A stretch of DNA of 38,410 bases, taken from a virus (taxonomy: Duplodnaviria > Caudoviricetes). Both the position numbers and the translations under genes were made by a program. Below are positions 1-38,410 of this stretch, in pieces. The notes under the pieces are model-generated. The model did not search any database, was not told the origin of the DNA, and saw nothing but the letters and a program-made list of their open reading frames with translations. Position 1 is the first letter of the stretch. Each line of letters opens with the position of its first letter. Location of the stretch: the IMG/VR virus record IMGVR_UViG_3300033076_001195, positions 1 to 38,410 of that record; one strand, given 5' to 3'.

Positions 1-77
1 TGCGGAATATATTCAGCGGCTTTTTTTACAAATTCAGCACCCATTCCAAATGGTTGAGCAGGTTTTATTGGTTGTTG
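1..77. repeat. 77-bp exact repeat of 37732-37808 (circularisation or assembly-graph junction)
   Basis: Base-by-base identity 1-77 = 37732-37808, diverging at 78 vs 37809. 77 is a common assembler k-mer length. Confidence 0.95.
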
Positions 78-197
78 TTGTGGTTCAGGTTGTTGTTGAC
101 TATAAAATTCTTTTTTAATAACTGCCTCAATCTCATTATCGGGCATATCATCTGGAAACTCAATAATTTGATTGTCAACCTGTATTTGTTTAGGCAT
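1..197 (-). CDS. N-terminus (allele A) of the large ejection protein; continues through the junction into 37731-35913
   Basis: ATG at 197 overlaps the upstream stop (TAATG). Translates MPKQIQVDNQIIEFPDDMPDNEIEAVIKKEFYSQQQPEPQQQPIKPAQPFGMGAEFVKKAAEYIP, whose end is identical to the 35913-37976 protein. Confidence 0.85.
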   Translation of the reverse strand, partial: MPKQIQVDNQIIEFPDDMPDNEIEAVIKKEFYSQQQPEPQQQPIKPAQPFGMGAEFVKKAAEYIP

Positions 198-1300
198 TAT
201 TCAATCCTCCCAGTTTGTGGATTATATCTTTTAATTATTGTTGATTTTTGTTGTGGAACTGAAGATGGTCTTTGATAACCTTGACCAGCTCTATTAATTG
301 CTCTAGTTTTAGCTTTAGCCATTATTTCTCTTAAAGTTTTAATATTTTTAACTAAATCTTTTTCGCTGGTAGTGCTATTAATAGCAGATAATGCTTTTGT
401 AGCGGCTTCACCTTCTTTTTCAGATATTTGACCTCCGCCTTTAAGTCCTTCAAATGCTTGTAAAAATTGTTGACCTTTAACTTGGTCTAATAATGCTTTT
501 GCACCTGCAGCGTTAGTTCCTTGAATTGGTTCCTTTTTACCAACATAAGATAGAATAGCACCGCCTCCCTTAGCTCCTGTAATATCTGTTAAGCCGGGGT
601 GAGTTTCTAGTAGTTTTAATGTTGTATCTATTGAATCAGCCTGTGAAATTATATTTTTTGCTTTTTCTTGTGATTCTACATCTGTTTTAGCAGCTTCACT
701 TTGGAAAGTTGAAGCTCCAGCAATTGCAGGTTTGTAATTTAAATCACTAACATTTTTAGCGGTTTGCTCCATTCCTGTTTTTTGTGCTCCAGCTTGTCCA
801 TAACCCCTTAATGTATCGATACTTCCTGTTTCTCTAACAATACCACCTTCCCCAGCAATATTTCTTTTAAGTCCTAAATATTGTGCTTGTTGTTCAGGAG
901 AAAGATTTTTATAATATTCATATTCTCTTTGTGATGCAGGGGCTTGATAACCATAACCTCTCATCATATCAGGCAACAACTTTTGCATATAATAAGCTTG
1001 CTTAGTCTCAGGTGTTAATTGTTCAGCTATTCCAGCTAAATCAGTATCGCCTTTTTCCATAGCAAAATCACTAAACTTTTGATTATCTTCGGCTTCTATT
1101 TGTGCTATTTGTTGTCTTTGTTTGTACGCTGTATAAGCTCCAATACCTGCAGTTAAACCTTGGGCAATTGCTCCAAAGCCACCAGCATATCCACCGCCAA
1201 AGTTTTGAGGATTTTGTGCAAATTGTTGAACTTGTTGACTTTGTGCCAAGGCATTTTCTAATAGTTGCCTTTTTGTTGGCTTACCAAATGTGCTAATCAT
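197..1300 (-). CDS. Internal virion / DNA-ejection protein (allele A)
   Basis: Gln/Ala/Gly-rich helical protein with a GGFGAIAQGLTAGIGAY segment, downstream of tail genes; C-terminus KRYNPQTGRIE. Confidence 0.65.
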   Translation of the reverse strand: MISTFGKPTKRQLLENALAQSQQVQQFAQNPQNFGGGYAGGFGAIAQGLTAGIGAYTAYKQRQQIAQIEAEDNQKFSDFAMEKGDTDLAGIAEQLTPETKQAYYMQKLLPDMMRGYGYQAPASQREYEYYKNLSPEQQAQYLGLKRNIAGEGGIVRETGSIDTLRGYGQAGAQKTGMEQTAKNVSDLNYKPAIAGASTFQSEAAKTDVESQEKAKNIISQADSIDTTLKLLETHPGLTDITGAKGGGAILSYVGKKEPIQGTNAAGAKALLDQVKGQQFLQAFEGLKGGGQISEKEGEAATKALSAINSTTSEKDLVKNIKTLREIMAKAKTRAINRAGQGYQRPSSVPQQKSTIIKRYNPQTGRIE

Positions 1301-1301
1301 G

Positions 1302-2342
1302 TTAAACTCTCCTAAATTCTATGCCAATTTGAGAATAGTCAACCATTTTATAACCCTCTGGACTAATACTGACGGCTTGTGGATAGGTTTTTTCTACATC
1401 TTGAGCCATGACACCCTCAAAGCGTCCGTCTCCATGGTTTTTATTTATATATTCAAAAGTATAAATAGGCAAGTTATTTTTAAATTTATTTTCAAATTGA
1501 ATATTAGTTTTTAATGCAATATCGGAAAAAGCTGCTCCTATTCCTCCAATAGCACTTCCTGCAGCTTGCCACATAGCAGCATTTTGCATAGCTTGATTAT
1601 TTCTTATTCCTATTGCCTCTTGTGATTGACGATTTAATTTTGCTTGTTCAGCACCCATAATGTCTAATCCTTGGTATCCAGATTGTGTTTGTCCAAAATT
1701 TGCACCAGCTCCAACTTGACTTCTACCAAGCAAAGATGATATTTCATTAAATCTTGCAGACCTTTGGGCTTCAGCAGTTTGAATTCCTGCAATTTGGCTT
1801 TGTAAGGATAATTGATTTAATTGGCTTCCTTGTTGTTGTTCTAGTCTATTCATAGCGGAGTTATAAGCTTCACTGTTAATAGGAATACCTTGATTTGCTA
1901 ATTGAGTTGCTAAAGCTTCTCTTTGGCTTTTCATTTCAGGGTCTAATTGTTGTTTTCCCAATTGAAATGTTGCGTTTCTTACAGCTTCATTATCGGTTGA
2001 AGGTAAATTACCTGATAATCCTCTTGAAAGCTCCATTGCTAATCTTTCTTGGTCTAATCTCTGATTTTTAGTAAAATCAGACTCATTTAATCTTACTGTA
2101 TTAGTAAAAGGATCATAAGTTCTACCGCCTTGTGGTGTAATAATATTAGGATTATTTATTAGTAAATCTTTTTTTTCTGCACTCGATAAACTGCCCCATA
2201 TATTGTTAGTATCGACATTAGGATCTTGAGTAAAAGATGGAGAAACACGCCTTTTATTCAAAGCTTTATTTGCAATAGCCCCTCCAATTATTCCTCCAAC
2301 AGCAAAACCACCAATTTTTTTTAAACTTTTTTTCCAACCCAT
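1302..2342 (-). CDS. Ejection-type virion protein with C-terminal intramolecular chaperone (peptidase S74-like) domain
   Basis: N-terminal GGFAVGGIIGGA, Gln-rich middle, C-terminal FSDIALKTNI...IYTFEY...GVMAQDVEK..PQAV...GYKMVDY. Confidence 0.7.
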   Translation of the reverse strand: MGWKKSLKKIGGFAVGGIIGGAIANKALNKRRVSPSFTQDPNVDTNNIWGSLSSAEKKDLLINNPNIITPQGGRTYDPFTNTVRLNESDFTKNQRLDQERLAMELSRGLSGNLPSTDNEAVRNATFQLGKQQLDPEMKSQREALATQLANQGIPINSEAYNSAMNRLEQQQGSQLNQLSLQSQIAGIQTAEAQRSARFNEISSLLGRSQVGAGANFGQTQSGYQGLDIMGAEQAKLNRQSQEAIGIRNNQAMQNAAMWQAAGSAIGGIGAAFSDIALKTNIQFENKFKNNLPIYTFEYINKNHGDGRFEGVMAQDVEKTYPQAVSISPEGYKMVDYSQIGIEFRRV

Positions 2343-2348
2343 ATAATT

Positions 2349-3872
2349 TTATAATATATTGTTAACATTTACGCTATAGTCAGTTCGATACCAACTCAGC
2401 TGTTGTCCTTTTAAATTAGCTTCAATCCTCATAGACACATCTACACCTTGTCCAGACGAATAAATTAATTTGTTTTGTGTTTGATTTTCAGAACTCCATT
2501 CAGCTATATCCCATTCTGCTACATCCCATTCAGAACCAATTGCTTCTATTGAATTTGATTGTTGTGAAGAGTTTTTTGCATAATCAAAATTAACTATTGT
2601 GTTAATTGTCGCACTTCCATCAACTCTAAAAGTATTTCTATATCCATTAACAATTTTTTCTGCTGGTGAGCCTAAATTATTATAAGCACTTTGAGCTTTG
2701 CAAACGATATAAGAGCCATTATCTTCTAAACCATTATCAGCCTTATAAACTTTACCATTGCCTCCAAAATAAAGGTCTTCGTTATAAACGCCCCAAGTAA
2801 TAGCATTTAATCCAGTAAATTTAAATCCTGCACCTGTAATTGTGTTAAATCCGTATTGCTCATAGGTTTGATTGGTAGCTACTGGAACATTAAAAAATAA
2901 CAATGCTTTTTTTGGATATGATATAACTTCCCAACCATAATTAGAACTATAATTTCTAGTAGCTAATTGAACTGCTCCGCTAAGTTTGGTATTTTGTGTT
3001 TGTTGTCCTTCATTGCCAAGAGCGGTTGAAAATAAAATAAAATCTTGATTTGTAATTATAGCAACATCGCCAGCAACTTTAACAGTTGAGCGAATACTCA
3101 TAGGCTTTCCTATCCTATAAACGCCAACTAATGCCCAATTAGAAAGTTTAGAGGGGTCATCACCTTCGTAAACAATTGCATATCCATTAGACATAATAAA
3201 CGCACTATAATCGTCAACTCCCGCACCACCATCTCTAGTAATTGTTATCATTTTTAATAAATTGCCACCTTCAGGGCAAACATAAGATAAATCAAATTTT
3301 GTAAATGTTCCGGCAATAGCATTTACTGCTCCGTGCCAAAAATAAGGGTAATTTGTATCCCAAACATAAACAGTATTTTTAAATATGTTAATTCCGTTAA
3401 GTGCCGAGGCTGTTCCTCCTGTTGGATTAATTGCATTACTTGTAATTGTCGAACCATCATATTTAATAGGGCTATCTTGCCCATTAACCATTAGTGTATA
3501 ACCATTGAAAGCTACATATTGCCATTTATCGGTTAAATATCCTGAGCCTAATTCAACAACACTTGAAGGATTTGTAATATTACTTATCTTTCCATTGTGG
3601 CAAGCTAAAAATTTTCTATTTCCTGCGGAAAAATGCTCTATTAATGTTTGAACATATCCTGTAATTGAACAATATTCAGTAAATCCATTTCTTGAACGAA
3701 CGGCACCTTGGTCAGGTATCATATTTTCTAAAACAATAGCATCAGTTTTTTCCATGTTGCTTTCAGAATCACGGGTATTTAAACCGCCAAATGGTGCTTC
3801 TATATTTACACGCATAGCTTGCCCGTTTCTTTCTGCAAAAACTGCTTGTGATGGTCTATCGTCGTATCTCAT
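2349..3872 (-). CDS. Tail nozzle / DNA stabilisation protein (P22 gp10 or tail tubular B-like)
   Basis: 507 aa, beta-rich, N-terminal APFGGLN motif, C-terminal WDxAxWD repeats; follows the adaptor. Confidence 0.7.
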   Translation of the reverse strand: MRYDDRPSQAVFAERNGQAMRVNIEAPFGGLNTRDSESNMEKTDAIVLENMIPDQGAVRSRNGFTEYCSITGYVQTLIEHFSAGNRKFLACHNGKISNITNPSSVVELGSGYLTDKWQYVAFNGYTLMVNGQDSPIKYDGSTITSNAINPTGGTASALNGINIFKNTVYVWDTNYPYFWHGAVNAIAGTFTKFDLSYVCPEGGNLLKMITITRDGGAGVDDYSAFIMSNGYAIVYEGDDPSKLSNWALVGVYRIGKPMSIRSTVKVAGDVAIITNQDFILFSTALGNEGQQTQNTKLSGAVQLATRNYSSNYGWEVISYPKKALLFFNVPVATNQTYEQYGFNTITGAGFKFTGLNAITWGVYNEDLYFGGNGKVYKADNGLEDNGSYIVCKAQSAYNNLGSPAEKIVNGYRNTFRVDGSATINTIVNFDYAKNSSQQSNSIEAIGSEWDVAEWDIAEWSSENQTQNKLIYSSGQGVDVSMRIEANLKGQQLSWYRTDYSVNVNNIL

Positions 3873-4573
3873 TATACATTAATAGGTTTATATGCACTAA
3901 TCATAGAATTATAAATTTCTATAATTGGTTTTGCTGTTATTGTTCCCCTTGAGCCATTAGCCTTTATTCTTTCGGCAATCGCTTTTTCTGCCATGTTTTT
4001 TTCCTCAGCATAAGATCTTCCATTATTTTTCAACCATCTCCAAGTTGTGTCTAATCTAACTAAATATTCATCAATTACAGTATTATCGGTATCGGCTAAA
4101 AATTCTGATTGGGCGACATTAGAAGCACTTTTAACAATGTTTTTTGTTATATATTCATAAACATAGCTTTCTACTACTGAAGGCGTTCTATGTATAATTA
4201 TTTGATTTTCTCTTATTCTAAAATACTCAACTGTTTCTGCCTGTGTTAAAAGTGAGTTTTTAAGCACTCTCCAGCTTTCTGAAGTTAATCCACCAATCAT
4301 TGCCCAATTCTGACTAGCATTCCAAAAAGTATTATCAACCATTCTATCAAAATCAGATGGTAAATCATAGCCAGCTTGCCCAATAACACTAGAAAAGGTA
4401 TATTCTTTTTGTAATTCTTGCCATTGGTAATTTCTGGCTAAATCGGTAATGCTTGTTTTAATTGCTTGAAATATTTGTTTTGCTACATCATCATTATTCC
4501 CAATAATAGTAGCGGGAATAGATGATGATTTAGTTTCTCTTAATATATCTTGGCAAACAGTCAATAAAGTCAT
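3872..4573 (-). CDS. Head-tail adaptor / tail tubular A-like protein
   Basis: MTLLTVCQ start, WQELQKE and YDLPSDFDRM motifs; position after capsid genes. Confidence 0.7.
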   Translation of the reverse strand: MTLLTVCQDILRETKSSSIPATIIGNNDDVAKQIFQAIKTSITDLARNYQWQELQKEYTFSSVIGQAGYDLPSDFDRMVDNTFWNASQNWAMIGGLTSESWRVLKNSLLTQAETVEYFRIRENQIIIHRTPSVVESYVYEYITKNIVKSASNVAQSEFLADTDNTVIDEYLVRLDTTWRWLKNNGRSYAEEKNMAEKAIAERIKANGSRGTITAKPIIEIYNSMISAYKPINV

Positions 4574-4574
4574 T

Positions 4575-5036
4575 TTACTCTAAATTTTCTGATTTAATAT
4601 TTGAAGCTTTAGATTCTTTAGCTTCTTTTTTTTCATTTTGTTTTTTTAATTTTTCGAGTTCAGTTTTTAATTTTTTTATTTCTTGTTCGCTTTCATCAAA
4701 TTTAGCACTTTCTTTTTCTTTATTTTCTTTTCTAGCTAAATAAATTGCATAAGCATTTTTATAATATTCTGTATAGCTAAATCGTTTAATTGCTCCTTGT
4801 GGGCTTCTTACGGCGATATTGCTTCCTTCTACTTTTTTACATAAAACAGAATATGGGTCTTCTTTATTATAGATTTCTACATATAAATCATAAATAGGTT
4901 TGCCATTTTCGTCCAAGACATCAATTGTTTGCAAATCTTCGTCAGTATATTGTTTTTTCTTGTCAAAAAATTGAACAAAAAGCCTATCCTTTTCTTCTTT
5001 TCTATATGAATTGATTGGTTCTATAATATTTGTCAT
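4575..5036 (-). CDS. Hypothetical protein with C-terminal coiled coil
   Basis: 153-aa ORF tightly coupled in the structural operon. Confidence 0.6.
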   Translation of the reverse strand: MTNIIEPINSYRKEEKDRLFVQFFDKKKQYTDEDLQTIDVLDENGKPIYDLYVEIYNKEDPYSVLCKKVEGSNIAVRSPQGAIKRFSYTEYYKNAYAIYLARKENKEKESAKFDESEQEIKKLKTELEKLKKQNEKKEAKESKASNIKSENLE

Positions 5037-5056
5037 AATTGTTTTATTTTTAGATT

Positions 5057-5083
5057 AAAAGAGAGGGAGATTTTCTCCCTCTC
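5057..5083 (-). terminator. Rho-independent terminator after the capsid/decoration genes
   Basis: Perfect 10-bp stem GAGAGGGAGA/TCTCCCTCTC (5061-5083) followed by TTTT on the minus strand. Confidence 0.75.
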
Positions 5084-5097
5084 CGAATTTAGTTTAA

Positions 5098-5601
5098 CTA
5101 AGCGGCTAAACCATCATCAACAAATGGTCTATCAATTTCAAACTCAGCTAAGCCAGTTGAAGGAGTTCCAACCGCAGAAGCACCTTTTGCGTTTTTAACT
5201 CTATCACCAGCAACAACTGCATCATCTACCGAGCCAGCTGTGGCAGTAGAATAAACATTTGCATTATCAACAAAGCCTGTAAGAGCTTTTCCGACTGCTT
5301 TACCTTTTATTTGATACCAACCATAATTATCGGCAACACAAGCAGACATTGCAACTGCAACTGAGCCAATATCATTAGCGGCTAAAAGGCTTGTTGAAAA
5401 GTCATCAGGCGAATAAAGCACCCAAGAACCAACAGCAGTTGAAGCAACACCTTTTAAATAAATAAATTCACCTGCACCATAATTGGTAGTGTCTTTATCT
5501 TCGGCACGGATAATTTTGCCAAGAGAGTGATTTTTGGTAGTTGATGTCTCGTCAATTTTTTGAACGATAATATCAGCTTCCATATTTGAAAAATTAGACA
5601 T
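5098..5601 (-). CDS. Capsid decoration / cement protein
   Basis: Small Ala/Gly/Val-rich protein directly after the MCP, with YGWYQIKG motif and AGGAG SD. Confidence 0.6.
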   Translation of the reverse strand: MSNFSNMEADIIVQKIDETSTTKNHSLGKIIRAEDKDTTNYGAGEFIYLKGVASTAVGSWVLYSPDDFSTSLLAANDIGSVAVAMSACVADNYGWYQIKGKAVGKALTGFVDNANVYSTATAGSVDDAVVAGDRVKNAKGASAVGTPSTGLAEFEIDRPFVDDGLAA

Positions 5602-5623
5602 ATTTTATTTCTCCTTTTAAATT

Positions 5624-6592
5624 TTAGTTTTTAGCAACACCATGAACTCTAGCAGAGCTAATAGTCAAGTTTCCATACAAATAAACAGGAGTAATATAAT
5701 ACAACTGGTTAATTGGTCTTTGCGTTTCACCTTTAGTAAATAATGGATTATTTAAATGTTGGAATTTAACATAATCAGTATTTAAGAAATACATGTGATT
5801 TGCTGGACAGTTCGGGTCATAAACAACGGCAGATGATTTATAAGCTAATTGTTCAAAACCTAATTTACCTTCACCAGTAGTTGTAATTCTTTGGATTTGT
5901 TGCAAAGAATTTTCAAAGAATGAAAAATAGTTAGCATCAGCAAGAATCAAATCAGGAAAAGAACCTTCTTGAACTTGGCAATCTAAATAAAGTTTATTCA
6001 TACCAGCTTGAATGTTAGATGCAGAAGCATTGCTTCCACCTGTTGCAGTGGTAAAATCATAAACTTGGTTTCTCCAGAATGAATTGGTTGAGCGGTCTAT
6101 TCCACCTACTGTTCCAGTTGTTGGGTCATCAGCAATTAAAAGTTGTAAACCACCAATGGTAAGTCCACCAGAACCTGTTCCATCAGAGAATAAAGCAGAA
6201 CCTAATTGGTTTCTTAAAGAATCCATTAAGTTTTTTCTTTTACCTTCTAATAGATTAAAAATTCTTGCATCACCTGCGTTTTGCAATAATTCTTTTTCAG
6301 AAATTTGGTCAGTTCCTGTAAGCATTTTTTGGGCAAAAAGTGCAGAAGTGAACTCATCTTGAGGAGTTGTATTTAAAAGGTCAGTTGGATTTTGGAATTG
6401 AACTGTAGAATTACTTGCATAAGCAATGTTTTCTTGAAAGTTTCTTCCACCTTCTTCGTAAACAATTTTACCTTTGTTTTGCAAAGCTTTAAGCAATGCG
6501 TTATTTCCGATTACAGATGATGTAACCGAGTTTTTCATAAATTTATCTAAAGTAGATGAAATTAATGAACTATAATTTGAATTTCCAGCCAT
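5624..6592 (-). CDS. Major capsid protein
   Basis: 322 aa after the scaffold; LFSDGTG..G..I.GL, GTVGGIDRST..FWRNQ and GNLTISSARVHG motifs typical of podophage HK97-fold capsids. Confidence 0.85.
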   Translation of the reverse strand: MAGNSNYSSLISSTLDKFMKNSVTSSVIGNNALLKALQNKGKIVYEEGGRNFQENIAYASNSTVQFQNPTDLLNTTPQDEFTSALFAQKMLTGTDQISEKELLQNAGDARIFNLLEGKRKNLMDSLRNQLGSALFSDGTGSGGLTIGGLQLLIADDPTTGTVGGIDRSTNSFWRNQVYDFTTATGGSNASASNIQAGMNKLYLDCQVQEGSFPDLILADANYFSFFENSLQQIQRITTTGEGKLGFEQLAYKSSAVVYDPNCPANHMYFLNTDYVKFQHLNNPLFTKGETQRPINQLYYITPVYLYGNLTISSARVHGVAKN

Positions 6593-6613
6593 ATAAGTAT
6601 ATAAATTATACTC

Positions 6614-7546
6614 TTATCTATATTTACGAATTAATGCAAGTTGTTCTTCTTGGTAAGTCATTGGTTTATTGCCATTAGCCACAGGTTTAGAAATTTTTTG
6701 TTGCCTCTTGGCTTCATCAAATTTTTCCTTTTTTTGCTCATTCATTTCTTTTAAGATTTTAGCCTTGATTTTATCTTCATAATCAGGTTGCAATCTTTCA
6801 ATTTTTTTATAAGCCGTTTCTAATGCTTTTTTCCGGACTTTTATTGGATAATAATCTTGAACACCAATTTTTGATAGTTCTTGATTGTATAAATTAACAA
6901 ATTCTTGTTGATATTCAACAATTAAATCTTCGCTAACTGATGTATCTTCTAAAAATTCCGCCAATAATTCTTTAGCTTCCCTCTTGTTTACTTCGTTTTG
7001 TAATAGTTGATAAGAATTTTGTTGTATGTTTCTTGCTTCTCGTTTGATTTGCTCTTCTGGAGTGAGATATAACTCATCTTCGTAAACAGCTTCATCATCT
7101 ACGACTTGTTTTAAGTCAAAATTGACTCGTTTTGCTAAAGCTTTGAAAGTTTCGGCAGGATTACTTTCTAAATTTTTTAGTAATCCGCTTACATTATCAA
7201 GCTCTTTTTTAGTATTGCCAAGTTGTAAATGTAGCCTGTCTTCTCGTGCACGCTGTTCTTTGGCAATCTTAATTGCTTTTTCCCTGTCTTCAGGGTCTTT
7301 AAATGTTTTGACAGCTTCAACCAAATCTTTCGGCAAACCTGATAATTCCTTTTCTATATCAATGGTTGCTTCTTTTTGGCTTCCGCTCTCTTTATTTTCG
7401 GTTTCTTCTTCTTGTGGTGATTCTTCGATATTTTCGGTTTCTACTATTTCATTTTCGCTTTCTTCAACAGCTTCTTGCTCTTGAGATTCGCTATTTTGCT
7501 TAATTAAATCAAGCATTTCGTTTTTGTAGTCTTCGTTAATATCCAT
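6614..7546 (-). CDS. Capsid scaffolding protein
   Basis: Highly acidic N-terminus, coiled coil, immediately upstream of the MCP. Confidence 0.7.
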   Translation of the reverse strand: MDINEDYKNEMLDLIKQNSESQEQEAVEESENEIVETENIEESPQEEETENKESGSQKEATIDIEKELSGLPKDLVEAVKTFKDPEDREKAIKIAKEQRAREDRLHLQLGNTKKELDNVSGLLKNLESNPAETFKALAKRVNFDLKQVVDDEAVYEDELYLTPEEQIKREARNIQQNSYQLLQNEVNKREAKELLAEFLEDTSVSEDLIVEYQQEFVNLYNQELSKIGVQDYYPIKVRKKALETAYKKIERLQPDYEDKIKAKILKEMNEQKKEKFDEAKRQQKISKPVANGNKPMTYQEEQLALIRKYR

Positions 7547-7585
7547 AATAAAATAATTGGTTAATAATAATTGTCAAATAATATT

Positions 7586-7813
7586 TTAGTAATCTTTTAT
7601 ATGTTGTCCTTTTTGCTTCAAAGCATCAAGGTAAGAGTTTTTAGTAGTGTAATGCTTTCCGTCTCCATGATTATAAATAGAGCCGTATTTTTTAATATAA
7701 CTATCAAGACTTAAATCCTCTTTAAGTCCTTCTGATAACTTGCTTACTGGTCTTACTTCTATTTCAACCCAATGTGCTTCGCCGTCAATGTATGTTAAGC
7801 GTTTTGTAGTCAT
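7586..7813 (-). CDS. Small conserved phage protein
   Basis: 75 aa, DGKHYTTKNSY...LKQKG motif; between portal and scaffold. Confidence 0.55.
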   Translation of the reverse strand: MTTKRLTYIDGEAHWVEIEVRPVSKLSEGLKEDLSLDSYIKKYGSIYNHGDGKHYTTKNSYLDALKQKGQHIKDY

Positions 7814-8080
7814 TTAACAATCCCATTTTTTTAAAGCTAAACCTTTTCGAGTTGGTTTACCATTTTTAGATGTTGGACCAGGGACTCCTGACATTCTAGC
7901 ACAAAAAGATTTTCTACGAGCGGCAGAAGCAGGGCTTTTTTGTGCCTGCTCTCTACTCACTGGTGGTTTTAAATTGCTTCCAGTAGCGTTATTATATTTT
8001 TCTCTACCTTTAGCGGTGAGTCCTCCTGTTTTTGACTTCTCACCACGCCCGATACTTAAATTAACTGTTTTTTTTGTCAT
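7814..8080 (-). CDS. Basic conserved phage protein (DUF6321-like)
   Basis: GGLTAKGR..YN..TGSNLKPP, RRKSFCARMSG, ALKKWDC motifs. Confidence 0.65.
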   Translation of the reverse strand: MTKKTVNLSIGRGEKSKTGGLTAKGREKYNNATGSNLKPPVSREQAQKSPASAARRKSFCARMSGVPGPTSKNGKPTRKGLALKKWDC

Positions 8081-8225
8081 TTTTAGCAGTTTTTTTAGCT
8101 TCTTTAAAATTCTTAGCGGTAGGAGCTCCTTTTGTCCCTACTTTTCTCATTTTCTCGCCCGAGCCAGCTTCAATTCTTGCTCTTTTAGCGTGAATATTTG
8201 CGTATAAACCTTTTTTTAATGGCAT
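8061..8225 (-). CDS. Small basic conserved phage protein
   Basis: MPLKKGLYANIHAKRARIEAGSGEKMRKVGTKGAPTAKNF; start at 8225 abuts the portal stop. Confidence 0.65.
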   Translation of the reverse strand: MPLKKGLYANIHAKRARIEAGSGEKMRKVGTKGAPTAKNFKEAKKTAKNDKKNS

Positions 8226-8226
8226 A

Positions 8227-10497
8227 TTAAATTTGCGTTGGTTGATTAGCATTACGAATTTGCTCGTTAATAAGCTCCGTTCCAGCTTTGACTTTCATAT
8301 CAAGTCTTTTAGCTTCACGATCAGCTTGTTTATTAGCATCTTCAAATTCAATTTTTGTTTCAAATTTATTCTGGTCATTTAGAACCTTAGCTTTTTCAAC
8401 ATTAACTTTTTGTTGCTCTAAATCTAATTTTCCGGTAATTTCTTGTGCTTTTAATTGCAATTCTTGTTGTCTAAGTTCCATTTCAGCTTGTGCCATCATT
8501 GCTTGCGGATCTGGTTTTTCCTCAACTGGCTCTTCATTTTTAAGATAATTTTCAAGATTGCGACCAACTTTAAATGGTTTTGACGCAAATATAACAAACT
8601 CATTTAGGGCATCTTTTGATATAACTCCAGTTTGAACAGCTGGCACCATAGATTGAATAGTCCCGCTAATAGTGCGGATATATTCCATTCTGTCCATTTT
8701 TTCTTGGTTTTGGTCAATTTTTACAGTGCTATCAGTTTCAATATCAATGCTAATGCAACGGAGTTTATCATCTTTGATTGTTTTAGCTAGTTTAGGTAAA
8801 TCTTTAAATTGGATAACAAAACCTTTTAACTGGTCTTGTAAGTCTTTAACTGTTTTTTGAAAACCAATTTGAACTTGTTGCTCAAGCATTGCTAGTTTTT
8901 CTTCAAAATCAGGTTGTTGCGGATTTAATAAAGCAATTGCTTGTTGTTTTTCCATTTCTAAACTTTGTTTTGCATTAGTGAGAATTAAATCAACATCAAC
9001 TACTTTTAAACCAGTAATTTTGATAATTTCATTAATTGACATTTTCTCAACTGCCAATTCAGCTAATAATCGCAATGTATCTCTAATAGTAAACTCAACT
9101 TCTTTTTGTAATGGTTGAATTCTACTAATAGCAAAATTACCTTTTAATTGTTGTGCGGTTGCGGTTTCAGAAGCAACACTAGCACCCCTCACAATATCAG
9201 ATAATCCAGTAATTTCTTGAATATCTTGTTTAAGTGCCATCTTTTCAGTTCTAAGAATAGTAATCGTGTTGGCAATTTCATTCAAAGGCTTAAATACAAC
9301 TAACTTTCTTGCATCATCAATATTTGCGGTGGTTTTAAGTGGTTTAAACTCACCATCTTCGCCATTCATGATATTTTCAACATCGCTTTTCTCGGCAAAT
9401 GAAGTATAAGCACCAGTAAATTTAGCTTGTTTAACTAAACTTGAAATTCTGTCGTGAATATCAGTTAAATCTTCTACCAGATTTTTATATTTGCTATAAA
9501 GTGGGCTAGGAAGTAATTTTTTAGACTCATTAAGCCCCATTGGCATTGGGATTGGGAAGAAATTTTTAAGATTGTAGCCATCTTCCTCGCTTGATAAAAC
9601 ATATCCATCACCAGCAAAGGTAATAAAATGGCACACTTCGTTTTCTTTGTCCCATATTTCCCAGACTTCGCACATTTTATATAAATCATCTTGTTGACTG
9701 TCTTGGTTTAGGCTTTCATATTTAACATTGGTCATTGGCACTTTCTCGCCTTTTTTGCCAAAATATTCAACCAATTCTCTTCTTGAGTAATATTTCTTAA
9801 ATGCAACCCAGCGTAATTTGTTCCACTCTTTTTCAGTGCTTTTAAGAAAATCTTGATAATCGACAAATTCAATCTTAAATGATTTTTTAGATTCATCGGT
9901 TTCGTATGATGTTTCTTCTTCGGTATCCTCGGTTTCACCTTCCGCCATATCTTCGGAATAATCTTTAGATGATGATTCATCTTCATTTTCAGATTCGCCC
10001 TCATCTTCCATTTCGGGCTTTTCTTTTTTCTTTTTAGATTTTATTTCTATTGGCTCAGGTGGAATAAAAACAATTCTTGGAATACCAATACCTTGAACTA
10101 AGTAAGCATCTCTAATCTTTTCAATTTGATTTTCAGCGTCAGATTCTTTTAACAAGTAAGTTAGCAATCTTTCGACTAACTCGCTACTTATTCTTGAAAT
10201 TTCATCATCATTGAAAAAAGATTGGGTTATATTAGCTTTTGGAAGCTTAGAAAATAAAAGCGGGCGTAAAACTTGTGTATTGCTCCAAAAAATAGGATAT
10301 GTTGATTTTAAAGATGATCTAGTTTCTTGCTCCTGCTCCTGTGATTCGTAAAGCTCTTGATATTGCTTAGCTATCTCTTTTGATTTCTCATGATAGTTTT
10401 TTGCGTTATCAATCTCACGACGCCAAATATCAACAAGCCTGCGTTCGCCTGTTAATGATGATAATTCGTCTTGTGTTTCGATTTGATTCATGTTCAT
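8227..10497 (-). CDS. Portal protein (P22-like, with C-terminal helical barrel)
   Basis: 756 aa directly after TerL; VWEIWDK, FFPIP and EITGLSDIVRG.S.ASETATAQQLK motifs; Gln-rich coiled-coil C-terminus. Confidence 0.88.
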   Translation of the reverse strand: MNMNQIETQDELSSLTGERRLVDIWRREIDNAKNYHEKSKEIAKQYQELYESQEQEQETRSSLKSTYPIFWSNTQVLRPLLFSKLPKANITQSFFNDDEISRISSELVERLLTYLLKESDAENQIEKIRDAYLVQGIGIPRIVFIPPEPIEIKSKKKKEKPEMEDEGESENEDESSSKDYSEDMAEGETEDTEEETSYETDESKKSFKIEFVDYQDFLKSTEKEWNKLRWVAFKKYYSRRELVEYFGKKGEKVPMTNVKYESLNQDSQQDDLYKMCEVWEIWDKENEVCHFITFAGDGYVLSSEEDGYNLKNFFPIPMPMGLNESKKLLPSPLYSKYKNLVEDLTDIHDRISSLVKQAKFTGAYTSFAEKSDVENIMNGEDGEFKPLKTTANIDDARKLVVFKPLNEIANTITILRTEKMALKQDIQEITGLSDIVRGASVASETATAQQLKGNFAISRIQPLQKEVEFTIRDTLRLLAELAVEKMSINEIIKITGLKVVDVDLILTNAKQSLEMEKQQAIALLNPQQPDFEEKLAMLEQQVQIGFQKTVKDLQDQLKGFVIQFKDLPKLAKTIKDDKLRCISIDIETDSTVKIDQNQEKMDRMEYIRTISGTIQSMVPAVQTGVISKDALNEFVIFASKPFKVGRNLENYLKNEEPVEEKPDPQAMMAQAEMELRQQELQLKAQEITGKLDLEQQKVNVEKAKVLNDQNKFETKIEFEDANKQADREAKRLDMKVKAGTELINEQIRNANQPTQI

Positions 10498-10516
10498 ATT
10501 TTTTTTATATTATTTA

Positions 10517-11992
10517 TTATTTTCTTTTTGTCAAGAGTTCATTTTGTTTTTTTATTTCATCAATTAATCGTTGCACTTCAAATTGCTTAGCTATTGATTC
10601 CTCTAGTGTCATTGGTTTTTTAATCTCAGCAGGTATAATTGGGCGTGTCATGCATAAATAGCGTAATGTATCCAATGCGTGGTCTTCCATGTTTGTGTCT
10701 AAATCCTCGGGCTTAGTCTTGTCATATTGCATAAGCGGAAGCGTGCGAAGTAGATTCTTGCAATTAGAAGTTATGTAAAGAAGCGGTTGTTCATCTTCAT
10801 TGCCAGTAAATCTTGCCCTTATTTGTTGCCAGCCTGCAACTCGCTTGTTGTCGGCTGGTAGCCAACCAATGTTTTGTGCTTCAAATTGATTCGCTATAGA
10901 TTGTCCAGATGACACATCAAATATTGCAGGATCAGCTCTCATCTCGTCCATTTTCTCGCCCTGTTGTAATTCTTTAATTGTCCTAGCAATGTCGGCAACA
11001 TTCATTTTTAAGCCTTCATTTGCCTTGCCAGTGCAACCATAGAATTCACGATAAACAATAATTGCACCTCTCGGAAAGCTTCTTTTAATTCCTCCGCAGT
11101 CAACAAGAGAGCCATCACTAACAGCACCCCAAAGCACACAGAAAGGGCGTGAATAACCCCAATCAAATGCTCTAATTTTATGCCAAGTATGCGGAATATT
11201 GACATAATCAATAACATGTTTTTTAGCGTCAAAGTTATCAAAATAAGCTCCTTCGATAGCGTCCCAATCACCATCTAACATTGCTTTAGCTAATGCACCA
11301 CCAAGACCTTGTAGCTTGTCAGCATAATTTGGATCATTCTTCATCAATACTTCATTATCACTTAGACGAGCAGGGATATATTGTCTGATCATTCCTCCAT
11401 CTTCAACGCTCATTTTTCTAAGTTCGAGGGGTTTACAATTGTCAATAAACATTTGCTTTACAAATTCGTGTCCAATTCCTCCGGGATTGCTACCGCACAA
11501 GATTAGGGGTAATTTATGCTTTAAATGTTCAGGCACTTCAACACCGCCAAGCCTTGCCCTACCTCTTAGAAACTTATAAATCTTTTCACTAAAATGTGTC
11601 AACTCGTCAATCAAAATTACTTGCATCTCCGCCCCTTGGTATTTGTAAACATCTTTCTCGTGCTGGCAATGGCAAAGATATATTTTTGCTCCATTTTGAA
11701 AACTGATTTCTTCCTCGGTGATTTTTACAAATTTTTCTTTAATCCAAGGAGCAAGCAACGCACGAAATCCGCTAGAGCCTTCCACATGATTTTTAAGCAA
11801 GTCAGCAAAGACTCGACGGAATAAATAAATTTGAATATTTGGAACACTAAAAGCAAGCATTATTGCGATTACTCGCATAGCGTGAGACTTACCACCGCCA
11901 GCACTACCGCCATATAATATTTCAGTAGCGGGCGAAGTCCAACATATAGATTGCTTTTCTTGAAGTTCGAAGTTTACAACATTATTAATCAT
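10517..11992 (-). CDS. terL: Terminase large subunit
   Basis: Walker A YGGSAGGGKS, Walker B ILIDELTHF, GSNPGG coupling motif, nuclease motifs AFDWG and EDHALDTLRY. Confidence 0.95.
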   Translation of the reverse strand: MINNVVNFELQEKQSICWTSPATEILYGGSAGGGKSHAMRVIAIMLAFSVPNIQIYLFRRVFADLLKNHVEGSSGFRALLAPWIKEKFVKITEEEISFQNGAKIYLCHCQHEKDVYKYQGAEMQVILIDELTHFSEKIYKFLRGRARLGGVEVPEHLKHKLPLILCGSNPGGIGHEFVKQMFIDNCKPLELRKMSVEDGGMIRQYIPARLSDNEVLMKNDPNYADKLQGLGGALAKAMLDGDWDAIEGAYFDNFDAKKHVIDYVNIPHTWHKIRAFDWGYSRPFCVLWGAVSDGSLVDCGGIKRSFPRGAIIVYREFYGCTGKANEGLKMNVADIARTIKELQQGEKMDEMRADPAIFDVSSGQSIANQFEAQNIGWLPADNKRVAGWQQIRARFTGNEDEQPLLYITSNCKNLLRTLPLMQYDKTKPEDLDTNMEDHALDTLRYLCMTRPIIPAEIKKPMTLEESIAKQFEVQRLIDEIKKQNELLTKRK

Positions 11993-12455
11993 TATTTTCT
12001 AATAATATTTTATCAGAATTATTCACAACTTTAAGCGTAAGTTGGGGAGTTATAATATTATTATTGTTTGTTAGTGATTCTTGTGATTTATAGTTTAAAT
12101 CAAACTCTTTACGATTTTTTACTTTAGCTAAATATGTAGCAAATTGCGATAACTCGCATTTTTTGCGAACACTTGCGTTTGTGTCATCATCATTTATTGA
12201 TTCGAGATGATTTCTTGCTTCTTCAATTTGTATGTATGAAGCTAATTGTAAAGCAACCTCTTTTTTTTCTTTGATTGAATCTTGATTGAGAAAGAAACAC
12301 AAATTAGCAACATTTACATTAAATTCTTTTGCTATAGAAGCGTAGCTTATATTATTGCTTATTTTGTTTAGAACATAATCAAGATTTTTTTCGAGTAATT
12401 CGAATGAATCAGCTTTTGATAATTCTTTTTTTTTTATTTCTTTTAAATCATGCAT
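11985..12455 (-). CDS. terS: Terminase small subunit
   Basis: Overlaps the terL start; N-terminal HTH-like SYASIAKEFNVNVANL; Sf6-like size and layout. Confidence 0.7.
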   Translation of the reverse strand: MHDLKEIKKKELSKADSFELLEKNLDYVLNKISNNISYASIAKEFNVNVANLCFFLNQDSIKEKKEVALQLASYIQIEEARNHLESINDDDTNASVRKKCELSQFATYLAKVKNRKEFDLNYKSQESLTNNNNIITPQLTLKVVNNSDKILLENND

Positions 12456-12519
12456 TTTTTTAGCAATTATTTAACGCGCGTGCGTGATATTTAGTTAGTG
12501 ATTGAACTAAGAATAATAT

Positions 12520-12604
12520 TTAATCAATCTAAATCATTCTAATCTATTCTAATTAATATCATCAATTAATCAATTAAATCAATTAACAATAATCAATCAA
12601 TTCA
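12520..12604. repeat. Array of degenerate AATCAAT/AATCATT heptamers upstream of terS
   Basis: aatcaatct aaatcattct aatctattct ... atcaattaat caattaaatc aattaacaat aatcaatcaa. Confidence 0.55.
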
Positions 12605-12937
12605 AGCACAATAATTTTTAAATTAATTATGTAAACTTATTTTGTCAATAAATATTTATTTACAAAGTCAATTACTTTTTTTAGCTTTCAAAAACAATTT
12701 TAATTTTGTAATTTTCAATTCAATTTTTTTTATCTTTTTTAAAGATGCAATTATCAGCTCGATAATTTCTTTTATTCTTCGATATCTTTATCTATTATAT
12801 CGTTGCTAGTTTTTTCATCCCCCCCCCGCCCCCTAGGGGGAGCGTCTTTTTCGGGGAAAAAGACTATATATATATTTAAATAAATATTATTAATATATAA
12901 GTTTTATTCTTATCTTTTATAAATTTAATAAGAGAAT

Positions 12938-12965
12938 ATTATAGCACTTTTTTTTTATTTTGCAA
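12938..12965 (-). promoter_or_regulatory. Leftward sigma70-type promoter toward the late operon
   Basis: Minus strand TTGCAA-N16-TATAAT with extended -10 TG. Confidence 0.55.
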
Positions 12966-13295
12966 GTTTTATTGCGACTCTAAGTCTCATCGACCCAAAC
13001 TAGTTTTTGGAGCCTTGATTTTAGCGTATTGTATTTTTTTGAGAATATAAAAATATTTTCAAATAAATCACTTGACATTTATTTTTAGCATTTTTTTTCT
13101 TTTATCAATTTATAATATTCTTATTAACTTCTAATTTCATCAATTTCACTTTCATTTTTTAATCATTTTTTTTCAATTTTATTTTAAATTATTTTTAATC
13201 TTTTTTTTATTATTATTTCTTAATATACTCTTTAACCCTTGAGTCTCTAAGCTTATCCCATTTTGAACAATCTATAAAATAATTTAATTTAATGC

Positions 13296-13324
13296 TTGAC
13301 AATTGTTATTTTGTGATTTACAAT
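13296..13324 (+). promoter_or_regulatory. Rightward early promoter
   Basis: TTGACA-N17-TACAAT, 70 bp upstream of the first plus-strand gene. Confidence 0.75.
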
Positions 13325-13394
13325 GTAATTTATAAAGTGATTAATTAAATTACTTAAATTAATTACTTATTTATTAACTTAAAAAACTAACTCT

Positions 13395-13655
13395 ATGAAC
13401 AAATTTACAAAAAAAGAAATCGAAGATTATAAATATTATTCTTCTAAAGACGAAGCTAAAGAGCGTAAAACTGTAAATAAAAATCATATTTACAGATTAA
13501 ACGCAGAAATTAAAGAATCTCTAGCAAAAGCAAACGCACAATTTGCAAACGAAGAAGATAAACAATTTTTTTGGGAAAGAGTTAAAAAATTAAACTCTCA
13601 AATTTTATTTTTTGAAAAAGAAAATGATTTAATCTTTAAAGCTTATTCAATTTAA
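13395..13655 (+). CDS. Early hypothetical protein
   Basis: ORF with TTAACTTAA leader after the promoter. Confidence 0.65.
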   Translation: MNKFTKKEIEDYKYYSSKDEAKERKTVNKNHIYRLNAEIKESLAKANAQFANEEDKQFFWERVKKLNSQILFFEKENDLIFKAYSI

Positions 13656-13689
13656 ATAACAATTAATATTAACTTAAAATTTATCAAAT

Positions 13690-13788
13690 ATGTCTATCAA
13701 ATTTTTCAACATCACATTCACAAAATCAAAAGTAAATAATCTTTTTATTTTTCGCTTCGGAAAATATTTAACAATTACTAATTTATAA
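13690..13788 (+). CDS. Small hypothetical peptide (32 aa)
   Basis: MSIKFFNITFTKSKVNNLFIFRFGKYLTITNL fills the gap and has the same TTAACTTAA leader. Confidence 0.4.
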   Translation: MSIKFFNITFTKSKVNNLFIFRFGKYLTITNL

Positions 13789-13810
13789 TATTAACTTAAA
13801 AACTAAAACT

Positions 13811-14191
13811 ATGAAAAACGAATTATCAAAAGAAAATTTTTTAGAATTAGCAAATGAACTTTTTTTAGAAAATCATGAATATATTTCAACATCTTCTATT
13901 TTTTCAAAAAGAAATGAAAGAAATAAAATACTTTCAAAACTTTGCAATTGCACTTCGAACGAACTTTGCGATGAAATTCTAGCAAAAAATAATATCGACA
14001 TTACAAAATTAGATGAAATTGACGAAAAATTGCATTTTGAGATGCAAAGAAAAGTCAAAGAATACATTGAAACAAAAATCTTTGATTTTGTTAGACACGC
14101 TAAGATTTTGGGCTTTAAATTAAATTTTGATATTTTTGAAAATATCGAAGAATTTAAAGAAAAAATTTATAATAGAATTATTAACAACTAA
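13811..14191 (+). CDS. Early hypothetical protein
   Basis: 126-aa ORF with AAACT-ATG leader. Confidence 0.65.
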   Translation: MKNELSKENFLELANELFLENHEYISTSSIFSKRNERNKILSKLCNCTSNELCDEILAKNNIDITKLDEIDEKLHFEMQRKVKEYIETKIFDFVRHAKILGFKLNFDIFENIEEFKEKIYNRIINN

Positions 14192-14200
14192 CTAAAAAAA

Positions 14201-14416
14201 ATGACAAATTTACAAAACTTACAAAACCAAAAACAAACTCTTTTAAATCAATTAAGCGATTTAAACAAACAAATCTATGAATTTCAATCAAATCAATTAA
14301 AAGAATTGCAAAATTTTAAATCAAATAATTCAATTCTTGAATCAATTCGCGATGAATTGTTGATAACTCTTAATGATTCTGATATTAACCAATTTTTAAC
14401 AACATTTATAATATGA
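14201..14416 (+). CDS. Hypothetical coiled-coil protein
   Basis: 71-aa ORF in the operon. Confidence 0.6.
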   Translation: MTNLQNLQNQKQTLLNQLSDLNKQIYEFQSNQLKELQNFKSNNSILESIRDELLITLNDSDINQFLTTFII

Positions 14417-14571
14417 AATTTATATTTTTAACAATTGCATTAATAGCAATATTTTGTTTCAAGCAATCGCTTCAAACAAAAACACATAAAGTTGAATTTG
14501 AAAATAAACTAGAGTTCAACGCTCACAGACTTCAAGCGGTAATCGCTGATGTTTGGGATATTAACAATTAA
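14413..14571 (+). CDS. Small membrane-anchored or exported protein (52 aa)
   Basis: ATGA overlap; MKFIFLTIALIAIFCFKQ... Confidence 0.55.
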   Translation: MKFIFLTIALIAIFCFKQSLQTKTHKVEFENKLEFNAHRLQAVIADVWDINN

Positions 14572-14582
14572 TTTAAAAACAT

Positions 14583-14858
14583 ATGGAAATTTTAAAAATA
14601 ATTCAGATCAGCTCAAGAAGCGGAGATGACGAATCAATAAATATTAAAAAAGAAATCAATCATTATCGCAATATAGTCGTTCAAAAGGGCGAGGGAGAAC
14701 AATTTAACGAAGCTTTCTATTTGCTTGAAAACGAAAATTGCGGTCGCTTCATAATTACTAAAAATCAAGCTTCTTGGAATCCTTATTTTGAAGCTATTGC
14801 GAACGCTTTAAAAAAACACGGAGCGGACGAATTGCATTATTATTTTCACAAAAATTAA
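14583..14858 (+). CDS. Hypothetical protein
   Basis: 91-aa ORF in the operon. Confidence 0.6.
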   Translation: MEILKIIQISSRSGDDESINIKKEINHYRNIVVQKGEGEQFNEAFYLLENENCGRFIITKNQASWNPYFEAIANALKKHGADELHYYFHKN

Positions 14859-14875
14859 CAATAATTAATAAAACT

Positions 14876-15049
14876 ATGAAAAATTACAAAGAAACACAAA
14901 AAAAATATTATGAAAAAAACAAGCATATAATTAAACAAAAACGCCAACGCCAGCAAGAGCGGGACGAATTAGAACAAAAATTTTATAAATACGGCTTCTG
15001 GCTTTTACTAACGGCGGGCGTGGTCAATTTAATATTAACTCAAATTTAA
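14876..15049 (+). CDS. Small protein with C-terminal TM helix (57 aa)
   Basis: AAACT-ATG; MKNYKETQKKYYEKNK...YGFWLLLTAGVVNLILTQI. Confidence 0.55.
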   Translation: MKNYKETQKKYYEKNKHIIKQKRQRQQERDELEQKFYKYGFWLLLTAGVVNLILTQI

Positions 15050-15054
15050 ATCTT

Positions 15055-15513
15055 ATGTCAATACTATTTATAATATTTATGCCGTTATTAGTGTATTTAA
15101 TGCTTCATTTTTTCTTTCGCAGAATCTTTTATCAACTTCCATATTTGGGTTTAGAAATTGAAGGTTATTATGATGATGATTACAAAAGATTAGATGAAGA
15201 AAATAAAAAAATTGAATATGGATACCCAAATATTCGTGGATTTACTAAAAACGAACATTTAGTTAGTATTTATAAAAAATTAGAAAAACTCAAAGATACT
15301 GAAAAATTTTCTCGCGAAAGTGGCAAATTTCCTGCTTTTGGGACGGGTAAAATGATAAGAATATCGGGTAATTCTGAAAAAACTTACAATCTTCTTGTGA
15401 ATCTTTCAAACAGACTGCACGAAGATGATTTGTATGTATTCGAGCGTTTTATTCTTGATAAAATTATTGAACATGACAAACAACAAGAATTATTAACAAT
15501 TAACAAACAATAA
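15055..15513 (+). CDS. Hypothetical protein with N-terminal TM helix
   Basis: 152 aa, hydrophobic N-terminus. Confidence 0.6.
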   Translation: MSILFIIFMPLLVYLMLHFFFRRIFYQLPYLGLEIEGYYDDDYKRLDEENKKIEYGYPNIRGFTKNEHLVSIYKKLEKLKDTEKFSRESGKFPAFGTGKMIRISGNSEKTYNLLVNLSNRLHEDDLYVFERFILDKIIEHDKQQELLTINKQ

Positions 15514-15514
15514 C

Positions 15515-15730
15515 ATGATATACATAAAAATTAAAGAAACCTCAGGTTTTCGTAAAAAAATAACTAAAAGCGTAATACACGCCTTTAATAAAAGAAAGCA
15601 ATCAGTATCGGGTGCCAAGTCATACTTGGACGAACATAATAAACATTTCGCTTTGACTTTAAAAATGATTAAATTGATTTTAAAAGAAAATGGAATTGAA
15701 ACTAAAAAGAAGGGGGTTAAAAATGGCTAA
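15515..15730 (+). CDS. Small basic hypothetical protein
   Basis: 71 aa, Lys-rich, coupled to both neighbours. Confidence 0.55.
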   Translation: MIYIKIKETSGFRKKITKSVIHAFNKRKQSVSGAKSYLDEHNKHFALTLKMIKLILKENGIETKKKGVKNG

Positions 15731-15911
15731 TATGTCATATTGTCGCTTTGAAAATACTTATCGAAATTTGAAAGATTGCATTGAATCTATACATGACGGA
15801 ACGGATATTAAAGATTTGCCCGACATTGAAAAAAAATATGCTTTAAAATTGCGTAAACTATGTGAAGAATATCTTGAATTAGTCGAAGAAGAGGAGGAGG
15901 AAAATGATTAG
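15723..15911 (+). CDS. Conserved small phage protein (MANMSYCRFENT family)
   Basis: Recognisable N-terminus MANMSYCRFENTYRNLKDC; AGGGGG SD before ATG 15723. Confidence 0.7.
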   Translation: MANMSYCRFENTYRNLKDCIESIHDGTDIKDLPDIEKKYALKLRKLCEEYLELVEEEEEEND

Positions 15912-16083
15912 AGAAAATCCAATTTTAATTCTTCTAGCAATGGTTTTTATTGCTGGCTTTTTAATTCTTTTCTCGCTTTGCGTTCATGAATTTAAGCGTG
16001 AAGAGCTTACGGAGCAAGACTATTACAACAAATTCTGCACGAAACATTTTGATGTATCGTGCGATAAAATTAAAATTAAATAA
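15904..16083 (+). CDS. Small membrane protein (59 aa)
   Basis: GAGGAGG SD; MIRENPILILLAMVFIAGFLILFSLC... Confidence 0.55.
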   Translation: MIRENPILILLAMVFIAGFLILFSLCVHEFKREELTEQDYYNKFCTKHFDVSCDKIKIK

Positions 16084-16085
16084 CT

Positions 16086-16226
16086 ATGAAATATCTAAAA
16101 ATATTTACTCTTGGAATAATAAACGGAGCAATTCTTAACTTTGTTGATTATTCATTTTGGCAAGAAATAGGCATTGCGTCTATTATGGCAATTATAGTCA
16201 TGATTTTATTTCGTGATAAACTTTAA
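16086..16226 (+). CDS. Small membrane protein (46 aa)
   Basis: AACT-ATG; two hydrophobic segments. Confidence 0.5.
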   Translation: MKYLKIFTLGIINGAILNFVDYSFWQEIGIASIMAIIVMILFRDKL

Positions 16227-16236
16227 TTAAAAAACT

Positions 16237-16536
16237 ATGAAAATATCTCCAAACAAAAAAAAATTAATAATCGCTTTTTTAATCTTTTTAGCTTTAATTT
16301 TAACTTTATGGGTCTTTGACTTAATGAAGTATAAAACACGCTTCCACGAGCTTAAAAACGATGAAATAATTGAACTTGAAATCCAAGTCGAAAATTTGCA
16401 AAACAAAGTTGAGCAAATGAGGGGTCAATTAGAGCATAATGAAAATGCGATTAAAAACGCTAACAATCAAATTAATCTCTATAAAGCAAAATGCCCTAAT
16501 TGCACTTATCATTTATCGGGAAACTACGAAAATTAA
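16237..16536 (+). CDS. Membrane-anchored coiled-coil protein with C-terminal CxxC
   Basis: TM helix, heptad repeats, CPNC. Confidence 0.6.
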   Translation: MKISPNKKKLIIAFLIFLALILTLWVFDLMKYKTRFHELKNDEIIELEIQVENLQNKVEQMRGQLEHNENAIKNANNQINLYKAKCPNCTYHLSGNYEN

Positions 16537-16541
16537 AACTT

Positions 16542-16700
16542 ATGACAAAAGAAACAAAATTTACAATTATAATAACATTTTTATTCTTTTTTTTAGTTTT
16601 TTTAGCTTTGGGGGGTTTTAAATTTCCAAAATGGATAAATTATGTGTTTAATTGTTCGTTGAAAATCGAAGAGCAAATTATAAAAAATGTCAAAAATTAA
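16542..16700 (+). CDS. Small membrane protein
   Basis: MTKETKFTIIITFLFFFLVFLALGG; start reassigned to 16542 from the AAAACTT-ATG leader. Confidence 0.5.
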   Translation: MTKETKFTIIITFLFFFLVFLALGGFKFPKWINYVFNCSLKIEEQIIKNVKN

Positions 16701-16712
16701 AACTTAAAACTT

Positions 16713-16880
16713 ATGGAGCAATTATTTTTAACAATCATTGTTTTGCTTATTAGCATTGCGATTATCTTTACTAACCCGTTTCTCGGTGGGCTTATTATAC
16801 TTGCTTTTTTAGTGCTTTATTTAATTCCAATTTTGGTTGAACAAATAAAAGAAATTAAAAATAATATTGACAATAAATAA
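16713..16880 (+). CDS. Small two-TM membrane protein (55 aa)
   Basis: MEQLFLTIIVLLISIAIIFTNPFLGGLIILAFLVLYLIPILVE... Confidence 0.55.
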   Translation: MEQLFLTIIVLLISIAIIFTNPFLGGLIILAFLVLYLIPILVEQIKEIKNNIDNK

Positions 16881-16894
16881 TCTATGATTACATT
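16867..16894 (+). promoter_or_regulatory. sigma70-type promoter upstream of structured RNA island 1
   Basis: TTGACA-N16-TACATT, followed by a 15-bp direct repeat AAACCTTATTTTTTT (16900-16914, 16919-16933). Confidence 0.55.
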
Positions 16895-16970
16895 GAAACA
16901 AACCTTATTTTTTTAAATAAACCTTATTTTTTTGGTAATATATTTAAAATATTGTTTTTTCATAGTTTTA

Positions 16971-17237
16971 GGGGGGAGTAGTTAGCCCCCCGTCTCACTC
17001 TCTTATTCTCTTAATGTCCTTTTCATCGGGGGTTGCTACATTAGGAGAATTGGATAGTGAAAAGCCTACACTGCTTGATAAGATACAGCGGTAATGAACG
17101 AAGTAAATTAGCGGAGAAATCCAGCTAACAGTCGCAAGACTGCTATCCTTTCTTTTCATTTTAAACTTGGTGCGAGCAAGTTTATATATATGAAGTGTAG
17201 CCCGCACGCTACACTTCGCCAAAATCAAAGTGCGGAG
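16971..17237 (+). ncRNA. Structured non-coding RNA or 5' leader (island 1)
   Basis: GC-enriched intergenic region with many stems, GAAA and GCAA tetraloops, and a multibranch junction closed by GGATAG/CTATCC. Confidence 0.6.
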
Positions 17238-17241
17238 CAAA

Positions 17242-17814
17242 ATGATAAATTTCTTTAAAAAAATATTCACTCAAGAAACACAAGCTAACGAGGACTATTG
17301 GACAAAATACTACATTGAAGAGCGTAAAAAGCTAATTGCTAAAATTGAAGAGTTAAAAAAAGTTTACGAAGAAGAATCTCATATATATCTAAAAGAAGAA
17401 AATAGAGTAATGGTAAATAAAATGAATAGTGCAACATCGGAAACAGAAAAATATAATTTGAGTGCAATAAACTCAGATGTTAATGAAAGAACATTTAAAG
17501 ATGGAATGGTGCCAAAAAAAATAAGAATATATAATTATTTAAAAAATTTGGCAGAAACAACTCAAGAGCATGATACTGATCTTGTTGAAACAATATTAGA
17601 TATTTTTATTTCTTACGGCAAGCAGAAAAATATTCAAAATTCTCATAAAAATTGGATGGAAGAACAAAAAGATTGCGTAATAAAAGCCCAAGAACATTTA
17701 AAAATAAAAGAAAAAGAGCTACAAGAAAGAGAAGCCAATATTGCTAAAATTGAAGCATCTCACAAAATACTTAATTCTGAATTAGCAGATAAATTAACAA
17801 TTAATTTAAAATAA
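17242..17814 (+). CDS. Hypothetical coiled-coil protein
   Basis: GGAG SD at 17234-17237 supports ATG 17242. Confidence 0.65.
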   Translation: MINFFKKIFTQETQANEDYWTKYYIEERKKLIAKIEELKKVYEEESHIYLKEENRVMVNKMNSATSETEKYNLSAINSDVNERTFKDGMVPKKIRIYNYLKNLAETTQEHDTDLVETILDIFISYGKQKNIQNSHKNWMEEQKDCVIKAQEHLKIKEKELQEREANIAKIEASHKILNSELADKLTINLK

Positions 17815-17816
17815 CT

Positions 17817-18272
17817 ATGAAAACATTAGAACAAATTCAAATAGAGAATAGAAAATTTATACTTGAGGCAATTCATGGCTGTAGCTATGATGAGGCTTTA
17901 AAAAAAGAGTTAGGCGTTGGCTGTAAAGTTAAAATTAAAAAATTTATGTCAAGTCAGGATTTTAACGAAGAAATATTCGTTATCGATGATTATTGCGATT
18001 TTTCTACTGAGAATTTATTTCGCACAATTGACTCGCATCATCATAATAAAATAACCGAAATCATCGGTAAACCCCTCACGCTTTCTAGAATGCTTTTGGC
18101 TTTAAAAGACAAAAAAATTGGCTTTTCTGATAAAGATTTAGGTGCAATTTGGAAAGGAGAATATATTTATGATGATTATATTTACGAATGGGATTTAACA
18201 AAAGAAACGCTCGAAGAGCAAAGTGAAGAGACTCAAAGAGGGATTAACAGTTATTTAATAATTTACAAATAA
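17817..18272 (+). CDS. Hypothetical protein, paralog 1
   Basis: Shares blocks KTLEQIQIENRKFILEA, KPLTLSR.LLAL, WDLTKETLE and EQSEETQR with the next gene. Confidence 0.7.
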   Translation: MKTLEQIQIENRKFILEAIHGCSYDEALKKELGVGCKVKIKKFMSSQDFNEEIFVIDDYCDFSTENLFRTIDSHHHNKITEIIGKPLTLSRMLLALKDKKIGFSDKDLGAIWKGEYIYDDYIYEWDLTKETLEEQSEETQRGINSYLIIYK

Positions 18273-18276
18273 AACT

Positions 18277-18630
18277 ATGACAAAAACATTAGAACAAATT
18301 CAAATAGAGAATAGAAAATTTATACTTGAGGCAACAGGTGAGTATAAAGATGAATTGGAGCTATTGAAACAAATTTACAACAATAACCTCAATGAAATTG
18401 TAAGTAGATCTTTTTTCAGCAAACCCCTCACCCTTTCTAGGGTGCTGTTAGCTTTACCAAGTGAATTATATTATTACAAAAGTGGCAATTTGTTATATAT
18501 AGCAAAACCAAACCAAGACCCAAAAGAGCAAATAACTTGGGATTTAACAAAAGAAACACTCGAATCAAGTTATTCCGTCGAGCAAAGCGAAGAGACTCAG
18601 AGAGCGATTAATAAATTATTTAATAATTAA
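18277..18630 (+). CDS. Hypothetical protein, paralog 2
   Basis: 52-bp exact identity 17820-17871 = 18283-18334 plus further shared blocks. Confidence 0.7.
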   Translation: MTKTLEQIQIENRKFILEATGEYKDELELLKQIYNNNLNEIVSRSFFSKPLTLSRVLLALPSELYYYKSGNLLYIAKPNQDPKEQITWDLTKETLESSYSVEQSEETQRAINKLFNN

Positions 18631-18641
18631 CAAATAAAAAT

Positions 18642-18902
18642 ATGAAATATCCAGCAATAATTAAAAAAGAAAAAGACGGTAAATATAGCGTATCCTTCCC
18701 CGACTTCAAAGGCGGTAAATTTGGCGTATGCGTAAGTTGTGGCGATACTTTAGAGGAAGCTAAAAGTAATGCAGAAGAGGCTTTACGGCTTCATGTTGAA
18801 GGATTACTTGAAGACTCAAAAGAATTTGGTTCGCATTTAGATTGGTTTGTAAAGTTTGGTAAATTACCAACTCCATCAATCGGAATTAATTTCAAATTAT
18901 AA
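18642..18902 (+). CDS. hicB: HicB-family antitoxin (N-terminal domain only)
   Basis: MKYPAII..EKDGKYSVSFPDF...CVSCGDTLEEA..NAEEALRLHVEGL...LPTPS. Confidence 0.8.
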   Translation: MKYPAIIKKEKDGKYSVSFPDFKGGKFGVCVSCGDTLEEAKSNAEEALRLHVEGLLEDSKEFGSHLDWFVKFGKLPTPSIGINFKL

Positions 18903-18934
18903 TTGCACTTAATTAACTTAAAACAAATAAAACT

Positions 18935-19342
18935 ATGGAAAAAGAACAAAAAATAAAAGATAGCAAAGGTAATATTTACGATTCTTGCCCTTACATTGAC
19001 AAAATTATTTCTACATTAGAGGAACAACTTAATTTAGAAGAGCAATTTAGTTTTTATGATGCTATAAGAACTAATCTTGAAATTATAAGAAAAATTAATC
19101 AAGAATTAAGAAATTTGAGAGATAAAAAAATTCAAGAATTAGAAGAGAAAATTCAATCTTTTCAAGAAATTAGCGATAAATACGAAATTGTTAATGATTT
19201 GTTGAATATAGATGCTAAAGATTTAAGATGGGTAAAGCATAATACTCAAGATATAGCTGATAAATTAAAAAGACTTGAAAAGTTAGAAAAAGAAAATGAG
19301 GAATTAAAAAAAGATATTAACAATTTGACAAACAAAAATTAA
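18935..19342 (+). CDS. Hypothetical coiled-coil protein
   Basis: SCPYIDKII...LEIIRKINQELR motif and heptads. Confidence 0.65.
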   Translation: MEKEQKIKDSKGNIYDSCPYIDKIISTLEEQLNLEEQFSFYDAIRTNLEIIRKINQELRNLRDKKIQELEEKIQSFQEISDKYEIVNDLLNIDAKDLRWVKHNTQDIADKLKRLEKLEKENEELKKDINNLTNKN

Positions 19343-19350
19343 TAAGTATT

Positions 19351-19593
19351 ATGAAAGGGCAAAATAATTTTGCAAAAGGAAATCAGGGAATTATGGATAT
19401 TCAAGATAAATTAGACAAAATTAAATCAAGGCAGTTAGGACGATTAGTTGGAGAGTTGAAAAAAATCAATACTTCACAAATTGTAATAGACGGCGTTGAG
19501 AAATATTTTAATTATTTTTATTTGGATATTTTAGATTCAATAAAACAAAATGAAGGAAATTCAGGAACTTATGACAAATCACACAAAGCGTAA
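19351..19593 (+). CDS. Hypothetical protein (true start may be ATG 19393)
   Basis: ORF before the replication gene; TTGACA-N16-TATTAT at 19325-19352 overlaps the first ATG. Confidence 0.55.
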   Translation: MKGQNNFAKGNQGIMDIQDKLDKIKSRQLGRLVGELKKINTSQIVIDGVEKYFNYFYLDILDSIKQNEGNSGTYDKSHKA

Positions 19594-20200
19594 AAGCTTT
19601 ATAATCCACAAAGATAGTTTGCATATATTGAAAGATATGACAAATGAACAAGCTGGAATTTTTATTAAAGCTATAGATTTTTATCAACAAAATAACCAAT
19701 TACCAGAATTAGATTTTGGTTTAAAGATGGCAATAATTCCTTTTATTAATCAATTTGAAAGAGACGAGGAAAATTACAAAAAAACCTGTGAAGCTAGGCG
19801 TGAAGCTGGTTCAATTGGTGGCAAGCAAAAGGTAGCAAATGCTAGCAAATGCAAGCAAAAGGTAGCAAAAGTAGCAGATAATAAGAATGATAATAAGAAT
19901 AAGAATGATAATGATATTAAGAATGAAAATGATTTACCAATCTTTATAAATAAAGATTTATTTAATTCTTTTATTGAGATGCGAGTAAAGATAAAAAAAC
20001 CATTAACAGAAAAAGCAAAAGAATTATTAATAAAAGATTTAACTAAAATTGAAAATAATAAAACTGGTGATTGCAATATAGCTTTAGAAAATTCTATTAA
20101 GAATTCTTGGCAAGGAGTATTTGAGCCAAAACAAAATAATTTTAACAACAATCAAAACAAAACACAGGGGGTATCAGAATGGAAGCGTATAATCAGTTAA
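19550..20200 (+). CDS. Replication initiator / replisome organiser (DUF6291-like N-terminus)
   Basis: KSFIIHKD...MTNEQAG..IKAI, AGSIGG, low-complexity linker, F..MR..IKKPLT and SIKNSWQGVF; directly upstream of DnaB. Confidence 0.75.
   Translation: MKEIQELMTNHTKRKSFIIHKDSLHILKDMTNEQAGIFIKAIDFYQQNNQLPELDFGLKMAIIPFINQFERDEENYKKTCEARREAGSIGGKQKVANASKCKQKVAKVADNKNDNKNKNDNDIKNENDLPIFINKDLFNSFIEMRVKIKKPLTEKAKELLIKDLTKIENNKTGDCNIALENSIKNSWQGVFEPKQNNFNNNQNKTQGVSEWKRIIS
19821..19932. repeat. Iteron-like repeats and AT-rich tract, probable replication origin
   Basis: GCAAGCAAAAGGTAGCAAA at 19821-19839 and 19851-19869, extra TAGCAAA copies, then GATAATAAGAAT repeats, all inside the initiator gene as in lambda O. 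Confidence 0.6.
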
Positions 20201-21558
20201 ATCAAGAAATTTGCAATGTTGATGCAGAGCAATCATTATTAGGAACTATAATCCTTAATAATTATTATTGTTATTCAATTCAAGATATTCTTAAACCTGA
20301 GCATTTCTATTATACTCCGCATGAAAAAATTTATTCGCATATTCTTAAATGTTTAGATTCTTCGACAATCGCTGATAAAATAACACTAAAACAACTTTTT
20401 GAAACAGATGAGGATATTAAAAAAATCGGAGGTATTAAATACATTTCAACTCTATTGGCTTATGCTTCGAGTTTTGGAGTAAAAGACTATGCGAATATAA
20501 TAATCGATTGCTGGAAGCGTAGAGAGTTAAAAAAACATATTGATGAGTTATTAAAAAATATTTCTAATCCGTCAAATTCGTTTCATGAACTATCAAGCAA
20601 TCTTTATCAAAAAATAGAAAGTCTTGATATTGATGAGCAAACTCAACCGCAACCAATCGCTAATGTTGTTGCAGAAAAGTTAAATGATTTAATGTATAAA
20701 ACCAATAATGAAATTGTTTCAACTGGTTTTAGTGGATTAGATGAGAAAACAGGAGGATTTAATAAGGGTTATCTTGTTATCATTGCTGGTCGCCCTTCTA
20801 TGGGTAAAACTACATTTAGCCTATGTTTAGCAAAAGAAATTGCTAAAAATGACCATGTTTGTTATATTTCAATTGAAATGACTTCTAAGCAGATTGTTTC
20901 AAAGATTCTTGGAAATGAAGCTAGCATTAATCTTAAAAAAATAAAACTAAACGATGTTAGCATTGAAGAATTAAAAATTGCCGGCAATGCTGGCGAAAGA
21001 ATTGGAGAATTAAAATTTAATATTGATTACCCAACAAAAGGAATAACAATAAGAAGCTTGAGGGCAAAGATTAAAAGGCAGGTTGATAAATTCAAAACTA
21101 AAATTGTTTTTATCGACCATCTAGGAAAAATTAAATCAGAAGGCAAGACTTGGAGCAAAAACGAAGAGGTATCACAAATAACCAATTCTTTAAAAGACAT
21201 CGCAAACGAGCTAGGAATAGTTATAGTTGTGTTATCTCAATTATCAAGGGCAGTTGAGCAAAGACAAGATAAAAGACCTCAATTAAGCGATTTAAGAGAT
21301 TCTGGGAGCATAGAGCAAAATGCAGATATTGTTATGTTTTGTTTTCGCCCAGAATATTATCTTGAAAGAGCTATGCCAAGCAAAATTTATGAACCAAACG
21401 ATTATGCTGATTGGGAGCGTGAATTAAGCAAAGTCAGGGGATTATGCGAAATTATAATCGCTAAAGCTAGAGAAGGAGAACCACAAACCGCTAGATTTAC
21501 TTTTAATGGTAGCTACGGAAGATTCACTGAAATACAGGAGCAAAATGATTCATATTAA
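20179..21558 (+). CDS. dnaB: Replicative DNA helicase
   Basis: AEQSLLG, IIAGRPSMGKTT, FIDHL, LSQLSRAVEQRQDKRPQLSDLRDSGSIEQNAD, IIAKAREG. Confidence 0.95.
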   Translation: MEAYNQLNQEICNVDAEQSLLGTIILNNYYCYSIQDILKPEHFYYTPHEKIYSHILKCLDSSTIADKITLKQLFETDEDIKKIGGIKYISTLLAYASSFGVKDYANIIIDCWKRRELKKHIDELLKNISNPSNSFHELSSNLYQKIESLDIDEQTQPQPIANVVAEKLNDLMYKTNNEIVSTGFSGLDEKTGGFNKGYLVIIAGRPSMGKTTFSLCLAKEIAKNDHVCYISIEMTSKQIVSKILGNEASINLKKIKLNDVSIEELKIAGNAGERIGELKFNIDYPTKGITIRSLRAKIKRQVDKFKTKIVFIDHLGKIKSEGKTWSKNEEVSQITNSLKDIANELGIVIVVLSQLSRAVEQRQDKRPQLSDLRDSGSIEQNADIVMFCFRPEYYLERAMPSKIYEPNDYADWERELSKVRGLCEIIIAKAREGEPQTARFTFNGSYGRFTEIQEQNDSY

Positions 21559-21766
21559 AAACATACTCAATAAAACTATTAATGAAAGCAAAGCAAAATT
21601 CTATCATCACAATCGAGATATTTTCATTAAATATTTTGAGAGTATTCAACAATATCAAAATTTAATTGAAGCTGGCAATTTCAAGAAAATGAATGATATT
21701 ATTAGAGAGAAAACCGATTTTACTTTTGATAAAGTGGAAGAGGTTATTAACAACTTAAATAAATAA
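21545..21766 (+). CDS. Hypothetical protein
   Basis: AGGAG SD before ATG 21545. Confidence 0.6.
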   Translation: MIHIKNILNKTINESKAKFYHHNRDIFIKYFESIQQYQNLIEAGNFKKMNDIIREKTDFTFDKVEEVINNLNK

Positions 21767-21769
21767 ACT

Positions 21770-21988
21770 ATGGACTATGAAGATTTAAAAAAAGCAATTT
21801 TTGATAAAATATATAACGATTGCCCCAAAGATTTTTATTTTGAAGATGAATTAATAGTTGAGTATCGAGATATTAAGGGACATTATTATAGAGTTTTTGC
21901 AACTAAAAATAAAAATGAAACGATACTGACACGACAATATTTGGGTTCAAATTACTTTAGTGCAACATTAACAAAATTATTAACTTAA
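21770..21988 (+). CDS. Hypothetical protein
   Basis: AAACT-ATG leader. Confidence 0.6.
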   Translation: MDYEDLKKAIFDKIYNDCPKDFYFEDELIVEYRDIKGHYYRVFATKNKNETILTRQYLGSNYFSATLTKLLT

Positions 21989-21999
21989 ATAAATAAACT

Positions 22000-22449
22000 A
22001 TGAAAGGTAAAATATTTAACGCACAAGAAGTGCAAGCAATAATTGCGGGGAATAAGACGCAGTTTAGGGAGGTGATTAAAAAACAAAATGAAATTTTTTT
22101 AGGGGGAGAAAGTGGAAAGGTTTGTTGGCATAAGGATTTATGCCCCTACCAAGTAGGACAAAAGATTAAGCCAAAACCAAAGTCGGGTTCTATTGATTTA
22201 CAACTAAGATTATTTGGGATAGAGTTGCTAATTAAAAAGATTAGGGTTGAAAGGCTTGCGGATATTAGTGAGGAGGATATTAAACTAGAAGGATTTAAAA
22301 CAGATTATAAAATTCTGCCACATGGAATTTTCAAAAAAGATGCTATTAAATTTTTTATAGAAAATTGGAACGCAACCCACAAAAAACCCGAAGAAAAATT
22401 TGAGGCTAATCCATTCGTTTGGGTTGTCGATTTTAAAATTAATAAATAA
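22000..22449 (+). CDS. ASCH/PUA-like conserved phage protein
   Basis: IFN..EVQAIIAGNKTQ.R, RVERLADISEED...EG, W...NPFVWVVDF. Confidence 0.7.
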   Translation: MKGKIFNAQEVQAIIAGNKTQFREVIKKQNEIFLGGESGKVCWHKDLCPYQVGQKIKPKPKSGSIDLQLRLFGIELLIKKIRVERLADISEEDIKLEGFKTDYKILPHGIFKKDAIKFFIENWNATHKKPEEKFEANPFVWVVDFKINK

Positions 22450-22457
22450 GGAGAATT

Positions 22458-22523
22458 ATGGAAGTAGCAATTGGTTTTGTAATAATGATAGCTTTATTTG
22501 AATTGAGTAAATTAACATGGTGA
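22458..22523 (+). CDS. 21-aa hydrophobic peptide coupled to the receiver gene
   Basis: Strong AAGGAG SD; MEVAIGFVIMIALFELSKLTW; its stop overlaps the next start. Confidence 0.45.
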   Translation: MEVAIGFVIMIALFELSKLTW

Positions 22524-22828
22524 TTTTAATAATTGAAGATTGCCGATTTATGACCTTTATTTGGAAACATCAAGCTAAAGAAGCGGGACATATAACAACT
22601 TGTGTTGAATACAAGCATGAAGCACTCGAATTATTAAGAAATAATAACTATGACTTAATCATATTAGATAATAATTTAAACGGTGAATTAGGGCTAGATA
22701 TTGCGAAAGAAATAAAATACATTACTAAAACTAAAATAATATTATCCAGTGCCGATGATGACCTTGTCGGCAATGAATTTATTGATGATGTTATTTGTAA
22801 AAAACAACTTAATTTTAAAAATTTATGA
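22517..22828 (+). CDS. Single-domain response regulator (receiver domain)
   Basis: ILIIED, EALELL...YDLIILD (phosphoacceptor Asp), GLDIAKEIK, IILSSA, DDVICK. Confidence 0.85.
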   Translation: MVILIIEDCRFMTFIWKHQAKEAGHITTCVEYKHEALELLRNNNYDLIILDNNLNGELGLDIAKEIKYITKTKIILSSADDDLVGNEFIDDVICKKQLNFKNL

Positions 22829-23034
22829 CTATGACATGGCAACCAATAGAAACAGCACCAACAGACGGAACCAAAATTTTAGTTTGTCACACAAACTATT
22901 ATAGCCCTATAACTGCTCAGTGGTCTTCTTATCATCCTAATAAAAAAGGAGAAGAAACTTGGCGGGAAGATGGTAGCAAATATAAAGTGAATCCAACTCA
23001 CTGGATGCCATTACCCGAAAAACCAACAATTTAA
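22825..23034 (+). CDS. DUF551-family protein
   Basis: WQPIETAPTDGTKILV...PTHWMPLPEKP. Confidence 0.85.
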   Translation: MTMTWQPIETAPTDGTKILVCHTNYYSPITAQWSSYHPNKKGEETWREDGSKYKVNPTHWMPLPEKPTI

Positions 23035-23063
23035 AACTTTTTTAAAAATAATTAAAATAATTC

Positions 23064-23092
23064 TTGACTATTAATCAAGCCTTGTTTATATT
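23064..23092 (+). promoter_or_regulatory. sigma70-type promoter for the RNA locus
   Basis: TTGACT-N17-TATATT. Confidence 0.7.
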
Positions 23093-23099
23093 GATTGCA

Positions 23100-23360
23100 T
23101 CACCAATAAAAAAACTAAGTCAAGCTTTAAGACTTAATTTAAAATAGAAGCAAAATGCGATTTATTTATAAATCGGAGCGGGTAAGCGTCTATATCGCAA
23201 GATACGAATTAATAAGCCTTACTAGCTATATTAATTTACCAGCCGATGGACTTTGGCATGAGGGAATATAGAGGGCAAAACAAGGCGGTAATTCAGTTAT
23301 TGATTTTATCGTGAGGTGCAGGAAGAAATCTCGAAAGAGTATGCGGGGCTTTGTTAATAA
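23100..23360 (+). ncRNA. Structured RNA, 5' domain of the tRNA-enclosing locus
   Basis: No ORF; stems CGATTTA/TAAATCG and AACAAGGC/GCTTTGTT; GNRA hairpins TATC-GCAA-GATA and CTC-GAAA-GAG. Confidence 0.6.
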
Positions 23361-23364
23361 ATAC

Positions 23365-23435
23365 GGGGGTTAGCTATAGAGCTTCGCTTTATTGAAAAAT
23401 AGAGGATTGAGGGTGCGAATCCTTCACCCCCACCA
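23365..23435 (+). tRNA. Aberrant tRNA-like element (Phe GAA-like, possibly pseudo)
   Basis: GGGGGT/ACCCCC 6-bp acceptor plus A-CCA, T-arm GAGGG-TGCGAAT-CCTTC, collapsed D-arm, CTTTA-TTGAAAAA-TAGAG arm. Confidence 0.55.
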
Positions 23436-23452
23436 AAATCGTAAATATAAAT

Positions 23453-23529
23453 ATCAGATTAGCTCAGTAGGTTAGAGCAAAACACTCATAATGTTTGGGT
23501 CGGTGGTTCAAATCCATCATCTGATACCA
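23453..23529 (+). tRNA. tRNA-CAT (elongator Met or Ile2)
   Basis: Full cloverleaf: ATCAGAT/ATCTGAT, AAACA-CTCATAA-TGTTT, GGTTCAAATCC, encoded CCA; paired 1:72, so not initiator. Confidence 0.93.
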
Positions 23530-23530
23530 T

Positions 23531-23607
23531 TGGTAGATAGCTCAGCTGGATAGAGCAACAGCCTTCTAAGCTGTAGGTCAGGGGTTCAAATCCCTTTCTA
23601 CCAACCA
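23531..23607 (+). tRNA. tRNA-Arg(TCT)
   Basis: TGGTAGA/TCTACCA, ACAGC-CTTCTAA-GCTGT, GGTTCAAATCC, encoded CCA. Confidence 0.95.
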
Positions 23608-23624
23608 AAATCGTAAATATTAAA

Positions 23625-23885
23625 CTCGGCACGGGTAAAGAAGAGTGCAGAATCACACGCGGGAGTGCATCTGAAACAGTGGTGTGTATAGTGTGTCCTT
23701 GCCCAAAACCGCTAACGCAGGCAAGGTGATAGTTGACATCATATCGGGTAGCTGAGGAATGCTCAAATGTCAACAACCCAGCAGTTAGCCTTCTGTAAAA
23801 AGGCGGACAATCAAATGGAAAGACAGTGCTTTGGCAGTGGAGAGACACTAAATCTGTGAAACAGATGACAGCTCGGAAAGACGGC
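23625..23885 (+). ncRNA. Structured RNA, 3' domain with possible pseudoknots
   Basis: About 50% GC; stems CCTTGCC/GGCAAGG and GTTGACAT/ATGTCAAC; loop GCTAAC complements GTTAGC; serial GARAGA and TGAAA hairpins. Confidence 0.75.
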
Positions 23886-23920
23886 AATTATTAACTTAAT
23901 TATTAACTTAATTTAAAACT

Positions 23921-24157
23921 ATGAAAACATTTAAAATAACGCTAACGGGAGAATTTAACGAAACACATGAAATTTTTGTTTTAAGCTCTATTGATTTATC
24001 AAATTATGAAAAACATAAAGACCGTATAAATAAAATTATCATCAAAGATAATGATGGTGAGGGGGAAGATTTAGATTATTATTTAAATTACGGAAAGTTT
24101 AAAATAGAAGAGTTTAAACTCGATGAAACAAATCTTATTAACGCAGATAATTTATAA
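23921..24157 (+). CDS. Hypothetical protein
   Basis: TTAACTTAA...AAACT-ATG leader. Confidence 0.6.
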   Translation: MKTFKITLTGEFNETHEIFVLSSIDLSNYEKHKDRINKIIIKDNDGEGEDLDYYLNYGKFKIEEFKLDETNLINADNL

Positions 24158-24160
24158 ACT

Positions 24161-24793
24161 ATGAAAAAACACATTTTAGTAAATAAAAAAGAGGGAATTT
24201 TTGAAAGAAACCAAAATATTCAAATTAAATTTAAATTAAAAGGACAAGATGCTTGGACATGGCTTAAAAATCTTTTCCAAGCTTGCGAATATGATGAACA
24301 AACAGGAATCCTAGGCGTTAATTATGTAGCTTATGGAATCGCTAAAACAAGGCAATGGTTAAATTTTCCAGCCGTGCCATATATTGAGGCTTTAACTGAT
24401 AAAGAAAATCTTGAAATACAACAAGAATTGCAAAAGCGTTTGTGTATTTCGGAAATGAAGAGACTAATTAGAGCAAAGCAAGAAATTAGATTTCACAACA
24501 CAGAATATGGCATTGAGGGAGCTGGAAAGAATATTAGAGAAGCAATTGAAACATTTATTGATAATGCTGTTAAATCTTTTTTTAAAGATGATTTTGACCC
24601 TAGTGTCGATAAAAAAGAATATAGAAAAATCTATTTCTATAACAAGGAGAATTGCGAAGTATATTTGCCAGAAAAATATATTGATGCGATTTGGGACGAC
24701 AATTTTTATGACGCAATAATTGAAAATAGAAATAGAATTGAAGATGAGGCTACAAGAGCCGAAAAACTTTGGGAAATGAGTGAGGGGAGATAG
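24161..24793 (+). CDS. Hypothetical protein
   Basis: 210-aa ORF with AAACT-ATG. Confidence 0.7.
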   Translation: MKKHILVNKKEGIFERNQNIQIKFKLKGQDAWTWLKNLFQACEYDEQTGILGVNYVAYGIAKTRQWLNFPAVPYIEALTDKENLEIQQELQKRLCISEMKRLIRAKQEIRFHNTEYGIEGAGKNIREAIETFIDNAVKSFFKDDFDPSVDKKEYRKIYFYNKENCEVYLPEKYIDAIWDDNFYDAIIENRNRIEDEATRAEKLWEMSEGR

Positions 24794-24794
24794 T

Positions 24795-25226
24795 ATGACA
24801 ATAGAAAAAGCCGTAAACAAATTTTTAAAAGATAATAAATATAAACATCTTCAAGAGCAAATTAATGACCCTGCTAGATCTGATTTTTTTAAACTATTAA
24901 ATAACAAAATAGATAAATTAATTGAAAAAGGTGAGGAAATTCATAAATCAGAAGTAGGTTATTTATTTTATCCATTGGGCATTGTTTTAAATAAACATAT
25001 ACCTGCTTTACCAAAAATTTATTTACAAAAAGAAAAAACAGTTTTAATAAGCGATAAATTAATATATAATCCACGCAAAAATATAAATGAAGTTGGGCTA
25101 ATAATAAAAAAAATTGAATTGCTTTTTAGAGAACAGGAATTGAAAAAAGAAAAAGAAGAAAAAGAAGAAGAAAAAGAAGTTGTCAAAACCGATGATGATA
25201 TTATTAACGAATTTTTTAATGTATGA
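24795..25226 (+). CDS. Hypothetical protein
   Basis: GGGGAG SD before ATG 24795; acidic C-terminus. Confidence 0.65.
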   Translation: MTIEKAVNKFLKDNKYKHLQEQINDPARSDFFKLLNNKIDKLIEKGEEIHKSEVGYLFYPLGIVLNKHIPALPKIYLQKEKTVLISDKLIYNPRKNINEVGLIIKKIELLFREQELKKEKEEKEEEKEVVKTDDDIINEFFNV

Positions 25227-25522
25227 ACAATGAAACCCAAACACAACATTTTGTAATACTTCAAAAAATCAAGGAACTTGGTTTAGTTGAAGGTAAAACT
25301 TTAACAGAAATTGCTAAAAAGCTTGGGACTACTAGGCAAAATATTTGCTCTATAAAAACTAAGATTGAGGCACATCAAGATTGTCTTGAGGGTAATTTTA
25401 AATCACATTACAAAAAGATTAATCTTAAAAAATATAAAGAATATTATGTTTTTTCCAAGACAAAACCTTATGTGATTTGCTATAAGAAATCGGAGATATT
25501 TAAACAATTAATGGGGATATAA
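25223..25522 (+). CDS. HTH DNA-binding protein
   Basis: GKTLTEIAKKLGTTRQNICSI helix-turn-helix. Confidence 0.7.
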   Translation: MNNETQTQHFVILQKIKELGLVEGKTLTEIAKKLGTTRQNICSIKTKIEAHQDCLEGNFKSHYKKINLKKYKEYYVFSKTKPYVICYKKSEIFKQLMGI

Positions 25523-25540
25523 AAAAATAAATAATAGGAC

Positions 25541-25569
25541 TTGACAATTAACAAACCCACGATTATTCT
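25541..25569 (+). promoter_or_regulatory. sigma70-type promoter for the recombination operon
   Basis: TTGACA-N17-TATTCT. Confidence 0.7.
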
Positions 25570-25613
25570 AGGGCTACACCATAAAAAAATATTAACTTAA
25601 CTTAAACAAAACT

Positions 25614-26459
25614 ATGAAAGAAACTAAAGAATTATCAATAATTCAAAAAATCGAAACAACATTATTAGATAAATTACCGCAGTTTTATAACGGCGATGCT
25701 AATAAATATATCAAGTCAGTATTACTTGAAATCACTAAAAGCAAATCAGACCCAAAAAAAGATTTATCAGTTTGCACTCCGCTTTCAATTTTAACGGCAG
25801 TAAAACAAGCAGTTGACTTAGGACTTGAAATTGACTCAAGACAACATTGTCATTTGGTAAAATATGGCAATAATGCTCAATTGCAAGTTGGTTATCGTGG
25901 TTTTATTTACGCTATTAAAAGAGCTTATCCCGATGCAAATATCGTTGTTAATCTCGTAAAAGAAGGTGATATTTTTTCAATTAAAAGAAATGGCGATATT
26001 GAAGAATTTACTCACACAATTAAAGACTCCTTCGCAGGACAAGATAAAATCATTGGCGGTTATTGCTATATTTCTTTTACTCTCGGTAATAGAAAAATTG
26101 CTAAGGTTGAAGCGGTTTCTAAAGAAGAAATTAATAAAATTAAAGGCAGTGCCAAACAAGATTTTATTTGGAAAGCTTGGTTTGAAGAAAAAGCAAAGGT
26201 TGCAATCATTCGCAGGGGTTGCAAAGTTATATTTGCAGGATTGAATAATGATTTATTGGATAATCTTGTAAATAAAGACAACGAAAATTTTGATTTAAAC
26301 CAAGAAACCAAGTCAGAACCAAAAATTATCAACGATTTACCAAAAGTTGATTTTGAAGTTGAAGATGAAATTGTTGAAAAACAAGAGACGGCTTTAACTC
26401 AAGAAGAAATTGACGCTATCAAGGCAGAAGAAAAAAGATTAGCTATGGAGGGGGAATAA
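25614..26459 (+). CDS. recT: RecT-family single-strand annealing recombinase
   Basis: CTPLSILTAV.QA..LGL, HLVKYG..AQLQVGYRG, VKEGD.F, W..WFEEKAK..IIRR. Confidence 0.88.
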   Translation: MKETKELSIIQKIETTLLDKLPQFYNGDANKYIKSVLLEITKSKSDPKKDLSVCTPLSILTAVKQAVDLGLEIDSRQHCHLVKYGNNAQLQVGYRGFIYAIKRAYPDANIVVNLVKEGDIFSIKRNGDIEEFTHTIKDSFAGQDKIIGGYCYISFTLGNRKIAKVEAVSKEEINKIKGSAKQDFIWKAWFEEKAKVAIIRRGCKVIFAGLNNDLLDNLVNKDNENFDLNQETKSEPKIINDLPKVDFEVEDEIVEKQETALTQEEIDAIKAEEKRLAMEGE

Positions 26460-27586
26460 TGTCAGATAGATTTGGAATTATAGGAGCCAGCGAAGTTGCT
26501 GGTCTCCTAAAAGAATACTCGGCTAATTTGCTCGCTGAAAATCTAATTAGCGAAACAATCAACGAGAAATTACAGGCGATGCCTAATTATCTTGAAACAA
26601 GATATTCGCTAGGTAAAAAGTTAATGCTTACTAGAGAACAATTTGAAAGATTTAATGACTTTAACAGCAATAAAGCTATGTCTCGTGGCAAGGAAATGGA
26701 GGAAGATGTAAAAGTTGATTATTTAAATACACAAAAAGAAACAATCGAAATTGATGATAAAAGTATAAATATTGTTGTTTTGATTGTTGAGTCTCAAACT
26801 GAAAAAGATAAAATAATTAAAGGTTGTAAATTCCCGTTTCGTGCGACTATTGATTATCTTTTAAGCGATAACAGAATTTTAGAATGTAAAACAACTGACA
26901 TAGACCAATGGTTTAAAATTGAAAATGATGGCTTGCCCTTTAATTACTATATTCAAGCTCAGGCTCAATTATGGCTTCATGAAAAAGAAATTTGCGAAGT
27001 TCATATTGCGGGAGTTAAAACAATTAAAAAAGCCGAAAACTTTCCTGTTAAATTTCATAAAGGAAATCAAGGCAATGATGATTCTGGCTGTTTATACACA
27101 AGCACTGACCATCAAATATTAGAATCGAAAACTTTCAAGGTTGGTTTAGACCCGAAAATGGTTAGGGCAATTACCGCAAGTTTAGTTTGGTTTAGTGCTG
27201 AATTTGAAAGAAACACTTTGTTTAATAAAGACGAAGCGGATAAAGTTCAAAAAGATAAACAAATAGATAAATTTTTAGAACTTGAGAACGGAACACTAGA
27301 AAAAACTTTAGATAGTGATTTGTCGGCTAAATTAGCACGATTAAAAGAGCTTGAGGAAGCAAAAGAAGAATATGAAGCAATTGAAAAGGAAATAAAGAAA
27401 TATATACAACAATCAATGAAGGATTATAAATTTGCTAGGTTTAAATCCAATCAATTTGAGATTGAAGCAAAATATAGCAATGAAAGCTATTATGATGAGG
27501 CAAGTATTAATGAAGCAATTGAGAAAGCTAAATCAATTCAAGTCGGCGATGTAAAAGCTGGCAAGAAATTAACAATTAAATATTAG
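26459..27586 (+). CDS. YqaJ / lambda-exo-like exonuclease
   Basis: IGASEV, RGKEME, ATIDY...ILECKT, YYIQAQAQL; paired with RecT. Confidence 0.82.
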   Translation: MSDRFGIIGASEVAGLLKEYSANLLAENLISETINEKLQAMPNYLETRYSLGKKLMLTREQFERFNDFNSNKAMSRGKEMEEDVKVDYLNTQKETIEIDDKSINIVVLIVESQTEKDKIIKGCKFPFRATIDYLLSDNRILECKTTDIDQWFKIENDGLPFNYYIQAQAQLWLHEKEICEVHIAGVKTIKKAENFPVKFHKGNQGNDDSGCLYTSTDHQILESKTFKVGLDPKMVRAITASLVWFSAEFERNTLFNKDEADKVQKDKQIDKFLELENGTLEKTLDSDLSAKLARLKELEEAKEEYEAIEKEIKKYIQQSMKDYKFARFKSNQFEIEAKYSNESYYDEASINEAIEKAKSIQVGDVKAGKKLTIKY

Positions 27587-27595
27587 GAGAAAAAT

Positions 27596-27856
27596 ATGGC
27601 ATCAATTTTTATATATAAAGAAAAGAAATCTTTTATCAGAAGTTTTTTAAGTAATCTGAATACATTTGGTTTTTTAGGATTCTCATTTTATTTCAACTAT
27701 AAATTTATAGGTGGCAATAATTTTTTTGATTTAATTATATTCTTTTTTTTTATTAAAAAATTTTCTGGCAAAGTAATGATAGAACACAAAAAACATTTTT
27801 ATGATGTCAGTGATGAGAAAATTAAAAGAATAGAAGATATTTTAAAAAATGAATAA
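27596..27856 (+). CDS. Small membrane protein flanked by 20-bp direct repeats
   Basis: Phe-rich hydrophobic segments; AGGAG SD. Confidence 0.6.
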   Translation: MASIFIYKEKKSFIRSFLSNLNTFGFLGFSFYFNYKFIGGNNFFDLIIFFFFIKKFSGKVMIEHKKHFYDVSDEKIKRIEDILKNE

Positions 27857-27884
27857 AAATTAACAATTAAATATTAAATAAATA

Positions 27885-28553
27885 ATGACTAAAATAACAG
27901 TAATTAGTGGGTTTGGGCAAGAGCCTGAGACTTTTAAAAATGTCTTTAACAATAAAGATGTAATTGCATTAAAGTATCTTCAAACAAAAAACTTTGAAGA
28001 TTTATTAAGTCTTGATTTAAAAGCTTATGACAATGATGTTGTGATTGGCTGGAGTCTTGGAGGTCAAGTGGCAGTTCGATTAATTGAAAAACAAATTTTA
28101 AAACCTAAGCTTTTAATCTTAATAGCTACGCCGTTTCAATATGTTCAAAATGAAACAAATAAAATTGGCGTGATGCAGTCTAATTTTGAATCTTTTAGAA
28201 ATGTTTTAAATTTTGATTCAATTGAAGCTTTAAAATATTTAGCTTACTTAAGTGCAGGAGGTGATGAAAATAGCGATGATGTAATTTTAAACATGAATAA
28301 TAAATCTAATGATAATTTGGTTAATTGGCTTGATGAATTAAAAGATTTTTCCTGTTCTAATATTAGTTTTAAAAACTACCCAAAAACTATTTATATTTGT
28401 GGTGATAGCGATGCTGTCATTGATTGCTCGCAATATGAATATTTTCAAGAAAGAATTGAAAACTTTGAGTTAAAAGTTATTAAAAATTGTGGACACGCAC
28501 CGCATTTTTCGCACAAAGAGGATTTTTTAAACATAATCAATGAAGAAATATAA
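27885..28553 (+). CDS. Alpha/beta hydrolase, BioH-like carboxylesterase
   Basis: SGFG oxyanion region, GWSLGG nucleophile, LILIATPFQY, GDSDAVI (Asp), CGHAPH (His). Confidence 0.75.
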   Translation: MTKITVISGFGQEPETFKNVFNNKDVIALKYLQTKNFEDLLSLDLKAYDNDVVIGWSLGGQVAVRLIEKQILKPKLLILIATPFQYVQNETNKIGVMQSNFESFRNVLNFDSIEALKYLAYLSAGGDENSDDVILNMNNKSNDNLVNWLDELKDFSCSNISFKNYPKTIYICGDSDAVIDCSQYEYFQERIENFELKVIKNCGHAPHFSHKEDFLNIINEEI

Positions 28554-28871
28554 ATGACAACGGCTAAACTTGCAAATTATCACGGCATAATTAGAAACGG
28601 CAAAGAAGTCGGTAAAATTCAAATACTTAATTATTATGAATCAGGTGTGCCACAGCTTGAATATGATTTAGACAAAGAATATTGGAATAAAGGAATAATG
28701 ACTCAGGAACTAAAAGATTATATTGAGAGAATTAAGGATAATTATAAATTCTTAATTGCTATCGTTAAAAAAGATAATCTTGCAAGTATAAGAGTTTTGG
28801 AAAAAATCGGGTTTAGCGATTTTTTTCTTTTTAAAAAAACTGGATATAAATTTTATATAAAAATGTTATGA
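28554..28871 (+). CDS. GNAT acetyltransferase (RimJ/RimL-like, minimal)
   Basis: EYDLDKEYWNKGIMT and DNLASIRVLEKIGF. Confidence 0.85.
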   Translation: MTTAKLANYHGIIRNGKEVGKIQILNYYESGVPQLEYDLDKEYWNKGIMTQELKDYIERIKDNYKFLIAIVKKDNLASIRVLEKIGFSDFFLFKKTGYKFYIKML

Positions 28872-29209
28872 AATTTTGGAAAAAATATAAAGCTAAAAAG
28901 GAATTAAAAAATAAGCTTAAAAAAGCAAGATTTATTAATTTTTATGAATATTCAATTGATTTAGAAGATGGTAAACCAATTAGCATTCAAAGATATAACG
29001 AGTATTCAGATAACATTACAGAGGCTTATATTTTTTTATATTATTTAAATAAAAATAAGGGGCGTTTTAAAAAAACATGGTCTTATGGCGAAAGGGAAGC
29101 GATTAGAGATTTTAGAAGTGATCAACTTTTTGAATTTATGAACTCTGCAGAATTTATGGAATACCTAAAACAATATCGAAACTTAAAAAAAGAATATGAG
29201 CAACTTTGA
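28868..29209 (+). CDS. Hypothetical protein
   Basis: ATGA-coupled ORF. Confidence 0.6.
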   Translation: MKFWKKYKAKKELKNKLKKARFINFYEYSIDLEDGKPISIQRYNEYSDNITEAYIFLYYLNKNKGRFKKTWSYGEREAIRDFRSDQLFEFMNSAEFMEYLKQYRNLKKEYEQL

Positions 29210-29771
29210 GAAAAAAATAATAAATATAAAAAATTTAAAAAACTTGGTGAATTCTGATTATTTACCAAAAATAAACTTATTGTTTAATAAAAATATTCCA
29301 AAGGAGCCAAAAACTCCCGATGAATTAATGTTGTTTCGATTTGCTGGTTTAAAAGAAAGTGAAATACAAAAATATTTTTTTAGCCAGATCCGAAACCTAG
29401 GAATTGAAATTATGAGCAAAAATAAGCTTAATTTCATGGAAGCGGTTAAAAATGATAATGGCGATGCGGTAGTATCAAAATTAACTGAAAACCAAAGAAT
29501 GGCGTTTTATGCAAGAAAAAAAGCGGAAGGGTTTAAGGGTGGCTTTCCTGACTTAACTATACTTCTTTTTAATTCTAGGCTATGTCTAAGAGATACAATG
29601 TATCTTGAATTAAAAAAAATAGATGCACCAAGTGGGATTCATCTAACGGAAGAGCAATTAGATTGGTTTGTTAAGTTAAACAATATGGGTTATAATTCCT
29701 ATATCACAAACAATCCTATTTTCTTTCGAGATGTTGTTTTGAAAGAGATTAGAAATTTTTTTGAGGTTTAA
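29196..29771 (+). CDS. VRR-NUC / PD-(D/E)xK nuclease (resolvase-like)
   Basis: ESEIQ, KAEGFKGGFPDL, YLELKK, LTEEQLDW...L..MGY. Confidence 0.8.
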   Translation: MSNFEKKIINIKNLKNLVNSDYLPKINLLFNKNIPKEPKTPDELMLFRFAGLKESEIQKYFFSQIRNLGIEIMSKNKLNFMEAVKNDNGDAVVSKLTENQRMAFYARKKAEGFKGGFPDLTILLFNSRLCLRDTMYLELKKIDAPSGIHLTEEQLDWFVKLNNMGYNSYITNNPIFFRDVVLKEIRNFFEV

Positions 29772-29773
29772 AC

Positions 29774-29935
29774 ATGAGTTTTTTAGGTTTTATTCAACAT
29801 ATAGCAATTATTCTTTTTTTTCTTGGTTCAAAAATAACTAATAAAATTGGTGCAAGTGGAGCGGTTTTGTATTTGATTTATGCAAGTTTAAAGCTGTTAA
29901 TATATTTCGATTTAATAACAATTACGGGGGTTTAA
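29774..29935 (+). CDS. Small membrane protein (53 aa)
   Basis: GAGGT SD; MSFLGFIQHIAIILFFLG...; TAATG overlap with the next gene. Confidence 0.5.
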   Translation: MSFLGFIQHIAIILFFLGSKITNKIGASGAVLYLIYASLKLLIYFDLITITGV

Positions 29936-30231
29936 TGAAACGAATTTGTTCAATATATTTCAAAAAAATAAAAACTAATGCAAAAGTTCTTTACGATGAA
30001 GAAACTTTTGATAAAATTAATAATAATCCTAAACATAAAGACTATAGGTTGATTTCTTTATCGTTTTTGGTTTTGCCTCTTATTCAAATAATTACGCCAT
30101 TAACAATTTTTTCATTTGCTTTTAATTTCTCATTTCATTGCCTTTTAAGCGAGGTGTTAATGTATTCTTGCTGTTTTTATTGGGCTTTAGTTTTATGGTA
30201 TATATTAGCAATACTTTTTCGCAATTTATAG
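29935..30231 (+). CDS. Membrane protein
   Basis: Two hydrophobic segments. Confidence 0.55.
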   Translation: MKRICSIYFKKIKTNAKVLYDEETFDKINNNPKHKDYRLISLSFLVLPLIQIITPLTIFSFAFNFSFHCLLSEVLMYSCCFYWALVLWYILAILFRNL

Positions 30232-30238
30232 GAGTTTT

Positions 30239-30391
30239 ATGATTTTTATTTTTACATTTATTTTTATTTTTTTTCACTCTTTCATGTATCAGAAATACTC
30301 AAAATTACCATGGAAAGAAAAAAGAATTGATTATGGTTTTGGCTATGTAGTTAGCGTGATTTGTTTGGTTTATTTAATTTGGAGGTTTTAA
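30239..30391 (+). CDS. Small membrane protein (50 aa)
   Basis: AGGAG SD; MIFIFTFIFIFFHSF...VVSVICLVYLIWRF. Confidence 0.5.
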   Translation: MIFIFTFIFIFFHSFMYQKYSKLPWKEKRIDYGFGYVVSVICLVYLIWRF

Positions 30392-30392
30392 T

Positions 30393-30599
30393 ATGAAATT
30401 ACTTAAAGCTTTTTTAATATTTTTTATTGTGTTTGGCGTAATGTATTTTTTTACTAGTTTTATTTTAGCTGATTTTAATTTTGCAAATTGGAGCGAGGGA
30501 AACAGAGTATTTATTATTATAACATCTTTTCTTATCACTTTTTTTAATTATTTGTCAAACTTAGATGATTGCGATTGCTATGATTGCCAAAGGCTTTAA
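30393..30599 (+). CDS. Small two-TM protein with Cys-rich tail
   Basis: GGAGG SD; ends DDCDCYDCQRL. Confidence 0.6.
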   Translation: MKLLKAFLIFFIVFGVMYFFTSFILADFNFANWSEGNRVFIIITSFLITFFNYLSNLDDCDCYDCQRL

Positions 30600-30606
30600 G
30601 ATAAAT

Positions 30607-30635
30607 TTGACTTCTAAATTAATCCAATTTACAAT
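30607..30635 (+). promoter_or_regulatory. sigma70-type promoter with no downstream ORF
   Basis: TTGACT-N17-TACAAT. Confidence 0.65.
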
Positions 30636-30640
30636 AAAAA

Positions 30641-30800
30641 CATACTAGACGCTTAAAAAACGAGCTAGTCAAATTGCTAGAAATGGCTTCACTAATCAAG
30701 CGGTTAAGTCTAGATAATTATATTTAATGCTGGACCTCTGGAACGAGCAAGCCCCCATACCATCATCGCTTTGGTAAGTTTTCAAGTGGGGGCAAAATAA
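30641..30800 (+). ncRNA. Candidate small RNA (island 3)
   Basis: Begins right after the promoter; stems CTAGAC/GTCTAG, GCCCCCA/TGGGGGC, TACCA/TGGTA. Confidence 0.5.
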
Positions 30801-30821
30801 TGGAAGGGTAAAACACAGTGG

Positions 30822-31100
30822 TTTCTTTATCCTCTTTTTCTTTATCTTTCTTTATCTTCTTTTATCTTTTTTTATTCCTTAATCCGTAAATTTTAGGAAC
30901 GCTATTCTGTAGGCTTCAAGGGGGTTTTTACTCTTTTGTTATGTCTATTTTACTCTTTTTTATTGCTAAATCTTTAACTTGAGTTGAAAAAAATGCGATT
31001 TTTTTGGATACAGTGTTTAAGCGGGTTGAAAGCACTTTTTTTACTAATTTATTACTAAAAGCTCTACTTATTTACTACTAATTTGCTAAATTTTAGTAAT
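30822..31100. repeat. Short-repeat arrays (CTTTATC, about 10-bp period; TTACTA)
   Basis: tttctttatc...tctttatctttctttatcttcttttatc at 30822-30870; ttacta/tacta repeats at 31041-31100. Confidence 0.55.
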
Positions 31101-31104
31101 AAAA

Positions 31105-31521
31105 TTAATCACACCAACTTTTTTTCTTTTCACCATTATAAACTCTTGCAAACCCTTTTTTCAATAACTCTTGAGCAATATCAACGCCCCCGACTTTTAC
31201 ATTAGCAACAATTCTTCCGCCGTAATGGTCATTTTCAACTTGCGATAAAAGCAATTCTTTATTACCGACTAAGTCAGTAGTAAACTTAGTTGCTTGTTGC
31301 CCCAATTCACTTTCTTTTTTGCATTTAGCTCTCGGAGCTTTTTCGGGTGTATCAATTCCTTTAATTCTTACGCTTAAACCAAGCTTTTTAATCAAAGGTG
31401 ATTCTTTAGAAACATCAAGTTTAATTGTATCGCCGTCTGTAATCTTTACTGGTTTATAAACATAAAATTCTTGTGCGTGAGCTGATGATGCTAGCAGGAT
31501 TAGCATTAAAAAAATTATCAT
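31105..31521 (-). CDS. Secreted thermonuclease (SNase family)
   Basis: Signal peptide ending AHA; ITDGDT, VRIKGIDTPE, DHYGGRIVA, ELLKKGFAR. Confidence 0.88.
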   Translation of the reverse strand: MIIFLMLILLASSAHAQEFYVYKPVKITDGDTIKLDVSKESPLIKKLGLSVRIKGIDTPEKAPRAKCKKESELGQQATKFTTDLVGNKELLLSQVENDHYGGRIVANVKVGGVDIAQELLKKGFARVYNGEKKKSWCD

Positions 31522-31522
31522 A

Positions 31523-32122
31523 TTAATAACCCTTATATTTTAATATTAATTTAAGATTTTCTTTTTGGTTTTTATCGTCAATTTCTAAGATGAAGTCTTT
31601 TTCAAGAGTTATTGCATAAAGCTTTTCTAAAGCCTTTACTGATTGAATGCCGTAATAATCATAGACAATTCCACCGCGAGAAAAATTATCAACTAATCTT
31701 TCACATGGCAAAATACAGCCTTGAGAATCTTCTATCGAGTTTCCGCCGTGTATTCTAACGCCAGCTCTTTCTTTTGTGTTTTTTACAAGATATAATTGTT
31801 TTTGGAAGCGTTTAGAAAATGTCATTGTGCAGGAATAAAGACTAGCTAAAATGCAACTAGATTCATTTTTAGTAGTTTGTGTGTTATCCGAATTGTTTTC
31901 TTTCCCTGCGTAAAGTTTGGCAGGTTCTATAGTGTAAAATAATGGAGGGTAATTTGGTTTTGATGAATCTATTACGGCTCCAATAGTTGTGCCATATTTA
32001 AAAGTTTTACCATCTTTTTTTACCTCAGAATAATTGCCGTTATTGCAATAGTATCTTTTTAGGATTAATTTTTTGTAGGGTAATGGTTGATGTGGCTCTT
32101 GTTTTTTAAAAAATCCAAACAT
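31523..32122 (-). CDS. Putative endolysin (DUF5675, L,D-transpeptidase-like)
   Basis: TIG, YTIEP, SCI....Y, SKRF, RAGVRIHGGNSIEDSQGCIL. Confidence 0.75.
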   Translation of the reverse strand: MFGFFKKQEPHQPLPYKKLILKRYYCNNGNYSEVKKDGKTFKYGTTIGAVIDSSKPNYPPLFYTIEPAKLYAGKENNSDNTQTTKNESSCILASLYSCTMTFSKRFQKQLYLVKNTKERAGVRIHGGNSIEDSQGCILPCERLVDNFSRGGIVYDYYGIQSVKALEKLYAITLEKDFILEIDDKNQKENLKLILKYKGY

Positions 32123-32124
32123 AT

Positions 32125-32385
32125 TTAATCGTTTTTAGTGTTGCAAATTTGATATTTTACGCAATTAGTATATTTAATCACTGCAACTGCCCAATCTTTT
32201 AATGGTTTAGGTGTCATAGCAATTCTTCTTTGCTCCTGTTTCGTAAAAGTATCTCGCTTTGGATAATCAGGCAATAAATCATTATATTCTTTAAGTTGTG
32301 CTTGTGATAAACTCTTACTCAAGGGCTTTGAGCAAGTAGTCGTCATCAAGATTACCGCTATCATTATAATCAATCTTTTTAGCAT
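32125..32385 (-). CDS. Lipoprotein, o-spanin-like
   Basis: MLKRLIIMIAVILMTTTC signal with Cys; overlaps the upstream TM gene. Confidence 0.5.
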   Translation of the reverse strand: MLKRLIIMIAVILMTTTCSKPLSKSLSQAQLKEYNDLLPDYPKRDTFTKQEQRRIAMTPKPLKDWAVAVIKYTNCVKYQICNTKND

Positions 32386-32590
32386 TTTTTGCATTATTAA
32401 GAGTTGTTTTTAGTTTTTGGATATTTTCTTCGTGATATACTTTTGTTTCTTTTTCAACTTTTCTATAGAGTTCATTTTCTTTTTGAACTTTAATTGTTTT
32501 ATTTATCAAATAGAATAGTGATAAAAAAAATAAAATAAGAAATACTGCTAAAATATTTTTTCTAGCCCAAAACAAAACTTGTAAACTCAT
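32315..32590 (-). CDS. i-spanin-like protein
   Basis: N-terminal TM plus coiled coil, overlapping the lipoprotein gene. Confidence 0.5.
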   Translation of the reverse strand: MSLQVLFWARKNILAVFLILFFLSLFYLINKTIKVQKENELYRKVEKETKVYHEENIQKLKTTLNNAKNAKKIDYNDSGNLDDDYLLKALE

Positions 32591-32591
32591 A

Positions 32592-32825
32592 TTATTTTTT
32601 AATTAATCCAGTTAATATATTGGTGTTTCCAAAGCCAATTATGGCAAAAAAACCACCGCCAGCATAAAACAAGAATCTTCCTAAATTGTCAAATGTTTCT
32701 TGCTTTACTGGTGAATAAAAAATATCAATACCAATAAAAATTAAATAAAATAAAAAGGCAATTAAATAAATAGTCGAATATATTTTTGCCCCTAATTCTT
32801 TTGTAAGTAATTGTTTTTCTTTCAT
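32592..32825 (-). CDS. Holin-like two-TM protein
   Basis: 77 aa, two TMs, basic C-terminus, in the lysis cassette. Confidence 0.5.
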   Translation of the reverse strand: MKEKQLLTKELGAKIYSTIYLIAFLFYLIFIGIDIFYSPVKQETFDNLGRFLFYAGGGFFAIIGFGNTNILTGLIKK

Positions 32826-33199
32826 AACTTGTTGTTTAATTTTTCAAGTAAATCGGTGTTTTTTTCTAGTGTTTTTGTAAGTGCAATATTTTCATTTTCT
32901 ATCTTGTGGGTTCTTTTTTTGTATGCGTTTACATCTTGTTGTAATTCTTTTAATATATCATGAGTTTTTAAATCTCTTTCTTTATTTTCAATATTGTCTT
33001 TTTTTAAATCAATTACATCTTTTTTTAACTCGATATATTCATTTGCTTTTTCTTTTGTTTTGTAAGCTAAGTTAAATCCCGAAATCAAAAATTGAATAAA
33101 CTTTTTACCCAAATAAAAAGCGATAGCAAGCTTGGCAATGCTAGCATAAAGAGCATCATTGATTATTTCTTTGAGAAATTCTAGGAATTTAAAGTCCAT
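32822..33199 (-). CDS. Membrane-anchored coiled-coil protein (lysis cassette)
   Basis: Hydrophobic N-terminal half, coiled-coil C-terminus. Confidence 0.55.
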   Translation of the reverse strand: MDFKFLEFLKEIINDALYASIAKLAIAFYLGKKFIQFLISGFNLAYKTKEKANEYIELKKDVIDLKKDNIENKERDLKTHDILKELQQDVNAYKKRTHKIENENIALTKTLEKNTDLLEKLNNKL

Positions 33200-33440
33200 T
33201 TTTTAAGGCGTTAAATTTTTGGTCAATATATTCTTTTATTCTTGTTTCCGAGGCATTAATTTCGTTTTTAACAAAAATACCCATATTTTCTTTGTTTTCG
33301 TAATCTCTTAGTTTAAAAAATTTTTTTCTATTTTCTAAAGCTAAATAAATGAAAAAAGAAACAAACAACATTGAAAATTCTGGTGCTTGCTTCATTAAGT
33401 TAAATATAGTAATAAAATCTAACATTTCTTTTTTCTCCAT
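33189..33440 (-). CDS. Small single-TM protein
   Basis: FSMLFVSFFIYLAL helix. Confidence 0.55.
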   Translation of the reverse strand: MEKKEMLDFITIFNLMKQAPEFSMLFVSFFIYLALENRKKFFKLRDYENKENMGIFVKNEINASETRIKEYIDQKFNALKNGL

Positions 33441-33820
33441 TTGCTACCGCCACAAATTAGAACAGCAATATAGAAAGCCTTAGCCTTCCATACTTCTAAA
33501 CTACTATTGCGTAAACCGCTGTAAAACGCCATATCAGCGTCTCTTCGTTGCATATCAAATGTTCTTAACTCAGAATATAAAAAATCATGTGCAATAGCAT
33601 TTTCAACGCCAACATCAAAGTTGCTAAAAAAAGGCTTAAATATCATAGGAATAGTAAAGCCGTTAGATTCAAAGCCAGCTGGGATAGTGTATAACTCAGG
33701 CAATCTTTGACCCGCAAAATAGATATAAAAACGCAAATCTTCTTTAAGAATAATTTTATCTTTTTTATCTTTTTTTGGCGTATAAACGGCATCGTTTATA
33801 AAGTCAAATCCTGATTTCAT
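33419..33820 (-). CDS. DUF1353-family protein
   Basis: TIPAGFESNGFTIP, AIAHDFLY, RRDADMAF, YIAVLICGG. Confidence 0.8.
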   Translation of the reverse strand: MKSGFDFINDAVYTPKKDKKDKIILKEDLRFYIYFAGQRLPELYTIPAGFESNGFTIPMIFKPFFSNFDVGVENAIAHDFLYSELRTFDMQRRDADMAFYSGLRNSSLEVWKAKAFYIAVLICGGSKWRKKKC

Positions 33821-33821
33821 A

Positions 33822-34460
33822 TTAAATATTAATATCAATTAGATTAAGCTCTTCTATTGAAGAAGCTTTGTTAATTTTTTCTTCAATAATATTGTAAGCA
33901 TTTGATTTATCAGCAACCCTTTGAAAAATATGAGTAAATATTTCTTGTATATTTTTAAAGCTTAAAAGCACTCTAATTTCATTGCCATTAGTATCTTTAG
34001 TAGTGTAGGGTATATTTGCCACATTTGCGGTTGCTGGATCATCAGAAAGCAAATTAACTTGAGTTAAAATAGCATTATAATCTATTTTAAGTGTTTTGCA
34101 CAAAACTTGTAAAAAAGCTTGCATTTTCATAAAAGAACCAGCAAAAATAATATTTGCAGAATCAGTTAAGGAATTTGCATCGACTATGTTATAACTAGCA
34201 TTAACAATGCCAATTACATTATTAGCTTTATCAATTTGCTTTACTCCAATAAGTGCATGGGGTTTTTTTGAAGCAATTTCAAAATTAACTTTTAACTCAT
34301 TTATTTTTTGTGTTTTGGCATCAGCCAACCAATCAAATTTTTCATATTTGCCACCCTCAGCAATATATTTTTTGATTGCCTGATAATCGCTATTGCTTTC
34401 ATCGTTGGGAATGAATGAACCGTTATTTTCCCAACCATTTTTTAATTCTTTAAGTTTCAT
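33822..34460 (-). CDS. Tail fibre assembly chaperone-like protein
   Basis: FIPNDESNSDYQAI..YIAEG N-terminus and INKASSIEELNLI C-terminus; follows the fibre gene. Confidence 0.65.
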   Translation of the reverse strand: MKLKELKNGWENNGSFIPNDESNSDYQAIKKYIAEGGKYEKFDWLADAKTQKINELKVNFEIASKKPHALIGVKQIDKANNVIGIVNASYNIVDANSLTDSANIIFAGSFMKMQAFLQVLCKTLKIDYNAILTQVNLLSDDPATANVANIPYTTKDTNGNEIRVLLSFKNIQEIFTHIFQRVADKSNAYNIIEEKINKASSIEELNLIDINI

Positions 34461-34474
34461 AAATTATTTTTAAA

Positions 34475-35923
34475 TTAAAGTTCGCTCGATATTGTTATGC
34501 CAAATTGACCTTCAACACCTCCGCCCGTAGAACCAAAAGCTATCCACGAACCATTTTGGTCAATACCTGAAACACTCGGCGAGGTTAAAGATCCTCCTAA
34601 AACTAAAACACTACCAGAGGGCGTAGCTCTTTTTGTGTTTTTAAAAAAATACATACATCGTTGTGCTTGTGTAGAACTACTTCCGTAGCTGACAGCCCAA
34701 ACTGTTGAAACTTCGTAATATCTTTGGCATAAAAATAATTCTTGTTGAATTGTCCGATATTCAAAAGTTGTCTGTTCTGGCGTATCTTCTAATTGAACCC
34801 TTCCAATAGTCCAAGTGCCAGAGGTTTGAGAACCAACGCTAAATTCAATTTCAATACCTGTAGTTGCTCCCGCTGGTATTGCAATTGATGTCGCATATCT
34901 AGTTAATGTTGAATTTACTGTAAATGTGCCAGTTGCAATTTGTGTTCTAGTCGGTGATGCAAGAGTTCCAAAAGTATCGGTTGTATTTGCATACCAAGCC
35001 GTCCAAGTAATAGTTGTTAAAAGTGAATTAGCTAAATCAACACTTAGGGTCGCAGTTTTACCTGCTAAATGTTGTGAATTGCTTGCTTCTATTCTTTGAG
35101 CAAATCCAATTTTTGTAATACTTGAAGCTCCAGTAAATCTGTAATTATATTGATTTGGTGCCGTTCCCGCTACTCTTTGTCCTGTAGCATTTGCACCCGT
35201 GCAATAAGCATACCATCTATCTACGGTATAGGCTAAAGCAGAGCCAGCAGTAATAGTTTGACTTGCTCCTGCGTTTCTTTGGTCAATTGCCATTGCACCA
35301 TTGATTAAAATATTGCGATTTGGTAAAAGATATGCTACACCTTGAGTTGTGGTGGTGGCTGGGTTTGATAATTCTAAAACAATCCAAGCGTTATTAGCAG
35401 AGTTTCTTTGAAATGTATAAATACCATTAGCTACTAAATCACCAATAGCAACCGCAATTTCTGTTTTTGTAGCACTTAACTTTTTAATTACCGCTGTTGT
35501 TGTTGGATTAGCAATTGCGGATAATTGTAAATAAGGAGTTGTTGTTAAATTAGTAGCACTTATTTTTGCGGTAAATTGTTGTGTTGCTGTGTAGGCTGTA
35601 ATTGCGGGTGATGGTGCCAGTGTGTAGGCGTCAGCACTACCGCTAGTTGTTCCTAAATATAAAAATTGATTGTCTTGCACTTGTCCAACATTAATTGCAT
35701 CGGTGCGAGCCGTTCCACTTCCTAAACCTGTTAATTTATAAGTTGAAAATGGAATATTTGCAGATATTGTTGTTTGTCCATCTTTTGTAATGCAATTAGA
35801 TAAACCTGTAGCAATTCCGTCAAATTCTCCGTCCATACGGCTAGCAGTGATTTTATAACCATTAGCTTTATCATTTACCCAGTTGTATATTCTATTAAAT
35901 ACTCCTGATCCATTAAATGCCAT
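34475..35923 (-). CDS. Tail fibre / receptor-binding protein
   Basis: Podophage anchor MAFNGSGVF...DGIATGLSNCITKDGQ; C-terminal domain NRNILINGAM.IDQR...DRW...VQLE...ELFLCQRYY. Confidence 0.85.
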   Translation of the reverse strand: MAFNGSGVFNRIYNWVNDKANGYKITASRMDGEFDGIATGLSNCITKDGQTTISANIPFSTYKLTGLGSGTARTDAINVGQVQDNQFLYLGTTSGSADAYTLAPSPAITAYTATQQFTAKISATNLTTTPYLQLSAIANPTTTAVIKKLSATKTEIAVAIGDLVANGIYTFQRNSANNAWIVLELSNPATTTTQGVAYLLPNRNILINGAMAIDQRNAGASQTITAGSALAYTVDRWYAYCTGANATGQRVAGTAPNQYNYRFTGASSITKIGFAQRIEASNSQHLAGKTATLSVDLANSLLTTITWTAWYANTTDTFGTLASPTRTQIATGTFTVNSTLTRYATSIAIPAGATTGIEIEFSVGSQTSGTWTIGRVQLEDTPEQTTFEYRTIQQELFLCQRYYEVSTVWAVSYGSSSTQAQRCMYFFKNTKRATPSGSVLVLGGSLTSPSVSGIDQNGSWIAFGSTGGGVEGQFGITISSEL

Positions 35924-37976
35924 TTTGTTCTCCTTCGTTGTTTAATTGTTCTGTTGCCATTGCTCTACCCATTGAAGGGGCAACAGCTCTAGCAAAATTC
36001 TTTTTAGATAAATTCTCAGTGAATTTTTGTATTAGGTCTTTTTCCTGTGCTGTTTGTGCTTTTTTAACAATATTGTTTAATACTTGAACTGATTTTTTAG
36101 GATTAATTAATACTTTGGCTAATTCATTAGCTGTTTGTTCATTTAAACCATAATAATATTTTTTAATGGCATCTTTGGCAACTAATGCGACATCAGCTAA
36201 TCCAAATGTTTTAAAATTTATTGCACCTTTAGCAATTTTATCTAGTAATTGTGCTTGTTCTTCAATATTAAAGTCTGTTCTTGACCCTCCTACTATTCTT
36301 TGTTTTACATCAAAAACTCTAATTTCATCTGATAATCTTTGAGCAAAATCTTTAAATTCTTTTGGATTGTTAAATACTGCTTTTAATTTACCATATTCTA
36401 ATTGATTACCAAAAATAGCTTTTGTTGGGTTTCTTTCGCTTGATTTTGACACTTTATCCATCAAATAGTCTTTTATACCTATTTTAAATGTTTCTTTTTC
36501 TCCATCGCTTAATTTACTAAATGCTCTTTTAACTTCTTCGCCATTACGATATTGATTAAATTTTAATCCTTCTTCTTGTGCATTTTTAAGGGCAGAAAAG
36601 CCAGCATAGGTTTTATCAGCTTCTTTCATTGTTGGGGCTACATCATAAATAACATTATTAATTTTGTTTTTTAAATCAATATAACTTCTTGCTTTGTTAT
36701 TTTCTCCAGCTCTTTTAGCACTACCAATTATATCATCAACTACTTGTCTTGCCCCGTGCAAACTTTCAATAGAAACATCGGGTATTTCTTGGTTAATACC
36801 ATAATCTTTTCTTGCGGTCATAATAGCACTTTTTATCCTATCATCATTTATTAATTCTCTAACTTTTCCAAATTTTGCATTGCCAGTAGATGGCATTGAC
36901 ATTGCTTGTTTTAGGGCTTCATTGCCTTCTTGGTATCCTTTTTCAAATAATGGACCAGCAATATCTTTTCTTTTAGCAATTGTATCATCAAGTTTATTAA
37001 AATAACTTTCCGCACTTAAATTATTATTAATTAAATCACCAACTCTTTTTGCAGAGGTTGCGGTTTTTTTGTTTATATATTCATTAATAATTTTATTGCT
37101 TCCTTGTGTTTTACCTAAAATCCTTGTTAATCCTAAAATATTTTCATTACCTAATTCAGGTAAGGCAGTGATTCTTCCTTGTTCTATTCTTCCTGCTAAT
37201 TTACCCGCTTGTTGCCCCGCTTCTTGTGGAGTTAGGACTGTTGATAAAATTGATTCAGGAGTGCTTCCTTTAAATCTTTGAACTGTTTTTTTAACAAATG
37301 GAACTGATTTACCTATTGCTTTTCCTGCTTGTTGTCCAACTACGCCACCACCTGCACCATATAAAGAACCTGCAAATATATCTGATAGACCTTGAGAACT
37401 TGCTAAATCAGCTTCAGTTTCTCCTGCTGCAGATAAACCACCTAAAGCAGCTCCACCAGCTAAAGCTTGTTTTGCCGTTGCTCCTTTTATGCCTAATAAT
37501 CTAGCCGTTGCAACATCAGCTAATAATTGACCTGCAATAGATGTTTTTGGATATTGTTCTCTTGCTTGTTTTAGTTTTCTTAATTCATTGCCCAAAGCTT
37601 CATCATAAAAAGCACCAATAGATTCATCACCTCCTAAAGCTTTTGCTGTCAAAGAAGCAGTAAGAGCTTTAACTCTTGGCATTCCTCCTAAGTTTGTTGC
37701 TGTATTTAAAAATGCTCCAACCTCTCCTTTTTGCGGAATATATTCAGCGGCTTTTTTTACAAATTCAGCACCCATTCCAAATGGTTGAGCAGGTTTTATT
37801 GGTTGTTGCGATATTTCTTGTTGCGGTTGTTGTTGTGGTTCAGGTTGTGCATCTACCAATTGCGATTTACTAAACTGTGAATTGGCAAATTGCATAACTT
37901 GTTCAGGAGTTGTCCCTTCAGCTACTTCAAATTTTGCTATTCTTCCATCAGGTAGTTGTATTTTAGCTATTGGCAT
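35913..37976 (-). CDS. Large internal virion / DNA-ejection protein (allele B N-terminus)
   Basis: About 687 aa, Ala/Gly-rich segments, GGSRT motif; start MPIAKIQLPDGR lies 1 nt after the upstream stop. Confidence 0.72.
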   Translation of the reverse strand: MPIAKIQLPDGRIAKFEVAEGTTPEQVMQFANSQFSKSQLVDAQPEPQQQPQQEISQQPIKPAQPFGMGAEFVKKAAEYIPQKGEVGAFLNTATNLGGMPRVKALTASLTAKALGGDESIGAFYDEALGNELRKLKQAREQYPKTSIAGQLLADVATARLLGIKGATAKQALAGGAALGGLSAAGETEADLASSQGLSDIFAGSLYGAGGGVVGQQAGKAIGKSVPFVKKTVQRFKGSTPESILSTVLTPQEAGQQAGKLAGRIEQGRITALPELGNENILGLTRILGKTQGSNKIINEYINKKTATSAKRVGDLINNNLSAESYFNKLDDTIAKRKDIAGPLFEKGYQEGNEALKQAMSMPSTGNAKFGKVRELINDDRIKSAIMTARKDYGINQEIPDVSIESLHGARQVVDDIIGSAKRAGENNKARSYIDLKNKINNVIYDVAPTMKEADKTYAGFSALKNAQEEGLKFNQYRNGEEVKRAFSKLSDGEKETFKIGIKDYLMDKVSKSSERNPTKAIFGNQLEYGKLKAVFNNPKEFKDFAQRLSDEIRVFDVKQRIVGGSRTDFNIEEQAQLLDKIAKGAINFKTFGLADVALVAKDAIKKYYYGLNEQTANELAKVLINPKKSVQVLNNIVKKAQTAQEKDLIQKFTENLSKKNFARAVAPSMGRAMATEQLNNEGEQNGI

Positions 37977-37977
37977 A

Positions 37978-38409
37978 TTATTCAAATCCTAAAAATTTAA
38001 TATTTTGTGTTTGATTTTGTCCTGCTGGTGCTTGTGATTTAGCAGGTGTTTTTTTCATGTATTTATTATTTAATTTTTCTATTTCTCCTAAAGCGGCTAA
38101 CCTAGATTTATAAGGAACATTAGGATTAGCAATATCACCTGCCATTTGTTTATATAAAGCTGTATCTTTGTCTGAGTCTACCCCTTTAAATCTTGGAACA
38201 TTAGAAATTAATTTACCAGCTAAAATTTGCAATTGTCTATCAGCTTGATCCATTGAGGTTGATATACCTGCTAAAGAAGCTGACCCACTAACTCCTCTTT
38301 GGAAAACCCCACTTGTTGCTTGTGGTAATATTTTTTTAGCTTCTTGAATGATTTCGTTTGTTTGAGATGCATTAATTACATTAACAGCTTCAGAACCTTC
38401 TTTTTTACC
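37978..38409 (-). CDS. C-terminal part of an alternative ejection protein (allele B), open to the window edge
   Basis: Frame stays open upstream of ATG 38253: GKKEGSEAVNVINASQTNEIIQEAKKILPQATSG...VPRFKGVDSDKD..LYKQMAGDIANP...IKFLGFE. Confidence 0.75.
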   Translation of the reverse strand, partial: GKKEGSEAVNVINASQTNEIIQEAKKILPQATSGVFQRGVSGSASLAGISTSMDQADRQLQILAGKLISNVPRFKGVDSDKDTALYKQMAGDIANPNVPYKSRLAALGEIEKLNNKYMKKTPAKSQAPAGQNQTQNIKFLGFE

Positions 38410-38410
38410 T

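Follow-up and report, generated by a model that had tools for sequence, protein, structure and literature searches.

What does a phage encode where a promoter is followed by structured, protein-free DNA and by tRNA genes: one large RNA enclosing the tRNAs, or several small RNAs set side by side? The question arises at 23064-23885 of the window analysed here, a stretch of 38,410 nucleotides which is the whole of a 38.4-kb virus record with a CheckV completeness figure of 100%. The genome encodes portal, terminase, major head and ejection proteins, a lambdoid-type replication set (O-like protein, DnaB) and a RecT/RecE-like pair, with the RNA locus placed between DnaB (20179-21558) and RecT (25614) in the rightward accessory region. 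A preliminary description had read this locus as a compact, promoter-driven RNA resembling the large GOLLD class, with tRNAs sandwiched between two structured domains. All the motifs it named are present where it placed them, and a promoter-led, protein-free, structured and undescribed RNA locus is indeed found; the single compact RNA enclosing the tRNAs is not. The features to which the text refers, all on the + strand, are as follows.

23064..23092, +, predicted sigma-70-type promoter, TTGACT-N17-TATATT, 10 of 12 consensus matches
23117..23152, +, m0, predicted small H-type pseudoknot (36 nt), stem 23117-21/23131-35, loop 23124-28 with 23147-51
23156..23237, +, M1, removable unit made of hairpins, with loops 23181-86 and 23218-23 predicted to pair
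23238..23258, +, m1b, 5-bp hairpin with a 6-nt loop, folding z -2.5
23259..23357, +, M2, RNA built on a three-way junction, the junctions conserved and the 5' arm containing GAGGG, not in Rfam
23365..23435, +, tRNA mimic, folding z -2.9
23436..23452, second copy 23608-23625, +, spacer D, AT-rich direct repeat after CCA ends
23453..23529, +, tRNA with CAT anticodon (called Met), ARAGORN, Rfam 68.8 bits
23531..23607, +, tRNA-Arg(TCT), ARAGORN, Rfam 72 bits
23626..23652, +, linker A, 4-bp hairpin with an 11-12-nt purine-rich loop, 5' side of cargo RNAs
23654..23781, +, cargo c1, an exchangeable and rarely found RNA with three predicted hairpin domains
23782..23804, +, linker B, 5-bp hairpin with a 7-nt loop, 3' side of cargo RNAs
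23805..23887, +, c2 and linker C, three GGARAGAC-capped hairpins (c2 itself two) and one UGAAA hairpin
23888..23920, +, AT-rich translation leader belonging to the gene that starts at ATG 23921, carrying ATTAACTTAA
25614..27586, +, RecT-like annealing protein (PHROG 148, E 1e-39) and RecE-like exonuclease (PHROG 434, E 1e-14)
about 30607..30800 (RNA 30607-30778), +, module E, stand-alone copy with its own predicted promoter

The promoter ranks among the top 3 of 37 promoter-like sites in a scan of 20-27 kb, a site count at chance level (37 against 34.1 +/- 5.6), so that the scan by itself performs no better than chance; what sustains the promoter is that both hexamers are kept in 28 variants (the window and its relatives) while the spacer varies. 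Downstream, + strand ORFs of at least 50 aa are absent from 23035-23920, and no + strand terminator lies between the units, the latter as previously described, nor does one separate the row from the ORF at 23921. The leader of that ORF carries a 10-nt AT-rich word, ATTAACTTAA, of which the window contains 8 copies, each on the + strand, against 0.64 expected; these copies (13373, 13668, 13790, 18912, 21979, 23890, 23902, 25591) precede start codons, and the word likely acts either as an enhancer of translation or as an additional site of crossover. A preQ1-I riboswitch reading of 23085-23124 was rejected (14.4 bits against a cut-off of 39, E 6.3); part of the stem's 5' strand falls on the -10 box, and the pairing is broken in relatives.

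Further observations concern the surroundings of the row. The same accessory region holds a lone HicB-like antitoxin gene (PHROG 497, 18642-18902) and, at 22517-22828, the gene of a 103-aa protein that matches PHROG 731, of unknown function, and resembles by eye a stand-alone receiver domain. At about 16870-17230 (+) there is a second stretch devoid of + strand ORFs of 50 aa, preceded by a promoter-like site; it contains GC-rich hairpins, together with a short motif that recurs in the cargo of one array.

GOLLD (RF02032) and ROOL (RF03087) share with this locus their phage origin, the absence of protein genes, a position near or around tRNA genes and a similar total length (10.1101/2024.12.08.627333). 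Searches with RF02032 gave 0 matches at E<=10 in the whole genome and in 22950-24000, and RF03087 gave 0 matches at E<=10 in 22950-24000, as did a second search whose controls were also empty. Of the Rfam families, only tRNAs reached the cut-off, whether the full window was searched at that threshold or the locus at E<=10; the same search on 20 related arrays returned tRNAs and weak tRNA shadows, and no unit of the row other than the tRNAs is present in Rfam 15. Folding of the two proposed domains, 5' (z -0.67) and 3' (z +0.36), is no better than that of shuffled sequences, a first hint that neither is a single fold, and the locus as a whole behaves similarly (z -0.92). BLAST against 50,697 annotated phages gave 5 short chance-level matches for the 5' part and 0 for the 3' part.

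The same site was compared in related genomes. Relatives fetched by RecT alone comprised 15 loci, 7 of them with 85-97% RecT identity and 6 of these with the site in view. All six hold an RNA row there, five of the six behind the same promoter, and the content is different in each: linker B is present in 5/6, M2 in 3/6, and c1 and c2 in 0/6, with tRNAs ranging from Asn in one and two Met in another to Ser plus a Pro call in a third and none in the other three. One relative is without the whole 5' part (L122), one has M2 as its only unit (L125), and one has two CAT tRNAs and linker C (L128).

A broader set of 40 arrays was examined, most of them fetched through a module pattern, which biases module counts upward, and delimited by script with rough boundaries; 16 of them, the window included, have both promoter and end in view. 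These 16 complete arrays present 15 orders of the window's modules at rough lengths of 279-1251 nt, and c1 and c2 occur in 1 of the 16, namely the window itself. Contigs from DNA runs skip one unit at a time, with exact ends: M1 (23152>23238), the mimic (23362>23447), the cargo between A and B (23650>23782) or everything after B (23804>23898). Order changes too, with A before M1 (L196), the mimic after the tRNAs (L201) or C before A (L167), and one array (L214) consists of M2 alone behind the promoter, lacking linkers A, B and C. Small protein genes lie inside some arrays (L213, L222, L257), which indicates that the site may tolerate any cassette.

Module E illustrates the same independence. 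It has a stand-alone site in the window, common to L122, L123 and L125, and is found between linkers A and B in the arrays of L153, L170 and L213; its 11 variants have one stem with several double changes and a hairpin loop that can pair with an upstream strand. The units are thus separate entities, the linkers coincide with the breakpoints, and base pairs covary in M2, M1 and the linkers. The locus is very probably, as judged by comparison of these sequences, a swappable row of about ten RNA units with a cassette architecture.

The linkers A, B and C are hairpins of 20-30 nt with A-rich loops and covarying stems. The stem of linker A occurs as GCAC/GTGC, GCCT/AGGC, GCTC/GAGC and ACTC/GGGT. 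About half of the 30 matches to the linker-A pattern are chance matches in protein-coding sequence. Many unrelated cargos have A on their 5' side and B or C on their 3' side. In L213 linker A is chimeric, its 5' and 3' arms belonging to different types, the outcome expected of a crossover within the linker. Linker B, whose stem has double changes in L247 and L260 and single-pair breaks in the L123-type and L249, is abutted by 23 different sequence types; an exact copy lies between tRNA genes of a 174-kb phage (L179, about 1201-1223) without A or cargo, and another directly follows a promoter (L197). The stem of linker C varies as C-G, G-C and U-A. Linkers B and C are mostly the last elements before the leader of the next gene.

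Little can be said of hosts from the distribution of these elements. The 14 runs in which the window is best represented are labelled freshwater (8), estuary (3) and aquaculture (2), with 1 unlabelled, and among GTDB genomes linker B occurs in only 4 short contigs (2 Rickettsiales MAG, 1 Fonsibacter, 1 Peribacteria), DnaB matches in three linker-B-holding genomes reaching 37-41% at best. Two short contigs of one Rickettsiales MAG (L272, L273) bear linker B and module E, a host hint only.

M2, on its sequence variation, is a solid new RNA family. It was collected with a pattern in which the junction bases were fixed and, of the closing stem, only the two inner pairs, giving 72 loci (16 viral, 56 metagenome). 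Of these, 11 that looked by eye like GC-rich chance matches were removed prior to alignment; collapsing duplicates left 39 distinct sequences, aligned as 38 plus the window. The closing stem of 8 bp corresponds to the AACAAGGC/GCTTTGTT pairing of the preliminary description, which is strongly supported: double changes occur at 6/8 pairs, answering the call for covariation among homologs, and about 99.7-99.8% of 507 cells are paired, against only 38-44% in slid controls. Cells changed on both sides number 83, against 23.5 in shuffles, and no fewer than five independent types of stem can be told apart, although related sequences inflate the double-change counts. The 'GTGA tetraloop' once placed within this stem is instead the M2 junction, its closing C-G being broken in 11/39 sequences. 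A covariance model, R1, scores the window at 83.7 bits, the window being part of its training set, and the members at 65-84 bits, while six of the dropped loci gave about 20 bits in two cases and nothing at E<=0.1 in four.

M2 also turns up in the tRNA clusters of unrelated phages, where no other module accompanies it. Among 20 distant M2 loci, a tRNA is in the locus in 8/20, at a distance of 9-22 nt in 4/20, and not in view in 12/20. In unrelated phages (L216, L217, L219, L227, L239, L240, L255, L269), M2 lies inside or close to a tRNA cluster, and its strand is invariably that of the tRNAs. BLAST of a distant M2 against the 50,697 annotated phages gave 1 short chance-level match.

The units preceding M2 are smaller and have fewer variants. 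The second stem of m0 pairs as U-G, U-A and C-G across 6 variants, and double changes relative to the window are absent from the close set; small pseudoknots such as m0 may be reminiscent of type III antitoxin mimics. M1 shows double changes at 23209/23234 and 23213/23230, both in one run contig, and is exactly deleted (23152>23238) in DNA-run contigs and in L137, L172, L175 and L190. The GCAA tetraloop reported earlier varies among GNRA loops in 5/6 relatives. In m1b, one pair occurs as G-C, G-U and A-U.

The three tRNA or tRNA-like units of the preliminary description comprise two true tRNAs and a third unit that is only tRNA-like, and CCA is encoded on all three. The third, referred to here as the mimic, is uncalled by ARAGORN and scores 19.4 bits with the Rfam tRNA model, against a cut-off of 29. 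Its branch consists of a 6-bp acceptor stacked on a 5-bp T stem and ends in ACCA; the T loop has G at position 55, the D loop has 4 nt, and a 7-bp arm capped by GAAA replaces the 7-nt anticodon loop. Measured against a tRNA, it carries a 4-nt (or 8-nt) loop of variable length; it also has 11 bp and not 12 and lacks the D-loop GG, so that recognition by RNase P is not assured. The 3' discriminator with CCA and a 7-nt T loop with U54-A58 are kept in 6/6 variants, in which 130/130 stem cells are paired, with 3 one-sided changes, all pairing-neutral, and 0 double changes. The mimic is exactly deleted (23362>23447) in two DNA runs, and its arm stem recurs with another 4-nt loop in a further tRNA-like unit (L201, L171). 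A strict pattern scan for the mimic gave 0 matches, and the variants found otherwise differ at a fixed position of that pattern.

The two copies of spacer D are 91% identical over 23 nt, and related arrays hold 0 to 4 copies. Further tRNA-derived units lie beside spacer D in L170, L192, L198, L261, L268 and others; these have long acceptor stems and no CCA. GG is missing from their D loops, G55 is frequent in their T loops, the anticodon arm is replaced by large inserts that vary, and a palindromic AT-rich spacer flanks them.

The cargo 3' of the tRNAs is the part that differs most. A single and partial homolog of c1 (L149) was found among loci L122-L275, a c1 scan gave 23 matches with 0 homologs by eye, and c1 and c2 fold at shuffle level; a strict pattern scan for the 3' end gave 0 matches. 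The CCTTGCC/GGCAAGG stem described previously has one double change (23701/23722) in one contig and one break in a low-depth contig. For the possible GGGT/ACCC pseudoknot, one tolerated change (23776) is all that is seen in the few homologs. The GCTAAC/GTTAGC pseudoknot is doubtful, because GTTAGC is part of linker B, with its G covarying with the linker's own 3' end (L247, L260), and because 19/23 upstream types are without GCTAAC; a contact of four pairs may nevertheless exist in c1. This word occurs within 130 nt upstream of linker B in 4/23 types, against 2.6% by chance; one of the four is the window and two (L177, L222) bear an upstream GTTAGC of their own. In L177 and L222 the cargo before linker B is a long AT-rich hairpin with a loop complementary over 7 nt to an upstream loop of the same cargo, likely a loop-loop contact.

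Hairpins of the GGARAGAC type, in tandem, stand directly before ribosome-binding sites in many unrelated phages; the loci include L003, L006, L008, L020, L022, L029, L039, L041, L085, L114 and others. A three-hairpin scan gave 121 loci, many of them protein-coding repeats, with no homolog of the 3' part, and Rfam on 20 loci with the linker C hairpin found one tmRNA and no match to the hairpin. The row was also compared with known ribozymes and their catalytic core motifs: no Rfam match to the hammerhead, twister, pistol, hatchet, HDV-like or hairpin families was found in the window or in 20 related arrays, and a hammerhead reading of c1 was rejected, the CTGANGA at 23752 having no partner strands in register.

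How such a row might work can be proposed as a sequence of steps. With one promoter and no terminator, we infer that the row is one transcript, which would run on into ORF 23921. Host RNase P and 3' processing enzymes would cut this transcript at the tRNA and tRNA-like units; RNase P is described as cutting tRNA-like structures in longer RNAs and in phage regulatory RNAs (PMC4919922), and cuts at the three tRNA-type units are proposed because tRNA-like folds are RNase P substrates. The cuts would free a 5' block, the mimic, the tRNAs and a 3' block, with D, A, B and C perhaps marking or protecting further ends, and processing into separate RNAs is, on this basis, probable. Exchange of units may be as precise as it appears through the short shared linkers acting with the RecT/RecE-like pair 1.7 kb away, in the manner of the PeSL elements considered below, the pair being a candidate engine of the shuffling. 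The freed RNAs would provide spare tRNAs and decoys against RNA-cutting or RNA-sensing defences of the host. Phage tRNAs are described as rescuing infection from tRNA-cutting defences (PMC11464382, PMC11555353, PMC10264068); rapid turnover of accessory cargo in the early region fits a conflict with host defence, and a mimic that keeps the acceptor end and CCA while lacking a usable anticodon would be well suited to act as bait. A host-directed decoy role for the RNA units is put forward tentatively, at somewhat under an even chance. The explanation as a whole, a swappable row cut to pieces which supply spare tRNAs and counter-defence decoys, is evenly poised.

Contigs from RNA runs cover M1-m1b in 4/4 runs, the runs having been picked by those very words, and in three of the four the only further cover is of tRNA look-alikes. 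One run (X15) has contigs that also cover protein genes. Such contigs give no ends or levels, so that absent cover of c1 is uninformative, and the shares of X16-X20 are too small to speak for habitat or expression.

These observations also bear on what else the locus might be. A single compact, ornate RNA of GOLLD type, with 5' and 3' domains around the tRNAs, would suit the location and length, yet is scarcely credible: neither GOLLD nor ROOL matches at E<=10, units reorder and stand alone in relatives, the GCTAAC/GTTAGC knot uses a G covarying with the 3' end of linker B, and the 3' cargo is the least conserved part of the row, opposite to the 3' region of GOLLD, described as universally conserved (10.1101/2024.12.08.627333). 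It is likewise very improbable that the row is a neutral junkyard, a tolerant site where decayed tRNAs and stray hairpins gather without function. The mimic does resemble a tRNA-Phe that has lost part of the D loop and gained one base (the arm being readable as an 8-nt loop), its variants differ in loop length, and the shuffle-level folding of c1 and c2 points the same way; against this stand the excess of double-change cells in M2 over its shuffles, the double changes in M1, c1 and the linkers, the 3/3 mimic stem substitutions that preserve pairing, the recurrence of its arm stem under a different 4-nt loop, and the kept promoter hexamers. For M2, M1 and the linkers, a junkyard origin is unlikely.

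Two other readings could coexist with the swappable row and remain live rivals. The row may be mainly a cis-acting leader in which A, B and C are boxB-like protein- or polymerase-binding signals for read-through or message stability, with the cargo riding along. B or C is as a rule the final element ahead of the downstream gene's leader; copies of the C hairpin in tandem lie in front of ribosome sites in many unrelated phages; the row continues into ORF 23921 with no terminator between; and all three linkers carry A-rich loops on covarying stems. This reading is nevertheless unlikely, for B also lies between tRNAs in the 174-kb phage and right after a promoter in L197, L214 holds none of the three, no N-like protein was found by PHROGs among 51 proteins scanned, and the upkeep of many unrelated covarying RNAs (M2, M1, E) is left unexplained. 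Alternatively the units, M2 first, could be new self-cleaving ribozymes, selfish or processing elements beside tRNAs. M2, of about 90 nt, has a multistem junction, a fixed core and covarying stems, comes near the candidate profile of 50-80 nt described in PMC10085705, lies 9-22 nt from a tRNA in 4/20 distant loci, and has a precedent in the theta ribozymes beside phage tRNAs (PMC10879173). The invariance of its core is, however, partly a product of the search pattern, 12/20 distant loci have no tRNA in view, no Rfam ribozyme family matches the window or 20 related arrays, and 10/10 similar candidates failed to cleave in the tests that PMC10085705 describes, which leaves self-cleavage distinctly unlikely.

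The swappable row may be compared with several known systems. It differs from GOLLD and ROOL in having no model match and no conserved 3' domain, and in units that shuffle and stand alone. The tRNA region of T4 likewise yields small RNAs, RNAC and RNAD, of role stated as unknown (PMC3014915); there, two RNAs are fixed, whereas here many unrelated RNA families are swapped at conserved linkers. The PeSLs of the T4-type phages RB49 and phi1 are short conserved recombination points at which neighbours are inserted, deleted or swapped, leaving chimeras (PMC2839356), and a conserved element at the breakpoints and chimeric copies are found here as well. PeSLs are, however, described as promoter-terminator units of about 100 bp around protein genes (PMC2839356), unlike the 20-30-nt hairpins around RNA units under one promoter; the row has one strong promoter and no + strand terminator, so the elements do not each bear their own. 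Polycistrons of irregular tRNAs (allo-tRNA, Mukai et al.) are rows of non-canonical tRNA-like units, some likely non-translational, near toxin-antitoxin genes, and keep 12-bp acceptor branches and anticodons (PMC5389517), in contrast to the mimic, with 11 bp and no 7-nt anticodon loop, and to most units of the row, which are not tRNA-like. In mascRNA/menRNA and the C4 antisense RNA, a tRNA-like fold marks an RNase P cut in a longer RNA (PMC4919922); the row has no Rfam match to C4 or related families, and cleavage here is only proposed. Theta (minimal HDV-like) ribozymes are small structured RNAs adjoining phage tRNAs, described as starting no more than 5 nt from the 3' end of a tRNA and as nested double pseudoknots (PMC10879173), and no unit of the row is so placed or folded. 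The locus is best likened to a phage tRNA operon with small RNAs, shuffled in a PeSL-like way, with several new RNA families in it. The literature searched contained no description of these motifs or of RNA cassettes shuffled in an array; six motif strings are absent from 6 supplementary files of the largest viral RNA screen, PMC10690425, whose further files 1, 2 and 4 may list matching models, and the strings are absent from one supplement of PMC10085705.

As a warning for annotation, a long ORF-free phage region with tRNAs may mimic a GOLLD-type RNA in one genome and yet be mosaic. The accessory regions of phages are examined almost exclusively with proteins in mind, while the variable cargo here is RNA. 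Since natural shuffling marks the ends of the units, it supplies a list of new RNA families that are testable singly: M2, M1, m0, module E, the CCA-less and anticodon-less tRNA mimics, and the 23 types adjoining linker B. A speculative and rather improbable extension is that the site is the equivalent, in RNA alone, of an anti-defence island or integron. Such a library would recombine and comprise dozens of small RNAs unrelated to one another, perhaps decoys, tRNA mimics and new ribozymes, all freed from a single transcript and each directed against a different defence, with the hairpins serving for processing or protection and as crossover points. The findings bear on the roles of small RNAs in phage tRNA clusters, those of T4 RNAC and RNAD among them (PMC3014915), and on whether RNA decoys against RNA-targeting defences are widespread in phages.
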